From Anaeramoeba ignava BMAN (lineage: Eukaryota; Protista; Anaeramoebae), in assembly GCA_028826165.1 (NCBI GenBank), contig JAPDFW010000081.1, positions 1,054,001 through 1,118,000 on the forward strand: a stretch of 64,000 nucleotides of DNA. The letters are read 5' to 3'. A program made the position numbers and the translations under genes. Position 1 is the first letter of the stretch, and every line of letters starts with the position of its first letter. Below, piece by piece: positions 1 through 64,000 of the stretch. The notes beneath the pieces are model-generated. The model saw nothing but the letters and a program-made list of their open reading frames with translations. It did no database searches and was not told where the DNA came from.

Positions 1-589
1 AATTTATAATTAAATTTATAATAATATTTATAATTATATTTATAATAAAATTTATAATCCATATTTATAATTAAATTTATAATTAAATTTATAATAAAAT
101 TTATAATTAAATTTATAATAAAATTTATAATTAAATTTATAATTATATTTATAATTAAATTTATAATAAAATTTATAATTAAATTTATAATAAAATATGT
201 AATTATATTTATAATTAAATTTATAATTATATTTATAATTATATTTATAATTATATTTATAATTAAATTTATAATTATATTTATAATTATATTTATAATT
301 ATATTTATAATTAAATTTATAATTATATTTATAATTATAATTTATATTTATTTATAATTATATTTATAATTATATTTATAATTATATTTATAATTATATT
401 TATAATTAAATTTATAATTATATTTATAATTATATTTATAATTATATTTATAATTAAATTTATAATTAAATTTATAATTAAATTTATAATTATATTTATA
501 ATAATATTTATATTTAAATTTATAATTATATTTGTAATTAAATTTATAATTATATTTATAATAAAATATATAATTAAATTTATAATTAG
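1..589 (+). repeat. ~12-bp ATAATTA(T/A)ATTT microsatellite filling the 3' part of an intron of the PfkB gene
   Basis: Tandem ataattatattt/ataattaaattt units ending in an AG acceptor at 588-589, directly before coding sequence. Confidence 0.85.
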
Positions 590-1433
590 CTGTTTGTTTA
601 ATTAATCCATTATGGTGTGGAGAATTTGCAGAAGAATTATTACCTTATGTTAAATCAAAAGTTGGATATTTATGTTTTGATGCTCAAGGATTTCTTCGAC
701 ATGTTAAAACTGGAGTAACTGATGAAGCAATTACTTATAAAAAATGGGAAAAAAAAGATGAATATTTAAAGTATATTGATTTACTTAAAGTTGATGTTAA
801 AGAAGCTTCTATTTTAACAGGCATTTCTGACAATTCAATTCCAGTGAAAGAATTAATTAAGAAAATTTTAACAAATAATGAAAAAACAATGATTTTATGT
901 ACTCATCAAAAAGGAATTACCTTCTATGATGGAAATGATTATTATGAATCTTCTTTTATTGAGAAATTTGATCCAAATGCAAGAACAGGTTTTTATTAAA
1001 TATTAAATATTAAAAATATTAAATATTAAATATAAAATATTAAATATAAAATATTAAATATTAAATATTAAAATTTAATAAATTATAAATATTAAATATT
1101 AAATATTAAATATTAAAAATTAAATATTAAAAATATTAAAAATATTAAATATTAAAAATATTAAAAATATTAAATATTAAATATTAAATATTAAATATAA
1201 AATATTAAATATTAAATATTAAATATAAATTAAAAATATTAAATATTAAAAATATTAAATATTAAAAATTAAAAGGAAGAGGAGATACTTGCACAAGTGC
1301 TTTTATTTCAGCTTTTTATTTAAAAGGAATGTCAAAACAAGAATCAGTTGATTTTGCTGCTAAAGTTACAAATGCAAAACTTCAAGTTATTGGTGGAATT
1401 ACAAAAGAAGTTTTTGATCAAATTAAATTTTAA
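590..1433 (+). CDS. PfkB/ribokinase-family carbohydrate kinase, 3' part (exons 590-988, 1276-1433); 5' end lies outside the window
   Basis: Not in the ORF track. Manual translation gives ..LCFDAQGFLR..LLKVDVKEASILTG..NARTG|RGDTCTSAFISA..QIKF*; GT at 989 and AG at 1274-1275 restore the PfkB TG-x-GD signature. Confidence 0.8.
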
Positions 1434-1460
1434 ATTCTAATTCAAAATTGATAAAAAATA

Positions 1461-1533
1461 TGAGGTTAACAAGATTTGAACTTGCACCTTCAATTTATTA
1501 ACTTGACGAACTTCCTTTTTATTCCATAACCTC
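1461..1533 (-). tRNA. tRNA-Ile (anticodon AAT), AT-rich and divergent
   Basis: Reverse strand folds as acceptor GAGGTTA/TAACCTC+A, D stem GAAT/GTTC with GG in the loop, anticodon arm TCAAG-TTAATAA-ATTGA, T arm GCAAG-TTCAAAT-CTTGT; 73 nt; a T6 run (Pol III terminator) follows. Confidence 0.75.
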
Positions 1534-1631
1534 AAAAAATCTTTTCAAAAAAATATTCCTTTTTCTTTCTTCATTTTTTTCATTTTTTCATTTTTTTCAT
1601 TTTTTCATTTTTTCTTTCTTCATTTTTTTAA

Positions 1632-3374
1632 ATGAATTTAAATTCTCAAAAAAAATTTAAAATTTCAACAAATATTCCTTCTAAATCAATTTTAAATTAT
1701 TTTGCTTTTTTTATAATCAAATTATCCGAAATTTGTTGGTTTATTTATTTTTCAATCTTTTCTTCATTTTATTTTGTTTCTATTTTTGAAAAATTTTTAA
1801 TTGAAAAAATTGGAAATCAACCAAAAAAATGGAAAATGTTTTTTTTCTTTTTAATAATTTCCTTATTTTTATTCCCAAAAATACAAAACGATATCAATTC
1901 AAAGAAACAAACAGAAACAAAAAGTATTAATATATTTAATTTTATTGTAGATTTTCTTGCAAATAAAATTATTGAAAAAAAAAAAAATAAAAATAAAAAA
2001 AAGATTTTGAATTGGAAAATAAAATATCAATTTTAGTTGAACAATTCATTGATAATTCAAAAGAAAAGTTTATAAGTCCATCTGAAAAGAAAGATTTAAA
2101 GCAAATTATAACTTTACTTATTCTTCAAAAAGCAAAAAATCAAAAAGAATTTTCTGGAAATTATGATTCAATGATAAAATATTTTTCTCAAGAAATTATG
2201 GAATCTATTGATGAAAAAAATAGAAATCAACAAGATTTATTTAATCAAGGAAATGTGGATGTTTTAAATTATATTGGAGTTTCAGAAAAATTGGTTGAAA
2301 AGGCTGATCAATATCAACAAAAATTGAAAAGCATTGAAGAAAGACTTGAAAAATTAACTGAGAATTTCATTTTAAATATTGAAGATAGTAATTCCAAAAA
2401 CTACGATGAAAAAGAGCTTCAAATACAGAAATTGGAAGATATTTTACAAAAAGGATTTTCAAATACAAATATAAATGAAGAAATCAATTTATCAACAAAT
2501 TCTTTTTTTGATCAAAATATTTTAAAGTAAATTTTTTTCACTTTTCATTCCAAATTAAAAAATTGGGATTTTGTGATTAAATATTATATTTAATTTATCT
2601 AGTGAATTTGCAATGAATAATCTTGACTCTTTTTCAAATGGAAATGATGAAGAAAAATATAAAATTCAAGTTATCAAGCTAATTATTCAAAACATGATTG
2701 AAAATGAAAATTTTGATTTTATCAAAAAATCTCTTTCTGGAGTTGAAGAGAAAATTACAGAAGAATTGAAGCAAATCCAAAATGGAGATGGAAATGAAGA
2801 AGGAAAATATAAAAATTATGCATCAGAAAGTTTAGGAGCCAAAATTTATGAAAAATTTACATCTGAAACCTATTTCCAAAAAAATTCAGAACATTTTTAT
2901 GAAAAATTTATTCCCAAATTAATTCAAAATTCGCATAAATATAATTCAATAATCAAAAAGCCAATTATGACACTTGAATCAGTTAATGATATAGGATATT
3001 GTTGGGCTTTTCAAGGATCAAAAGGAAATTTGACAATTGAATTTGATAAACCTATTGAGATTTCACATTTTGGGATTTATCATATTCCAAAAGATATTTC
3101 ACCAAATATTGATTCAGCACCAAAAAATTTTAGAATAATTGGTTATTCTTCAAAAGAAAATTTTGATAATTTTGTGGAATTTGGGAAATTTGAATATAAT
3201 ATCGAAAGATCTTCTTTCCAAATTTTTCCATCAGAATTTAACACAGAATTTAACACAGAATTTAACACAAAATTTAACACAAAAATTAAAATGGTTACAT
3301 TTGAAATCATTTCAAATTATGGAAACAAGGATTATACTTGTTTGTATCAAGTTTTCGTTTATGGAAACATTTAA
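1632..3374 (+). CDS. SUN-domain (Sad1/UNC-84) nuclear envelope protein; exons 1632-1923, 2004-2526, 2603-3374
   Basis: N-terminal TM segments, coiled coil, C-terminal NYASESLGA..GYCWAFQGSKG..SAPKNF..SNYGNKDYTCLYQVFVYG; both GT-AG introns join the three ORFs in frame. Confidence 0.9.
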
Positions 3375-3596
3375 AAAAGAAAAAGAAAAAGAAAAAAGAA
3401 AAAAGAAAAAGAAAAATTTTTTTTTTGGATTTTGAATTTTTTAAGTTTCTTCATCAAAAAAAGTAAAAAGTAAAAAGTAAAATCAATTCAAAAAAAAAAA
3501 AGAAAAAAAAAGAAAAAAAGAAAAGAATGTTTTTCCTGATTAAAAAAAGTAAAAAGTAAAAAGAAAAAAAAAATCATTTGGAAAATAAATTTTGAC

Positions 3597-6276
3597 TCAA
3601 TAGAAAAATCTCCACCAAACAGTCAAAAGAAAGAACAAAAGAGCCATAAAAAATTGAAATCTTTTTTTCAAATCATAAGTTCTTCTTTTTTGTAAGAAAG
3701 GTTTTTTAATTTCAGAAAAATCAACAGAAATATTCAAATCCTTATTATGAACGAGAATTTTTTCGAAAATAAAAGAGATTCCAGATTCAACTTTAGCAAT
3801 CTGAACAGGAAGAGATCCGACAATTTTGTTTGCTTTTTGATGGAAAGCAGAATGTGATTTACCGGCCAAATGTTTTGGGGATTTTGGCTTATCAACTTCT
3901 TTTTTGGAATAAAATTCGTTTCTTTTTCTGCTTTTGTTTGCAATCATTTTTTCGAGTTGTTGTTGGTATTGATTTTCTGCTCTGAAGTCATCAAAATCAG
4001 GGACGGAATGAAGGAATATCTGATTCAACTGATGGAGAATGGGAGAAAAGAAAGAACCTCTTTAAGATCGCCTTTAAACTCACCGTATTTAGTGATTTGT
4101 GGGAGGAAAAGAGTAACGAACAAGTGATTTATAGGGAGATCAAATTTAGCGAGATTAACGGAAATTTTTCCTTTTCCGCGAATGGGTTTTTGTTTGTGAA
4201 CAAGGAAGATGAGTTCGACAATAAAAGGTTTTTGTTGAGTGCTTGTTGAGCTTGTTTTTTCCAGTGGAACCATAATACATCCGTTTTTGTCCATTGCTGG
4301 TTTGACTGCTTTGCCGCTTACGGCGGTTGACCATAATTCGCAAATAGGGACATCAGTTTCTTCGTTTTTTCTCACTTGCGCAACTTCTTTGGGAAGTTCA
4401 ACCCGTAGAAATTGCCGTTGTGTGTTCTTCACTTTCAGAAGACATCTGTGCATGACTTCTCCGTTGGATGAGTAAAGTATTTTGAGATGAGCTTCGTCAA
4501 TCACAGCAATAAGAACATTTGTGTCATCGTGTTTCGTAACATCCATTAGAAGTTCATAATCAGGCGCAAGAAATTTGTATCCATACAAGATAGCCCCTTT
4601 GGATTGGCTCACTAGTTGTGCTGGAAGCTCGTCCACTGAGATTTTTGTTATGTTATTAACCTCGATGTCTTTGATCTCAACATTTGTCCGCGCTTCCACT
4701 GCGATTGAGCCTGATTCGCGGTTGATTTTCCCAACGTTTTTGAAGCATGGAAGTGCCACTTTGCAACTTGTTGATCGCATCTCAAGCTCAGTCATAAGCG
4801 TGAGATGGTATTTTCCCTCCATACCGTATTCAAGAATGACTCTGAGTTTTTTTTTGTTTTTGACTTGGGAAATGAGAGTTGAATTTTCGATTGCTTCTTT
4901 GTCGTTTTCGTCATCTTTATCTTTATCATTATCATTATTTTTATCTTTATCTTTTTCATCATTATCATTATCTTTATCTTTTTCATCATTATCTTTATCT
5001 TTATCTTTTTCATCATTATCATTATTCTTCTCTTTTTCATCATTATCATTATTTTCATTATTTTCATCTTTTTCTTTTTCATCCTTTTCATCTTCTGGAT
5101 CAATATCAATAACATTCCAATCCTTAATTGATCCACCAGTCACAGACAAAATCTTGAATTTGGGAGTCGAGTTTGTATGTGGGATCAAAATATCGAAATA
5201 GGACTTTGTTCCGTGAATAATATCAAAAGAAAACAAGGCAGTTGTGAGAACGACACCTTCGCCAATTGAATGGATTGCGTTGTGTTCAATATTCACGATG
5301 GTTTCCTTTTTGACAACCTCTTCCTGACCATCCTCGTCTGTTTCTGCCTCTACAACCTCCTCCTTGACCTTCTCGATCCAACCGAGAGAGAGGGAATTTG
5401 AAGGCGAGAATTTAGCGGTTAATTCTGTTATAACATTGCCTTTTAATTCATTTGATTCGACGGAATCTTTTTTGTCTTCTAAATTTTCTTTATCGATCTG
5501 AATATCATTATCATTATTATCATTATTATCATTATTATCATTATTATCATTATTCTGGTTGATTTCTAACGAACGACATTTCTGGGATGTTTGGATCGCT
5601 TGTTCGCAATTGATTTGAACCTCCTCTTTTGCTCTTACACGATAAACCAAGTCATTTTCTACTGAGATGGGGATTTGGAGTCTTAGAGCAGCTCCTCTTT
5701 CCGACAAATAAGGGACAAGAACTTGCAAGACAACAGAATATCTACCAAGAGTATTTGTAATCAAACTATGTCTGCCTTCGCGGACACCAATGCTTGCTGA
5801 AAAGATCTGTTCTTTTTCTTTTTCTTTTTCTTTTTCTTTTTGATCCTCTTCAAGTCGGTTAAATTCGCTTTTAACAACCGCAATTGAAGAGCTCAATAGC
5901 GGCACTGCAATCCAGCCGTTCTTTTTGGAATGGAAAGCACGCGCAGCTCAAATGTGCACGTGAACTCAGTATGCTTCTTCAGTGCGCGCCCTTCATATTT
6001 CGATTTGTCGTAAATCACTTGCACTATTGGAACGGGCGGCTCAAGTTTTCTCAGTATTTCCACTAGATTTTTGCTCTCTAGTTTCACTTCAGAACTTTCG
6101 TCAAGTTTTTCTTCTTCTTTTTCTCCGTCTTTTCCTATAATTCCTGTTATTTTTTCTATCACTTCAACTGGCAAGTCAAGTCCGTTTTGTTGTGGATTTG
6201 AATATGATTGTTGTTGTGATTTTTGTTCGAAAAAAATGTCGTTGTCTAAAAAATAATTCATTGATTGTTGCTCCAT
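3597..6276 (-). CDS. Large hypothetical protein (~890 aa) with acidic D/N/K tracts and a C-terminal TM helix, split into three ORFs by frameshifts near 5921-5928 and 3995-4050
   Basis: Three abutting ORFs with no intron-like sequence between them; adding one A to the AAAAA run gives continuous ..SIPKKNGWIAVPLLSS..; coding-like, higher GC. Confidence 0.65.
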
Positions 6277-6459
6277 TTTAATTTTAAATTAGAATTAGAA
6301 AAGAAAAAAAATGAAAAAATGAAAAATCAAAAAAAAAAGAAAAAATTAAAAAAAAAAAACAAAAACATAAACATAAGTCATTTACATTAATTTATTACTA
6401 ATAATTCTAAATTTTAATTATTTTTTTTTTCCCTTTTTCTTTTTCCATTTTTCTTTATT

Positions 6460-7140
6460 ATGTTTTCCCGTTTTTCTCCAATTTTAAATCATATTAATCA
6501 AAAAGATTTTCAATTTGTTTATGAACCTTCAGAAGATTCTTTTTTACTTTGTGAAGGAATTGAAAAAAATATTAATTTTATTAAAGAAGAAATAAAACCG
6601 ACAATTTGTTTAGAAATTGGAACAGGAACAGGTTTTGTAACATGTTTTGTAAATAAGTTGTTTGAAGAAAACAAAGTCTCATGTTTTTACATAACAACCG
6701 ACATTAACCACAAAGCAGCAAAAATAGCAAATGAGACATTTAAGCTAAATTGTGTTGAACCAAAAGAAACAATCATAACGGATTTGATTGAAGGATTTGA
6801 ATCGCGACTGAAAAACTCGATTGATCTCCTTCTATTTAATCCCCCTTATGTTCCAACTGACCCAAGTGAGAAAATTGGAATTGACCCTTTGGATCAAAAT
6901 TCCCTTCTTTCTTCTTCTTGGGCTGGTGGAAAAAATGGAATGGAAGTTACTCAAATTGTTCTTGATAAACTTGATTTTTTATTGAGTCCTAATGGTTGCT
7001 GTTTTATTGTTGCTCTCGAAGAAAATCAACCCGAAATTATTGCAAAAAATTTGTTTTTTAAAGGTTTTAGAACTGCTGTTGTAAAAAAGAAAGAAATTGA
7101 GGATGAAAAATTGTACATTTTAAAGATTTATCGCAAATAA
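6460..7140 (+). CDS. N6AMT1: HemK-family eRF1 glutamine methyltransferase (N6AMT1/Mtq2)
   Basis: VYEPSEDSFLL, LEIGTGTG (SAM binding), NPPY and WAGGKNG motifs. Confidence 0.93.
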   Translation: MFSRFSPILNHINQKDFQFVYEPSEDSFLLCEGIEKNINFIKEEIKPTICLEIGTGTGFVTCFVNKLFEENKVSCFYITTDINHKAAKIANETFKLNCVEPKETIITDLIEGFESRLKNSIDLLLFNPPYVPTDPSEKIGIDPLDQNSLLSSSWAGGKNGMEVTQIVLDKLDFLLSPNGCCFIVALEENQPEIIAKNLFFKGFRTAVVKKKEIEDEKLYILKIYRK

Positions 7141-7193
7141 ATTTTTTTATCAAAATTTTTTTTCATTTTTCATTTTTTTTCTTTTTTTTTAAA

Positions 7194-8261
7194 ATGGAAT
7201 CTAAAGATATAAATAAACATCATAGAAATGAAAATAAACATAGACATAAACATAAGAATGAAAAACAAAAAAAGCACAAACATTCAAAATCAAAATCAAA
7301 ATCAAAATCAAAAAATAAAGATAAAAATGAACACAAACACAAAAAACACAAACATTCAAAATCAAAATCAAAATCAAAATCCAAATCAAATTCAAATTTA
7401 AATTTAAATTTAAAACTTTTAAATCAAATCCCAGAAAATTTTGTTCCGATTTCAAAAGAAAACTATTTCAATAAACACGATGAATTTGCAATGTGGTTAA
7501 AACAAGAAAAAAACATATTTTTTGATGATGAAAGTAGTAAAAAAACACACAAATTATTTGAAGAATTTGTTGAAGAATGGAATTCCAGAAAATTGGATCC
7601 AATATATTATTCACAAATTGATCCATTAATACTTCGAGGACAAAGAACATCACACAAATGGAATATAAAAGAGGATCCAAAATTAAAATCAGGTGAATTT
7701 GATAATATTGTTGAGCAAGTGAAATATCAAAGTAATTTGACATGGGATGAAATTACTGGAAAAAAACCAAATACAAAAAGAAATGATGAATTCAATCGAA
7801 AAAATCGATTTGAAGAAACAAATAAAAAATTTGAATCAAACACTCAATCTAACCAAAAAAATCTTTCAGAAAGTGATAGAATTTTCGCTGAAGAAGAACA
7901 AAGAATTCAACAAAGTTATCTAAATAGAATGAATAGAAAAAAATATACTGAACAAAAAAAAGTTGAATTGGAAGAACTTGTTCCCAAAAAAACAGGAATT
8001 GAAAGAACAAGAGAACTTAAAAAAATCAAATCAGAATATACAAGAAAAAGAGAAGATAGTCCTGAATTTGATGATAATTTTATTTTTGGTCAAGATAATT
8101 TCAATTCAATGCTTCAAAAAAGAAAAGTTCAAGAAGTTGAAAGAAAAAAACAAAAGGAAGAAGATTTAGCTGCAAAAGTTTTAGAATATCAACAACAAGA
8201 AAAGGAAAAAGTTAATTCTTTACTTGAATCTCTTGGATTAAAACCTGATCATTTTAAATGA
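7194..8261 (+). CDS. Style cell-cycle inhibitor 1 (SCI1)-like nuclear protein
   Basis: K/H-rich N-terminus, then ISKENYFNKHDEFAMWLKQEK..F..FVEEWNSRKL..YY and LEELVPKKTG motifs recalled from this family. Confidence 0.65.
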   Translation: MESKDINKHHRNENKHRHKHKNEKQKKHKHSKSKSKSKSKNKDKNEHKHKKHKHSKSKSKSKSKSNSNLNLNLKLLNQIPENFVPISKENYFNKHDEFAMWLKQEKNIFFDDESSKKTHKLFEEFVEEWNSRKLDPIYYSQIDPLILRGQRTSHKWNIKEDPKLKSGEFDNIVEQVKYQSNLTWDEITGKKPNTKRNDEFNRKNRFEETNKKFESNTQSNQKNLSESDRIFAEEEQRIQQSYLNRMNRKKYTEQKKVELEELVPKKTGIERTRELKKIKSEYTRKREDSPEFDDNFIFGQDNFNSMLQKRKVQEVERKKQKEEDLAAKVLEYQQQEKEKVNSLLESLGLKPDHFK

Positions 8262-8480
8262 AAATTAAAATTGAAATTAAATTTAAAATTAAAATTAAAA
8301 TTAAAATTAAAATTAAAATCAAAATGAAAATTAAAATTAAAATTAAAATCAAAATGAAAATCAAAATTAAAATTAAAATCAAAATGAAATTTAAAATCAA
8401 AATCAAAATAAAATCAAAATTAAAATTAAAATCAAAATCAAAATCAAAATCAAAATCAAAATTAAAATTAAAATTAAAGT
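8262..8480 (+). repeat. AAAAT(T/C) hexamer microsatellite in the 3' flank
   Basis: Directly visible tandem hexamers. Confidence 0.9.
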
Positions 8481-8632
8481 GAAAAAATTATTTTTCCTTT
8501 ATTATTCTTTCTATTTTTTGTTTTAAATTTAAATTTGAATTTGAATTTAATTACAAAAAGAAAATTAAAAGAAAAGATCAATCAAAACAATTTTTCTTTT
8601 TCTTTTTCTTTCTTTCTTTCTTTTTTTTGATT

Positions 8633-11600
8633 TTACTTTTCTTTTGATGAATCAATTGTTTTTGATGAATCAATTGTTTTCAATTCAATTTCTTTTGATA
8701 ATTGAAAATCTTCCCATTCAATATTAGAATCTGATGTTATTGAAGGTTCTTCATCAGTTTCATAAATATTTTGATTAATATTTTGATTAATATTTTGATT
8801 AATATTTTGATTAATATTTTGATTTATATTTTCATTTATATTTTCATTAATATTTTGATTAATATTTTGATTAATATTTTGATTAATATCTTGATTAATA
8901 TTTTGATTAATATTTTGATTAATATTTTGATTAATATTTTGATTAATATTTTCATTATCAGTTGGCTTTTCATCTTCTAATTGTGATTCAAATTCATCAT
9001 CAAGTTGAGTATTTTCAAACATATTTTCTTTTGTTTGATTCTTATTTTCACTTTCATTCTGACTTTTGGAATTATCAATCCCTTCTTGCATAAAAATTTG
9101 TTTTAAACTCAATTCAGGATATTGTGATTTTTCCTGTTTTTTCAAAGCTTCCACAAGTTCCTTTGATTGTTCATCATTTCCCTTGTGTAATTTTGATAAT
9201 TCCTTCCATTCTAATCGTTCTTCTTTTAGATTTTCCCTTAAAACTTTTGCCACTTTAGGATGAGCCTTTGATTTCTTGTCTTTTTCGAATTGTTTATATA
9301 ATTTTAAATGGAATTTCGAAGAATCATAAATTTGATCATCTTCCAAATCTGAAACGAATTCTTTTCCAACAACAACAGCAAGAACATCGAACAATCCATT
9401 GTTTTTTTGCACAGTCCATTGCTGTTCCAATCCTTTTTTTTGGATGGATTGATCTGCGATTGAGTACATTTCATTGGCAATTTCTTTTGCTCTGTATGTC
9501 AAACTGATATATGGATCTTGTTCTGGTTTTGTTTTTGAATCGATGATTTCTAATTCATTGAAACTCACTTTATCAACAGTATCCTGATTATCATCTCCAT
9601 CGACAGAAGGAAAGAAAGTGGGCGAAGAAGTGGACTCAGAAGAAGAATTGGAAGAAAGGGATTTTGGCGCTTGCTTGTGTTTTTTTTCAATTTCGATTTG
9701 TTTGCGGTTTTTGGCCCAATCATATTGAATCACAAAACATTCAACAATAAACGCAACAACAATATTCAAAAGGAGAACAACACCGAGAATCCAGTAGACA
9801 ACAAAGAATATTCTTGACCAACCATGACTAATTGCTGAAAATCCACTTTCAATCACATACCAATTATTGACAATAAGAAGTTCGAATAAGATCACAAAAC
9901 TGCGCCCAAAATTATCGAAATTATTTGCGTAGTAATTTGCTTGGTCGTAAAGAGTTCCTTTGATTCTTGGATCGTCTTGTGATATTTTGCCAGCAAAAAG
10001 CTCCATTCCAATAATTGCGAAGGAATACATCAAGGAAAAGATGATCAGAGAATATGTTCCAAATAAAGGAGCAAGTTTCAAAACTGTTGAGAAGATGATT
10101 GAGAACTTTTCGGATTTTCCAAGAATTCGGAACAATCTTAATGTCCTCAGAAGAAGCAAAGACCTGATCAGATTGGCATCAATATTGGACACAAACGTGA
10201 CTAATATTGCTCCACATGCAAGAACCCAAACAAAAACAAAATCGAATCGGTTGATCCATTTTTGCCAATAGGAAATCCATCCAAGACTCAGTATTTTCAA
10301 TATGCACTCGATGGCAAAAAATATTGCAATTGTGAAATCAACGTATTTGAACTGGATCTTCTTCTCGGTTTTCAAAACAATCCAAATTGGATTGAAAATG
10401 ACAATCAAATCAACAAATATTTCAAATGCCTTCGAAAGAATGACTTTGCGGACAGCATTGCGGAACTTGCGGTAGAAATTCCCGCAGCATTTGGTATGGC
10501 GGATCCGTCTTTTCTTAAGATTCAGACGGAGCACATAAGGAAGACTTCTCCATTGCTTGAAGAAAAGTTTTGGATCGTTTGGATCTTGATTTGGATTCAA
10601 CGAGAAAAGAACCTCGAACAGAATATCGATTTGCGAGGGAGGGAAAGAGGGGCGCAAACCCTTCATAACATCCCAAAATGTTTCTTTGGATATGCCTTTA
10701 TTTTGCCTGTCAAGAATTTCGTATGAGGCCTCGAGCCCGATTCTTCGGAAAGTCATTTTGCGTTTGAACCAGTCTCTCATTTGGCTTCTATAAGTGTTGT
10801 AAACAACGGCAAGAATCAAATTGTAAAGGAACCACAACCCGAATATAAGATAGATAACGAACCAAAGAGAATTCCATGTGTTGGAGCGATATGCTGGCAT
10901 CATAACATCAGGGAAATTCGCAGTTGTTAATGTGACTAAAAGATGCCAATAAGAATCTGAAAAAGTTGGAAAATATTCTTTTCCTTCACTGGTGCCGTCA
11001 AAAGAAACCATCATCAAAACACTGTAAAGCGCAATGAAAATGAATATCAAGAACATAACATCCATCACAAGAACAATTGTTCTCCGGATATTGGTCAGTG
11101 CAAATCTGAGCGAGCTTATATTGTAGAACAGAAAACTTGGCCGCAAAATTCGCGACCATCTTATATAAGAACTTGTTTTTTCAAATTGAATCAATGGAAT
11201 GGCTAATAAGGCATCAATTGCGCATAAACAAGTGATAATGAATATTGTGATATTTGATGCTGAGTGAAAATAATTCTTCAGGAATTTGGAAAGTGTGAAT
11301 TGTTGGAAAAATAGAAATCCTAAAGCGATTAATTCAATTATTTGAAATGCAAATTGTGATAAATCATATGGTGTTGGTTTTTCGAAAATGGGAAGAATTA
11401 AAAGAACCAAAATTGCAATCATTGTTATTTTCTTAATATGTTTGAAATGATATCTTCGATACCATTTTAATGCTTGTTTGTCTGGTTTGTGATTTAATGG
11501 GTTATGGCCATGTAGACCATCATAAATTAAAGAAACGGCTTGAGAAACGCTTAAGCCTAAATTGAATTTTTAATTTTCAATTTTTAATTTTTAATTTTTA

Positions 11601-11651
11601 ATATTTTAATCAATTTATTTTAATATTTTCTATACGATAAATTGGATCCAT
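8633..11651 (-). CDS. TPC: Two-pore calcium channel (TPC1-like); exons 11651-11636, 11556-8633
   Basis: Two 6-TM repeats; pore motifs LTTANFPDVMMPAY and LFELLIVNNW; S4 segments RWSRILRP and LLLRTLRLFRIL; short first exon MDPIY joins in frame. Confidence 0.92.
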
Positions 11652-11789
11652 CACATAATCACAAAAAAAGGGAAAAAAAAAGGAAAAGAAAAAAAGAAAA
11701 AAATGAAAAATAATTTTGAAAGATTTTTCTAAAAAAAGAAAAATGCCAATCAAGCAAATGACTCATCTCTTTTTCAATTAATTTTTAAA

Positions 11790-12120
11790 TCAATTTTTTT
11801 ATCCGATTTTTAAATAAATTTATAAATAAATTTTTAAATAGATTTTTAAATAAATTTATAAATAAATTTTTAAATAAATTTTTAAATAAATTTTTAAATA
11901 AATTTTTAAATAAATTTTTTATCCGATTTTTAAATAAACTTTTAAATAAATTTTTCAATAAATTTGTAAATAAATTTTTAAATAAATTTTTAAATAAATT
12001 TTTAAATAAATTTGTAAATAGATTTATAAATAGATTTGTAAATAAATTTGTAAATAAATTTTTAAATAAATTTTTAAATAAATTTTTTATCCGATTTATA
12101 TATAAATTTTTAAATAGATT
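11790..12120 (+). repeat. 12-bp AAATAAATTTTT tandem repeat between the divergent TPC and ERO1 genes
   Basis: Directly visible tandem units with occasional ATCCGATTT variants. Confidence 0.85.
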
Positions 12121-12229
12121 TTGGAAAGAATGATGTAAATGTTTAAATTAATTTGAAAAAATTTTTTTTTATTTTTTGGTTTTTCATTTTTTTTTTTAAA
12201 TTTTTCCATAAAAAAGAAATTAAAAGAAC

Positions 12230-15200
12230 ATGTTTTTAAACAAAAATTTTTAATCTTTTTATTATTTACAATAACAATTTTTATAGAAATATCAACAAAA
12301 TCAATTGAAATTCAAGAAGTTATTGATGATTGTTGTTGTTCATTAGAAAAAATATATGAACAAAACAATAATCAAAAAATTAATGATTATTTGAATGAAT
12401 TAGTTGTTTGTATTTTTTTGTTTGAGTTATTGAAAATTAAAAGAAACATCAATTTAAATTCAAAATCCAAATCATCAAAAAAAAATCTCAATTTAAAAAA
12501 TAATTTGAATATTTAAAATATTAATCTTCATAATATTCATAATATTCAAAATATTAAAAATATTCAAAATATTCAAAATATTCAAAATATTAATAATATT
12601 TATAATATTCTAAAATATTCAAAATATTCAAAATATTCAAAATATTCAAAATATTCAAAATATTCAAAATATTCAAAATATTAAAAATATTCAAAATATT
12701 CAAAATATTCATAATATTCAAAATATTCAAAATATTCAAAATATTCAAAATATTCAAAATATTCAAAATATTCAAAATTTTTAAAAATATTAATAATATT
12801 TATAATATTCAAAATATTCAAAATATTTAAAAATATTTAAAATATTAATCTTCATAATATTCATAATATTCAAAATATTAAAAATATTCAAAATATTAAA
12901 AATATTAATAATATTCATAATATTCAAAATATTCAAAATATTAAAAATATTCAAAATAGATTTTCAAATAAATATTAAATATTATTAATAATATTTTTAA
13001 TATTCAAAAAAATATTTAAAAAATATTAAAAAATATTCAAAATATTAATAATATTCAAAATATTCAAAATATTCAAAATATTCATAATATTCAAAATATT
13101 CATAATATTCATAATATTCAATATATTCAAAATATTAATAATATTCAAAAATATTCAAAAATATTAATAATATTCAAAATATTCAAAAATATTCAAAAAA
13201 TATTCAAAATATTCAAAATATTCAAAATATTTTTAAAAATATTTATAATATTCAAAATATTCAAAATATTCAAAATATTCAAAATATTCAAAATATTCAA
13301 AAATATTCAAAATATTAAAAATATTCAAAATATTCAAAATATTCATAATATTAATAATATTCATAATATATTCAAAATATTCAAAAGTTTCAATATTCAA
13401 AATATTCAAAATATTCAAAATATTCAAAATATTCAAAATATTCAAAATATTCAAAATATTCAAAATATTCATAATATTCATAATATTCAATATATTCAAA
13501 AAATATTCATAATATTAATAATATTCATAATATTCATAATATTTAAAATATTCAAAATATTAATAATATTCATGTTATATTATTTTTGTTCATAATATTC
13601 AAATATTAATATTAATAATATTCAAAATATTAATAATATTTAAAATATTCAAAATATTCATAATATTCAAAAAATATTCAATATATTAATAATATTCATA
13701 ATATTCAAAATATTAATAATATTCAAAATATTAATAATAATATTCAAAATATTAATAATATTCAAAATATTCATAATATTTATAATATTAATAATATTCA
13801 TAATATTCAAAATATTTAAAATATTAAAAATATTCAAAATATTAATAATATTCAAAATATTCAAAATATTCAAAATATTCAAAATATTCAAAATATTCAA
13901 AATATTAATAATATTTGGAAATTATTTAGAACACAATTTATTTCAAATATTTCAAAGTTGATTTCTTGAGAGAATGTCCATTTTGGGTTCAAAATTATGT
14001 TTGTAGTATTGAACTTGGAGGAGGATGTGAAATTTGTGTTTGTGATGATAGTGAGATACCTTTACCATGGAAAGAAAAAAAAACAGATTTTGTGAATAAA
14101 AATGTTTCCTCAACTTTCCATGAATGGTATGAACAAAAAGATGAAGATATTTGGATAAAATCAGATGATGATAAAGATGCAATGTTTATTGATCTTACCT
14201 TAAATCCTGAGAAATATACTGGCTATGGTGGTTATAATGCTACTAGAATTTGGAATTCAATTTATTCTGAAAATTGTTTTGTTGATGCTGAAAATTCTGA
14301 TTGTAAAGAACATCGTGTTTTTTATCGTTTAATTTCTGGACTTCATGGAAGTATTACAGTTCATATTAGTCAAAATTATTATCAAGATGGTTTCTTTTTT
14401 CCAAATGTTGATTTTTATTATTGGAAACTTGGAAAATTTCCTGAAAGAGTGAAAAATATTTATTTTACATATCTTTTTTTAACAAGGTTTGATTTGATAT
14501 TTGATTTAATATTTGACTTGATATTTGATTTAATATTTAAAATTTGATATTCAATTTGATATTTGATTTAAAATTTGATTTAAAATTTAATTTTTAATTT
14601 AATATTTAATTAAATTAAAGAGCAATCCAAAAATCTGAACCTTTCTTGAGAAATATGAAAATTGATACTGGAAATCCAGAAAATGATTTAAAAGCAGAAT
14701 CATTGAAAAATAAGATTTTAGATACAGTTACTGGTTGTTCTCCAACTTTTGAAGAATCTGGAATGTTTGAAAATCAAGACTTAAAAAAACAAATGAGAAC
14801 AAAATTCCAAAACATTAGTTCACTTTTTGATTGTATTTCTTGCCAAAGTTGCAAAGTTCATGCAAAACTTCAAGTAAATTCAAAATAAATTAATTTATAT
14901 ATTATATTTTATATACATTTATTTATATATTTTTTATGATAATAAATTAATTTCTTAAAATAATTTAGTTACTTGGAATTGGAACTGCTCTTAAACTTAA
15001 TTTAGCTGGAAAAGGAATTGAACCACATTTTGAAAGAAATGAAATTATTGTAAATTTTATATTTTATATTATTTATTTATTATTTTATTATTTATTATTT
15101 TATTATTTTATATTTTATTAGGCTTTATTTAATACTTTTGCTAAATTTTCTGATTCTGTTAAAATTATTCAAGAAATGGAAGCAAAAATTCAAAATCAAA

Positions 15201-15253
15201 ATCAAAATCAAAATCAAAATCAAAATCAAAATCAAAAAAAAGATGAATTATAA
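12230..15253 (+). CDS. ERO1: Endoplasmic reticulum oxidoreductin 1; exons ~12230-12405, 13930-14486, 14621-14873, 14969-15049, 15122-15253
   Basis: Signal peptide, DDCCC, YFKYFKVDFLRECPFW, DLTLNPEKYTGY, RLISGLHGSI, DCISCQSCKVHAKLQ (CxxCxxC), GIGTALK, ends KDEL*; needs one homopolymer indel correction just after the ATG. Confidence 0.92.
12500..13915 (+). repeat. 9-bp AAAATATTC microsatellite in ERO1 intron 1 (12406-13929)
   Basis: Directly visible tandem units. Confidence 0.9.
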
Positions 15254-15433
15254 TTTCTAATTAAAAAAAAAACAACAAAAACAAAAATCGGAAAAAAATT
15301 TTTTTAATCAAAAAATTGGATCAATAAAAATAAAAAAATTTAATGAAAAAATTTTTTTGAACTTTTAGTTTGAAATTGAAAAAAAAAAAAGAAAATGAAA
15401 TGAAAAATTTGAAAAAGATTTTGTTAAAAGCAA

Positions 15434-17120
15434 TTAATCTATTTTTTCAGGAAGAAAGCATTGTCTAACTTTTTGATAAACAGAATCAATATCAGAATCT
15501 GCAATTACTTCCTTAACTTTTCCTTTTTTTCCATAAAAATCAATAACAGGTAAACAATCTTTTTTGTAACCTTCGATTCGTTTTCTAAATGAATCTACAT
15601 TATCATCAACTCTTTTTGATAACTTTGCTCGTTCTTGGATTCTTTTAATTAGGTCTTCAATGTTTGGTGAATCAAGAAATAAGACAAATTCACAAGGTTT
15701 AATTGTACTTTCAAAATATTCACCTTGATCTCTTTTTTATTATTGATTATTGATTATTGATTATTTATTATTTATTTTTTGATTATTTATTATTTATTAT
15801 TTATTTTTGATTATTTATTATTTATTATTGATTTACATTTTTCTTGGAAATCCATCAACAAGAAAAGTTGTAATTTTTTCTTCTGTTATATTTTCCAAAA
15901 TGTTTTGTCTAAGAAGACGAGTTGTGATTTCCTGAAATAAATTTTGATTTAAATTTAGATTTTGATTTTGATTTTGATTTTGATTTTGATTTTGATTTTG
16001 ATTTTAATTTTGATTTTGATTTTAATTTTGATTTTGAATTTTAAATTTCATTTGATTTTTTGATTTTTGATTTTGATTTTAATTTTAATTTTGAATTTGA
16101 TTTTTGATTTTGATTTTGATTTTGAATTTAATTTTTAATTTTAATTTTGATTTTGATTTCATTTTTTAAATTTTAATTTTTTGATTTTGATTTTGATTTT
16201 GATTTTGATTTTGATTTTGATTTTGATTTTAATTTTTGAGATTTTCATTTTGATTTTGATTTTGATTTTGATTTTATTTTTTAATTTTGATTTTTTTGAT
16301 TTTAATTTTTTTATTTTGATTTTGATTTTGAATTTTAATTTTGATTTTAATTTTGATTTTCATTTTGAATTTTAAATTTTGATTTTGATTTTGATTTTGA
16401 TTTTGATTTTGATTTTGATTTTGATTTTGATTTTTGATTTTGATTTTTGATTTTGATTTTGAATTTAATTTTAATTTTGAATTTAAATTTCATTTTAATT
16501 TTAATTTTAATTTTGAATTTGATTTTCAATTGATTTTGATTTTGATTTTGATTTTGATTTTGATTTTGATTTTGATTTTGATTTTGATTTTGATTTTTTA
16601 ATTTTAATTTTGATTTTGTTTTTCATTTTCAATTTGATTTTAATTTTAATTTTGAATTTTAATTTTAATTTTAATTTTAATTTTGATTTTGATTTTGAAT
16701 TTTGAATTTTGATTTTCAATTTGATTTTGATTTTGATTTTGAATTTGATTTTGAATTTGATTTTGATTTTGAATTTAATTTTCATTTTGATTTTGAATTT
16801 GAATTTTGATTTGAATTTGAATTTTAATTTTGAATTTAAATTTGGAATAAAAAATGAAAATCAACTTTAGGAATTAATTGACCATCTTTCATTAATTGAT
16901 TAATTTTTTCTGATTCTTCAGTCTTTTTTTCAACTTCATTTCTTAATAATTCACCAGCACTAACATGAACAAATCCAAATTCTTTCTCTAAAAGATCACT
17001 TTGTGTTCCTTTTCCTGCACCTGGAGGTCCTAAAACAAATACAACTTGACAAAGTTTTTGAATTTTTTCTTGTTCTTTTTGATGTTCAATTTCTTGTTTT
17101 TTCTGTTCAGTTTCTTGCAT
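15434..17120 (-). CDS. UMP-CMP kinase / adenylate kinase family; exons 17120-16866, 15931-15837, 15731-15434
   Basis: VFVLGPPGAGKGTQS P-loop, HVSAGELLR, FLVDGFPR and KRVDDNVDSFRKR; introns are GT-AG and in frame. Confidence 0.9.
15950..16835 (+). repeat. TTTTGA/TTTTAA hexamer microsatellite in the kinase intron
   Basis: Directly visible tandem hexamers. Confidence 0.9.
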
Positions 17121-17290
17121 TTTTGTTCAAAAAAAAAAAAAAGAGAAGAATCAAAAAAAAAAAAACCTTTTTTCTTTGTAAAAAGAAAAGTAAAAAAAAG
17201 AAAAAAAAATAATTAAAAAAAAAATTTTTTTTCTTTTTTTTCTTTTTTTAATTTTTTTCTTTTTTTTTTCCTTTTAAAAATAGAAATATA

Positions 17291-20200
17291 ATGCAATCTA
17301 AATTTTGTTATGAATTTATTAAAAATCGATTATATCTTTTTGCAACAAATAAAAAGCTTAATTTAGAAACTTCAGAATATCATTATTTTACAATTGAAAA
17401 TGAATTAATTTATGAACCATTTTTATTTGATTTTGGTCCATTAAATATTGCTCAAATAACATTATTCTGCAGAAAATTATCTCAGAAATTAATTGTAAAA
17501 ATTATTTACATTACAAATCAATTCAATTCAATTTCAATTCAATTTAATTTAATTCAATTTAATTCAATTTAATTTCAATTTAATTTAATTTCAATTTAAT
17601 ATTTAATTACAATTTAATTACAATTTAATTTCAATTTAATTACAATTTTAATTTAATTCCAATTTCAATTTTAATTTTAATTCAATTTAATTTAATTTCA
17701 ATTCAATTTAATTACAATTTAATTTAAATACAATTTAATTTCAATTCAATTTAATTACAATTTAATTTAATTTTAATTTTAATTTAACTTCAATTTAATT
17801 CAATTTAATTTAATTTAATTTAATTTAATTACAATTTAATTTTTAATTTCAATTTAATTTAATTTCAATTTAATTTTAATTTAATTTGATTTAATTACAA
17901 TTTAATTACAATTTAATTACAATTTAATTACAATTCAATTTCAATTTAATTCAACTTAATTTAATTTCAATTTAATTTCATTTCAATTACAATTCAATTA
18001 CAATTTAATTACAATTTAATTCAATTCAATTTAAATTCAAATTAAATTCAAATTAATTTCAAATTAAATTCAAATTAATTTCAAATTAATATTTAATTCA
18101 ATTACAATTCAATTACAATTCAAATTAAATTCATTTAACTTCAATTTAATTTAATTCAATTCAATTTAATTTCAATTCAATTTAATTCAATTCAATTTAA
18201 TTTTATTCAATTTAATTTAATTTAATTTAATTTCAATTCAATTTAATTTCAATTTAATTTCAATTTAATTCAATTTTAATTTAATTTAATTACAATTTAA
18301 TTCAATTTAATTCCAATTTAATTTCAATTTAATTTAATTTCAATTTAATTCAATTTAATTTAATTTAAATTTAATTTAATTTAATTTCAATTTAATTTCA
18401 ATTTAATTCAATTTAATTTAATTTAATTCAATTTAGTTTTAATTTAATATTTAATTCAATTTAACTTTAATTCAATTCAATTTAACTTTAATTCAATTAC
18501 AATTTAATTTAATTTAATTTTATTTCAATTTTAATTTAATTTAATTACAATTCAATTTATTTCAATTTCCAATTTTAATTTAATTTTTAATTCAATTTAA
18601 TTCAATTTTTAATTTAAATTTAATTTAATTTAACAATTTAATTTAATTTCAATTTAATTTCAATTTAATTTAATTTAATTTAATTTAATTACAATTTAAT
18701 TCAATTTTAATTTAATTTTAATTTAATTCAATTTCAATTTAATTCAATTTAATTCAACTTAATTTAATTTAATTTAATTCAATTTTAATTTCAATTTAAT
18801 TTCAATTCAATTTAATTTCAATTTAATTTCAATTTCAATTCAATTTCAATTCAATTCCATTCAATTTCAATTCAATTTAATTTAATTTCAATTTAATTTA
18901 ATTCAATTTAATTTCAATTTAATTTCATTTCAATTTCAATTCAATTACAATTCAATTACAATTCAATTTAATTCAATTTCAATTTAATTTAATTCAATTT
19001 AATTACAATTTAATTTAATTACAATTTAATTTAATTACAATTTAATTCAATTCAATTTAATTCAATTTAATTTAATTTCAATTCAATTTAATTCAAATCA
19101 ATTTAATTTAATTCAATTTAATTCAATTTAATTACAATTTAATTTTATTTAATTCAATTTAATTTAATTTCAATTCAATTCGATTTAATTTCAATTTAAT
19201 TTAATTCAATTCAATTCAATTTTAATTTAATTTCAATTTAATTACAATTTAATTTAATTCAATTTAATTCAATTTAATTTCAATTTAATTTAATTCAATT
19301 TTAAATTTCAATATTCAATTCAATTACAATTTAATTTAATTTAATTTAATTTAATTCAATTTAATTTCAATTTAATTTAATTACAATTTATTTCCATTCA
19401 ATTTAATTACAATTTAATTTAATTCAATTTAATTTAATTCAATTTAATTTAATTTAATTTAATTCAATTCAATTTAATTTGATTTAATTTAATTTAATTT
19501 AATTTAATTCAATTTAATTCAATTTTACAATTTCAATTACAATTCAATTTCAATTTCAATTTAATTTAATTTCAATTTAATTTCAATTTCAATTTAATTT
19601 AATTTAACTTTAATTTAACTACAATTCAATTTAATTACAATTTAATTTTAATTCAATTGTAATTTCAATTTAATTTAATTTAATTCAACTTAATTTAATT
19701 TAATTACAATTTAATTCAATTTAATTTAATTACAATTCAATTTAATTTCATTTCAATTTCAATTTAATTTAATTCAATTTTAATTTCAATTACAATTCAA
19801 TTTAATTTCAATTTAATTCAATTTAATTCAATTTAATTTCAATTTAATTCAATTTAATTCAATTTAATTTCAATTTAATTCAATTCAATTTAATTTCAAT
19901 TCAATTTAATTCAATTCAATTTAATTCAATTTAATTCAATTTAATTCAATTTAATTCAATTTTAATTCAATTTAATTTAATTTTTAATTTCAATTTAATT
20001 TTAATTTCAATTTAAATTTAATTTCAATTTAATTTCAATTTCAATTTAATTTCAATTTACCACCAATTTAATTCAATTCAATTCAATTCAATTTAATTTA
20101 ATTTAATTTAATTTAATTTAATTTAATTTAATTTAATTTAATTTAATTTAATTTAATTTAATTTAATTTAATTTAATTTAATTACAATTTAATTCAACTC

Positions 20201-23200
20201 AATTCAATTCAATTTAATTTAATTTAATTTAATTTAATTTAATTTAATTTTTAATTTAATTACAATTCAATTTAATTTGATTTAATTTAATTTAAATTTC
20301 AATTTAATTTAACTTCATTTAATTTAATTTCAATTTAATTTAATTTAACAATTTAATTCAAATTTCAAATTCAATTTCAATTTCAATTCAATTTTTAATT
20401 TCAAATTCAATTTCAATTTAATTTCAATTTAATTACAATTTAATATTCTTCAATTTAATTTAATTTAATTTAATAATTTAATTTAATATTTAATTCAATT
20501 TAATTCAATTTTAATTTAATTCAATTTAATTTAATTTAATTTAATTTAATTTAATTACAATTTAATTACAATTTAATTTAATTTAATTTAATTACAATTT
20601 AATTACAATTTAATATTTAATTTAATTTCAATTTAATATTTAATTCAATTTAATTCAATTTTAATTTCAATTCAATTTTATTTAATTCAATTTAATTTCA
20701 ATTCAATTTAATTACAATTTAATTACAATTTAATTCAATTCAATTTAATTCAATTCAATTTAATTTCAATTTAACTTTAATTCAATTTAATTTAATTACA
20801 ATTTAATTCAATTCAATTACAATTTAATTACAATTTAATTTAATTACAATTTAATTCAATTCAATTTAATTTCATTTCAATTACAATTCAATTACAATTT
20901 AATTACAATTTAATTCAATTCAATTTAAATTCAAATTAAATTCAAATTAAATTCAAATTAAATTCAAATTAAATTCAAATTAAATTCAAATTAAATTCAA
21001 ATTAATTTCAATTTAATATTTAATTCAATTACAATTCAATTACAATTCAAATTAAATTCATTTAAATTCAATTTAATTTAACTTCAATATTTATTTTAAT
21101 TCAATTTAATTTTATTTTATTCTAATTTTAATTTTATAAATTCGAATTTAAATTTTAATAAAAAAGGATCCAACCTTAAAAGAAAAGAAAATTGTCTTTT
21201 ATTGCTCAAAAGAACAACAAAAATTTACAAATTCAGCAGTACTAATAACTTCATTTATGATAATTGTAAACGGAAAAACACCCGAAGAAACACTAAAAAT
21301 ATTAACAGATTCTGAATATATAATCGGGTTCAGAGATGCTTCTTATGGAAAACCAACATTTTTATTAACAATCGAAGATATATTGAAGGGATTATCAAAG
21401 GGAATTCAATCAAAATTTTATGATTGGAAAAATTTCTCAGTCCAAGAATACCAATTTCATGAAAAGGTAGAAAACGGAGATTTAAATTGGATTATCCCAG
21501 GAAAACTTCTAGCCTTTGCTTCTCCAAGAGATTATCCATCAAAATCAAATTTTTTTGTTGAGGATGAAGATAATGAAAATGGCTTTGTGGAAAACCAAGA
21601 AAATCAATCATTATTTGCAAATATCGCAACTCCAATCAAAATCAAAAACAAAACTATCAATTGGGATGATGGTAATGACGATGATCATGATGATTTAACT
21701 TCTCAATATTTTTGGAATTCAAATCAACATCTAAATTATTTTTTAAAACATTCCGTGAATTGTGTTGTTAGACTGAATCTCCCTTTATATAACCCAGAAA
21801 TTTTTGTTAAAAACAATATTGATCATTATGATTTGTATTTTGAAGATGGTGGCGTTCCATCTTGGGATATTATCCAAAAATTTTTAAATATTATGGAAAA
21901 AGATATTGAACAAAAAGATATCGAAGAAAAGAATTTGTCTGAAGATAACTCTGAAAAACAAAAGAAAGTTGTCGCTGTCCATTGCTTTGCATTCAATACA
22001 AAAGTCTTAATGGCAAATTCAATTCCTAAAAATGTTCAAGATGTCAAAATCGGCGACCAAATTATGGGAGATGATCATCTTCCAAAAATAGTCAAACAAA
22101 CAATCAAAGGAAAAGGAAAACTATATGAAATCAACAGAAAAAACCAACAAAATTATATTGTTAGCGGGAAGCATCTTTTATGTCTCGCATTCAATAAACA
22201 AATTGACCAAGAACTTGAGCTGGAATACGAAAATGATCAATACTTTCTTTTTTTCCAATTTTATGATTTGAACCACAACCTACAAAAAAAGCATTTTCCA
22301 ATCCTTCTTGGTTATCCACCAAAATACCCTCAAAATTTAGTGAATGAATATTGGAAAAAACAGAAAATTTGGAACAACAAATTTGAATACATTGGAAAAA
22401 ATGATCAAATCCAAAATTTTACAGTTAATGAAAATGACTGGGAAAAAATTAAATCAATTTATTGTTATGCATTTCTAAAAATGAAGTCTTATTACAAGAA
22501 AGGAAAAGCTGCAAAATTTGGAGATGTAATTGATATTACTGTAAAGAATTATCTAAAAAAGCCAAGTTATTGGAAACAAATACACTCAGGATATTCTTCA
22601 TTTTGCAAAAATATTCATCAATTTCCAAGAAACACAGAACTAAGAAAAAATCAAAATCTATATTATCCATTTAAAAAAAACAAAAATATTTGGTTTGATC
22701 TCCACAAAATAGTCTCAATAACACTTAGTACTAAGAAAGGGAATTTTTATGGTTTTGAGCTTGAAGATTCAAATCCAAGATTTCTTCTTGAAGATTATAC
22801 TGTTGTCCATAATTGCAAAGCGGGTTTAGGTAGGACAGGAACTTTGAATGCAATTTACTTAATGAAAAATTATAATTTTTCTGCTCGTGAAGCAATTGGA
22901 TATTTAAGATTATGTAGACCTGGTTCAGTTGTTGGAAAACAACAAAATTTTCTTTTAGAAATTGAAAATCAAATTTTTAAATTAAGAAATAATGGAAATG
23001 AAAATAATGAAAATAATGGAAATCAAAATGAAAATCAAAATGAAAATCAAAATGAATTGAAAGAAAAAATTAGACTTGCAAAAGAGATATCTAATTTAAT
23101 AATTAATGAAAACAAAAATCAAAATCAAAATGAAAATGAAAATGAAAATCAAAATCAAAATCAAAATCAAAATGAAAATCAAAATCAAAATGAAAATCAA

Positions 23201-23773
23201 AATCAAAATCAAAATCAAAATCAAAATCAAAATCAAAATCAAAATGAAAATGAAAATGAAAATCAAAATCAAAATGAAAATGAAAATGAAAATCAAAATC
23301 AAAATCAAAATAAAAATCAAAATGAAAATCAAATTGAAAATGAAAATGAAAATCAAAATGAAAATCAAAATCAAAATCAAAAAAAAGATAAAAATAGCAA
23401 ATCTTGGAATTTGAAAATTCAACATAAAAAATTTCCAAAACGAAAAAATAGTTATAATTCTGATTTACAACAATTTACAGATTTTGCAAATTTAATTAAA
23501 CCAAGATCTTGGCAAGAACCAAAAATAAATGATTTTGAAATTAAACTTGTTAAAAAACCTGAATCTTTTAACACAAAATTAGATATTGATATTGATGTAG
23601 ATATTAACTTGAATATGAATATCAATAGTGAAAATTCTGATAAAATTAACAAAAAAGAAATAAATGAATTACTCCATAAAGAAGAAATAATTTCTGATAA
23701 AAAAGTAAAAGAAGTTTTAGCTCAAAAAAGAATTCAACTTCTTCAGAAAAAAAACAATCCAAATCAAAATTGA
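17291..23773 (+). CDS. CDC14: CDC14 dual-specificity protein phosphatase precursor containing an intein; exons 17291-17494, 21167-23773 (936-aa precursor, 659 aa after protein splicing)
   Basis: [49 protein letters not shown]|[22 protein letters not shown]; intron GT 17495 / AG 21165-21166 is phase 0 and in frame. Confidence 0.96.
17520..21130 (+). repeat. ~3.6-kb AATTT/AATTC/AATTAC pentamer-hexamer microsatellite forming the CDC14 intron (17495-21166)
   Basis: Directly visible; almost devoid of G on the + strand. Confidence 0.92.
21983..22813 (+). mobile_element. Intein (277 aa) in the CDC14 active-site loop; no recognisable LAGLIDADG homing endonuclease
   Basis: Block [26 protein letters not shown]; block [12 protein letters not shown]; block [20 protein letters not shown]; block G TVVHN followed by +1 Cys; removal restores [13 protein letters not shown] exactly. 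Confidence 0.96.
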
Positions 23774-24020
23774 ATTTAAAATTGAATTTAAAATTTGAAA
23801 TTGAATTTGAATTGTTTTTTTTTGTATTTGCTTTGTTTTTTTTTTCTTCTTCTAAAAATCATCTGAATAAAGATGTTATGTTTTCTTTGATTTTGAATTT
23901 AAAATAGAAAATAAAATTTGTTAAATTCAAAATCAATTCTTTTTTATTAAATTTTTTATTTAAAAAAAAAACAAATCAAATCAAATCAAATCAAGTGAAT
24001 TGAATTTAATTTAATTTAAT

Positions 24021-27000
24021 TTAATTAAAAGATAAAGAACCAATCATTAAAGTTCCATTATCAAAACCAGCAAGAATATGTTTTTCATCAGAAGTAAAAC
24101 AAACAAATAAAATAGGATGATTAAACTCAAAATTATAAATATTTTTCAAATCCCATAATTGACGAACTTGTATAACTCCTTGTTCACTTCCTGTGATTAA
24201 ATATTGGTCATTTCTTGTTAAATCCCAAGAATTAATATGTTGAGAAGTATCAATAATTTTAAGAAGTTTTCCATTAATACTAAACAATCGAATAGATAAA
24301 TCATTATCAGAATAAACAAGAATATTTCCTTCATTTGAAATTTTAAGCATTGATATTATTGATTGAGTATTGCTGTCATTTTTATTATTTTCATTATTCT
24401 CATTGATGAAAATTGATCGAACATATTGAGCATTTCTTAAAGAATGAATAATACAAGTTCCGTCTTTGGCTCCACTTACAACAATATCAAGTTCTTGATT
24501 CAAATCCACACTTGTTACTTCATCATCATGTCCATATAAAATATTCTTTGGTTTTTCTTTTACTTTTCCTTCTCTCAAATCAATTTTCCAAATCATTACT
24601 GTTGTATCTCTTGAGCCTGTTACTAATATTTCATGATCAATTGCTAAACATGTTACAATATCTTTATGTTGTGTTATTGATTGTATTAATTTGGAGTTGT
24701 CTAAATTTGTTAATTTGAAGCTGTTGTCCCAAAATCCACAACTGAAAAATATTTTTCCATTTCCTAAAATTGCAAAACAATTGCTCATCTTCGATATTCC
24801 AAATGCAAATGATACTCCAACTGTTTTTTTGATTCCTTTCATCAATGATTCAACCTCAAAAACAATTCCTTCTCCATTTTCTATTTGTTTTGTCATTTCT
24901 GTTATTGTTTCTTGTGGTTGAATTTTATTTTCAATTTCATTTTCAATTTCATTTTGAATTTGATTTTTATTTTCATTTTGATTTTCATTTTCGTTTTCAT
25001 TTTCATTTTCATTTTCATTTTCATTTTCATTTTCATTTTCATTTTCATTTTCATTTTCATTTTCATTTTCATTTTGACTTATATTTTCTGTATCTATTTC
25101 TGTTTCTGTGTCTGTTTCATTTAAAACATCAATTTTCTTTGATGGATCTGTTTCTTGTTCATCCAAACTTTTATCATTTTTGTCTTGAATTTCATTTTCA
25201 TTATTTTGATTTTCATTATTTTGATTTTCATTATTTTCATTTTGATTTAACGAAGTCGATTTTTTTAAAGATAATATTCGAGATAAAGAATTTGGCTTGT
25301 TTGATGTTGATGTTGCTATTAATTTGAATGTGGAAAGATATCTTTTCTTATCAAATATTGTTAAACGATTGTCAAAATGAACAAATAAAATTCCTGAATC
25401 TGTTAAATCCAAAGAATTTGTATAAATCTTTGCATATTTAGAAAAATCCCAATATAAAGGAATTGCATTTGATTTTGCAAGTGAATATCTTTTTGGATGA
25501 GGTTTTGTGAATATTTGACTTGGTGTTTGCCCAAAAAACTCAATTTGCTCTTCAATAGATTTTCTTTCTCTTTCATCAGTAATTAAATCAATATTAACTG
25601 AATTTTCATAAGTTAAATAATAGAAAATATTATATGCCTTTTTTGCTTCTTCTCCCTTTTGTTTGTATCCAAAAATCAAATCAATCCATTCGTGTAAATG
25701 TTGTGAAACATATTCACTTTCTAAAGCTCTTCTGTTTATTCTTATAAAATCTTCACTATTTTTTGCCCATTTGGGAAGAATTATATCTCCTATTATTGAT
25801 TCATTTTGTGTTTTTCCCAAATCAAATTGATTAAAATTTTGAAGGAATTCTGGGAAATAATAAAATTCAGGAATCAATTCTTTAACATCTGAAGAATTTG
25901 TTAAACAATTTTTCCATGTTTGTCCAATCGAACTAAATAAACGGTCTGCATGATCGAATTTTCCTCCTTGTAATTTAATTGACAAAGTTGTAAATGGTTC
26001 CATTCTGATTAAATAGTACAAAACGATTGCTTTTATAATTTAAATTTAAAATTAAAATTAAAATTAAAATTCATTTATAAAATTAAAATTAAATTTAAAA
26101 TTAAAATTCATTTTGAAAATTAAAATTGAAATATTTACCAGTGCTTGAATAATGTGAACCATAATAAAATGGTGGAATAACATTATCTGGATCTTCGAAA
26201 CTTTCATATCTATCAATAAATTCTTGAAGCCTCTTTTCATTTAATGCTCCAATAGGCTTTGAAAGATCTCTAAATGTTTTATCATCATTTAAATCCAAAT
26301 CTTCTGAATCATAATCTGAGATTACCCAAGGAAATACAGGATACTGAGAAACATCATTATATGTTCTTCCAGCAATAACATTCAATTCCATTAAATAATC
26401 AAAATTGGATATTTGTCTCTTCTGCCATTTTTTAGTAAGATGTGTTTTTCGAAGCCATTCTGAAGGTCTTCCTGAATCAATTTTGAAAATATTAGGCAAT
26501 TTCAAATTGATAATTTTTCGGAAAACAACATTTCTATTCTGTTTTGGAAAATGAAGGAAGAAATTTTTCTTGTTGGTTAAAAATATTTCCAATCCGGATT
26601 GTCTTAGTCTGTATGATCTTTTATAAACTTTTCGAATTTCTTTCAATTGCCAAGAACGGTCTTTAAAAATAGTATCAGCACTTCTATTAAGAATATTGTA
26701 TTTATCAAGTGTAGAATCCTTATTGGCTTCAATTGCAGCCTCTTTATTTGGATAAAAATCAAGTGATTTTGTTGATATTTCAAGAATTCCGGGTATGATT
26801 GTGAGTGGGGAAAGTAAAGAGCATTCTGTTCGATATATAACTTTCTTAACATTTATATTTGTGGGTGTGTTTTCATTGGATTCCATTGTTGATGTTTCAT
26901 CACCTTTGTTGTAATTCACTGTGCTGTCATCAAATTCATCTTCTGCATTATCTTCTCCATCAATATTTGCAATCATTTTAATTCCAGAAAGTGATTTCTT

Positions 27001-30000
27001 CGCTTGATTTGTCATTTTCTCAAGTTGCATTTTGTCATATGTTTCGATAATGATTTTATCTGCTGCTTCTCTTGAACCTTCATCTCTTCTTATTGAGGCT
27101 TCAAAGTGGTTATCGAAATGATAGTTCTGTTTCAGTTTTTTGCGTCGATGATGATCATCTTCTGTTCTGTCAAGTTTCCAATGAATTGCGTTTGAGGAAT
27201 CTCGAGATCCCCAAGGTCCTCTTTCATTACTTACACTCCTAAGTGCCCAAGTCCATTTTCTTGCGGATATTGCCTTCTTCTTTGTTTTTAATTCGTATAA
27301 TTTCACTATTCTCTGGTTTTCCTCTTGCACTTTTGATGGAAACCATTTATTCAATAATTCGTTTGGTTGTTTTTTTTATTGATTGTATTTTTTCAATCAA
27401 TTTCTTGTTGATATTTGTTTCTAATTCTTGCACTGAAGTTATAATTTCTTGTGAATAAATTTTGCATTCAATTTCTTTTTCAATCCGAAATTTATCAACT
27501 TCCTTGTGGAAAAACTCTTTAATCGCAGATTTCCAATCAGGATTGCTAAATGTTGTTATAAGTTGCTCTTTTGTTTGATGGAAAATGCTAGAGTTTGATT
27601 TGTTATTTGGAAGAAGAAGAATCCCTGATTTATCTCGAACAGTGCTTGCAAGAAACGAATATGATTTCTTGAATATTTTTTGGATATATTCTAATAACAT
27701 TTTTTCAAAATATTTTTTTTCGATTTTCTGTTGTTGTAAATTTTCTTGTGGTTTTGTCATTTCATTATCTATTTTTTCTTGGTTATCATCAACAACATTT
27801 TCAGGTAAAATACTATCAAGATGTTTCTCTTTCTCTTTCTCTTTTTCTTTCTCATTCCATATAAATGTTAATTTATTGGAATCTTCAAGTGCTGAAAATA
27901 AACACGAAAGTATTATCGATGTAATCTCATTTCTAATAGGTTTAAGAGATGATATTTTTTGGATATTTCTGAAGATATCGTATAATTTTTCAAAAAACAA
28001 GTCATTTTGCTCAATCTCAAAATTTTTGATACCATTTAAAATTATAGAAATGATATTTTGGATAATAAACTTCAATTTTTCCTTTTCAGAAATCACAGAC
28101 TTGCTTTTTGTTAAGTAAACCAATCCAATTTCAGAAAACAAATTGATAAAATCTTTAATAATATCCAAATCTTCCCAATCCATTCCCTTCATCCTGAATT
28201 GACTTGTTAGAATAAAATCACCATAATTCTTATGAATCGTTAATAATTCGTTCATCTCCTTGATTTCTTTTGGTTTTGAATCGGTATTTTCTTGGTCTTG
28301 TGAGTTTAGAGACTCATTTAAAATACGGAAATACTCTGGCCCTATTGTTCTTCTAAGTAACTTTTTGTTTTTTAATTTCTGGTTCAGAGCCATTGATTCT
28401 TTTCGTAAAAGTTTTTTCTCTCCATCTTTTTTTGACTTTTTTGTTGAAACCTGTTTGTATGTAAAGCTAACAAACTTGGAAAACAAATCTGACAAACTAA
28501 TGAAATTATCAGCAAAAATTGCTGAATTTGTTACAACATTTTTAATTCCTTTCTTTTCGCTTATCAATTGTTTAATCTCAGAAATAATATCTGAATAAAG
28601 TCTACGCAAAAAATTAATTTCCATATTTTCCGTTTCCCACGAAGTATTTTGAACAAAATGTGTAGTTTGCTCAAAGTATTGAGTGCCGTTTTTATCACTA
28701 AAAATACTATAAATATGGATGATACGAAATATTGTGAAAATCCCTTCAATAATTTGCTTTTTGAACAACTGAAATTTTTGTTCGTCTTCGCTATTTTGTT
28801 TTTTATTCATTTTGGAAAGATATATATCAATCAACCATTGTTGCCATCCAAATTGCTTGATCATAATTTCCTTGTTTTTATCATTTCCTTTTAATATATT
28901 AATAATTGTATTGGTTGCATGGACTGTCAATTCTTTTGGATCGTTATTTTGGATAAAGCTAAAAATTGTTTCTAAAACACAAGATCTTTTTATTGTTAAT
29001 GAATTAAATAATTCATCTTGACTTTCATCAGTAATTTCAGCTTGCGATGAAACTAATATTGAGAACAAAACATTACATATTTTTTTTGTAAACGAATGAC
29101 TTATCAAAATGTTATGTATTGTTTCATATCCTTTTTTTGAGATTAATCTACTTTTCCATTTCTTCTTCGGATATAAATCTGAATAATTCCCTAAATCATA
29201 TAAAATATGCAATGATAATGCACGAAGATCATCATCATCAGAATTGAGAAATATAATAAAAGTATCCATAAACTTGAAAGAATTGAGAGAATCAAGAAGT
29301 TTCAATTTCTGAGCTTCTGTTTCTTTTTCAATTTGCTTTTTTTGATTTTGATTTTGATTCTCAGAATCTTTATTATAATTATTTGACCATTCCTTACATT
29401 TAGCATCTGTATGAATTAAATCATGAATAACCAAAAGAATATCTTTAATCTCATCAGTATGATTAATATCAATCATTGCAAACGAATACATAATGACTGA
29501 TGAAATTTCTTGTGAGTTTTGTGAATGCAAAATCAAATTAGTGATACATTGAACTAACAATTTGCGGATTTGTTTTGATTCTTCAAGAGAAGGTCTTTTT
29601 CCAATCAGTTCTTTTGTTACTGAATGGAATCTATTCTCAATTCCTTTTGAATAAGTTTCTGCTGTAATCCAATAGTATAAACGAAGAATATTCATAATAT
29701 CTTGAGTTGAGATTTTACCATGGAAATTATTTAAAGAATTTGGAACTAATACCTTCAAAAATACTTGTTTAATCAATTTGATTTGAACTTCAAAACTACT
29801 ATATATCCAATTATCAAAATCTAAGACAAAATTGTTAATTAAATCTGTTAATAAATCTTGATTTTGAATTGACATAATAAATGTTTTCAGTGATTTAACA
29901 ACATTTATTGTGATATGTTTTGGTGAAAATGTTTGTAGAAGATGGCTTATTATTTGAAATCCATAAGAACGTTTCATATCTTCTTGATTAGATGTACTTT

Positions 30001-33000
30001 GAACTAACATTTGGAAGATTAACTGTAATATTTGTCCTGACATATTTGGATCGATTGAATAATCAATCATTTGCTTTAAAGAATTAAAATCCATTAAATT
30101 TGTTTGATTTTGTTCATTTTCATTTTCATTTTCTTTTTCTTTTGAAAAATTATCCATATTTAAAAATTTTAAATTTTGAGGAGAAGCAGCTGGTTGATCA
30201 AGTTGAGCTAAAAGCGGGAATAATATTTTGATTCCTCCTAAACAATGAATAATATCTTCCAAATCTCTTGAAACATACTTAAACATTCCAACAATTTTTG
30301 CCTTTTGAATTACAGAAACAGGACTTTGGTCAATACAATAATGAAGATCGCAAGCTTTACTATTGAAATTGAAAAATATTTTTTCTGCTAAAGATCCATC
30401 TAATGCGTTGATAGTATATGGAGATGTAAGAGGACTTCCTGAATAACTCATCGTCTTTCTTATTGTTTTTGGGCTATTTGATGTGGTTGAAACTAAATTG
30501 AATGATGCATCTTCAAAAGAAGACATATAATCAGGTCCTAATTGATATATTCCTGTAATTTGTGTTTGATGAAGAGCATCTGTAAAGAAATAAATTGTTC
30601 CCATTTGCCCAAAAAAATGGTTTCCTTGAGAATTTGAATTATCTTTTTGCTTTACGATGAAATTTGATCCAATCCTGTTTTTTGTCAATGGGAAATTAAT
30701 ATTTGGATATTTCAATGGATATTTGCCAACACAAAACCCATCAATATAAAATTTAACTTCTCCTGATGAAGTCCATCTTGGTGATGAATGGGTAATTGCG
30801 AAAAAACACCATTTTCTTAATGATATATAAAAGGGAAAAGTGCAATAATCAACTTTATTTGGCAAAACAACTTTCAAAACTAAATCTGCAATGGGTTCAG
30901 AATACCGAGACAAATCCAAATTTTGATCTTCACTATTTTCATTCATCTCTTGTAAATCCATTTTCAAGTTATCGAGGCTTATTGTTTGGTGCTTTTTCTT
31001 GAGTTTGATTTTTGTCTGATTTACATTTGGTATAATTTCGTTTTCGATGTTTGTATTTGTGCTTGATTTGGATTTTGGATCTGAATTATTTGCTTGTTTC
31101 CTGTATTTGAAGTATATTTCAATACCATGACCACTTTCATTTAAAAAACTCAATATTCTTGGTTCATAATTTGGTTTGCTTAAAGGATCTTCAAAGTTTT
31201 CCACTCTCAACCATGTTGAAAACGAGTATCCTTTTGATGATGGCCATTTATCAAGTTGTGGTATTTCAAGACATGATGATCTTCCATTGAAATCAAAAAA
31301 TACTTTTGGTTGTATTTTCTTGTCAATACTTTTTGAACCAAGCATTTTTTGCATTGCTTCTAATAATAAATGAGAATAAGGCGGACGAAAGTCTCCTTTC
31401 AAACTTTTCAGCAGAATAAACAAAGTTTTCAATTCTTTGACAGTCATACTATGTGATCCAATAACACCAAGTAATCTTATTGTTTGTTCAAGAACTATTT
31501 GCAATAATTTTTTTTTCTCTTCATCTTCATCTTCTTTTTCTTTTTCGAAATATTCTTCATATGATTGAAGATTTGGTATCAAATTTGCAAGAAAAGAAAC
31601 AAGTCCAACTTCACAACAACAAGATGCATTATGAATTGACATTTCACAAATTTCAGAAAATGTTTCCAACAAATTATAAAATATCTGCAAATCTTCTTTT
31701 CTTTTTCCTTTTGAAAACATTTCAAACATTATCATTATAACTTCTGGATTTTGGATCAAAAAATTCTTTTCCTTATCAAAATAATTATAATCAATATATG
31801 GGAACATCCCGTTAAAATAATCATCATGATAATACTCGTTTTGATTCGCGTTATCCAAATCATTTTCATTTTGGTTTTCATTTTCAAAAATGGGTGGAGA
31901 ATAATTATTGTTAACAACCATATTCAATAACAAATTATAAGTTGAAATTGATGGATTTTTAAACTCAGCATTATATATCAAGTTTCCTAAGCTTTTGTAT
32001 CCAACATCATATTTGAATTCAAGCATGTTTTCTCTATTTCCTCGAAACAATTCAATAAACACTTTCAAAACATCCACAATTAAATTATTCCCAAACAGAG
32101 AACTACCCAAAAATGTGACAAGCATTTGAAAAGAACCCGCAGATACAAAAAGTTGTTGCAAAGGGTTTTGATGTTGAAAAATACAAGAAGAAGTTGCAAA
32201 AAGAATGGATTTTATCAATAAAATGAATTTATGACTTTGTGATTTTTGAGACATTATTCTTTCTTGTTTTTGATGAATAGACATTAAAAATTCTATAAAT
32301 GATGTGAACAATTCAAACCAAATTAAGGATGGTGTTTCTTCAGGTGCAGCAAGCATAAATCTAGCCAATTGATACAATGAGTATTTTTGGATTTGAGGCT
32401 CAAGAAGTAGGCACAATAATAACTTATTTAAAAGTAGATCATTATCATTTTCTTCAATAAATTTTGATCTCATTTCAAAATCAATGAAGAATACATCAAT
32501 AACCTCAAATAATTTGAGCCGAGTCTCATAAACCAAATCAAGCGAATATTTTTTGGTTTCTGATTCAAATTTCCATTCTTTAGTAGAAACACATTTATTA
32601 ATATATTTCTTCTTTTGTTCTTCATTTAAACAATTTTGGAATGTTTGAAATTCAAATAAATCCTTTGATAAATCGGTGAATATTTTGATTGCTTTAATTT
32701 GATAAAGTGAAGATATTGTCATTTTGGGAACATTTTTTAAAATGACTATCAATGAATCTAATGCTTGCGTGATAACATTCAAATTAAACCAATTTTCTTT
32801 GATTAAATTAACTAAAGCTTTGCATTCCTCAATATTTGTTATTTTTTCATTTGAACCAACATATGTAATGAATTTGAATAAATAATCAGATATTTGGAAA
32901 AGTAATTCTTCTGATTTGGGAGGTCCAATAAAATCATTATTTAATTCATAATAGAAAAAATTTGAAAAGAATATTTGCCATAAATTTCTTGATCCTAAAA

Positions 33001-35638
33001 GATCTAAACTTTCCTGATCCAAACTATTTGCGAATAGCATTAAAACTTCATACTAAAAAAAAACAAAATTATTTAAAAACACAAAATTATTTTTTTTAAT
33101 CTTTTCATTTTTGCTTTTGTTATTTACTTGAAGTTGAGGAGAAATTGAAAGTACAAAATTTCTTGCGTTTGTATTTGTGAATGATTTATGAAAATTATAA
33201 TGAAATAAATCTAAGCAAACAAATAAAATCCTATCTTTAATTCTCATATCAATTTCAGATGTAGAAGTCCAAGTTTGAATATTTTTCCATGATGTTTCAG
33301 TAAAAATCTTAGTTTCTTGATTTGTATTTGTATTTGTATTTGTATTTTTATTTGTATTTGTATTTGTATTTGTATTTGTAATATTTTCTTGGTTTGATTT
33401 TAATTGACGAATTGCTTGTGAATTATTTGTACTTTCAAGACAAATATCTCCTAAAATTTGGAATAATCTATGAATATAAGGATTGTCAACATTTTGAACT
33501 TTACGAACAGGTTTTGTAATTCGATTGCATTGAGAAATGTCAAAATTTTTGGTTATAAGAACTTCTCTTGGTAAATTATTTTTGAATTCTTTTTAAAAAG
33601 AAGATATTTTAAAATGAGATTTATTTTTTGGATGAAAAATTTATTTGTTTTACCTTCAGGATCATAAATATTTTTTTCATTCAAACGAAAATCAATATTT
33701 GAACTAAAATTAAATTGAATAGGAGTAGTTTCTTTTGATTGTCTTTTGATTTGGTCCAATAATTGTTCTTTTTTCTTTTTTGAAATTTCTGATAGTTTTG
33801 TTTCAATTAAATTATTATTCTCTTGAATAAAACTGGCAACAATATCAGAAGGAAAATTTTGAGCAACCCAAAGAATAAAATCACATAAATGAGAAAACTT
33901 AACATTTTTTCCGACTTGAACTTCTGCATTTGCATTATCAGCAATTAATTCTCTAAATAATTGAAGAATAACCATTCTAATTTGAAATTCTATATTTTGA
34001 GTTTGTTCTGTTGATAAAAGATCGTTTCCAGATAAATCTGGATTGTGTTCTTGGTGATAATTTTGGATAAAAAAATAGTAAAGAACTTCACTTGTTATTA
34101 TTGGTTTATCTGATTTTTCTTGTGAGTTATTTTGGTTATTTTTTTGTGATTCTTCAAATGAATGAATTTTTAATCCTGGAAGTGATAAATTTGGACGTGA
34201 TAACATTCCGATTAATATATCTGTGATTCTGTAAAATGTTTCATTGGAAAGAAGACCTGAACTTGATATTACAAGCATTGTGTTGATTAAATTGATTTGG
34301 ATATTGTATTGAATTTGATTAAAAAGAACAAATTCATTTAATTTCCTCATTTTTTCAAGGAAGCCTAAAAAAAAATATATTAAATATTTAAAAAAATTTT
34401 TAAAATAATAAAAATTAAATACTTACTAACAAGTGAATCAATTAATCCTGATTTAATTATCCATTCAAGATCAGATTTATCTGATTGGGAAAAATTTGAG
34501 AAAAATGATTCATTTAAATATGTTGGTTTAATCATTGAAAAATGTGAAATTATATCTAAAATCTTTGTAATTAGAAATTCAATCAATAATAAATTTTGTG
34601 TTTGAAAGAGATTTAAAGTGATAATTTTATCTTCTTTTTCTTTTTCTTTTTCTTTTTGTTTTGATTGTAAATCCTGAAGAAAGAAAAAACAAGGAAATGA
34701 ACACAAAAAATTTTTGTTGATTAAAAATTGATTAAAACCTTATTTAGAAAAAAAGAAAATAAATCATTTGTTAAAGTTGCAATTTCAACAACTTCTTGAA
34801 ATAAACCATAATTGATTAAACGATTTCTATTAAATTTTGAACGAGATAAAATAGATATAACTTCAAGTGCAATTGGAGCTAAAATATTAAGTTCTTCTTG
34901 TTGATTTGAAATTCTTTTTTCAATTTCTTAATGAAAAAATTTTAAATTGAAAAAATTAAATTGGAAAAAATTTAAATTGAAAAAATTTAATTGAAAAAAA
35001 TAAAATTGAAAAAATTAAATTACCTTCCATTAAACCAGTTTTATAAGTAATTAAAACACGAAGAAATCGAATTATAAATTCTATAGGTTGAGCATAATCT
35101 TTATTGATTGCTTCTTGAATAACAATTTTTTCTAAGACTTCAGGATCTATTTCGTCTTCATTTTGTTTATTTTGATCTTTTTTTCTTTGTCGATTTTTTT
35201 TGGATTTTTTCATTTCATTTTCTTTTTTGATTTGAGATTGTTTTTGAATTTCTTCTTTCTTTTCTTGTGTAATTTGCTTTATAAATTCATCCTCTTGATA
35301 ATTAGGTTCCCAATTATTATATAATTCAATAAAAGTTGTACCAATTTTCATGTACCATTCAGAAATTGATTTCTTTATAAACAAATAAATTAACCAATTT
35401 TAAAAATTTTTCAAAAAAAATAATAATTAAAATTTATTAAAGAGAAATTTTTCTTTTTTGAAAAATTACAACGTCTTTTATTTGTTTTCTTTTTTGCCAT
35501 AAATCTTCTATTATTTCTCCTGATGGAGAATGATTTAAAAATCCACTACTTTCAAATGTAAAAATGTTTGAAAAAACATCAAAATTTTTTGTTGTTTTTG
35601 TTGTTTTTGTTTTTTTAAAAATTCCTTTAAAAAGCCAT
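24021..35638 (-). CDS. Giant BEACH-domain protein (neurobeachin/Lvs-like): ConA/LamG-like, DUF4704-like, PH, BEACH, WD40; multi-exon, with at least one apparent frameshift (~27370)
   Basis: [107 protein letters not shown]40 repeats; 5' exon structure approximate. Confidence 0.92.
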
Positions 35639-35768
35639 AAAGAAAAATAAAAAAAAAAATGAAAAAAAAAATGAAAAAAAAAAATCAAAAAGAAAAAATT
35701 TTTTTTGCTTTTTTTTTTAATTTGATGAATTGTTTTAAAAAAAAAGAAAATTAAAAAAAAAAAGTGGA

Positions 35769-38700
35769 TCAAAATTCTAAAATTAAATCTAAAAAAGAAT
35801 TTTGATTTAATTGATAATAATCTTTAACATCTTCAAGTTCTTGAATAATTTGTTTTGTAATTTTATTTTCTTCAATTTCATCATTATAAATAAAATATAT
35901 TAATTGTTGAATTGTTTCAAATGTTTTTCCTGTATAATCATGAACTTCATTTGATGAATCTTCAACACTTAAAAACATTCCTTTAAATAATTCACTTCTT
36001 ATCATTAATATTAATTTATGAACTTTAACTTCTTTTTCTTCACAAATTATTGTAAAATTTTTACTTTCATTTTCTTGATAAAATTTTTGGAAATCTTTTA
36101 TTATTCCTTTTCTTCCTTTTTTTATATTTATCCAATTTAAATCTAATCCTATTTCTTTGAAAAATTCTTCAATAATTTCATTTTCTGAAATATTGTTTAA
36201 TTTTGGATATTTTTCAGTTTTATAATTGATTAAATTATGGAATATTTCAATAAAATTATCAAAATCAGGAAATCCAGTATAAAGGAAATTAATACAAAGT
36301 TGAACAATTTCTTTTGATTTTTGAGAACAAATATTAACAAATTTATTTAATATTGAATAATCATTATCAAATCTTAATAGAATAATTTGTTTATGAAGAT
36401 TGAAATTGAAAGAATCATTTGATTTAATTTGGAAATCTGGAAAATTTTCATTTGATTTTAAGAAATTATTTAAATCTTGATTAATTGAATAAATTTTTGG
36501 GAAAATATCCATAATTTCTTGTGTAATTTGTTGTTTTTCTATATTGAAAATATCAGCATCATTCATTAATAAAATTTGAATTTTTTTTCTATCATGATTA
36601 CTATTGGCAATTTGTAATGGTGATTGATTTTTATTGTTTCTTGCATTTATATCTGCACCTTTTTCAATTAATAATTTGATAATTTCATTGGATTTTTCGT
36701 TTTGGTATTTGCAAGTTGAATGCAAAGCAGTTTGGTTAAAATGATCTTTATGATTTACATCTGCACCTTTTTCAATTAGATATTTGATAATTTCGAATGA
36801 ATTTTCATTGTTTTGATCTTGACAAAATAAATTTAAAATTGTTTTATTATTATAATTCCCTGAATTTATATCTGAACCATTTTCGATTAGATATTTGATA
36901 ATTTCCATTGTATTTTGATTTTGGTATTGATAAACTAAATGCAAGCCAATCACTTGATTTTTATTTGTTCTAGCATTTATATCTATTCCTTTTTCAACCA
37001 ATAATTTGATAATTTCAAATGAATTTTCATTTTGTTGATATTGACAAGCAAAATGCAAGGCAGTTTGATTATGAATAGTTTTGGCATTAATATCTGAACC
37101 TTTTTCAATTAACAATTTGATAATTTCAAATGCATTTTCTTTTTGTTGATATTGGCAAACAAAATGTAAAGGTGTTTCATTGATAGATTTAATTTTTGAA
37201 CTAAGATCTGAACCTTTTTCAACCAATAATTTGATAATTTCAAATGAATTTTCATTTTGTTGATATTGACAAGCAAAATGTAAAGGTATTTCATCTCTCA
37301 AAGTTTTAGAATTAATATCTGAACCTTTTTCAATTAATAAATTGATAATTTGAAATGAATTTTCATTTTGTTGATATTGAGAAGCTAGATGTAAAGGTAT
37401 TTGATTATTTTCATTTTTAGAATTAATATCTGAACCTTTTTCAATCAATAATTTGATAATTTCAAATGAATTTTCATTTTGTTGATATTGACAAGCAAAA
37501 TGTAAAGGTATTTCATTTCTCAAAGTTTTAGAATTAATATTTGAACCTTTTTCAATTAATAAATTGATAATTTCAAATGAATTTTCATTTTGTTGATATT
37601 GGCAAGCTAAATGTAAAGGTATTTGATTATTTTCATTTTTAGAATTAATATCTGAACCTTTTTCAACCAATAATTTGATAATTTCAAATGCATTTTCATT
37701 TTGTTGATATTGAGAAGCTAAATGTAAAAGAGTTTCGTTACTTTCAGTTTTTATATTACAATCTGAACCTTTTTCAATTAAAAATTTAATAATTTGAAAT
37801 GAATTTTTGTTATTGTTTTTTAAACAAAAATGTAAAGCTATTTCATTATCATAGGTTTTCGCATTAATATCTATTCCTTTTTCAACCAACAATTTGATAA
37901 TTTGAAATGCATTTTCATTTTGTTGGTATTGGCAAGCTAAATGTAAAGATGTTTGATTATTTTCGTAACTTTGAGCATTAATATCTGAACCTTTTTCAAC
38001 CAACAATTTGATAACTTCAAATGCATTTTCATTTTGTTGATATTCACAAGCAAAATTTAAAGCTATTTCATTATAATTAGTTTGAGAATTTATATCTGCA
38101 CCTTTTTCAATAAGAAATTTAATAATTTGAAATGAATTTTCATTTTGTTGATATTGAGAAGCTAAATGCAAAGGTGATTCATTGTAATAAGTTTGAGAAT
38201 TAATATCTGAACCATTTTCAATTAGAAATTTGATAATTTCAAATGAATTTTCTTTTTTTTGATATTGACAAGCTAAATGCAAAGCTATTTCATCTCTCAA
38301 AGTTTGAGAATTAATATCTGAACCATTTTCAATTAGAAATTTGATAATTTCAAATGAATTTTCTTTTTTTTGATATTGGCAAGCTAAATGTAAAGGTGAT
38401 TGATTTTTTTCATTTTTGGAATTAATATCTGCACCTTTTTCAATAAGAAATTTAATGATTTCAAATGAATTTTGATTTTTTTGATATTGGCAAGCTAAAT
38501 GCAAAGGTGTTTGGTTGTAATCATTTTTGGAATTAATATCTAAGCCTTTTTCAATAAGAAATTTAATAATTTCAAATGAATTTTCATTTTTATTTTGGCA
38601 AGCTAAATGTAAAGGTGATTCATTGTAATCATTTTTAGAGTTAATATCAGCACCTTTTTCAATAAGAAATTTAATGATTTGAAATGAATTTTGATTTTTT

Positions 38701-39038
38701 TGATATTGACAAGCTAAATGCAAAGGTGCTTGGTTGTAATCATTTTTAGAATTAATATCTGCACCTTTTTCAATAAGAAATTTAATAATTTCAAACGAAT
38801 TTTCATTTTCTTGATTTCGACAAGCTAAATGTAAAGATGGTTGATTGTAATCATCTTTAGAATTAATATCTGCACCTTTTTCAATAAGAAATTTAATAAT
38901 TTCAAATGTTATATTTTCTTTTTTCAGTGCAAAATGGAAAAAGGAATTGTTTTGTGTTGTTAATTCTTCTTGTAATTCATTTTCTAAATTTTGAAGAAAA
39001 TGAATATCATTTTGTTCAATAGCTTCACGAATATCCAT
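35769..39038 (-). CDS. Ankyrin-repeat protein (>20 repeats) with a C-terminal BTB-like module
   Basis: Repeating PLHLACQYQ..SFEIIKFLIEKGADIN; C-terminal VHKLILMIRSELFKGMF..QLIYFIYND. Confidence 0.93.
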   Translation of the reverse strand: MDIREAIEQNDIHFLQNLENELQEELTTQNNSFFHFALKKENITFEIIKFLIEKGADINSKDDYNQPSLHLACRNQENENSFEIIKFLIEKGADINSKNDYNQAPLHLACQYQKNQNSFQIIKFLIEKGADINSKNDYNESPLHLACQNKNENSFEIIKFLIEKGLDINSKNDYNQTPLHLACQYQKNQNSFEIIKFLIEKGADINSKNEKNQSPLHLACQYQKKENSFEIIKFLIENGSDINSQTLRDEIALHLACQYQKKENSFEIIKFLIENGSDINSQTYYNESPLHLASQYQQNENSFQIIKFLIEKGADINSQTNYNEIALNFACEYQQNENAFEVIKLLVEKGSDINAQSYENNQTSLHLACQYQQNENAFQIIKLLVEKGIDINAKTYDNEIALHFCLKNNNKNSFQIIKFLIEKGSDCNIKTESNETLLHLASQYQQNENAFEIIKLLVEKGSDINSKNENNQIPLHLACQYQQNENSFEIINLLIEKGSNINSKTLRNEIPLHFACQYQQNENSFEIIKLLIEKGSDINSKNENNQIPLHLASQYQQNENSFQIINLLIEKGSDINSKTLRDEIPLHFACQYQQNENSFEIIKLLVEKGSDLSSKIKSINETPLHFVCQYQQKENAFEIIKLLIEKGSDINAKTIHNQTALHFACQYQQNENSFEIIKLLVEKGIDINARTNKNQVIGLHLVYQYQNQNTMEIIKYLIENGSDINSGNYNNKTILNLFCQDQNNENSFEIIKYLIEKGADVNHKDHFNQTALHSTCKYQNEKSNEIIKLLIEKGADINARNNKNQSPLQIANSNHDRKKIQILLMNDADIFNIEKQQITQEIMDIFPKIYSINQDLNNFLKSNENFPDFQIKSNDSFNFNLHKQIILLRFDNDYSILNKFVNICSQKSKEIVQLCINFLYTGFPDFDNFIEIFHNLINYKTEKYPKLNNISENEIIEEFFKEIGLDLNWINIKKGRKGIIKDFQKFYQENESKNFTIICEEKEVKVHKLILMIRSELFKGMFLSVEDSSNEVHDYTGKTFETIQQLIYFIYNDEIEENKITKQIIQELEDVKDYYQLNQNSFLDLILEF

Positions 39039-39090
39039 TTTTTTTTATGAAAAGAAAAAAATGAAAAAAATGAAAAGAAAAAAATTTTTT

Positions 39091-41358
39091 TTAATATAAT
39101 TCTATATTTTGAATCAAATAAAATAAAATTAAATCTAAAAAAGAATTTTGATTTAATTGATAATAATCTTTAACATCTTCAAGTTCTTGAATAATTTGTT
39201 TTGTAATTTTATTTTCTTCAATTTCATCATTATATATAAAATATATTATTTGTTGAATTGTTTCAAATGTTTTTCCTGTATAATCGTGAACTTCATTTGA
39301 TGAATCTTCAACACTTAAAAACATTCCTTTAAATAATTCACTTCTTATCATTAATATTAATTTATGAACTTTAATTTCTTTTTCTTCACAAATTATTGTA
39401 AAATTTTTACTTTCATTTTCTTGATAAAATTTTTGGAAATCTTTTATTATTCCTTTTCTTCCTTTTTTTATGTTTATCCAATTTAAATCTAATCCTATTT
39501 CTTTGAAAAATTCTTCAATAATTTCATTTTGTTTTTTGCATTTTTCAATTTCAATTTCTTTATTTCGAAATCTCAAATAGTTCATTCCAATTCTGCCAAA
39601 AAATTCATTTTGTAGAATATCATTTGAATTTTGATATTTTTGGGTTTGAATAATTTGAGTTTTATAATTGATTAGATTATGGAATCTTTCAATAAAATTA
39701 TCAAAATCAGGAAATCCAGTATAAAGGAAAGTAATACAAAGTTGAACAATTTCTTTTGATTTTTGAGAACAAATATTAACAAATTTATTTAATATTGAAT
39801 AATCATTATCAAATCTTGATAAAAGAATTTGTTTATGAAGATTGAAATTGAAAGAATCATTTGATTTAATTTGGAAATCTGGAAAATTTTCATTTGATTT
39901 CAAGAAATTATTTAAATCTTGATTAAGTGAATAAATTTTTGGGAAAAATTCAATAATTTCTTGTGTAATTTGTGATTCTTCTAAATTGAAAATATCAGCA
40001 TCATTCATTAACAAAATTTGAATTTTTTTTCTATCATGATTACTATTGGCAATTTGTAATGGTACTTGATTTTTATTGTTTCTTGCATTTATATCTGCAC
40101 CTTTTTCAATTAATAATTTGATAATTTCATTGGATTTTTCGTTTTGGTATTTACAAGCTAAATGCAAAGCTGTTACATATCTTTCTTTTGTTTTGGCATT
40201 GACATCTGCTCCTTTTCCAATTAGATATTTGATAATCTCAAATGAATTTTCATTTTGACTTTGATATTCAAAAGCAACATGCAAAGGAGTTTGACAAATC
40301 ATATTTCTGACATTGATATCTGCTTTATTTTCAACAAGATATTTGATAATTTGAATAGAGTCTTTATGTTGATATTGACAAGCGAAATGCAATGGTGATT
40401 GATTTTCTTTTGTTTTGGCATTGACATCTGCACCTTTTTCGATTAGATATTTGACAATTTGAAATGATTTTGGGTGTTTGTGATATTCACAAGTTAAATG
40501 CAAAGGTGTTTCGTGATTCCAATTATTTTTGGCATTGATATCTATTCCTTTTTCAACCAATAATTTGATAATTTCAAATGAATTTTCATTTCTTTGATAT
40601 TCACAAGTAAAATGCAAGGCTGTTTGATTATCTTTTGTTTTGGCATTAATATCTACACCTTTTTTAATTAAATATTTGAGAACTTGAATTACATTTTCAT
40701 GCTGGCATTGACAAGCAAAATGCAAAAATGTTTGATCGAAAACATCAATAGAATTAAAGTCTGCACCGTTTTCAATTAGAAATTTGATAATTCGAAGGGA
40801 ATTCTGTTGTTGATATTGGCAAATCAAATGCAAAGGAATTTGATCATATTTGCTTTTGACATTGATATCTGCTTTATTTTCAACAAGAAATTTGATAATT
40901 TGAAATGTATTTTCATTTTGTTGATATTGACACACTATATGTAAAGGTGTTTGATTTTGATAATTCTTGGCATTGATATCTGCTTTATTTTCAACAAGAA
41001 ATTTGATAATTTGAAATGTATTTTCATTTTGTTGATATTGACAAGCTAGATGTAAAGGTATTTGATTTTGATAATTCTTGGCATTGATATCTGCACCTTT
41101 TTCAATAAGAAATTTAATAATTTCAAATGAATTTTCATTTTTTTGATATCTACAAACTAAATGTAAAGGAGTTTCGTTTTGATAATCTTTGGCATTGATA
41201 TCTGAACCTTTTTCAATTAATTTTTTTATATTTGTTATTGATTCATTATTTCGACAAAAAATATGGAGTTTTGTTTCTTTTCCATTAAGATTTGGAATTA
41301 AATGATTATTTTTTGGAAATTGGTTTTTGTTAAAATTTTGTTTCTTTTCTTTATTCAT
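39091..41358 (-). CDS. Ankyrin-repeat + BTB-like protein, tandem paralog 2
   Basis: Same repeat consensus and near-identical C-terminal ~290 aa. Confidence 0.93.
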   Translation of the reverse strand: MNKEKKQNFNKNQFPKNNHLIPNLNGKETKLHIFCRNNESITNIKKLIEKGSDINAKDYQNETPLHLVCRYQKNENSFEIIKFLIEKGADINAKNYQNQIPLHLACQYQQNENTFQIIKFLVENKADINAKNYQNQTPLHIVCQYQQNENTFQIIKFLVENKADINVKSKYDQIPLHLICQYQQQNSLRIIKFLIENGADFNSIDVFDQTFLHFACQCQHENVIQVLKYLIKKGVDINAKTKDNQTALHFTCEYQRNENSFEIIKLLVEKGIDINAKNNWNHETPLHLTCEYHKHPKSFQIVKYLIEKGADVNAKTKENQSPLHFACQYQHKDSIQIIKYLVENKADINVRNMICQTPLHVAFEYQSQNENSFEIIKYLIGKGADVNAKTKERYVTALHLACKYQNEKSNEIIKLLIEKGADINARNNKNQVPLQIANSNHDRKKIQILLMNDADIFNLEESQITQEIIEFFPKIYSLNQDLNNFLKSNENFPDFQIKSNDSFNFNLHKQILLSRFDNDYSILNKFVNICSQKSKEIVQLCITFLYTGFPDFDNFIERFHNLINYKTQIIQTQKYQNSNDILQNEFFGRIGMNYLRFRNKEIEIEKCKKQNEIIEEFFKEIGLDLNWINIKKGRKGIIKDFQKFYQENESKNFTIICEEKEIKVHKLILMIRSELFKGMFLSVEDSSNEVHDYTGKTFETIQQIIYFIYNDEIEENKITKQIIQELEDVKDYYQLNQNSFLDLILFYLIQNIELY

Positions 41359-41428
41359 TTATGTTGTAAAAAGGAAAAAAAAATGAAAAAAAAAATGAAA
41401 AAAAAAAATTTAAAAAAAAAAAGTTTGA

Positions 41429-43843
41429 TCAAAATTCTAAAATTAAATCTAAAAAAGAATTTTGATTTAATTGATAATAATCTTTAACATCTTCAAGTTC
41501 TTGAATAATTTGTTTTGTAATTTTATTTTCTTCAATTTCATCATTATAAATAAAATATATTAATTGTTGAATTGTTTCAAATGTTTTTCCTGTGTAATCG
41601 TGAACTTCATTTGATGAATCTTCAACACTTAAAAACATTCCTTTAAATAATTCACTTCTTATCATTAATATTAATTTATGAACTTTAATTTCTTTTTCTT
41701 CACAAATTATTGTGAAATTTTTACTTTCATTTTCTTGATAAAATTTTTGGAAATCTTTTATTATTCCTTTTCTTCCTTTTTTTATATTTATCCAATTTAA
41801 ATCTAATCCTATTTCTTTGAAAAATTCTTCAATAATTTCATTTTCTGAAATATTGTTTAATTTTGGATATTTTTCATTTTTATAATTGATTAGATTATGG
41901 AATCTTTCAATAAAATTATCAAAATCAGGAAATCCAGTATAAAGGAAATTAATACAAAGTTGAACAATTTCTTTTGATTTTCGAGAACAAATATTAACAA
42001 ATTTATTTAATATTGAATAATCATTATCAAATCTTGATAAAAGAATTTGTTTATGAAGATTGAAATTGAAAGAATCATTTGATTTAATTTGGAAATCTGG
42101 AAAATTTTCATTTGATTTTAAGAAATTATTTAAATCTTGATTAAGTGAATAAATTTTTGGGAAAATATCCATAATTTCTTGTGTAATTTGTAGTCTTTGT
42201 AGATGAAAAATATCAGCATCATTCATTAATAAAATTTGAATTTTTTTTCTATCATGATTACTATTGACAATTTCTAATGGTGATTGATTGAAGTAATTTA
42301 TACAATTAACATCAGCACCTTTTTCAATTAATAATTTGATAATTTCATTTTGTTTTGAATTTGAATTTGAATTTGAATTTTTTTGTTTTGTGCAAATTAA
42401 ATGCAAAGAATTTTGGTTAAAATGATCTTTATGATTTACATCTGCACCTTTTTCAATTAGATATTTGATAATTTGAAATGAATTTTCATTGCTTTGATAT
42501 CTGGAAGCAACGTGCAAAGCTGTTTCATTATTGATATTTGTGAAATTGATATCTGAACCATTTTCGATTAGATATTTGATAATTTCCATTGTATTTTGAT
42601 TTTGGTATTGGCAGGCTAAATGCAATGAGTTGTTTTGAAATTTGTCTATTATTCTTCCACCTTTTTCAATTAAAAATTTGATAATTTCAAATGATTTTTC
42701 AAAATTAGAAAGGAAAGCTGAATGCAAAGGGGTTTCTAAATTTTTGTTTTGAGAATTAATTTCTGCTCTTTTTTCAACTAAATATTTGATAATTGCAAGT
42801 GAATTTTCATTTTGAAATCTGCATGCAAAATGTAAAGGTGTTTCATTGTATTTTGTTTTTGAATTTGTGCTTGAACCTTTTTCAACTAATAATTTGATAA
42901 TTTCATTTTGTTGATATCTACAAGCAATATGCAAAGGTAATTCACCATAATTGTTTTCTATGTTCTGATTTGCTCCATTCTCAATTAAAAATTTGATAAT
43001 TTGAAATGAGTTTTTATTTTGTTGATATTGACAAAGATAATGTAAAAGTGTTTCATGGTATTTGGTTTTAGAATTGATATCTAGACCTTTTTCAACTAAA
43101 TATTTGGTAATTTGGAATAAATCGTCCTTTTGTTGATATTGAAAAGCTAAATGTAAAGGAGTTTCATAATCACTATTTTTTTCATTAACATTTGAACCTT
43201 TTTCAACTAACAATTTGATAATTTCAAATAGGTATTTGTTTTGTTGAAATTCACAAACTAAATGCAAAGCTGTTCGACTTTCAGTTCTAGAATTAATATT
43301 TGCTCCTTTTTCAATTAAATATTTAATTGTGTCGATTGTATTTTCATTTTTTTGAAATTCACAAATCAAATGTAAAGGAGTTTGATTTTGATTATTTTTA
43401 GAATTAATATTTGCTCCTTTTTCAATTAAATATTTAATAATTTCAAATGAATTTTCATTTTTTTGAAATTCACAAATCAAATGTAAAGGAGTTTCCTTGT
43501 AAATATTTTTAGAATTAATATCTGCACCTTTTTCAATTAATAATTTAATAATTTCAAATGAATTTTCATTTTGATTATTTCTAGAAGCAAAATGTAAAGG
43601 AGTTTCATTTTGGTTATTTTTAGAATTAATATCTGCTCCTTTTTCAATTAATAATTTAATTGTGTCGATTGTATTTTCATTTTTTTGGAATTCACAAATC
43701 AAATGCAAAGGAGTTTCATTTTGATTATTTTTGCCATTAACATCTTCACCTTTTTCTATTAACAATTTAATAGTTTGAAATGTATTCAAATGAGAAAGAA
43801 AATGCAAAAGGTTTTCATTTAAATTTGAATTTTTCATTTTCAA
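41429..43843 (-). CDS. Ankyrin-repeat + BTB-like protein, tandem paralog 3
   Basis: Same architecture; start codon uncertain. Confidence 0.9.
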   Translation of the reverse strand: MKMKNSNLNENLLHFLSHLNTFQTIKLLIEKGEDVNGKNNQNETPLHLICEFQKNENTIDTIKLLIEKGADINSKNNQNETPLHFASRNNQNENSFEIIKLLIEKGADINSKNIYKETPLHLICEFQKNENSFEIIKYLIEKGANINSKNNQNQTPLHLICEFQKNENTIDTIKYLIEKGANINSRTESRTALHLVCEFQQNKYLFEIIKLLVEKGSNVNEKNSDYETPLHLAFQYQQKDDLFQITKYLVEKGLDINSKTKYHETLLHYLCQYQQNKNSFQIIKFLIENGANQNIENNYGELPLHIACRYQQNEIIKLLVEKGSSTNSKTKYNETPLHFACRFQNENSLAIIKYLVEKRAEINSQNKNLETPLHSAFLSNFEKSFEIIKFLIEKGGRIIDKFQNNSLHLACQYQNQNTMEIIKYLIENGSDINFTNINNETALHVASRYQSNENSFQIIKYLIEKGADVNHKDHFNQNSLHLICTKQKNSNSNSNSKQNEIIKLLIEKGADVNCINYFNQSPLEIVNSNHDRKKIQILLMNDADIFHLQRLQITQEIMDIFPKIYSLNQDLNNFLKSNENFPDFQIKSNDSFNFNLHKQILLSRFDNDYSILNKFVNICSRKSKEIVQLCINFLYTGFPDFDNFIERFHNLINYKNEKYPKLNNISENEIIEEFFKEIGLDLNWINIKKGRKGIIKDFQKFYQENESKNFTIICEEKEIKVHKLILMIRSELFKGMFLSVEDSSNEVHDYTGKTFETIQQLIYFIYNDEIEENKITKQIIQELEDVKDYYQLNQNSFLDLILEF

Positions 43844-43902
43844 AAGAAGAAAGAAAAAAAATGAAAAGAAAAAATGAAAAAAGAAAAAAAAAGCAAATAA
43901 AA

Positions 43903-44637
43903 TTATTTCTCAAAACAATCTTTAATCAATCCAGGAAACCAATAGCTAGTTTCCTTGTCTTGGTTATCGATCCAAGCAATACTTTCTTTAAGTAATTGAT
44001 TCAAAATCAAAGAAGTTCTTGTTTCATCCCATTTTAATTGGGACATAATGATAGATTTTGTGGTGAATCCTTTATCAGAAGAAATGGTGATAACTTTAGT
44101 ATGATCTTGATTCAATTCAATAGGAACTGATTTGACAAGAATTTTTTCGCCTGCTTTGCATATTTCAAATCCACTTCCAAGAGTTTTGATTTTTTGGATC
44201 GCTCGTTCAATATCATCAATTCCAATTTTTTGAGATTTACTTCCCCTCATTTTGAGTACTTTATTTTTGAGTTCGTTGATGTCCATTAAACCACCATTTT
44301 GTGATCTTGTTGATCCACAAACATGAATAATTTGCACTCCAAGTTCGTAATAAAAATCTCCGAATCCAAGTGTTTTGGCCCAGAATCCTTTATGAGATGC
44401 AAGTGGATCAACCCCAATTTTTTGGCACATTGTTTGGAATGCTTTTCGAAATTCGGGATCTTTGTTGATTTTTTTTCGATATGTTTTTGCAAAGCTTTCT
44501 AAATTGTTTTTGAATGATTCAAATTCTATTTTTACATCTTTCATTTTTTCTTTTTGTAGTTGTGTCCCTTTCTGTTCAAATTTATTTTTTTGAAATTGAT
44601 TTTTTGATAAACCATGAAGTCCAACACCTCTTCTCAT
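43903..44637 (-). CDS. SNF8: ESCRT-II subunit VPS22/SNF8
   Basis: MRRGVGL, FQTMCQKIGVDPLAS, GDFYYELGVQI, LVKSVPIELNQDH, WIDNQ..YWFPGL. Confidence 0.95.
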   Translation of the reverse strand: MRRGVGLHGLSKNQFQKNKFEQKGTQLQKEKMKDVKIEFESFKNNLESFAKTYRKKINKDPEFRKAFQTMCQKIGVDPLASHKGFWAKTLGFGDFYYELGVQIIHVCGSTRSQNGGLMDINELKNKVLKMRGSKSQKIGIDDIERAIQKIKTLGSGFEICKAGEKILVKSVPIELNQDHTKVITISSDKGFTTKSIIMSQLKWDETRTSLILNQLLKESIAWIDNQDKETSYWFPGLIKDCFEK

Positions 44638-44689
44638 TTTTGAAAAAAAAATGAAAAAAATGAAAAATTAAAAATTAAAAAATGAAAAA

Positions 44690-46635
44690 AATTAAATTTA
44701 GAATCTATTTAAATTAATATTTTATTAACTTTTATTTATTTAAAATAATTAATTTCTATTTTAAATAAATAAATAAAATTAATAAAATATTTTAATTAAT
44801 ATTATTTCAAAAATTAAATAATAAATAATAATAAATTAAATTTAGAATCAATTTGAATTAATATTTTATTAACTTTTATTTATTTAAAATAATTAATTTC
44901 TATTTTAAATAAATAAATAAAATTAATAAAATATTTTAATTAATATTATTTCAAAAATTTAATAATAAATAATAATAAATTAAATTTAGAATTAATTTAA
45001 ATTTATATTTTATTAACTTTTATTTATTTAAAATTAATAATTTATATTTTAAATAATTAAATAAAATTAATAAAATATTTTAATTAATATTATTTCAAAA
45101 ATTAAATAATAAATAATATTAAATTAAATTTAGAATCTATTTAAATTAATATTTTATTAACTTTTTATTTATTTAAAATAATTAATTTCTATTTTAAATA
45201 AATAAATAAAATTAATAAAATATTTTAATTAATATTATTTCAAAAATTAAATAATAAATAATAATAAATTAAATTTAGAATCAATTTAAATTAATATTTT
45301 ATTAACTTTTTATTTATTTAAAATAATTAATTTCTATTTTAAATAAATAAATAAAATTAATAAAATATTTTAATTAATATTATTTCAAAAATTTAATAAT
45401 AAATAATAATAAATTAAATTTAGAATTAATCTAAATTAATATTTTATTAATTTTTATTTATTTAAAATAATTAATTTCTATTTTAAATAAATAAATAAAA
45501 TTAATAAAATATTTTAATTAATATTATTTCAAAAATTAAATAATAAATAATAATAAATTAAATTTAGAATTAATTTAAATTGATATTTTATTAACTTTTA
45601 TTTATCTAAAATTATTAATTTCTATTTTAAATAATTAAATAAAATTAATAAAATTTTTAATTAATATTATTTCAAAAACTAAATAATAAATAATAATAAA
45701 TTAAATTTAGAATTAATTTAAATTTATATTTTATTAATTTTTATTTATCTAAAAATAATTAATTTATATTTTAAATAAATAAATAAAATTAATAAAATAT
45801 TTTAATTAATATTATTTCAAAAACTAAATAATAAATAATAATAAATTAAATTTAGAATTAATTTAAATTGATATTTTATTAACTTTTATTTATTTAAAAT
45901 TATTAATTTCTATTTTAAATAATTAAATAAAATTAATAAAATATTTTAATTAATATTATTTCAAAAATTAAATAATAAATAATAATAAATTAAATTTAGA
46001 ATCAATTTAAATTAATATTTTATTAACTTTTATTTATCTAAAATAATTAATTTATATTTTAAATAAATAAATAAAATTAATAAAATATTTTAATTAATAT
46101 TATTTCAAAAATTTAATAATAAATAATAATAAATTAAATTTAGAATTAATTTAAATTAATATTTTATTAATTTTTATTTATTTAAAATTATTAATTTCTA
46201 TTTTAAATAATTAAATAAAATTAATAAAATATTTTAATTAATATTATTTCAAAAATTTAATAATAAATAATAATAAATTAAATTTAGAATCAATTTAAAT
46301 TAATATTTTATTAATTTTTATTTATTTAAAATTATTAATTTCTATTTTAAATAATTAAATAAAATTAATAAAATATTTTAATTAATATTATTTCAAAAAT
46401 TTAATAATAAATAATAATAAATTAAATTTAGAATTAATTTAAATTTATATTTTATTAATTTTTATTTATTTAAAATAATTAATTTCTATTTTAAATAATT
46501 AAATAAAATTAATAAAATATTTTAATTAATATTATTTCAAAAATTAAATAATAAATAATAATAAATTAAATTTAGAATCAATTTAAATTTATATTTTATT
46601 AACTTTTATTTATTTAAAATTAATTTCTATTTTAA
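44690..46635. repeat. Intergenic minisatellite, ~13.5 copies of a 144-bp (143-145) almost pure A/T unit
   Basis: The GAAT of the TTTAGAAT anchor recurs at 44701, 44845, 44989, 45133, 45278, 45423, 45567, 45710, 45855, 45999, 46143, 46287, 46431, 46575. Confidence 0.95.
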
Positions 46636-46810
46636 TTTTTGTTTAAAATCTTTAATAAAAATTTTTAAATTGATTTTTCCTTTTTTTTATTGATTTGAAT
46701 CAATTAATTTGATTCAAACTTGGAAAGAAAAAAAAAATGAATTTGGTAAAAAAAGAAAGGAAAGATGAAAAGAAAAGATGAAAAGAAAAGATGAAAAGAA
46801 AGGATTGAGT

Positions 46811-48492
46811 TTATTTAAGTAAACCCATTTTTCTTTGGAAACTTGTAAGGGTATTCTTCATCAACATAGCAATAGTCATTGGACCTAAACCACCAGGAAC
46901 AGGAGTAATTAAACCATTTGGACCAAGAGCTTTTTTGGCACTTTCGAAATCAACATCACCAACTAAACGATAACCTTTTTTCTTTGTTTTATCATTAACT
47001 GCATTAATTCCAACATCAAGAACAGTTGCTCCTTTTTTAAGCCATTCACCTTGAACAAAATTTGCTTTTCCAATTGCAGCAATAACAATATCAGCTTGAG
47101 AAACAACATCTCCAATATTCTTTGTTCTTGAATGTGCAATTGTAACTGTTGCATTTCGATGAAGTAATAACATGGAAACTGGTAATCCAACAATGTTAGA
47201 TCTTCCTAATACAACAGCATGTTTTCCTTCAATTGAAACACCTGATCGATCAAGTAATTCAATGCATCCAAGTGGTGTACAAGCTGAAAACATTGCTTCT
47301 CTTCCTTTCATTGCAAGTTTACCAATTGCAAGTGGAGAAAATCCATCAACATCTTTTGTTTCACTAATTCCATCCTTTTTTTTTTAATATTTATATTTTG
47401 ATTTAATATTGATTTAAATTTGATTTAATTTTGATTTAAATTTGATTTAATTTTGATTTAAAATTGATTTAATATTGATTTAAATATTGATTTAAATTTG
47501 ATTTAATATTGATTTAAATTTGATTTAAATTTGATTTAAATTTGATTTAATTGATTTTTGATTTAAATTTGATTTAATTTTGATTTAAATTTGATTTAAA
47601 TTTGATTTAAATTTGATTTAAATTTGATTTAAATTTGATTTAATTTTGATTTAATTTTGATTTAATTTTGATTTAAATTTGATTTAAATTTGATTTAAAT
47701 TTGATTTAAATTTGATTTAAAATTGATTTAAATTTGATTTAAATTTGATTTAAATTTGATTTAAATTTTAATTTAAATTTGATTTAAATTTGATTTAATT
47801 TTAATTTAAATTTGATTTAAATTTGATTTAAATTTGATTTAAATTTGATTTAATATTGATTTAAATTTGATTTAATTTTGATTTAAATTTGGTTTAATAT
47901 TGATTTAAATTTAATTTAAAATTGATTTAAAATTGATTTAAATTTGATTTAAATTTGATTTAAATTTAAATTTATATTTGATTTAATTTTGATATAATTA
48001 TTATTGATGAATTCAAAATGATTAAAATGTGGATAATTGAAAAAATCCAAAAAATAAATGATGACTCATTTTTAATTTACTAAAACTCTTTGTTCATTAA
48101 TATGCTTTGGTAAAGGTAATTGAACAAGTATTCCATCAATATTAGGGTTAGAATTATATTTTTGAACATAAGCCATAAGATCTTCTTCTGAAATAGTATC
48201 TGGTAAAATTGCATCAAAACTATTCATTCCAAGTGCAACAGTTTGCTTTTTTTTTTCTCTTACATAAACTTGTGAATCTTTTCTTTCTCCAACTAAAACA
48301 ACTGCTAATCCAGGTTTAGCGCCAGTTTTTTGAAAAAGGTCTGAAACTTGTTGTTTAATTTCTTCTCGAATAATTTTTGCAATTTTCTTTTTTATTTTTT
48401 TTTATTTTTATTTTAATTTTATTTAATTTAATTTGGGGTTATTTTTTATTTATTAATTAATTTACTTTTCCATCAATTATTTTAGCTGTCAT
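46811..48492 (-). CDS. folD: Bifunctional methylenetetrahydrofolate dehydrogenase/cyclohydrolase; exons 48492-48466, 48386-48081, 47374-46811
   Basis: MTAKIIDGK, PGLAVVLVG, DGILVQLPLP, KDVDGF, CTPLG, GRSNIVGLP, LVGDVDF, TPVPGGLGPMTIAMLMKNT. Confidence 0.95.
47395..47995 (+). repeat. 11-bp AAATTTGATTT microsatellite in FolD intron 2
   Basis: Directly visible tandem units. Confidence 0.9.
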
Positions 48493-48651
48493 GATTAATT
48501 AAAACAAAACAAAACAAAGCAAAGCAAAAAAACAAAAAGAAAAATTTGTTTTTTAATTTTTTATTTTTTTTTCATTTTTTTTCATTTTTTTTCTCCTTTT
48601 TATTTTTTTCTCCATTTAAAAAATTAAATTAAAAAATTAATAAAAAGTAAA

Positions 48652-50566
48652 ATGAATGATTGTTTATTTTTTGGTCAGAATAAATTTCCAAGTCTTATCA
48701 AAAATGAACCAGATAAAATAACAAATCCAATTAAATTTGAATTTGAAAATGAAAATGAAAATGAAAATAAAAATGAAAAACAAATTAAACAAATTTCAAC
48801 AGGTTATTTTGGAATAATTTTCCTTTTTAAAAATGGAAAAGCAATAGAATATTTAAAATGAAAATGATTCAAATCAAAAACCTGAAAAAATACAAATTGA
48901 AAATATTCAAAAAGTAACTGTTGGTTCTCAAAATGAAGCTATTTTAACAAAAGAAGGAAATGTATTTGCCAAAGGAAAAGATATCAATCCAAATAATCCA
49001 AATGAATTTATCAATATTTCATCATTAATTGAAGATACAAATGATAGAATAATTCAAGATATTGTTTCTGGGATGTATTCAATTTACTTATTAACTTCAA
49101 ATCAAAATGTTTATGGAATTGGTTCAAATAAATATGGTCAACTTGGTCTTGATTCTTATACACTTTATAAACCAGAAAAACCAATTTTAATAATGAAAAA
49201 TTTTTCTAAAATATTTTCAGGAAATTCTTCACTTCATTTTTTTCTTTTAAATTCAAATCAAGAATTATTTGGATGTGGTGATAATGATTATGGACAACTT
49301 GGATTAGGAGAATCAAGAAGAGAAACAAGAATCTATAAATTAACCAAAATCCAAAATATTCCAAAAGGTAAAATAATTGATATTCAATGTGGATCTACTC
49401 ATTCAGTAATGTTGATTCAAAATCAAAATAAAAATAAAAAAAGAAAGCTTTATTCATGTGGTTTTTACAGCACTAATGGATTTTGGAAAGATGAATATAC
49501 TTACGAATTTACTGAAATTAAATCATCTTTATTTGAAAATGATGATAATATTCTTGAAATTTCTGTTGGACATTTTCATACTTTGATTTTAACATCCAAT
49601 TCAAAATTAATAGGATTTGGAAGTAATCATTTTGGTGAATTAGGAACTGGAGACAAAAAAAGAGAACAAATCCCAATTCAAATTGAACTTCCTAAATTAA
49701 GATTTAATGAAGATATTTCTAATTATCATATTTCTTGTGGATATAACAAATCATTTCTTTATTATTCACTTTCTTTTTCCAATCTTGAAGAAGATTTGAT
49801 AAAATTATTTAAAAGAAAAGAATTTTGTGATATTTCATTTAAAACCAAAAATGGAGAAATAATTGAAGCTCATAAATTAATATTGAAATATAGATTAAAT
49901 CAAAATGAAAATCAAAATCAAATTGAAAAACTTCAAGAAATTATTTCAAAAAAATCAATTAAAGAATCAAATCAAATATTTGAAATGATTTATTCAAACA
50001 GAATAATAAATCCAAAATTATATTCTGAAATTAAAGAAATTATAAATTCAAATGAAAAAATTGAAGAAACAATGAAAAGAATTTATTTAAATGAAAATGA
50101 AAATGAAAATGAAAAAGATTTTATAATTGAAAGAAAAGAAAAACAATATAAATTTCCAAAATTAATATTAATAATGAGAAGTGAATTATATCGAGGAATG
50201 TTTTTATCTGTAACAAATGATACTTCTAATAAAGTTAAAGATTATAGTGAATTAAGTAATGAATCATTTCAAATATTTGAATATTGGATTTATTCAAATC
50301 AAATTAAAAATGGAATTCAAATTACACAAGAAATTATTGATGAATTAGAAACTGGAATTGATTATTTTCAATTAAATCAAACAAATCCAAATTTATTTGA
50401 TTTATTAATTAACAAATTTAAAATTAAATTAAAATTAAAAACAAAATCAAAATTAAAATCAAAAATTAAAAAAATTAAAATTAAAATCAAAATTAAAATT
50501 AAAATCAAAATTAAAATTAAAATTAAAATTAAAATCAATAAAAAAATAATTCAAAATCAAAATTAA
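48652..50566 (+). CDS. RCC1-repeat + BTB-like protein, paralog 1 (one extra A near 48855-48858)
   Basis: GxNxYGQLG and CGxxHS/T repeats; C-terminal AHKLILKYR and PKLILIMRSELYRGMF; the two ORFs are collinear with intact paralogs. Confidence 0.85.
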
Positions 50567-50630
50567 AAAATTTATTTAGTTTATTTTGTTTGTTAATTGA
50601 AAAGAATAAAAAAAGTAATAAAGAAAGAAT

Positions 50631-52450
50631 TTACCCAGAAGTATAATTTTCATGTAAAGCAGCATTTAAAATTTGTTCTACTCTATTTAAAGGAATTAAG
50701 AAACCATTTTCATAAGAATCTGCATAATCCCTCCAATATTCATATCCATTTGTATGACAAATCCAAAAAATACTTGCATCTGCCTTGAAATATTCTTTCT
50801 TATGAAACTCAATGATAATTGGATGTGACAAGCTATAAAGAATATTATAGAAAGCTCCACCATGCAAACCAATAACAACTTTAGCGCTTGAAAAAAAACG
50901 CACCAAATCTTTGAAATCTGTGAAATTTTTATGAGTGAAAATCTTGAGTTTATCACCAAATCTATTTTGGAGATAATCTCTGATTTGTTGATCATTGAGA
51001 ACATCTCTTTTGTTATAATTATTCACTCTTGGCATATAAACAATATTTTGGGGATCATGATCCTGAAAACTCTCCCAACTCTCATTCCCCAAAATGGATT
51101 TGAGAAGAAAGTTTTTGACTTCAGGAAATTTTCTCATATTGTCCCAAGGTAAATTACAAGGAAAAAGCAGATTATCAACCTTGTAAGAATGCATATTTCG
51201 AGTGAATTCAACAGACACATTGAAATCCTTTTTAACAAACTCCCAAAATTTATAAATGATTGGATCTCTGGGTTTTGTAGTAACAATAGTCCAACCTTGA
51301 TCTTTGATCATGGGCCTGATTTGCAAGAGAACAGGAGCGCATCGGTCGATCCAATGCTGGAATTGTTCTGCCCATCGTGTGTTTCCTAAAACAAGTTTTT
51401 GGAAATGTCTTGGTTTTGTGATAAAAGGGTTTTTGAAGCTACTCAATTCAACAACAGGATTACATTCAGGTATTTTTCGGAATTTCCGATTTTGCGAAAA
51501 ACTTATATTTCCCTCCATTACTTGTGTGTAATTGTAATATATTTTCTTTTCTTTTTTATCAATTGTTTGATTGTATCTTTCTGATTCAAGTTGAATGAAT
51601 AAATCAAATGATTTTTCGTCTAAAAAATTTGGTGTATCTAATGCAAATGAATAATATTGAATTTGATAATTGATTTCGTTTTCTGATTTGATTTTTTGAG
51701 TGATTATTGGTTGTTTTCCGTAATTTTCACTATGGAAAAATCGTAAATCGTATTCTGTTTGATTTAGATATGGGTTTTCATATTGAATTAAATTATCATA
51801 AAAATGAAAATCTGTAATATTATGTTCATTTTGATCTAAATTTTAATTTTAATTTTAATTTTAATTTTAATTTTAATTTTAATTTTAATTTTAATTTTAA
51901 TTTTAATTTTAATTTTAATTTTAATTTTAATTTTAATTTTAATTTTAATTTTAATTTTAATTTTAATTTTAATTTTTAATTTTAATTTTAATTTTAATTT
52001 TAATTTTTATTTTAATTTTAATTTTGATTGTAAAGTTGAATTGTAAATTTAAATTAAATTTTTTTTTTTAATTTTGATTTTAGATTTTTGATTTTGATTT
52101 AGATTTTGATTTTAATTTTGATTTTGATTTTAATTTAATTTTAATTTTAAATTTTGATTTTAATTTAATTTTAAATTTTAATTTAAATTTTAATTTTAAT
52201 TTAGATTTGATTTTAATTTTGATTGTAAAGTTGAATTGTAAAGTTGAATTGTAAATTTAATTTTGATTTTGATTTTAATTTTAATTTTAATTTGAATTGT
52301 AAAGTTGAATTGTAAACCTGAAAAAGGAAATGATGATTGTGTTAGAAAAATAATGAAAATTGTAAATAATATTATCACAATAGAAATAATTTTTGAATCT
52401 AAACTTTCAAAAATTTTCAAAATATTTTGAATAAAATTAATTAATTTCAT
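50631..52450 (-). CDS. Type II membrane glycosyltransferase, GT61/DUF563-like; exons 52450-52318, 51835-50631
   Basis: N-terminal TM anchor; FQHWIDR, YMPR..RDVLN, FSSAKVVIGLHGGAFYNILY..IIEF motif; intron joins in frame. Confidence 0.72.
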
Positions 52451-52532
52451 TTTAAAAAGAAGAATAAAAAAGGAAAAAAATGAAAATTTTTTTTTTCATT
52501 TTTTTTTTTAAAAAATTAAAAAAATAAATAAA

Positions 52533-54810
52533 ATGGGAAGAAAAACAAAAGATAGAAGAGATATTTTTTATAGAAAAGCAAAATTAGAAGGATTTAGAGC
52601 ACGTTCAGCATTTAAACTTATGCAATTAGATGAAGAATTTAAACTTCTTTCAAATGTAGAAAGAGTTGTTGATCTTTGCGCAGCTCCTGGAAGTTGGAGT
52701 CAAGTTATAGCAAATAAAGTTTATCATTCAAGGTTTAGAATTAAATTTTAAATTAAATTGAAAAGAATTAAATTGAACAGAATTAAATTAAATTGAAAAG
52801 AATTAAATTGAAAAGAATTAAATTTTAAATTAGATTGAAAAGAATTAAATTGAAAAGAATTAAATTGAAAAGAATTAAATTTTAAATTAAATTTAAAAGA
52901 ATTAAATTTTAAATTAGATTGAAAAGAATTAAATTTTAAATTAAATTTAAAAGAATTAAATTTTAAATTGAATTGAAAAGAATTAAATTGAAAAGAATTT
53001 TTAAAAATTAAAAATAAATTAAAATTGAAAAAAGAATTAAATTGAAAAGAATTAAATTTTAAATTAAATTGAAAAGAATTAAATTTTAAATTAAATTAAA
53101 AAGAATTAAATTTTAAATTAGATTGAAAAGAATTAAATTTTAAATTGAATTGAAAAGAATTAAATTTTAAATTAAATTTTAAATTGAATTGAAAAGAATT
53201 AAATTGAAAAGAATTAAATTGAAAAGAATTAAATTGAAAAGAATTAAATTGAAAAGAATTAAATTGAAAAGAATTAAATTTTAAATTGAATTGAAAAGAA
53301 TTAAATTGAAAAGAATTAAATTAAATTTTAAATTAAATTGAAAAGAATTAAATTTTAAATTAAATTGAAAAGAATTAAATTGAAAAGAATTAAATTGAAA
53401 AGAATTAAATTTTAAATTAAATTTAAAAGAATTAAATTTTAAATTAAATTGAAAAGAATTAAATTAAAAAAATTAAATTGAAAAGAATTAAATTTTAAAT
53501 TAAATTGAAAAGAATTAAATTGAAAAGAATTAAATTTAAAATTAAATTGAAAAGAATTAAATTTTAAATTAAATTGAAAAGAATTAAATTTTAAATTAAA
53601 TTTAAAAGAATTAAATTGAAAAGAATTAAATTGAAAAGAATTAAATTTTAAATTGAATTGAAAAGAATTAAATTTTAAATTGAATTGAAAAGAATTAAAT
53701 TTTAAATTAAATTGAAAAGAATTAAATTGAAAAGAATTAAATTGAAAAGAATTAAATTTTAGATTAAATTGAAAAGAATTAAATTGAAAAGAATTAAATT
53801 GGAAAGAATTAAATTTTAAATTAAATTGAAAAGAATTAAATTTTAAATTAAATTGAAAAAAATTAAAAATTTAAAGAAATGAAGAGGAAAGAAAAAATGT
53901 AAAAATTATTGCTGTGGATATCCAGCCAATGGCTCCTTTAGAAGGCGTAAAACAAATTCAAGGTGATATCACAAAACAAAGTACTGCTGATCAAATTATT
54001 GATTTTTTTGAAGGAAAAAAAGCTGATTTAGTTGTTTCGGATGGAGCACCAGATGGTAAAACATCTCAATTCCATTTTCTAATGTTTAACCTTTAATTAA
54101 AAAGCTTTTTATTCTTTTAAATCATTTTCAAAAATTATTCACATTAGTCACCGGGTTTATATTTCATTTTCTCACAAAATTCAATACAAATAATTAATAA
54201 AACCTCAATATTTTGTTTATTCCTTTTAAGGCTTCATGATATGGACGAGTATATTCAGTCACAACTTGTTTTATCAGCGTTAAATATCGCAACAAATATT
54301 TTGAAAGAAGGTGGAAATTTTGTGGCGAAAATTTTTCGAGGAAAAGATGTCTCATTATTATATTCACAGCTTCGCATTTTCTTCCAGCATGTTTCCGTAT
54401 CAAAGCCTAAAAGCAGCAGAAATGCGAGCATTGAATCATTTGTTGTTTGCCATTCTTTCAAAATTCCCGAGAATTACACACCAACTATGACACAGCCTAT
54501 TCTTTTGCAAAATTATGATCAAGACCACCAATTAACAGGTCTTAATCGCTTTATTGCTCCCTTTCTTGCTTGTGGTAATCTTTCTCCGTTTGATTCTGAT
54601 GCTAATTATTCTCTTAATGCTAATTTGGGTGAAAAAACTCCAAATCAATCAATCCAATCAAATCAAATTAATTCAAATATTCCTCAAGAAAAAGATGAAA
54701 AATCAAAAGAGAAACCTGATGAATTATATAAATTTAAACCTCCAGTTCAAAATCCAATTTCTCCTCCTTATTCTAAAGCAATCCAAAAAAGAACTAAAAA
54801 GAAGAAATAA
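52533..54810 (+). CDS. TRM7: tRNA (C32/G34) 2'-O-methyltransferase Trm7/FTSJ1; exons 52533-52732, 53877-54055, 54148-54154, 54231-54810
   Basis: [58 protein letters not shown] (via microexon), [20 protein letters not shown]. Confidence 0.95.
52745..53865 (+). repeat. 15-bp AATTAAATTGAAAAG microsatellite (with AATTAAATTTT spacers) in TRM7 intron 1
   Basis: Directly visible tandem units. Confidence 0.9.
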
Positions 54811-54865
54811 AATTTTTCATTTTTCATTTTTTCATTTTTTCATTTTTTCATTTTTTCATTTTTTT

Positions 54866-56507
54866 ATGGATTCAAATACACAAGATTCTCAATTTCCTTT
54901 TTTGAATTTTTCTCAAAATTCTGAATGGGATCAAACTAATTTTTCCCAACAATCACTTCAATTACAATTTAGTCAAGTATTCAAATTAAATTAAAAACAA
55001 TTTTCATTTCAAATTAAAAAATTTAAAAAAAAATTTTAATAAGGATTTTGATTTGAGATCTCAACCTTCCATTCCAACAGAATATTTACTTGAATCAAGT
55101 CAAAATACTGTTATTGATCAACTTAATATTTGCTGTCTTTGTCATCTGCAACATTCACAACTTTTAAATTGTTTTGAATGTGAATATTTTCTCTTTTAGA
55201 AAAAAAAAAAAACAAACAAATTATAAACTTTTTGAAACATTTTTTGTTGTTTAGGCCAAAGAAATTTTTGTTATTCATGCGCTCAAATTACTATGGATGA
55301 AGTAAATCAAATGGATGATGATACTCTTAATTTTTGGAAATGTCCTACTTGTTTATCTTGGAAAGCTCAAGTTGAAAATCCGTTATTTTCAAATTATTGG
55401 AAAGAGAGAATTTTCCAATTAAAACAAAATACTTCATTTATTGAAAATATTTTATCAGAAATGGAACAAATGGAAATGAATAAATCATTAGCAAAAATTG
55501 TTTATGAAAATGAATCCCAAAAAAATAAATCAAATCCAAAATTGGAATCCAAATATAATCAAAAACGTTTTCGATTATTTCAAGATTCAAACACGCAAAT
55601 TCTTCAATTTTTATCCTCAAAAAATAATACTCAAAATAATTTAGCAAAAACAAGCAAAAAAAACTCCAATTCAAATATTCAAAATAAAAATGGCACAAAT
55701 CATGAACAAATGAAATTGATGCCAGAACAAGAATTTTATGAATATGTCCATAAGGAGGATATTGATAAAAGAGATAGTATTTATGCGAGAAAAGTGTTCC
55801 AAACTCTAGTTAATCAAAAAAATACAGAAAAAATCAAAATGAGAAAAAAGAAAAGAGTAAATTTGTGGAAAAGGATGATTTCAAGAAAAGAATTAAGAAA
55901 ATTATCATTGAATCCATCAAGAATTCTTTGTTCTGTTTATTTTAATGGAGCGATTCTTAATGAATTTCTCAATTCTTCTCAAGTTGTTTCAAGTCAAAAA
56001 AATTTAGACAATTCTCAAAACAATCAAGAAAATGAAAAAGAAAATCGAAATGAAAAAGAAAAAGAAAATCAAAAAGAAAATCAAAAATCGAAAATCAAAA
56101 TCAAAAATCAAAATCAAAATCAAAATCAAAATCAAAATCAAAATCAAAATCAAATTCAAAATCAAATTCAAAATCAAATTCAAATTCAAAATCAAATTCA
56201 AATTCAAAATCAAAATCAAAAGAAACAACCCCAATTAAAAAAATCAAATCAAATCAAAAAAAATAATCAAAAGAAAAAAAATGATGATAATTTCCCTTAT
56301 GAATTTGATATGCAAATTGATTATTATCAATATTATCTAGCTTTACAAAAAGAAAATAAAGATCTCAAAATTGCATTTGAAAAGTTAACAAAATCCAAAA
56401 AAAATCTTGAAGAAAAAATTGGAAATTTAGAAAAACAAAAAAATAACATTTTGAATCAAAATCAAAATCATCAACACAAAAAAAGAAAAACAAGAAGAAA
56501 GAAATGA
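54866..56507 (+). CDS. Protein with a four-CxxC PHD/ADD-like zinc finger and C-terminal coiled coil; exons ~54866-54976, 55044-55179, 55255-56507
   Basis: Spliced translation gives CCLC..CFEC..FCYSC..WKCPTC; S/Q-rich N-terminus; basic C-terminal NLS-like tail. Confidence 0.65.
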
Positions 56508-56594
56508 TTTTTTTTATATTTAAAAAAAAAATTGAAAAGAAAACAAAATTAATTTTATTTTCAATTTTTTTCATTTTTTTCATTTTTAAAAATA

Positions 56595-57386
56595 ATGGAA
56601 TTTTATGTTGTAATGTGTTTTTCTTGTAAAAAATTTCAAATTATACAAAAGAATAAAAGAAAGAAATTTGAATGTAAAATTTGTGGAGAAAAACAAAGTT
56701 TAAAACAAATTTTTGCTAGTTCTTTTTCAGCAAAAGAATTGCGAATCTATGTTCAAAAATTAAACGAAAATTCAATTAAAAAAAATCAAAAAGAAGATGA
56801 AAAAATTTTAAATCAATTCCAACAAAATCAACTTTTGGTTAAAGAATTATCTAATAAAGATGAAGGATGGGAAAATTTTCATCAATTATTAAAGGAATTA
56901 AGCGAAAGAAAACCAGAAAAAAAAAGAAATAAAAGTAAATGGGAAATAATTTTGGAAAATGAAGAAGAAGAAAGAAAAAAAGCAAAAAAAAAAGAAGAAG
57001 AAGAAGAAGAAAATCAAAATGAAAAAGATGAAAAATTTCTCAATTTTCTTCCTGATCAAAGAAGAGGAAGAAGAAAATCAAATATTAATCCAAATCAAAA
57101 AAATTCAAAAAGACAAACAAAAAGAAATATTCAAAATCAAAATCAAAATCAAAATCAAAATCAAAATCAAAATCAAAATCAATTTGAAGAAAAAATTCAA
57201 TTTGAAGAAAAAAGAATCAGAAAAAAAAATCCAAAAAATGACCAATTTAATGATCAAGTTTTTCTAACTGCTTTTGATGGAAATTATGAAACTGATTTTG
57301 AAATTGTTGAAGAATTAGATAATTCAAAAAATGAAGAACCAAAACCAAAACCAAAACAAAAATCAAAATGGGATCGTTTTCTTTGA
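56595..57386 (+). CDS. MRNIP: MRN complex-interacting protein (MRNIP/UPF0544)-like
   Basis: VMCFSCKKFQ..KFECKICGEKQSLKQIF..SAKELRIYVQKLN N-terminal domain and SKW motifs. Confidence 0.8.
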   Translation: MEFYVVMCFSCKKFQIIQKNKRKKFECKICGEKQSLKQIFASSFSAKELRIYVQKLNENSIKKNQKEDEKILNQFQQNQLLVKELSNKDEGWENFHQLLKELSERKPEKKRNKSKWEIILENEEEERKKAKKKEEEEEENQNEKDEKFLNFLPDQRRGRRKSNINPNQKNSKRQTKRNIQNQNQNQNQNQNQNQNQFEEKIQFEEKRIRKKNPKNDQFNDQVFLTAFDGNYETDFEIVEELDNSKNEEPKPKPKQKSKWDRFL

Positions 57387-57447
57387 TTTCAAAAATAAAT
57401 TCTATAAAAATTGAAAAATATTTTTTTTCATTTTTTTCTTTTCAAAA

Positions 57448-59246
57448 ATGAATGAAATTATATTTTTTGGTTTAAATAATTATCCAAAACTTATCAAAAA
57501 TAAACCAAATTCAATAACAAAACTAACTCAATTTAAATTTGAAAATGAAAATGAAAATAAAAATGAAAATGAAAATGAAAAACAAATTAAACAAATTGCT
57601 TCAGGAAATTTTTCAACAATTTTCCTTTTTAAAAATGGAAAAGCAATAGAATATTTAAATAAAAATGATTCAAAACAAAATCCTGATAAAATCCAAATTG
57701 AAGGAAATATTCAAAAAGTAACTGTTGGTTTTCAAAATGAAGCTATTTTAACAATAGAAGGAAATGTATTTGCCAAAAGGAAAAGATATTAATACAAATA
57801 ATCCAAAAGAATTTATCAATATTTCATCATTAATTGAAGATATAAATGATAGAATAATTCAAAATATTGTTTCTGGAGCTAATTCAATTTACTTATTAAC
57901 TTCAAATCAAAATGTTTATGGAATTGGTTCAAATCGTTATTGCCAACTTGGTTTTGATTCTAAAACATTTAGAAAAACAGAAAAATCCAATTTTAATGAT
58001 GAAAAATGTTTCTAAAATATTTTCAGGAATTAATTCATTAGTTGTTTTTCTTTTGAATTCAAATCAAGAATTATTTGGATGTGGTGATAATGAACACAGT
58101 AAAGTTGGATTAGGAGAATCAAGAAAAGAAATAGAAATCCAAAAATTAACCCAAATCCAAAATATTCCAAAAGGTAAAATAATTGATATTAAATGTGGAA
58201 TTGATCATTCAATAATGTTGATTGAAAATGAAAATGAAAATGAAAATCCAAAAAGAAAACTTTATTCATGTGGCTATTGTAACGTCAATGGACTTGGCAA
58301 AAATGAAAATACTTATGAATTTACTGAAATCAAATCATATTTATTTAAAAATGATAATATTCTTGAAATTTCTTGTGGATATGAACATACTTTGATTTTA
58401 ACTTCTAATTCAAAATTAATAGGATTTGGCTACAATTCTTTTGGTCAATTAGGAATTGGAAATACAAAATCTCAATTAATTCCAATTCAAATTGAACTTC
58501 CTAAATTAAGATTTAATGAAAATATTTCTAATTATCATATTTCTTGTGGAAATGAAAAATCATTTCTTTATTATTCTTCTCTTTCTTTTTCCAATCTTGA
58601 AGAAGATTTGATAAACCTATTTGAAAGAAAAGAATTTTGTGATATTTCATTTAAAACCAAAAATGGAGAAAAGATTGAAGCTCATAAATTAATATTGAAA
58701 TATAGATTAAATCAAAATGAAAATCAAATCGAAAAACTTCAAGAAATTATTTCAAAAAAATCAATTAAAGAATCAAATCAAATATTTGAAATGATTTATT
58801 CAAACAGAATTATAAATCCAAAATTATATTCTGAAATTAAAGAAATTATAAATTTAAATGAAAAAATTGAAGAAACAATGAAAAGAATTTATTTAAATGA
58901 AAATGAAAATGAAAATGAAAAAGATTTTATAATTGAAAGAAAAGAAAAACAATACAAATTTCCTAAATTAATATTAATAATGAGAAGTGAATTATATCGA
59001 GGAATGTTTTTATCTGTAACAAATGATACTTCTAATAAAGTTAAAGATTATAGTGAATTAAGTAATGAATCATTCCAAATATTTGAATATTGGATTTATT
59101 CAAATCAAATTAAAAATGATATTCAAATTACACAAGAAATAATTGATGAAATAGAAAGAGGAATTGATTATTTTCAATTAAATCAAACATATCCAAATTT
59201 ATTTGATTTATTAATTAATAAATTTAATAATCAAAATCAAAATTAA
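57448..59246 (+). CDS. RCC1-repeat + BTB-like protein, paralog 2 (extra A near 57775 and 57982; assembly error or pseudogene)
   Basis: Three overlapping ORFs collinear with the intact paralogs at 59451 and 61494. Confidence 0.8.
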
Positions 59247-59450
59247 AATTAAAATTAAAATTAAAATTAAAATTAAAATTAAAATTAAAATTAAAATTTA
59301 AAATTAAAATTAAAATCAAAATTAAAATTAAAATTAAAATCAAAATCAAAATTAAAATTAAAATCAAAATCAAAATTAAAATTAAAATTAAAATTAAAAT
59401 TAAAAATCAAAATTAAATTTCATTTTTTCATTTTTTTCATTTTATTAAAA

Positions 59451-61295
59451 ATGGATTTATATTTTTTAAAAAAAAATCAAATGAATGAAATTATATTTTT
59501 TGGAAGAAATAAATACCCAACTTTTATAAAAAATGAACCAGAAAGAATAAAAGAACCAATGAAATTTCATTTTGAAAATGAAAATGAAAAACAAAATGAA
59601 AAACAAATTAAACAAATTTCATCTTCAAATGTTTCAACAATTTTCCTTTTCAAAAATGGAAAAGCAATTAAATATTTACATCATTCAAATCAAAAACCTG
59701 AAAAAATCCAAATTGAAGAAAATATTCAAAAAGTATCTGTTGGTTCTCATAATGAAGCTATTTTAACAAAAGAAGGAAATGTATTTGCCAAAGGAAGAGA
59801 GATTAATTCAAATAATCCAAATCAATTTATCAATATTTCATCATTAATTGAAGATAAAAATGATAGAATAATTGAAGATGTTGTTTCTGGAGGCTATTCA
59901 ATTTACTTATTAACTTCAAATCAAAATGCTTATGGAATTGGTGCAAATACTGTTAGCCAACTTGGTTTTGATTCTAAAACATTTAGAAAAACAGAAAATC
60001 CAATTTTAATAATGAAAAATGTTTCTAAAATATTTTCAGGAAATACTTCAACTCATGTTTTTATTTTAAATTCAAATCAAGAATTATTCACATGCGGATA
60101 TAATTATCATGGTCAACTTGGACTAGGAAATACAAGAAAAGAAATAGAAATCCAAAAATTAACCAAAATCCAAAATATTCCAAAAGGTAAAATAATTGAT
60201 ATTAAATGTGGATTTTGGCATTCAGTAATGCTGATTGAAGATGAAGATGATGAATATCAAAATCAAAATCAAAATCAAAATCAAAATCAAAATGAAAATC
60301 CAAAAAGAAAACTTTATTCATGTGGAGGTTATTACTATAATGGACATAGTGAAACAAACGATAAAAGTGAATTTACTGAAATTCAATTATCTTTATTTGA
60401 AAATGATGATAATATTCTTGATTTTTCTGTTGGATATGATCATACTTTGATTTTAACTTACAAAAGGAAATTAATTGGATTTGGAAACAATTCTTATGGC
60501 CAATTAGGAATTGGAAATACGATTTTTCAAAGAATTCCAATTCAAATTGAACTTCCTAAATTATTATTTGATATTTCTAATTATCATCTTTCTTGTGGTA
60601 TTAATAAATCATTTATTTATTATTCTACTTCTTTTTCCAATCTTGAAGAAGATTTAATAAAATTATTTAGAAGAAAAGAATTTTGTAATATTTCATTTGA
60701 TACAATCAGTCGAGAAAAGATTGAAGCTCATAAATTAATATTGAAATATAGATTAAATCAAGATGAAAATCAAATTGAAAAACTTCAAGAAATTATTTCA
60801 AATAAATCAATTAAAGAATCAAATCAAATATTTGAAATGATTTATTCAAACAATTCCAAAATAAATCCAATATTATATTCAGAAATTAAAGAAATTATAA
60901 ATTCAAATGAAAAAATTGAAGAAACAATGAAAAGAATTTGTTTAAATGAAAATGAAAATGAAAATGAAAAAGATTTTATTATTGAAAGAAAAGAAAAGAA
61001 ATATAAATTTCCAAAATTAATATTAATAATGAGAAGTGAATTATATCGAGGAATGTTTTTATCTGTAACAAATGATACTTCTAATAAAGTTACAGATTAT
61101 AGTGAATTAAGTAATAAATCATTCCAAATATTTGAATATTGGATTTATTCAAATCAAATTAAAAATGGAATTCAAATTACACAAGAAATAATTGAAGAAT
61201 TAGAAACTGGAATTGATTATTTTCAATTAAATCAAACAAATCCAAATTTATTTGATTTATTAATTAACAAATTTCAAAAACAAAAACAAAATTAA
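59451..61295 (+). CDS. RCC1-repeat + BTB-like protein, paralog 3 (intact)
   Basis: Single ORF with RCC1 repeats and BTB-like C-terminus; true start may be the second Met at 59481. Confidence 0.92.
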   Translation: MDLYFLKKNQMNEIIFFGRNKYPTFIKNEPERIKEPMKFHFENENEKQNEKQIKQISSSNVSTIFLFKNGKAIKYLHHSNQKPEKIQIEENIQKVSVGSHNEAILTKEGNVFAKGREINSNNPNQFINISSLIEDKNDRIIEDVVSGGYSIYLLTSNQNAYGIGANTVSQLGFDSKTFRKTENPILIMKNVSKIFSGNTSTHVFILNSNQELFTCGYNYHGQLGLGNTRKEIEIQKLTKIQNIPKGKIIDIKCGFWHSVMLIEDEDDEYQNQNQNQNQNQNENPKRKLYSCGGYYYNGHSETNDKSEFTEIQLSLFENDDNILDFSVGYDHTLILTYKRKLIGFGNNSYGQLGIGNTIFQRIPIQIELPKLLFDISNYHLSCGINKSFIYYSTSFSNLEEDLIKLFRRKEFCNISFDTISREKIEAHKLILKYRLNQDENQIEKLQEIISNKSIKESNQIFEMIYSNNSKINPILYSEIKEIINSNEKIEETMKRICLNENENENEKDFIIERKEKKYKFPKLILIMRSELYRGMFLSVTNDTSNKVTDYSELSNKSFQIFEYWIYSNQIKNGIQITQEIIEELETGIDYFQLNQTNPNLFDLLINKFQKQKQN

Positions 61296-61493
61296 AATTA
61301 AAAATTAAAATCAAAATCAAAAATAAAATTAAAATTAAATTCAAAATTAAAATTAAAATTAAAATCAAAATTAAAATTAAAATTAAAATTAAAATTAAAA
61401 TTAAAATTAAAATTAAAATTAAAATTAAAATTAAAATTAAAAATTAAAATTAAAATTCCAAAAATCATTTTTTCATTTTTTTTCTTTTCAAAA

Positions 61494-63305
61494 ATGAATG
61501 ATTGTTTATTTTTTGGAAGAAATAAATATTCAAAACTTATCAAAAATAAACCAGAAATAATAACAAAACCAATTCAATTTAAATTTGAAAATGAAAATGA
61601 AAATGAAAATGAAAATGAAAATGAAAAACAAATTAAACAAATTTCATCAAGAGAACTTTCAACAATTTTCCTTTTTGAAAATGGAAAAGCAATAGAATAT
61701 TTAAATAAAAATGATTCAAATCAAAAACCTGAAAAAATCCAAATTGAAAATATTCAAAAAGTAACTGTTGGGAAATTTGTTGTAGCTATTTTAACAATAG
61801 AAGGAAATGTATTTGCCAAAGGAGAATATATTAATACAAATAATCCTGAAGAATTTATCAATATTTCATCATTAATTGAAGATACAAATGATAGAATAAT
61901 TGAAGATATTGTTTCTGGAAATCGTTCAATTTATTTATTAACTTCAAATCAAAATGCTTATGGAATTGGTTCAAATGATTATGGTCAACTTGGTTTAGAT
62001 TCTGAAACACTTAAACAAACAGAAAAACCAATTTTAATGATGAAAAATGTTTCTAAAATATTTTCAGGAATTAATTCATTAGCTGTTTTTCTTTTAAATT
62101 CAAATCAAGAATTATTTGGATGTGGTGATAATGAACATGGTAAACTTGGATTAAGAGAATCAATAAGAAAAGAAAAAAAAATCACAAAATTAACCAAAAT
62201 CCAAAATATTCCAAAAGGCAAAATAATTGATATTAAATGTGGAATTGATCATTCAATAATGTTGATTGAAAATGAAAATCAAAATCAAAATCAAAATCCA
62301 AAAAGAAAACTTTATTCATGTGGGTATTACCAATATAATGGACTTGGAAAATATGAAGATACTTATGAATTTACTGAAATCAAATCATCTTTATTTGAAA
62401 ATGATGATAATATTCTTGAAATTTCTTGTGGATTTGAGCATACTTTGATTTTAACTTCTAATTCAAAATTAATAGTATTTGGAAATAATAATTATAGTCA
62501 ATTAGGAACTGGAAATACAGAAAATGATCAATCAATTCCTATTCAAATTGAACTTCCTAAATTAAGATTTAATGAAAATATTTCTAATTATCATCTTTCT
62601 TGTGGGTCTTATAAATCATTTCTTTACTATTCTTCTTTTTCTTTTTCCAATCTTGAAGAAGATTTGATAAACCTATTTGAAAGAAAAGAATTTTGTGATA
62701 TTTCATTTAAAACCAAAAATGGAGAAATAATTGAAGCTCATAAATTAATATTGAAATATAGATTAAATCAAGATGAAAATCAAATTGAAAAACTTCAAGA
62801 AATTATTTCAAAAAAATCAATTCAAGAATCAAATCAAATATTTGAAATGATTTATTCAAACAATTCCAAAATAAATCCAAAATTATATTCTGAAATTAAA
62901 GAAATTATAAATTCAAATGAAAAAATTGAAGAAACAATGAAAAGAATTTATTTAAATGAAAATGAAAATGAAAAAGAAAAAGATTTTATAATTGAAAGAA
63001 AAGAAAAACAATACAAATTTCCTAAATTAATATTAATAATGAGAAGTGAATTATATCGAGGAATGTTTTTATCTGTAACTGAGGATAAATCTAATAAAGT
63101 TAAAGATTATAGTGAATTAAGTAATAAATCATTTCAAATATTTGAATATTGGATTTATTCAAATCAAATTAAAAATGATATTCAAATTACACAAGAAATA
63201 ATTGAAGAATTAGAAACTGGAATTGATTATTTTCAATTAAATCAAACAAATCCAAATTTATTTGATTTATTAATTAACAAATTTCAAAAACAAAAACAAA
63301 ATTAA
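61494..63305 (+). CDS. RCC1-repeat + BTB-like protein, paralog 4 (intact)
   Basis: Single ORF, same architecture. Confidence 0.92.
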   Translation: MNDCLFFGRNKYSKLIKNKPEIITKPIQFKFENENENENENENEKQIKQISSRELSTIFLFENGKAIEYLNKNDSNQKPEKIQIENIQKVTVGKFVVAILTIEGNVFAKGEYINTNNPEEFINISSLIEDTNDRIIEDIVSGNRSIYLLTSNQNAYGIGSNDYGQLGLDSETLKQTEKPILMMKNVSKIFSGINSLAVFLLNSNQELFGCGDNEHGKLGLRESIRKEKKITKLTKIQNIPKGKIIDIKCGIDHSIMLIENENQNQNQNPKRKLYSCGYYQYNGLGKYEDTYEFTEIKSSLFENDDNILEISCGFEHTLILTSNSKLIVFGNNNYSQLGTGNTENDQSIPIQIELPKLRFNENISNYHLSCGSYKSFLYYSSFSFSNLEEDLINLFERKEFCDISFKTKNGEIIEAHKLILKYRLNQDENQIEKLQEIISKKSIQESNQIFEMIYSNNSKINPKLYSEIKEIINSNEKIEETMKRIYLNENENEKEKDFIIERKEKQYKFPKLILIMRSELYRGMFLSVTEDKSNKVKDYSELSNKSFQIFEYWIYSNQIKNDIQITQEIIEELETGIDYFQLNQTNPNLFDLLINKFQKQKQN

Positions 63306-63985
63306 AATTAAAATTAAAATTAAAATTAAAAATTAAAATTAAAATTAAAAACAAAATTAAAATTAAAATTAAAATTAAAATTAAAATTAAAATTAAAATT
63401 AAAATTAAAATTAAAATTAAAATTAAAATTAAAATTAAAATTAAAATTAAAATTAAAATTAAAATTAAAATTAAAATCAAAATTAAAAATTAAAATTAAA
63501 ATCAAAATCAAAATCAAAATTAAAATTAAAATTAAAATTAAAAATTAAAATTAATATTAAAATTAAAATTAAATTTAAAATCAAAATCAAAAATTAAAAT
63601 TTAAAATTAAAATCAAAATCAAAAATTAAATTTAAAATCAAAATTAAAATCAATATCAAAATTAAAATTAAAATTAAAATTAAAATTAAAATCTTCCAAA
63701 ATTAAAATTAAAATCAAAATCAAAAATTAAAAATCAAAATTAAAAATTAAAATTAAAATTAAAATTAAAATTAAAATTAAAATTAAAATTAAAATTTAAA
63801 ATTAAATTCAAAATTAAAATTAAAATTAAAATTAAAATTAAAAATTAAAATTAAAATTAAAATTAAAATTAAAATTAAAATTTAAAATTAAATTTAAAAT
63901 CAAAATTAAAATTAAAATTAAAATTAAAATCAAAATTAAAATTAAAATTAAAAATCAAAATTAAAATTTAAAATTAAAATCAAAA
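63306..63985 (+). repeat. AAAATT hexamer microsatellite downstream of the RCC1-BTB gene (also at 59247-59415 and 61296-61455)
   Basis: Directly visible tandem hexamers. Confidence 0.9.
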
Positions 63986-64000
63986 TTCATTTTTTCATTT

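Follow-up and report, generated by a model that had tools for sequence, protein, structure and literature searches.

An endonuclease-less class 1 intein that splits the P-loop of CDC14 in Anaeramoeba ignava and is retained in the transcript

Anaeramoeba ignava is by far the most intein-rich eukaryote (PMC10710043). In strain BMAN, Gallot-Lavallée et al. (2023) reported 103 inteins and 18 novel host KOGs, and eight insertion sites were found to be shared with A. flamelloides, CDC14 not being one of them; the proteomics and in vitro tests of that study covered three other Anaeramoeba inteins (PMC10710043). Since the main text of the paper makes no mention of CDC14, phosphatase, dual specificity or tyrosine, the evidence that an intein site in CDC14 has been catalogued is the name of a GenBank entry, KAJ5077292.1 (UniRef100_A0A9Q0REL5), deposited as [quoted passage not shown]. 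This entry is identical to one of the CDC14 paralogues of the genome, hereafter the C1 paralogue, and has its intein at the site considered here. A literature search for a CDC14 intein found no paper on one. A search of proteins of 152-1466 aa gave no public record of the copy analysed in this work, and an exhaustive search of representative proteins returned the C1 paralogue only, within whose 50% cluster the other copies may sit. Given that a sister copy is named in GenBank and that the intein content of the genome has been published, the CDC14 intein is already known and is not a new discovery. A sequence-only reading, made without knowledge of the source of the DNA, had cautioned that many Anaeramoeba inteins were on record and that this site might be among them; the organism is indeed A. 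ignava, and KAJ5077292.1 has the intein at the same point.

The DNA analysed in this work is a 64,000-nt window of A. ignava BMAN contig JAPDFW010000081.1 (contig C71), in which a CDC14 gene, with all its parts on the plus strand, is laid out in two exons. Exon 1 (17291-17494, with the ATG at 17291 and a GT donor at 17495) supplies 68 codons and the start of the DSPn domain, positions 1-60 of PF14671 matching window positions 17312-17494 (C71:1071312-1071494). The spliceosomal GT...AG intron that follows (17495-21166; 3,672 nt) was placed by the joining of exon 1 to exon 2 in a transcript contig and consists almost throughout of AATTT / ATTTCAATTCA satellite, with tandem arrays at 17510-21134. 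Exon 2 (21167-23773 including the stop, coding 21167-23770) encodes 868 aa. It begins with the N-extein part (21167-21982; 272 codons), which completes DSPn and includes the YFEDGGVPS acid loop and the strand that runs up to VAVH; PF14671 positions 60-139 match here, and the four CDC14 paralogues of the genome align across the whole segment. The intein (21983-22813; 277 aa) comes next and is followed by the C-extein (22814-23773; 319 codons and the stop), which is delimited by the ORF and a PF00782 match. The C-extein opens with CKAGLGRTG (22814-22840), whose first residue is both the +1 Cys and the catalytic Cys and whose others complete the P-loop; this stretch is invariant in four of four paralogues and is the point at which the DSPc match begins; the C-terminal half of DSPc leads into a low-complexity tail with an N/Q repeat at 23015-23382. 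The predicted precursor is 936 aa long: 340 aa of N-extein, 277 aa of intein and 319 aa of C-extein, with the exteins totalling 659 aa. The same sizes (~936 aa giving ~659 + 277 aa) had been put forward from the sequence-only reading and are borne out by the lengths of exon 1 (68 aa) and exon 2 (868 aa).

The host has the domains and residues by which a CDC14 dual-specificity phosphatase is recognized: DSPn (PF14671) matches in the two exons with 62.3 and 74.8 bits, DSPc (PF00782) matches downstream of the intein, and both the HCX5R motif and the YFEDGGVPS acid loop with its Asp are intact. The best named relatives of the exteins are animal and metamonad CDC14A/B proteins, and in the extein tree the A. 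ignava copies group, with weak support (74/87), with the metamonad CDC14s. The intein separates the His of the HCX5R phosphate-binding loop from the catalytic Cys next to it. Of the 81 CDC14 homologues that were retrieved, only the A. ignava protein gave a match to PF05203, the intein profile discussed below, and none of the 79 sequences from other organisms did. The description of CDC14 as an atypical intein host, offered from the sequence alone, stands insofar as the host is unusual, but the host is not an undescribed one, GenBank naming an intein-containing CDC14 paralogue (KAJ5077292.1).

The insert at 21983-22813 is 831 nt long, in frame and free of stops, and it separates VAVH from CKAGLGRTG. 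Its other two reading frames contain 13 and 25 stops, and when the insert, which has a GC content of 28%, was shuffled by mononucleotide 20,000 times, the open frame never survived. The Hom_end_hint profile, PF05203, covers it end to end (profile positions 1-228 of 228, E 3.6e-20) and scores 73.4 bits against a Pfam cut-off of 32.1; an NCBIfam scan returned nothing meaningful. The window copy, its two paralogous copies and 64 relatives collected by exhaustive HMMER search were brought together in an alignment of 67 inteins, in which the columns of C1, G29, H64, G257, H276 and N277 are invariant. The three CDC14 paralogue inteins agree fully at the first Cys, at block B (S61-G-K-H64, with Ser61 in place of the usual Thr), at the terminal H276-N277 and at the +1 Cys. 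A profile built from these three matches the sequences of Prp8 inteins and PI-SceI in the PDB, the best match being 6mwy (E 2.5e-10). A profile score above the cut-off, the nucleophile, block B, His-Asn and +1 residues, the Hint fold and an in-frame insertion that homologues lack and that is kept in the mRNA are features by which a class 1 intein is recognized, and each of these is found here, autocatalytic excision with ligation of the exteins being predicted; the insert is a genuine and well-supported class 1 intein of the VMA1/Prp8 (Hom_end_hint) kind. On direct reading, the position, frame and size previously given for it (21983-22813, 831 nt, 277 aa) are all correct, the proposed block B His (SGKH, residue 64) lies in VSGKH and is invariant among the 67 inteins, and the class 1 hallmarks that had been listed (C1, H64, the His-Asn end and the +1 Cys) are all present. 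Of the checks suggested at that time, the search with Hint profiles returned the full-length PF05203 match, the alignment to CDC14 homologues left a clean 277-aa gap, and the examination of transcripts gave a spliced contig that still contains the insert.

The transcript evidence comes from one public run, X1, the only run with matching contigs for the insert stretch; its record does not state its kind, and it is taken as RNA because the junction of exon 1 with exon 2 is present without the intron. The X1 contig (1,914 nt) is gap-free over 21167-22923 in a comparison with 21100-22990. The 157 extra letters that precede 21167 end in ...TTCTGCAGAAAATTATCTCAGAAATTAATT, and these last 30, the part compared, are the final 30 nt of exon 1 (17465-17494). 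The contig thus joins ...CAGAAATTAATT (end at 17494) straight to 21167, and keeps the entire intein-coding stretch and 110 nt past it, without 17495-21166. A contig that lacks the intron and yet runs on across the whole insert shows that the insert stays in the RNA: the CDC14 gene is transcribed, the 3.7-kb intron is taken out and the 831-nt intein stretch is retained in the mRNA. Since contigs give no isoform proportions, a minor insert-free isoform may exist beside the retained form. Contig and assembly disagree at three positions; two of the changes are synonymous, and the third turns intein Phe70 into Leu (22192 C>A); residue 70 is Leu in the C102 copy of the intein and Phe in the C1 copy.

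These observations leave hardly any credence for a reading of the insert as an unusual in-frame intron, removed from the RNA before a precursor with an intein could be made. Such a reading would suit a genome rich in introns and in AT, and also the public model of the C1 paralogue, in which an in-frame, low-complexity segment farther downstream is taken for an intron. It is opposed, however, by the contig that spans the whole insert after loss of the 3.7-kb intron, by borders that are TGC...AAT and not the GT...AG of a spliceosomal intron, by an open frame confined to the frame of the host together with a protein profile matched from end to end, and by the conservation of the insert as protein in three paralogues.

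The fold of the intein was predicted with AlphaFold2 on the 67-sequence alignment. An earlier model, built from the three paralogous inteins only, had been poor (pLDDT 64) and was replaced. The model retained has a mean pLDDT of 81, and each of the two splicing lobes exceeds 90. Foldseek ranks 1gpp first, which is domain I of PI-SceI in isolation (E 5.9e-12, TMt 0.72), and then Cryptococcus Prp8 mini-inteins (TMt 0.87-0.89); many other inteins also match. In addition to the splicing lobes, the intein keeps an extra subdomain at approximately residues 75-180 that resembles the DNA-recognition region of PI-SceI. The endonuclease domains PF05204 and PF14528 were not found in the insert at E values up to 1, and a LAGLIDADG-like motif is absent from all three CDC14 inteins and present in 10 of the 64 relatives; a LAGLIDADG or HNH endonuclease within the Hint domain, by which a mobile intein is recognized, was accordingly not seen. 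With no endonuclease domain detected, the architecture of the CDC14 intein is that of a Hint domain with a DNA-recognition-region-like subdomain, and there is no evident means of homing today. The stretch at approximately 212-235, which has low model confidence, is poorly conserved and varies in length between paralogues, could be a leftover of the former endonuclease site. Neither the missing endonuclease nor the occupancy of three of the four paralogues had been noticed in the sequence-only reading.

The intein has many relatives in the same genome, which was searched over 42.8 Mb in 147 contigs. The N-terminal 70-110 aa match about 45 other places at 30-47% identity (about 50 matches listed). 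The hosts of the nearest relatives outside CDC14 are MCM, a P-type ATPase, an EF-Tu-like GTPase, Prp8 and Ariadne-type RBR ubiquitin ligases, the last with 31% identity over residues 1-209. Beyond A. ignava, similarity of the N-terminal lobe extends to DnaB inteins of Campylobacterota and to an SRP-receptor intein of Rhizophagus. This spread of relatives across many hosts indicates that the CDC14 intein belongs to the large Hom_end_hint family of A. ignava described by Gallot-Lavallée et al. (PMC10710043), which has moved non-allelically. The genome also has four myotubularin loci with an insert of ~370 aa, placed after the Arg of the CX5R loop (HCSDGWDR|S...VHN|T); in the three copies read, the insert starts with Ser and contains a LAGLIDADG-like stretch. 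The identity of these inserts with the CDC14 element is ruled out by their position, Ser start and length of ~370 aa, and no myotubularin intein occurs among the 50 genome matches listed for the CDC14 intein. As both the position and the element differ, the PTP-type P-loop has been invaded twice independently in A. ignava.

Four CDC14 paralogues have been identified in the genome, namely that of the window (C71) and those designated C102, C1 and C116. The intein occupies the identical point in C71, C102 and C1, whereas C116 is uninterrupted, the alignment showing a clean gap exactly at AVH|CKAGLGRTG. The three inteins are 267-277 aa long, all with the same endonuclease-less architecture, and are 42-48% identical to one another, the exteins being 43-54% identical. 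Pairwise intein identities (C71-C1 48%, C71-C102 46%) do not follow the branching order of the exteins. Between paralogues, intein dN/dS is 0.33-0.42, rough values because dS (1.2-1.4) is near saturation. In a maximum-likelihood tree of the exteins of the four A. ignava copies and 15 outgroup CDC14s, the four copies are monophyletic (100/100), with the three that bear the intein nested among them as a subclade (99/98).

The simplest and most likely reading of this pattern is that the intein entered the common ancestor of the three copies once, when C116 had already branched off, and was inherited through two gene duplications, with splicing competence most likely maintained by selection on the host enzyme. 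Separate invasions of the three copies by homing from paralogue to paralogue, at a time when the endonuclease was still active, are an unlikely but not far-fetched course of events. Interparalogue and non-allelic transfer of inteins has been reported for this genome (PMC10710043), the pairwise identities of the inteins depart from the extein topology, and the target DNA around the insertion site is conserved, the empty C116 copy included; since the intein distances resolve no topology, old homing between paralogues may have taken place. Such a course is at odds with the monophyly of the intein-bearing copies, with the endonuclease-less architecture and similar lengths that all three have in common, and with an intein divergence as deep as that of the exteins, and a single gain is more parsimonious than three gains with three parallel losses of the endonuclease. 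For these reasons, one ancestral invasion is preferred.

The following course of splicing can be proposed for the CDC14 precursor. Translation would yield the 936-aa precursor with a split P-loop. The established class 1 pathway would start with an N-S acyl shift at Cys1; in the trans-thioesterification that comes next, the catalytic Cys of the enzyme would serve as the +1 nucleophile, and cyclization of Asn277 would be followed by the S-N shift, the expected products being a 659-aa CDC14 with an intact loop and the free 277-aa intein. The ligated-extein junction peptide of the predicted product is VVAVHCKAGLGR. It is reasonable to suppose that the precursor is catalytically dead until spliced, because 277 residues interrupt the strand-loop junction that positions the nucleophile, and the nucleophile is itself engaged as the +1 residue.

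Should the intein instead be a dead or cleavage-only relic, the three interrupted copies would be pseudo-phosphatases and CDC14 activity would come from C116 only. C116, being free of the intein, could supply the essential activity, the homing endonuclease has been lost, and splicing of the CDC14 intein is a prediction from its residues, the published proteomics and in vitro tests having concerned three other inteins (PMC10710043). Yet the gene is expressed, and the splicing residues, the HCX5R loop, the acid loop and the DSPn/DSPc cores are all kept in three copies that are ~45% identical. Retention in three copies despite a near-saturated dS would be difficult to account for unless selection acted on a product that is spliced and active, and a dead relic is accordingly considered improbable. 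Taken jointly, the evidence is best explained, with a high degree of confidence, by an endonuclease-less class 1 intein in the CDC14 P-loop that is kept in the mRNA, predicted to be spliced as protein and most likely derived from one ancestral invasion.

The reason for which three intein-bearing copies have been kept could conceivably lie in a use of the intein itself. The three copies might provide zymogen-like stores of a mitotic-exit phosphatase, activated post-translationally by conditional splicing, beside a constitutive C116; for example, a disulfide between Cys1 and the +1 Cys, or zinc, could hold splicing back in the anaerobe A. ignava. This is a speculative suggestion to which little probability is given. 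Three diverged, naturally endonuclease-free inteins and an intein-free paralogue would make a convenient system for testing conditional splicing. The doubling of the catalytic Cys as the +1 nucleophile of the intein would make phosphatase activity strictly dependent on splicing, and the CDC14 case extends the range of intein hosts beyond the machinery of replication, transcription and splicing. To the existing record, this work adds retention at the transcript level, an architecture like that of PI-SceI domain I, the pattern of three occupied paralogues and one empty one, and a second invasion of the PTP superfamily, that of myotubularin.

Among the known systems, the closest to the window copy is the C1 paralogue (KAJ5077292.1), which comes from the same genome and host family, is interrupted at the same AVH|CKAGLGRTG point and has the same endonuclease-less architecture, its intein being 48% identical; it is, however, a separate paralogue, with exteins ~43% identical to those of the window copy. 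PI-SceI, the VMA1 intein of S. cerevisiae, resembles the CDC14 intein in its PF05203 match, a start of the form CFA..T.VLMA, an end of the form FLL....VVHN and a +1 Cys, but it has a LAGLIDADG domain II of its own (~230 aa), none of which was detected in the CDC14 intein, and it resides in V-ATPase subunit A and not in a CDC14 P-loop. The fungal Prp8 mini-inteins of Cryptococcus (6mwy, 6mx6) likewise belong to class 1, are encoded in a eukaryotic nucleus and have no endonuclease, whereas they are 100-130 aa shorter and do not have the extra subdomain at approximately residues 75-180. Finally, insertion into a conserved phosphate-binding loop is a theme that the CDC14 intein has in common with the genome-wide study (PMC10710043); in that study the P-loop example is provided by class 3 inteins in Walker A motifs, whereas the CDC14 intein is of class 1 and is found in a PTP-type CX5R loop.

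Intron 1 of the CDC14 gene (window 17495-21166, plus strand), about 3.7 kb long, is filled almost entirely by a satellite with a 5-mer unit (AATTT / ATTTCAATTCA, about 680 copies), whose tandem arrays extend over 17510-21134. Despite this content, the intron is excised precisely, as seen in the RNA contig assembled from a public run. An intron is found at the same position in both of the other intein-bearing CDC14 paralogues, on contigs C102 and C1, where it measures 1.1-1.2 kb, and in the intein-free paralogue on C116 the length at this position is about 75 bp. Three mismatches separate the RNA-derived contig from the assembly, at window 21773, 22192 and 22759; they may reflect variation between alleles or strains, or error. 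The mismatches at 21773 and 22759 are synonymous, and the C>A change at 22192 replaces Phe70 of the intein with Leu.

Neither the window's own CDC14 protein (21257-23770) nor its C102 paralogue was matched in word-index protein searches covering proteins of 152-1466 aa; the C1 paralogue was recovered by such searches. The first two proteins may be absent from the public proteome or differently modelled in it. In the C1 paralogue (L003, P0121), a K/N-rich, low-complexity part of the C-terminal tail that lies in frame is treated as an intron in the public model, which is 759 aa long compared with 904 aa for the open frame. The equivalent tail stretch of the window's gene carries an N/Q repeat (23015-23382, AATGAAAATCAA, about 31 copies), which falls outside the coverage of the RNA contig. 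Long E/N/Q low-complexity runs also break up the neighboring open reading frame (24021-26021, minus strand), in which a BEACH-like motif followed by WD40-like repeats was read by eye only.

Outside CDC14, the nearest relatives of the intein are hosted by two Ariadne-type RBR E3 ubiquitin ligases of the same genome, L004 (contig C61, 537289-540951) and L009 (contig C60, 830684-834337), and in both they adjoin the match to the IBR domain, lying immediately after it. Ariadne-type RBR ligases are a further intein host of the signalling type.

An insert of about 370 aa located inside the CX5R loop, the catalytic P-loop of the PTP superfamily, is common to four myotubularin paralogues (L040-L045; contigs C75, 199411-201570; C64, 666886-668739; C35, 263731-265575; and C112, 99950-101845). 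In the three copies read, those of C75, C64 and C35, the insert begins with Ser, is followed by Thr at the +1 position and contains a LAGLIDADG-like stretch. The catalytic motif of the C75 myotubularin is HSTYGWDR, with the catalytic Cys replaced. The P-loop of myotubularin has been invaded independently of that of CDC14: the myotubularin insert follows the Arg of the CX5R loop (HCSDGWDR, then the insert S...VHN, then T), whereas the CDC14 intein occupies another position in the same loop.
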